A stretch of 5,536 bases of DNA from assembly GCF_006345805.1 (NCBI RefSeq), contig NW_021830089.1, positions 1-5,536 on the forward strand, in the 5' to 3' direction. A program made the translations under genes and the position numbers. Source of the DNA: Octopus sinensis (lineage: Eukaryota). Positions within the stretch are counted from its first letter, which is position 1. Each line of letters opens with the position of its first letter. Under the pieces are notes generated by a model that saw only the letters and a list, made by a program, of their open reading frames with translations, searched no databases and had not been told where the DNA came from. Below, in pieces: positions 1-5,536 of this stretch.

Positions 1-13
1 AACACAACACATA

Positions 14-240
14 TCTCTTGTCTTTTTCCAATCATTAGACCGCGGCCATACTGAAGCACCACCTTGAAGAACCTTAGTTGAATGAATCGACCCCTGTACT
101 TCTTTTTTTTCCCCTTTTTGCTTTTTTTAAGCCCAGTACTTTATTCTATTGACCTCTTTTTGCCAAACCACTAAGTTACAACTACATAGACACCAACACT
201 GGTTCTTAAGCGTTGGTGGGGCACAAACACAGACACAAAG
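14..240 (-). mobile_element. Diverged 3' half of tRNA-derived SINE family A (5' part absent)
   Basis: Colinear with 465-665 in this window: gcggccatactgaagcaccacc vs gcggccatgctggagcaccacc; aagcccagtactttattctat vs aagcctagtacttattctat; acaaacacagacac shared. A T-rich expansion lies at 100-128. Confidence 0.85.
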
Positions 241-245
241 ACTGT

Positions 246-297
246 TGTGTGTGTGTATGTGTGTGTGTGTGTGTGTGTGTTTCTCTCTCTCTCTCTC
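246..297. repeat. Compound (TG)n-(CT)n microsatellite
   Basis: (TG)n at 246-280 directly followed by (CT)n at 283-297. Confidence 0.95.
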
Positions 298-460
298 ATT
301 CTAAACACCTATTGATTTTGACGAAGCTAACGAAGCCGTCAGCAATGAATTTTAAAGCAGGAATTAACCAATGTAACCCAGTCAGTGCAATAAAAACAGC
401 CCTGTAGTATCAAATGCCATTATCAATTGTGTTATTCCAGTTGATATTACCCTGATGGAT

Positions 461-664
461 ATTCTTACTCTTTTGCTTGTTTCAGTCAGTTGACTGCGGC
501 CATGCTGGAGCACCACCTTTAGTCGAGCACATCGACCGCAGGACTTATTCTTTGTAAGCCTAGTACTTATTCTATCAGTCTCTTTTGCCGAACCGCCAAG
601 TTACGGGGACGTAAACACGCCGGCATCGGTTGTCAAGCAATGTTGAGGTGACAAACACAGACAC

Positions 665-700
<36 letters not shown>

Positions 701-887
701 ACACACATATATATACATATATACGATGGGCTTCTTTCAGTTTTTGTCTACCAAATCCACTCACAAGGCTTTGGTCAGCCCAAGGCTATAGTAGAAGACA
801 CTCGCCCAAGGTGCCATGCAGTGGGACTGAACCCGGAACCATGTGGTTTGTAAGCAAGCTACTTACCACACAGCCACTCCTGCACCT
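461..887 (-). mobile_element. Full-length octopus-type tRNA-derived SINE (family A) with internal (AT)/(GT) microsatellite
   Basis: The minus strand begins aggtgcaggag. A-box TGGCTGTGTGG at 876-866 and B-box GGTTCAGTCCC at 833-823. A CORE-like ccttgggcgagtgtcttctac follows, then the internal microsatellite 669-724, a 3' module (taagtactagg...gtcctgcggtcgat) and an A-rich tail gaaacaagcaaaagagtaagaat. A weak target-site duplication (TSD) candidate is 455-469 vs 888-902 (11/15). Three homologous pieces occur elsewhere in the window. Confidence 0.92.
669..724. repeat. (AC)n-(AT)n microsatellite inside SINE A
   Basis: Direct reading. A shorter equivalent sits at the same position in the copy at 4230-4272. 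Confidence 0.95.
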
Positions 888-1002
888 ATCAACTTTCTTA
901 CTATCATGTATGGATTCAGAAATGGAAATATTGTAAATATTCTAAACCAAGAAAATAGGTTCCATGTGGAAGGCATCTTTTCCTAGATTCTCCTGGAAGA
1001 GT

Positions 1003-1139
1003 CACAGGTATGGCTATGTGGTGAAGAAGCTCATTTTGCAACTAAGTGGTCCCAGGTTCTGTCCCACTGCATGGCACTTTGGTAAAATGTCTTCTACTAC
1101 AGCCTCAGGTCAACCAATGCATTGTGATTGAATTTGGTC
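1003..1139 (+). mobile_element. Diverged 5' head of SINE family A, opposite orientation to 461-887
   Basis: A-box TGGCTATGTGG at 1011-1021. Exact blocks gtcccactgcatggcac and tgtcttctacta match the reverse complement of 745-887. Roughly 70-75% identity by eye. Confidence 0.85.
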
Positions 1140-1272
1140 AGTAGGTATTGGTATTTTCCATTGAGTTAGAAATTTGTCTGGGAATCTGACAGGGGGCAGC
1201 ACTGGATAGATATGGTGTTTTAAATACCTTTTACCATCAGAGAGATTTTTTTTCTCCATTGTAAAAAAAAAA

Positions 1273-1504
1273 CATCTGGTTCACACTATAAAATGGTTGG
1301 ATTAAAACCATACCAAAATGGATCTTGCCTGTGCTGGTGCCACATATAAAGCATTCAGCCCATTCTGTGGTGGGGTTGGTGTTGGGAAGAGCGTCCAGCT
1401 GTAAAATCTGTACCAAAACAGACACAGAAATTTGCTGCAGTCTTCTGCCTGGCCAGCTCCTATCAAACCATCCAATCCATACCAACATGAAAAGTGGACT
1501 CTAA
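1273..1504 (+). mobile_element. Diverged 3' part of an RTE-dependent SINE / non-autonomous RTE-like element, with its (GAT)n tail split by the LINE
   Basis: ggaagagcgtccagctgtaaaa (1385-1406) resembles the GGAAGGGCATCCRGCNGTARAA motif of RTE 5' regions and Ceph-type SINE bodies. The end ccaacatgaaaagtggactctaa resembles the recalled octopus tail gcatggaaaacggacgttaa(atg)n. 1273-1320 looks like an internally deleted partial copy of the same motif. Family identity is from memory. Confidence 0.65.
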
Positions 1505-2195
1505 TCATCATCATCATCATTGTTTGACCGTGGTCGAGACAATAGAATTTACTATGTTATGCCAGACCTCACGGTCCATCATAGCATTACAGAGGTCCTG
1601 TTGCTGGATGCCTGTATCCCTGGAGATTACATCAGGGTAGGAGAGTGTGCGCCCTCTGGTATCGCAAGCAGATGGCTTCCAGAGGAGAAGAGTAGAAATT
1701 ACCTCGTTTTCAGCTCTACAACAATGTCCAGCAAACTGAACTCTTCAACCTTTCCAAAGAGATGATACAGGTGGTACTTTCCCATGTGTTTGTACTTTGT
1801 TTGGATGACGCTTCCACGAGAGATTTTGAGCTCTCATGAGGAGGCGAGTGTAAGTTCCATCCAACCGCCTCTCAAGCTTCTTTGATAACATCCAGGTTTC
1901 TGAGCCATATAGTAGAATTGGTTCAACTGTGGCTTTGAAGATTTTAAGTTTGAAATCTCTCCTTAGATTTGATGACCAGATCTTATGATTATCATTACAG
2001 GTTGACCAGCCCATACCCTTTCTAGTTAGAAAATCTTTTTCAGATGATGAATATGTATGGCCCAAGATATTTGTAATCAGAAACCATATTTAAGAGCGCA
2101 TTGTTGAGAGTATGGATGATGCAATCACTGTTGGACAGGCACTTGTTTACATATTCAGTCTTGGACTCATTGAGGTAAAGACCTACACAATTTGA
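1505..2195 (-). mobile_element. 5'-truncated RTE-clade non-LTR retrotransposon (LINE): end of the RT domain to the C-terminus, with a (TGA)5 tail; pseudogenised
   Basis: The minus strand translates SNCVGLYLNESKTEYVNK...VSDYKYLGPYI, then a +1 frameshift near 2051, then SSSEKDFLTRKGMGW...IFKATVEPILLYGSETWMLSKKLERRLDGTYTRLLMRAQNLSW...KG*RVQFAGHC...LLLWKP...YPDVISRDTG...AMMDREVW...TTVKQ*. GLxLNxxKT, YKYLG, LLYGSETW and FAGH are typical RTE motifs. One nonsense codon at 1745-1747. Confidence 0.95.
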
Positions 2196-2228
2196 TGATA
2201 ATGAAACTATGTGCAAGTGTGTGTGTGT

Positions 2229-2405
2229 GCAGGTTCATGGCCTTGTGGTTAGGCTGGTAGCACTTACAATCACAAGGTTATGGTTTCACTTTCAGGACCA
2301 GGTGATGCATTGTGCACTTGAACAAAACACATAATTTCACATTACTTCAGTCTGTTCAGCTGTATGTGGGTAACCATGCAACAGGCTGGCATTCTGTTCA
2401 GGACA
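2229..2405 (+). mobile_element. Old, diverged tRNA-derived SINE with a head related to the element at 3651
   Basis: A-box TGGCCTTGTGG at 2238-2248 followed by TTAGG. Degenerate B-box ggtttcactttc at 2282-2293. cttgaacaaaacac parallels attgagcgaaaacac of the 3651 element. The body catgcaacaggctggcattctgttcagg resembles the ctgcgatggactggc...gtccagg SINE domain. Confidence 0.7.
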
Positions 2406-2460
2406 GGCAGCGGGTATTGGCTTGCTTGCCTACCATCCTGCTCTCCAGCCTGCCTGTGTT

Positions 2461-2765
2461 CTATATATATAGAAAGAGAGAGACATACGCACATATGCAT
2501 GCACACATACATATATACACAGGCACAAACACACTCACTCATTCACATACACACATCACACACACACATCATACACACACACACACCACGCACACACATC
2601 ACATGCACACACACACACACACACATCACACACACACACCATGCACACACATCACGCACACACATCATGCACACACATCACGCACACACATCACGCACAC
2701 ACATCACACACACACACGCACAATCACACACATCACACACACACATACACATACATTCACACACA
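2461..2765. repeat. Complex (TA)/(GA)/(CA)n microsatellite containing a 13-bp minisatellite (GCACACACATCAC)x5 at 2643-2707
   Basis: Five head-to-tail 13-mers start at 2643, 2656, 2669, 2682 and 2695, with one variant base. Confidence 0.95.
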
Positions 2766-2854
2766 TGGAGATGGAATTCACTTTGACTACCTTGTGTCCT
2801 GGTAAATGTTGAAATATATAAGACTTGGTATAATCTAGAGAAATATAATTTGGA

Positions 2855-3092
2855 ATGCTAAGAGCTGTCAAAAACACCGCCAAAAATATCACATACCCAC
2901 ACACACACATTGAATAACATGTTTGTGTATGCACGCATACATACATACATACATACATACATACATACATGCATGCATGCATGCATGCATGCATGCATGT
3001 ATGTATGTATGCGTGCATACACAAACATGTTATTCAATGTGTGTGTGTGGGTATGTGATATTTTTGGCGGTGTTTTTGACAGCTCTTAGCAT
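2855..3092. repeat. Perfect 96-bp inverted repeat (2855-2950 / 2997-3092) with a 46-bp (ATAC)n-(GCAT)n spacer
   Basis: Checked base by base: position x pairs with 5947-x with no mismatch from 2855 to 2950. The ORFs 2704..3024(-) and 2923..3267(+) share the same peptide for this reason. Confidence 0.98.
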
Positions 3093-3232
3093 ACATACAT
3101 ACATACATACATACATGCATACATACATACATACATACATACATGCATACATACATACATACATACATACATACATACATACATACATACATACATGCAT
3201 GCATGCATGCATGCATGCATGCATGTGTGTGT
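3091..3232. repeat. (ATAC)6-ATGC-(ATAC)6-ATGC-(ATAC)12-AT-(GCAT)7-(GT)n compound microsatellite
   Basis: Direct reading. Interruptions at 3115-3118 and 3143-3146; (GCAT)7 at 3197-3224. Confidence 0.95.
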
Positions 3233-3442
3233 ACATAACTTCTAGAAGGTCTTTTCCAATTCCTTGAATGTCGAGTTTACATGATAATGTCAATGCAGGA
3301 AAAATATCTGACAACAGAAGCAAATTTCCCATATGGAATATGTAATGGATTGTCAAATACAGCTGTTCATTTAGTTCTTTACAATAAACAGAATCTATTC
3401 AATCCTCAATTACACAATATACATAAATGTGTGCATGTCTGT

Positions 3443-3459
3443 TGTGTGTGTGTGTGTGT
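3443..3459. repeat. Short (TG)n microsatellite
   Basis: Direct reading. Confidence 0.9.
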
Positions 3460-3650
3460 CATATGCTTGTAAATGTCTTTAGATATGTGTGTGCATGTAT
3501 AAGGGAAATTTGTAATAGAATACAGTGGAATCACAGTTTACAAATGCCTGTCACTATGATCAAATCAGTTTATGAACAGTTTTTTTGAACACAAGACATT
3601 TAGGGTGATGATGAACGGAGTAACAAACACGCAAGCCGGCAGCAACAGCT

Positions 3651-3850
3651 GTGGAGGCTCAATGGCACAGTGGTTAGGGCAGCGGACTCGCGGTCGGATG
3701 ATCGCGGTTTTGATTCCCAGACCGGGCGTTGTGTGTGTTTATTGAGCGAAAACACCTAAAGCTCCACGAGGCTCCGGCAGGGGGTGGTGGCGACCCCTGT
3801 TGTACTCTTTCGCTCCAACTTTCTCTCACTCTTTCTTCCTGTTTCTTGTC
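3651..3850 (+). mobile_element. Relatively young octopus tRNA-derived SINE (OR-like head and body), possibly extending to about 4172
   Basis: Perfect A-box TGGCACAGTGG at 3663-3673 and degenerate B-box ggttttgattcc at 3706-3717. CpG-rich. The body attgagcgaaaacacctaaagctccacgaggctccggcaggg...actttctctcactctttcttcctgtttc matches an abundant octopus SINE as I recall it. Confidence 0.88.
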
Positions 3851-4183
3851 CCTGACTTCCTACACAACCACTGAGCTTGGATGCACATTCATCCATCCGT
3901 TGATGCTCTCAGTGTCGGGGATTGACCTGCTTTCTCTTCTGCAGGTCTTACTAATAGCAAAGGACCACATTTTGGACTTCTCCCATCTTGCAAGCTCTGG
4001 AACGAAGACCGTTCACTCAACAGCTGGCATCAAGCTGGGGGTATTGGTGACCGATACTGTCAGTTGCTGTCTAGATTTTGCTCCTTGCTCATTCCTGCTC
4101 GACTTCAATGTGCTTCCTCTTGAATTCTCCTTGGGACAAAATAGTTTGGGTTTACGAGCATTTCAGGCAACAAACAGCCTTCT

Positions 4184-4430
4184 GGGATGGAAGCACACCA
4201 GCATCGGTTGTCAAGCGATGTTGGAGAGACAAACACAAACACATAAACACACACACACATACATATATATATGCGACGGGCTCCTTTCGGTTTCTGACTA
4301 CCAAATCCACTCTTTGGTTGGCCCAAGGCTATAGTAGAAGACACTTGCCCGAGGTGCCACGCAGTGGGAATTAACCCGGAACCATGTAGTTGGTAAGCAA
4401 GCTACTTACCACACAGTCACTCCTGCGCCT
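4184..4430 (-). mobile_element. 5' two-thirds of SINE family A (3' module missing)
   Basis: Colinear with about 606-887, with an 8-bp deletion of cacaaggc. The 5' end is aggcgcaggagtgactgtgtgg. Homology stops at about 4184. Confidence 0.92.
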
Positions 4431-4560
4431 CCCTTTTTTTTAATCCTTTCTTGTGTTATTTCAATTAATTCAAAAAATATTTTTACCGTAGTTTTTTTTT
4501 TTCTTTTTTGTTTTTATCTATGTTTTTGTGTAACTCTTTTCATCCTTTATAACTTTTTCA
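4431..4560. repeat. T-rich low-complexity tract
   Basis: Multiple poly-T runs. Confidence 0.7.
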
Positions 4561-4561
4561 T

Positions 4562-4880
4562 TTATTACCTCTGCCTTAGCGAAGGCAGAGATATCGTTTT
4601 CAGTCATGTTTGTTTGTTTGTTTGTTTGTCCATGGACAAGATATCTCAAGAACCCCTGGATGGATTAAGAATAAAACTTTAAGGCATGTTTGACCTCGTG
4701 AGCGGCATGAACTGATTAGATTTTAGAGAGCAGTCGGGTTCATTTTTAGTATTCCCATTTGTGAGAGCAGTCAAGTTTATTTCAGATATTCTCATTTTAA
4801 AAACCATCTCCAGCTAATCATTGAGAGGACATTAGTGTTGCCTTGGTGGAGGTTTTCACTTTCTGAGTGCACTTACTATT
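4562..4880 (+). mobile_element. Non-autonomous Helentron (HINE / DINE-1-like rolling-circle element)
   Basis: Starts ttattacctctgcc. The 5' hairpin is ctctgcctt-agcg-aaggcagag (4569-4590, 9-bp stem). (GTTT)5 at 4608-4627 and a 37-bp tandem pair at 4726/4763. The 3' subterminal inverted repeat (subTIR) ggtggaggt (4845-4853) is inverted to acctctgcc (4567-4575, 7/9). A 3' stem-loop cactt-tct-gagtg follows, and both ends are T-rich. Confidence 0.8.
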
Positions 4881-4895
4881 ATTAATTAGCTACAA

Positions 4896-5051
4896 AAGGT
4901 GACGAGTGGGTGAATGGTTAGCACGTCAGGCGAAAAGCTTAGTATTATTTCGCCCATTGCTATGTACCGAGTTCAAATTCCACTGAGGTCCACTTTACCT
5001 TTCATCCTTTTGGGGTCGATAAATTAAGTACCAGCTGAGTACTGGGGTCAA
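4896..5051 (+). mobile_element. 3'-truncated octopus SINE with a Meta-like central domain
   Basis: Degenerate tRNA-like head with B-box-like gagttcaaattcc, then ctttacctttcatccttttggggtcgataaattaagtaccagctgagtactggggtc, which resembles the MetaSINE-type domain as recalled. It ends abruptly at about 5051. Confidence 0.8.
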
Positions 5052-5100
5052 ACATTGGTGTTGACTTAGTGGTGATTTGCACTCTCTGGGTGCTCTTGTT
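5052..5100 (+). mobile_element. Orphan second Helentron/HINE 3' terminus
   Basis: 38/49 ungapped identity to 4829-4877, including the subTIR region and the hairpin gcactc-tct-gggtgc. Confidence 0.75.
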
Positions 5101-5280
5101 GGTTTTAAAATTTGAATAAAAACCTTCCTTCTTTTCAGACATATGTCAACAGAGTGCCGAGTAGAAAAACCACAAATGAACTTCTCAATGACAATCTAAT
5201 ACTCTATTCCTTGGGGTTTTGGTACCAGCTAATATAAATAATCACTATCTTAGACATGCTTCCTGGTTCTTTTATATAAA

Positions 5281-5302
5281 TTTTATCTCCTTTATTCCTT
5301 AG
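5281..5302 (+). promoter_or_regulatory. 3' splice acceptor (polypyrimidine tract + AG)
   Basis: ttttatctcctttattccttAG, with AG at 5301-5302. Confidence 0.85.
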
Positions 5303-5482
5303 GTCGTGGTTTTGGCAGCATTCTCACAGGAGTACTATTTACCATAGTCGGTGGTCTCTGGACATGGAGAATCTACAGCATAGCTGCATTCCTCATGATT
5401 CTCATAGCTATTCCTCTGCAGTGGTTTTTCTCAAAGGAAACTCAAAGAATGGAAGTTCCAGAACAAGCAAATAAATTTGAAA
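5303..5482 (+). CDS. MFSD6: Internal coding exon (180 bp, phase 1-1) of an MFSD6-like major facilitator superfamily transporter, C-terminal TM helices
   Basis: The stop-free translation (G)RGFGSILTGVLFTIVGGLWTWRIYSIAAFLMILIAIPLQWFFSKETQRMEVPEQANKFE resembles the MFSD6 GRGCGAMIGGVL...FGAAATFR segment as recalled: two hydrophobic helices, then a polar tail. It is flanked by a canonical AG and GTAAGT. The symbol is family-level only and the paralog is unknown. The exon is missing from the ORF track. Confidence 0.8.
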
Positions 5483-5488
5483 GTAAGT
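5483..5488 (+). promoter_or_regulatory. 5' splice donor GTAAGT
   Basis: Perfect consensus after TTT GAA A. Confidence 0.85.
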
Positions 5489-5536
5489 ATAACGGAAAGA
5501 ATGGAATATGAAATCGGAATAATTTATCACATTCAT

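What the first reader, a model, noticed from the sequence alone, without database searches (positions are those of the whole stretch)
2855..3232. Perfect fold-back inverted duplication nucleated at a palindromic (GCAT)7 microsatellite, then re-entry into the array
Seen: the order is A-(ATAC)8-(GCAT)7-(GTAT)3-A'(inverted, zero mismatches over 96 bp)-(ATAC)~26-(GCAT)7-unique. Both GCAT tracts have exactly 7 units followed by GT. (GCAT)n is self-complementary, and the return point uses the gcat/atgc microhomology at 3089-3092. Inference: the polymerase folded back at the (GCAT)n hairpin, copied about 95 bp backwards, then switched back into the ATAC array. That would be a micro-scale DUP-INV-DUP template switch of the FoSTeS/MMBIR kind. 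If genuine, (ATAC)n(GCAT)n compound repeats could be a recurrent palindrome generator in cephalopod introns, giving a perfect dsRNA stem in the pre-mRNA. Perfect identity means it is either very recent or a long-read fold-back or assembly artefact.
Basis: partly seen in the sequence, partly recalled or inferred. Interest (0 to 1): 0.7.

Follow-up and report, generated by a model that had tools for sequence, protein, structure and literature searches.

The report
Inherited fold-back inverted duplication in octopus
A 238-base hairpin-forming inverted duplication centred on a self-complementary (CATG)n microsatellite is real and is also found at the matching site of an independent Octopus vulgaris assembly, so it is an inherited replication or repair scar of a known kind, not a sequencing artefact or a brand-new mutation.

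Summary
Window 2855-3092 is a 238-nt zero-spacer palindrome, centre 2973|2974. Its outer 96 nt are perfectly complementary, and its only five mismatches are periodic A-opposite-C positions in the microsatellite core. The order is A-(CATA)8-(CATG)8-(TATG)3-A'-(CATA)26 with two CATG interruptions-(CATG)8-TGTGTGT-B.

The new result is that the orthologous site of the Octopus vulgaris chromosome assembly (OX597835.1, 0.76% substitution divergence) carries the same palindrome. It has the same arms, the same (TATG)3 and the same terminal (CATG)8, but different repeat numbers, a 4-nt indel in one arm and 7 extra bases at the return junction. This rules out an assembly or read artefact and a private, very recent event.

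The best explanation is a fold-back template switch at a (CATG)8 hairpin. Single-stranded (CATG)8 folds flush at -16.4 kcal/mol. About 100 nt were copied backwards, then a second switch re-entered the array. The result is a micro-scale DUP-TRP/INV-like product.

Recurrence and dsRNA or editing effects could not be tested. I rate it a new member of a known kind, of modest interest.

The parts
2766..2854 (.). Left single-copy flank (LF). It is identical in O. vulgaris and is not part of the palindrome.
   Evidence: 89/89 identical to L001 47327-47415, with no other copy in 68 kb.
2855..2935 (+). Arm A, the non-microsatellite part (81 nt). It is the presumed original copy.
   Evidence: exact reverse complement of 3012-3092; only orthologous matches in L001.
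2936..2967 (+). (CATA)8, first copy of the array.
   Evidence: unit parse. O. vulgaris has (CATA)7.
2968..2999 (.). Central self-complementary (CATG)8, equal to CAT(GCAT)7G. This is the proposed fold-back site. The geometric centre of the palindrome is 2973|2974.
   Evidence: as single-stranded DNA it forms a flush 14-bp hairpin at -16.4 kcal/mol. O. vulgaris has (CATG)5.
3000..3011 (-). (TATG)3, the inverted copy of the (CATA)n array.
   Evidence: There are three units in both genomes, so the 8-versus-3 asymmetry predates their split.
3012..3092 (-). Arm A', the inverted copy of A (81 nt, 0 mismatches).
   Evidence: It is identical to O. vulgaris L001 47550-47633.
3089..3096 (.). Junction 2, from A' into the array. 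It reads GCAT|ACAT in the window. O. vulgaris reads GCATT-TGTGTA-ACAT here.
3090..3193 (+). Third, direct copy of the array: (CATA)6 CATG (CATA)6 CATG (CATA)12.
   Evidence: O. vulgaris has only about 5-6 units here.
3194..3225 (.). Terminal (CATG)8, the direct duplicate of the central tract.
   Evidence: 8 units in both genomes; there is no other (CATG)>=4 tract in 62 kb of O. vulgaris.
3226..3420 (.). TGTGTGT followed by the right single-copy flank B.
   Evidence: 99.5% identical to L001 47701-47888, single copy.

Best explanation
This is a genuine, inherited inverted duplication. It arose once in an ancestor of the window's genome and the sequenced O. vulgaris, by serial template switching of a DNA polymerase.

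Inferred ancestral locus: LF-A-(CATA)n-(CATG)8-TGTGTGTAC-B.

Inferred steps:
1. A nascent 3' end that had just copied (CATG)8 became single-stranded and snapped back on itself. Equivalently, it paired with the complementary strand. The tract is self-complementary, so its last base pairs with its first base.
2. Extension of this hairpin copied the array and arm A backwards, giving (TATG)n-A', about 100 nt, as far as window position 2855 or 2854.
3. The end then dissociated and re-annealed behind its departure point, at or just upstream of the (CATA)n array. It copied the array, (CATG)8 and B again.

The product has the array present three times (direct, inverted, direct) and arm A present twice (direct, inverted). 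This is the topology of a DUP-TRP/INV-DUP rearrangement at a scale of about 0.1 kb, with a zero-spacer inverted repeat (the microsatellite) serving as junction 1.

Since the event, the three arrays and the central tract have changed length independently by slippage, and one arm acquired a 4-nt (CA)2 indel in O. vulgaris.

Two points are not resolved. The sequence cannot say whether the synthesis belonged to a stalled or collapsed replication fork (FoSTeS/MMBIR) or to repair of a break in the array (SD-MMEJ or Pol-theta-type snap-back). There is also no evidence for a present function. The locus would form a hairpin of about 119 bp in DNA, or in a + strand transcript if the intron is transcribed.
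For: Shown:
- The palindrome and its parse.
- The same palindrome at the orthologous site of an independent assembly. L001 47415-47634 is in O. vulgaris GCA_951406725.2, with identical flanks LF and B, the same A/A' extent, the same (TATG)3 and the same terminal (CATG)8.
- The two genomes are independent data. They differ by 18 substitutions in 2364 nt and by many microsatellite indels. The O. vulgaris assembly was made from ONT reads polished with 10x Illumina reads (PMC10700109).
- A, LF and B are single copy in 68 kb.
- The only two (CATG)>=4 tracts in 62 kb of O. vulgaris are the two at this locus. The second tract is therefore a local duplicate and not a coincidence.
- Single-stranded (CATG)8 folds into a flush 14-bp hairpin at -16.4 kcal/mol, whereas (CATA)8 does not fold. 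Extending such a hairpin keeps the tract at 8 units and then writes (TATG)n-A', which is the order seen in the window.

Inferred:
- The order of events, and that it was a single compound event.
- The age. Zero arm substitutions in both genomes has P about 0.28 if the event occurred at the split, and falls below 0.05 if the event preceded the split by more than about 2.7 split-times. This assumes no gene conversion.
- The analogy to DUP-TRP/INV-DUP: junction 1 at inverted repeats, junction 2 by microhomology or small insertions (PMC11293582).
- The analogy to the four-point template-switch model (PMC5453318).
Against: - No genome with the pre-event 'simple allele' could be retrieved, so polarity and the single-event claim remain inferences.
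- A single fold-back predicts equal numbers of (CATA) and (TATG) units, but the counts are 8 versus 3 (7 versus 3 in O. vulgaris). Slippage during or after the event, before the two genomes split, has to be invoked.
- The first array copy lacks the two CATG interruptions of the third copy.
- Junction 2 differs between the two genomes. The 3-4-nt microhomology seen in the window may be secondary, and O. vulgaris has 7 unexplained bases (TTGTGTA) there.
- In the four-point model this event has switch point 4 before point 1. That class was not observed among short template switches in human-chimp comparisons, so it is not a typical short-range template-switch mutation.
Confidence: 0.65

Rival explanations
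1. The product and the fold-back are the same, but they were made during repair of a double-strand break inside the (CATA)n array, not at a replication fork. The left 3' end first copied (CATG)8 from the other end or from the sister chromatid. It then dissociated, snapped back on the self-complementary tract and copied (TATG)n-A'. Finally it annealed by microhomology to the right end. This is synthesis-dependent MMEJ or Pol-theta-type snap-back synthesis.
For: Snap-back synthesis at sequences that form secondary structure, and foldback-templated inverted insertions at breaks, are documented (PMC5728401, PMC11724301, PMC11292364). The flush (CATG)8 hairpin is an ideal snap-back primer. The few extra bases at junction 2 in O. 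vulgaris resemble the small insertions typical of end joining.
Against: Documented foldback-templated inverted insertions at breaks are mostly about 5-34 bp (PMC11724301 abstract), whereas this one is about 100 nt. Extra rounds of synthesis are needed to explain the direct duplication of the array and (CATG)8. The sequence alone cannot separate this reading from the replicative version.
Confidence: 0.25
2. Two or more separate events. First a simple fold-back inverted duplication gave LF-A-array-(CATG)n-array'-A'-TGTGTGTA...B. Later a second, independent duplication or de novo microsatellite growth created the (CATA)n(CATG)8 block to the right of A'.
For: In O. vulgaris, A' is followed by T-TGTGTA-ACATA. 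This resembles the sequence after the terminal tract, (CATG)8-TGTGTGTA-CATAAC, as if A' had originally been joined to B. Simple inverted-repeat-creating switches (types 1-4-3-2 and 3-2-1-4) are the classes actually observed in primates.
Against: It needs a second event that recreates exactly (CATG)8 next to a (CATA)n array, although no other (CATG)>=4 tract occurs in 62 kb. The TGTGTA similarity is short and lies in low-complexity TG-rich sequence. The same 7-mer TTGTGTA also occurs inside arm A at 2921-2927, which gives a competing reading.
Confidence: 0.12
3. The 238-nt palindrome is a miniature inverted-repeat or foldback-type transposable element that inserted next to a pre-existing (CATA)n(CATG)8 array.
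For: Long terminal inverted repeats are present by definition. The neighbouring 62 kb of O. vulgaris holds two other large inverted-repeat structures (L001 7290-7966 and 50813-51326), so such structures are not rare in this genome.
Against: - There is no target-site duplication at either set of boundaries. The window has ATAATTTGGA | ACATACATAC and O. vulgaris has TATAATTTGG | TGTGTAACAT.
- There is no other copy of the arm in 68 kb, and no match in the metagenome or viral contig scans.
- The element would have to carry internally the same rare (CATA)n(CATG)8 compound repeat as its insertion site.
- It is present at the same site in both genomes.
Confidence: 0.04
4. A long-read fold-back chimera or an assembly or polishing artefact.
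For: The arms are perfectly identical in the window. The tract is self-complementary, which can confuse assemblers. In O. vulgaris the locus lies only about 1 kb from a scaffold gap (L001 46294-46393).
Against: Two independently sequenced genomes show the same structure and boundaries but different repeat numbers, an arm indel and 0.76% substitutions in the flanks. Both flanks are collinear across the structure. The three array copies have diverged in length, which a read chimera would not produce. An artefact would need two precise junctions reproduced in both assemblies.
Confidence: 0.03

Closest known systems
DUP-TRP/INV-DUP complex rearrangements (Carvalho et al.; PMC11293582), formed by BIR/MMBIR with iterative template switches
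   Same: The topology matches. The segment between the two junctions (the array plus (CATG)n) is present three times with the middle copy inverted, and the neighbouring segment (A) is duplicated in inverted orientation. Junction 1 lies in an inverted repeat. Junction 2 is a microhomology or small-insertion junction.
   Different: The scale is about 0.1-0.2 kb instead of 16-575 kb or more. Junction 1 uses a single self-complementary microsatellite (a zero-spacer inverted repeat of 32 nt), not a pair of separated kilobase low-copy repeats. This is an evolutionary fixed or shared variant in an octopus, not a pathogenic human CNV.
Short-range template-switch mutations, four-point model (Loytynoja and Goldman 2017, PMC5453318; Monttinen and Loytynoja 2022, PMC8794818)
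   Same: [quoted passage not shown] This creates a perfect inverted repeat, and so a hairpin, de novo.
   Different: The switch-point order here is 3-4-2-1, with point 4 before point 1, which gives a direct duplication as well. That class was reported as not observed in human-chimp and human-human comparisons. Those scans also focused on complex, unique sequence rather than on microsatellites.
Fold-back priming or snap-back synthesis at short inverted repeats (SD-MMEJ, PMC5728401; foldback-templated inverted insertions in yeast, PMC11724301; palindrome formation from short inverted repeats in Tetrahymena and yeast, cited from my own knowledge)
   Same: A 3' end folds on a short self-complementary sequence and primes synthesis of an inverted copy of the adjacent DNA.
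   Different: The reported break-site insertions are mostly 5-34 bp, and the classical cases give giant palindromes or dicentric chromosomes. Here synthesis stopped after about 100 nt and returned to the original template.
Microsatellite-derived hairpins such as the rodent miR-466/467 cluster built on adjacent complementary (CA)n/(TG)n or (TATG)n repeats (PMC3212979)
   Same: An intronic hairpin whose core is made of complementary microsatellite arrays of the CATA/TATG type.
   Different: In those cases the stem is the microsatellite itself. Here the microsatellite is only the core, and 81 nt of unique sequence per arm were duplicated in inverted orientation. No small RNA is known from this locus, and there is no Rfam match.

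Membership tests
Template-switch (fold-back) inverted duplication | A fragment identical to the reverse complement of immediately adjacent sequence. | tested here: met
   96 nt with 0 mismatches, within 119-nt arms that have 5 periodic mismatches.
Template-switch (fold-back) inverted duplication | The first switch lies at a sequence able to pair with itself or with the opposite strand. | tested here: met
   The centre lies in (CATG)8. As single-stranded DNA this forms a flush 14-bp hairpin at -16.4 kcal/mol.
Template-switch (fold-back) inverted duplication | An ancestral or outgroup allele lacks the inverted copy. | not testable with these tools
   Only one other octopus genome locus could be fetched (L001), and it carries the derived structure. 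ORF look-ups, a protein search and DNA scans found no further orthologues.
DUP-TRP/INV-DUP | The middle copy of a triplicated segment is inverted and flanked by duplicated sequence. | tested here: met
   The array is present as (CATA)8(CATG)8, then (TATG)3, then (CATA)26(CATG)8. A is present once direct and once inverted.
DUP-TRP/INV-DUP | Junction 2 shows microhomology, a blunt join or a small insertion. | tested here: inconclusive
   The window has GCAT|ACAT, with 3-4 nt shared. O. vulgaris has GCATT-TGTGTA-ACAT. The ancestral state is unknown.
DUP-TRP/INV-DUP | Mediated by a pair of separated inverted low-copy repeats, at kilobase-to-megabase scale. | tested here: not met
   A single 32-nt self-complementary tract mediates it, and the whole structure is under 0.4 kb. 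It therefore works like this family but is not a member in the strict sense.
Short-range template-switch mutation (four-point model, observed classes) | Switch-point order in which point 4 does not precede point 1. | tested here: not met
   The direct duplication of the array requires point 4 before point 1 (order 3-4-2-1). This class was not observed in primates.
MITE or foldback transposon | Target-site duplication flanking the terminal inverted repeats. | tested here: not met
   There is no direct repeat at the boundaries in either genome.
MITE or foldback transposon | Multiple dispersed copies. | tested here: inconclusive
   There is no second copy in 68 kb of octopus DNA or in the metagenome and viral scans. 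No whole octopus genome was searchable.
Assembly or read artefact | Absent from independently generated sequence of the same locus. | tested here: not met
   It is present in O. vulgaris GCA_951406725.2 with independent differences.

The most novel reading that the evidence does not exclude
Self-complementary (CATG)n tracts next to (CATA)n arrays could be recurrent fold-back nucleation sites in octopus genomes. They would produce re-replicating template switches (point 4 before point 1), a class not seen among primate short template switches. They would also seed long, near-perfect intronic dsRNA hairpins that feed the cephalopod ADAR system. The five A-opposite-C mismatches near the apex of this hairpin would be favoured editing positions.
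Probability: 0.1. Interest if true: 0.55.

Novelty: new member of a known kind. Interest (0 to 1): 0.3.

Why it matters
This is a clean natural example, seen in two genomes, of how a short self-complementary microsatellite can convert unique DNA into a long palindrome in one step. It does so at a scale between the short template-switch mutations (tens of bases) catalogued in primates and the kilobase-to-megabase DUP-TRP/INV-DUP rearrangements of human disease. It shows that a 238-nt zero-spacer palindrome can persist for roughly the O. vulgaris/O. sinensis divergence time, with instability concentrated at its centre. If such events are common in cephalopods they would be a ready source of intronic dsRNA. 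As a single locus with no shown function, it is a mutational curiosity rather than a discovery.

Tried and rejected
1. Exact look-ups of three window ORFs that cross the arms or flanks found nothing (2704-3024 minus, 3030-3356 minus, 3281-3472 plus).
2. A protein search with the translated arm plus left flank found no candidate. Prodigal-style ORFs of this locus from other octopus runs are therefore not in the collection.
3. Exact 24-mer scans of the arm in JGI metagenome contigs and in IMG/VR found nothing.
4. I tried to sample more octopus DNA through relatives of the LINE reverse-transcriptase fragment in the window. The hits lie mostly on short ENA contigs. The longest ones fetched (L002, L003) share only the LINE at about 72% identity and carry no octopus SINEs, so they come from other organisms and cannot serve as background. 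Genome-wide recurrence therefore could not be tested.
5. The Rfam and tRNA scans of the window were empty.
6. Large 'inverted repeats' at L001 55428-56784 and 9535-9888 are only (AT)n-rich arrays, trivially self-complementary and not comparable.
7. I considered, and left unresolved, the origin of the O. vulgaris TTGTGTA at junction 2. It could mean the return point lay inside arm A (the same 7-mer is at window 2921-2927), or that A' was originally joined to the TGTGTGTA that follows the terminal tract. Both similarities are short and low-complexity.

Full report
**What is in the window.**
Positions 2855-3092 form a 238-nt palindrome with no spacer. The arms are 2855-2973 and 2974-3092, and the centre is 2973|2974.
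- The outer 96 nt of each arm (2855-2950 and 2997-3092) are exact reverse complements.
- The only mismatches are five pairs spaced 4 nt apart: 2951/2996, 2955/2992, 2959/2988, 2963/2984 and 2967/2980. Each has A on the left and C on the right.
- These mismatches arise because the left side carries (CATA)8 and the right side only (TATG)3.

Parsed in tetramers, the locus reads:

| Coordinates | Content |
|---|---|
| 2766-2854 | LF, left single-copy flank |
| 2855-2935 | A, 81 nt of non-repeat sequence |
| 2936-2967 | (CATA)8 |
| 3000-3011 | (TATG)3 |
| 3012-3092 | A', inverted copy of A |
| 3090-3193 | (CATA)6 CATG (CATA)6 CATG (CATA)12 |
| 3194-3225 | (CATG)8 |
| 3226-3232 | TGTGTGT |
| 3233 onward | B, right single-copy flank |

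Chance is excluded in two ways. An arm probe has 0 expected matches in shuffles. The fold energy is -191 kcal/mol, z = -25.

**Where the window comes from.**
An open reading frame with AG/GT splice sites at 5302-5484 matches a single protein, an Octopus vulgaris 'hypothetical predicted protein' P0001. It has a weak MFS_1 match that is below Pfam's cut-off.

The gene locus was fetched as L001: O. vulgaris GCA_951406725.2, OX597835.1:33955567-34017713.
- Window 1978-5536 is collinear with L001 46394-49986.
- In window 3173-5536 there are 18 substitutions in 2364 aligned positions, which is 0.76%.
- Collinearity ends at window 1977|1978 only because L001 has a 100-N scaffold gap there.

The window is thus from a different individual, or from a very close species. 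The divergence fits O. sinensis, which split from O. vulgaris 2.5 Mya according to PMC10700109, but I cannot name the source.

In the O. vulgaris gene model the palindrome lies in a 39.7-kb first intron, 2.1 kb upstream of exon 2. Exon 1 of that model is only 11 nt, so 'intronic' is plausible but rests on a weak model.

**The decisive result.**
The orthologous O. vulgaris site carries the same structure:

LF (89/89 identical) - A - (CATA)7 - (CATG)5 - (TATG)3 - A' - TTGTGTA - A(CATA)5 - (CATG)8 - TGTGTGTAC - B

| Feature | Window | O. vulgaris (L001) |
|---|---|---|
| Flanks LF and B | reference | LF 89/89 identical; B 99.5% identical |
| Left arm A | reference | lacks CACA inside a (CA)n run |
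| Right arm A' | reference | identical |
| First array | (CATA)8 | (CATA)7 |
| Central tract | (CATG)8 | (CATG)5 |
| Inverted array | (TATG)3 | (TATG)3 |
| Junction 2 | GCAT\|ACAT | GCATT-TGTGTA-ACAT, 7 extra bases |
| Palindrome extent | 2855-3092 | one base pair longer at each end |
| Third array | 26 units | about 5-6 units |
| Terminal tract | (CATG)8 | (CATG)8 |

The O. vulgaris assembly was built from ONT reads with NextDenovo and polished with 10x Illumina reads. Two independent data sets that share both junctions yet differ in fast-evolving details cannot be explained by a fold-back read or an assembler error. The structure is also not private to one individual.

It rested on an over-reading of perfect arm identity. 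At 0.76% divergence only about 0.64 substitutions are expected between 84-nt arms per genome. Seeing none in both genomes has P about 0.28.

The same calculation bounds the age. Without gene conversion the event probably predates the split by less than about 2.7 split-times. O. bimaculoides (34 My) is therefore predicted to carry the simple allele.

**Is it a mobile element?**
- Arm A, LF and B each occur only at this locus in the 68 kb of octopus DNA available.
- There is no target-site duplication at either set of boundaries.
- The 24-mer scans of public metagenome and viral contigs were empty.
- A transposon would have to carry internally the same rare compound repeat as its target. In 62 kb of O. 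vulgaris the only (CATG)>=4 tracts are the two at this locus.

The second (CATG)8 is thus a local duplicate of the first. A mobile-element origin is unlikely, although a whole-genome copy count was not possible.

**Mechanism.**
The array plus (CATG)n is present in direct, inverted and direct orientation, and A is present in direct and inverted orientation. The simplest history is two template switches in one synthesis episode.

Single-stranded (CATG)8 folds into a flush 14-bp hairpin with a 4-nt loop at -16.4 kcal/mol, and its 3' end pairs with the first base of the tract. (CATA)8 has no structure. Extending that hairpin has three consequences:
1. The tract stays at 8 units, as in the window, where the central and terminal tracts are both 8.
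2. (TATG)n is written next.
3. A' is written after that, as far as 2855 or 2854.

A second switch then returns to or near the start of the array and re-copies the array, (CATG)8 and B.

This is the DUP-TRP/INV-DUP topology: junction 1 in an inverted repeat, junction 2 by microhomology or a small insertion. Here it is shrunk to about 0.1 kb, with a zero-spacer inverted repeat.

In the four-point template-switch notation the order is 3-4-2-1. Point 4 precedes point 1, a class reported as not observed among primate short template switches because it requires re-opening the new duplex. That places the event closer to fork-collapse and re-invasion models (MMBIR/FoSTeS), or to multi-round repair synthesis at a break in the array (SD-MMEJ or Pol theta snap-back), than to ordinary short-range switches. 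The sequence cannot separate the replicative version from the repair version.

**What does not fit neatly.**
- A single fold-back predicts equal (CATA) and (TATG) counts. The counts are 8 versus 3 and 7 versus 3, and (TATG)3 is shared by both genomes. The asymmetry therefore arose at the event or before the two genomes split.
- The third array has two CATG interruptions with a 28-nt period that the first array lacks.
- Junction 2 is not conserved. The window's GCAT|ACAT microhomology may be secondary to a 7-nt loss.
- The O. vulgaris TTGTGTA could be a remnant of a return point inside A (the same 7-mer is at 2921-2927) or of an original join to the TGTGTGTA that follows the terminal tract. That second reading would imply a two-step history. 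Both similarities are short and low-complexity, so I leave this open.

**Consequences today.**
- No function is indicated. Rfam and tRNA scans are empty.
- If transcribed on the + strand, the locus gives a stem of about 119 bp with five A-C mismatches near the apex. From general knowledge of ADAR preferences, A opposite C is a favoured editing context. No RNA data could be examined.
- The central tract differs between the genomes (8 versus 5) while the terminal tract does not (8 versus 8). This is consistent with the centre of a palindrome being its unstable part. It is an inference from one comparison.

**Verdict.**
- The fold-back and template-switch reading is supported as the best explanation.
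- The 'recent or artefact' alternative is refuted.
- The microhomology and '7 = 7' details are not robust.
- The proposal of a recurrent generator of dsRNA in cephalopods is untested.

This is a new member of a known kind of mutation. It is of modest interest, mainly as a well-resolved intermediate-scale example.

Noticed in passing
L001 7290-7508 and 7748-7966: A 219-nt inverted repeat with 99% complementary arms. Both inner arm ends run into (AT)n tracts, and the arms are separated by a 239-nt single-copy spacer. Part of the arm has weak (73%) matches elsewhere in L001. It could be a TIR element or another microsatellite-associated inverted duplication.
   Followed up: partly
L001 50813-51326: A palindrome of about 514 bp made of two copies of a tRNA-like SINE (head, (AAT)n, body) joined head to head. 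The arms are about 91% identical, so it is older than the palindrome under study.
   Followed up: partly
L001 46294-46393; window 1977|1978: A 100-N scaffold gap in the O. vulgaris assembly coincides with the end of collinearity with the window. The window sequence 1-1977 may fill that gap region in the close relative.
   Followed up: partly
window 5302-5484 (+): A probable coding exon with AG/GT splice sites. It encodes a hydrophobic segment with a weak, below-cut-off MFS_1 match. The only database relative is a 102-aa O. vulgaris 'hypothetical predicted protein' whose first exon is 11 nt and lies 39.7 kb upstream, so the gene model looks incomplete.
   Followed up: partly
window about 1500-2220 (-): A fragment of a LINE reverse-transcriptase C-terminal region (ORFs 1745-2065 and 2040-2216). 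Its relatives, at 50-84% identity, lie on ENA 'metagenome' contigs that appear to be host (mollusc-like) DNA.
   Followed up: partly
window 465-889 (+), 999-1138 (-), 4184-4430 (+): Copies of an octopus SINE family that is also present many times in L001 at 73-88% identity. ARAGORN finds no intact tRNA in the window.
   Followed up: no
window 2502-2765: A (CA)n-derived array with a 13-nt higher-order unit (CACACACACACAT) lies just upstream of the left flank. It is about 146 nt longer in O. vulgaris.
   Followed up: no
window 3090-3145: (CATA)6-CATG occurs twice in tandem with a 28-nt period. This suggests a higher-order slippage step inside the third array copy. It is absent from O. vulgaris.
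   Followed up: no
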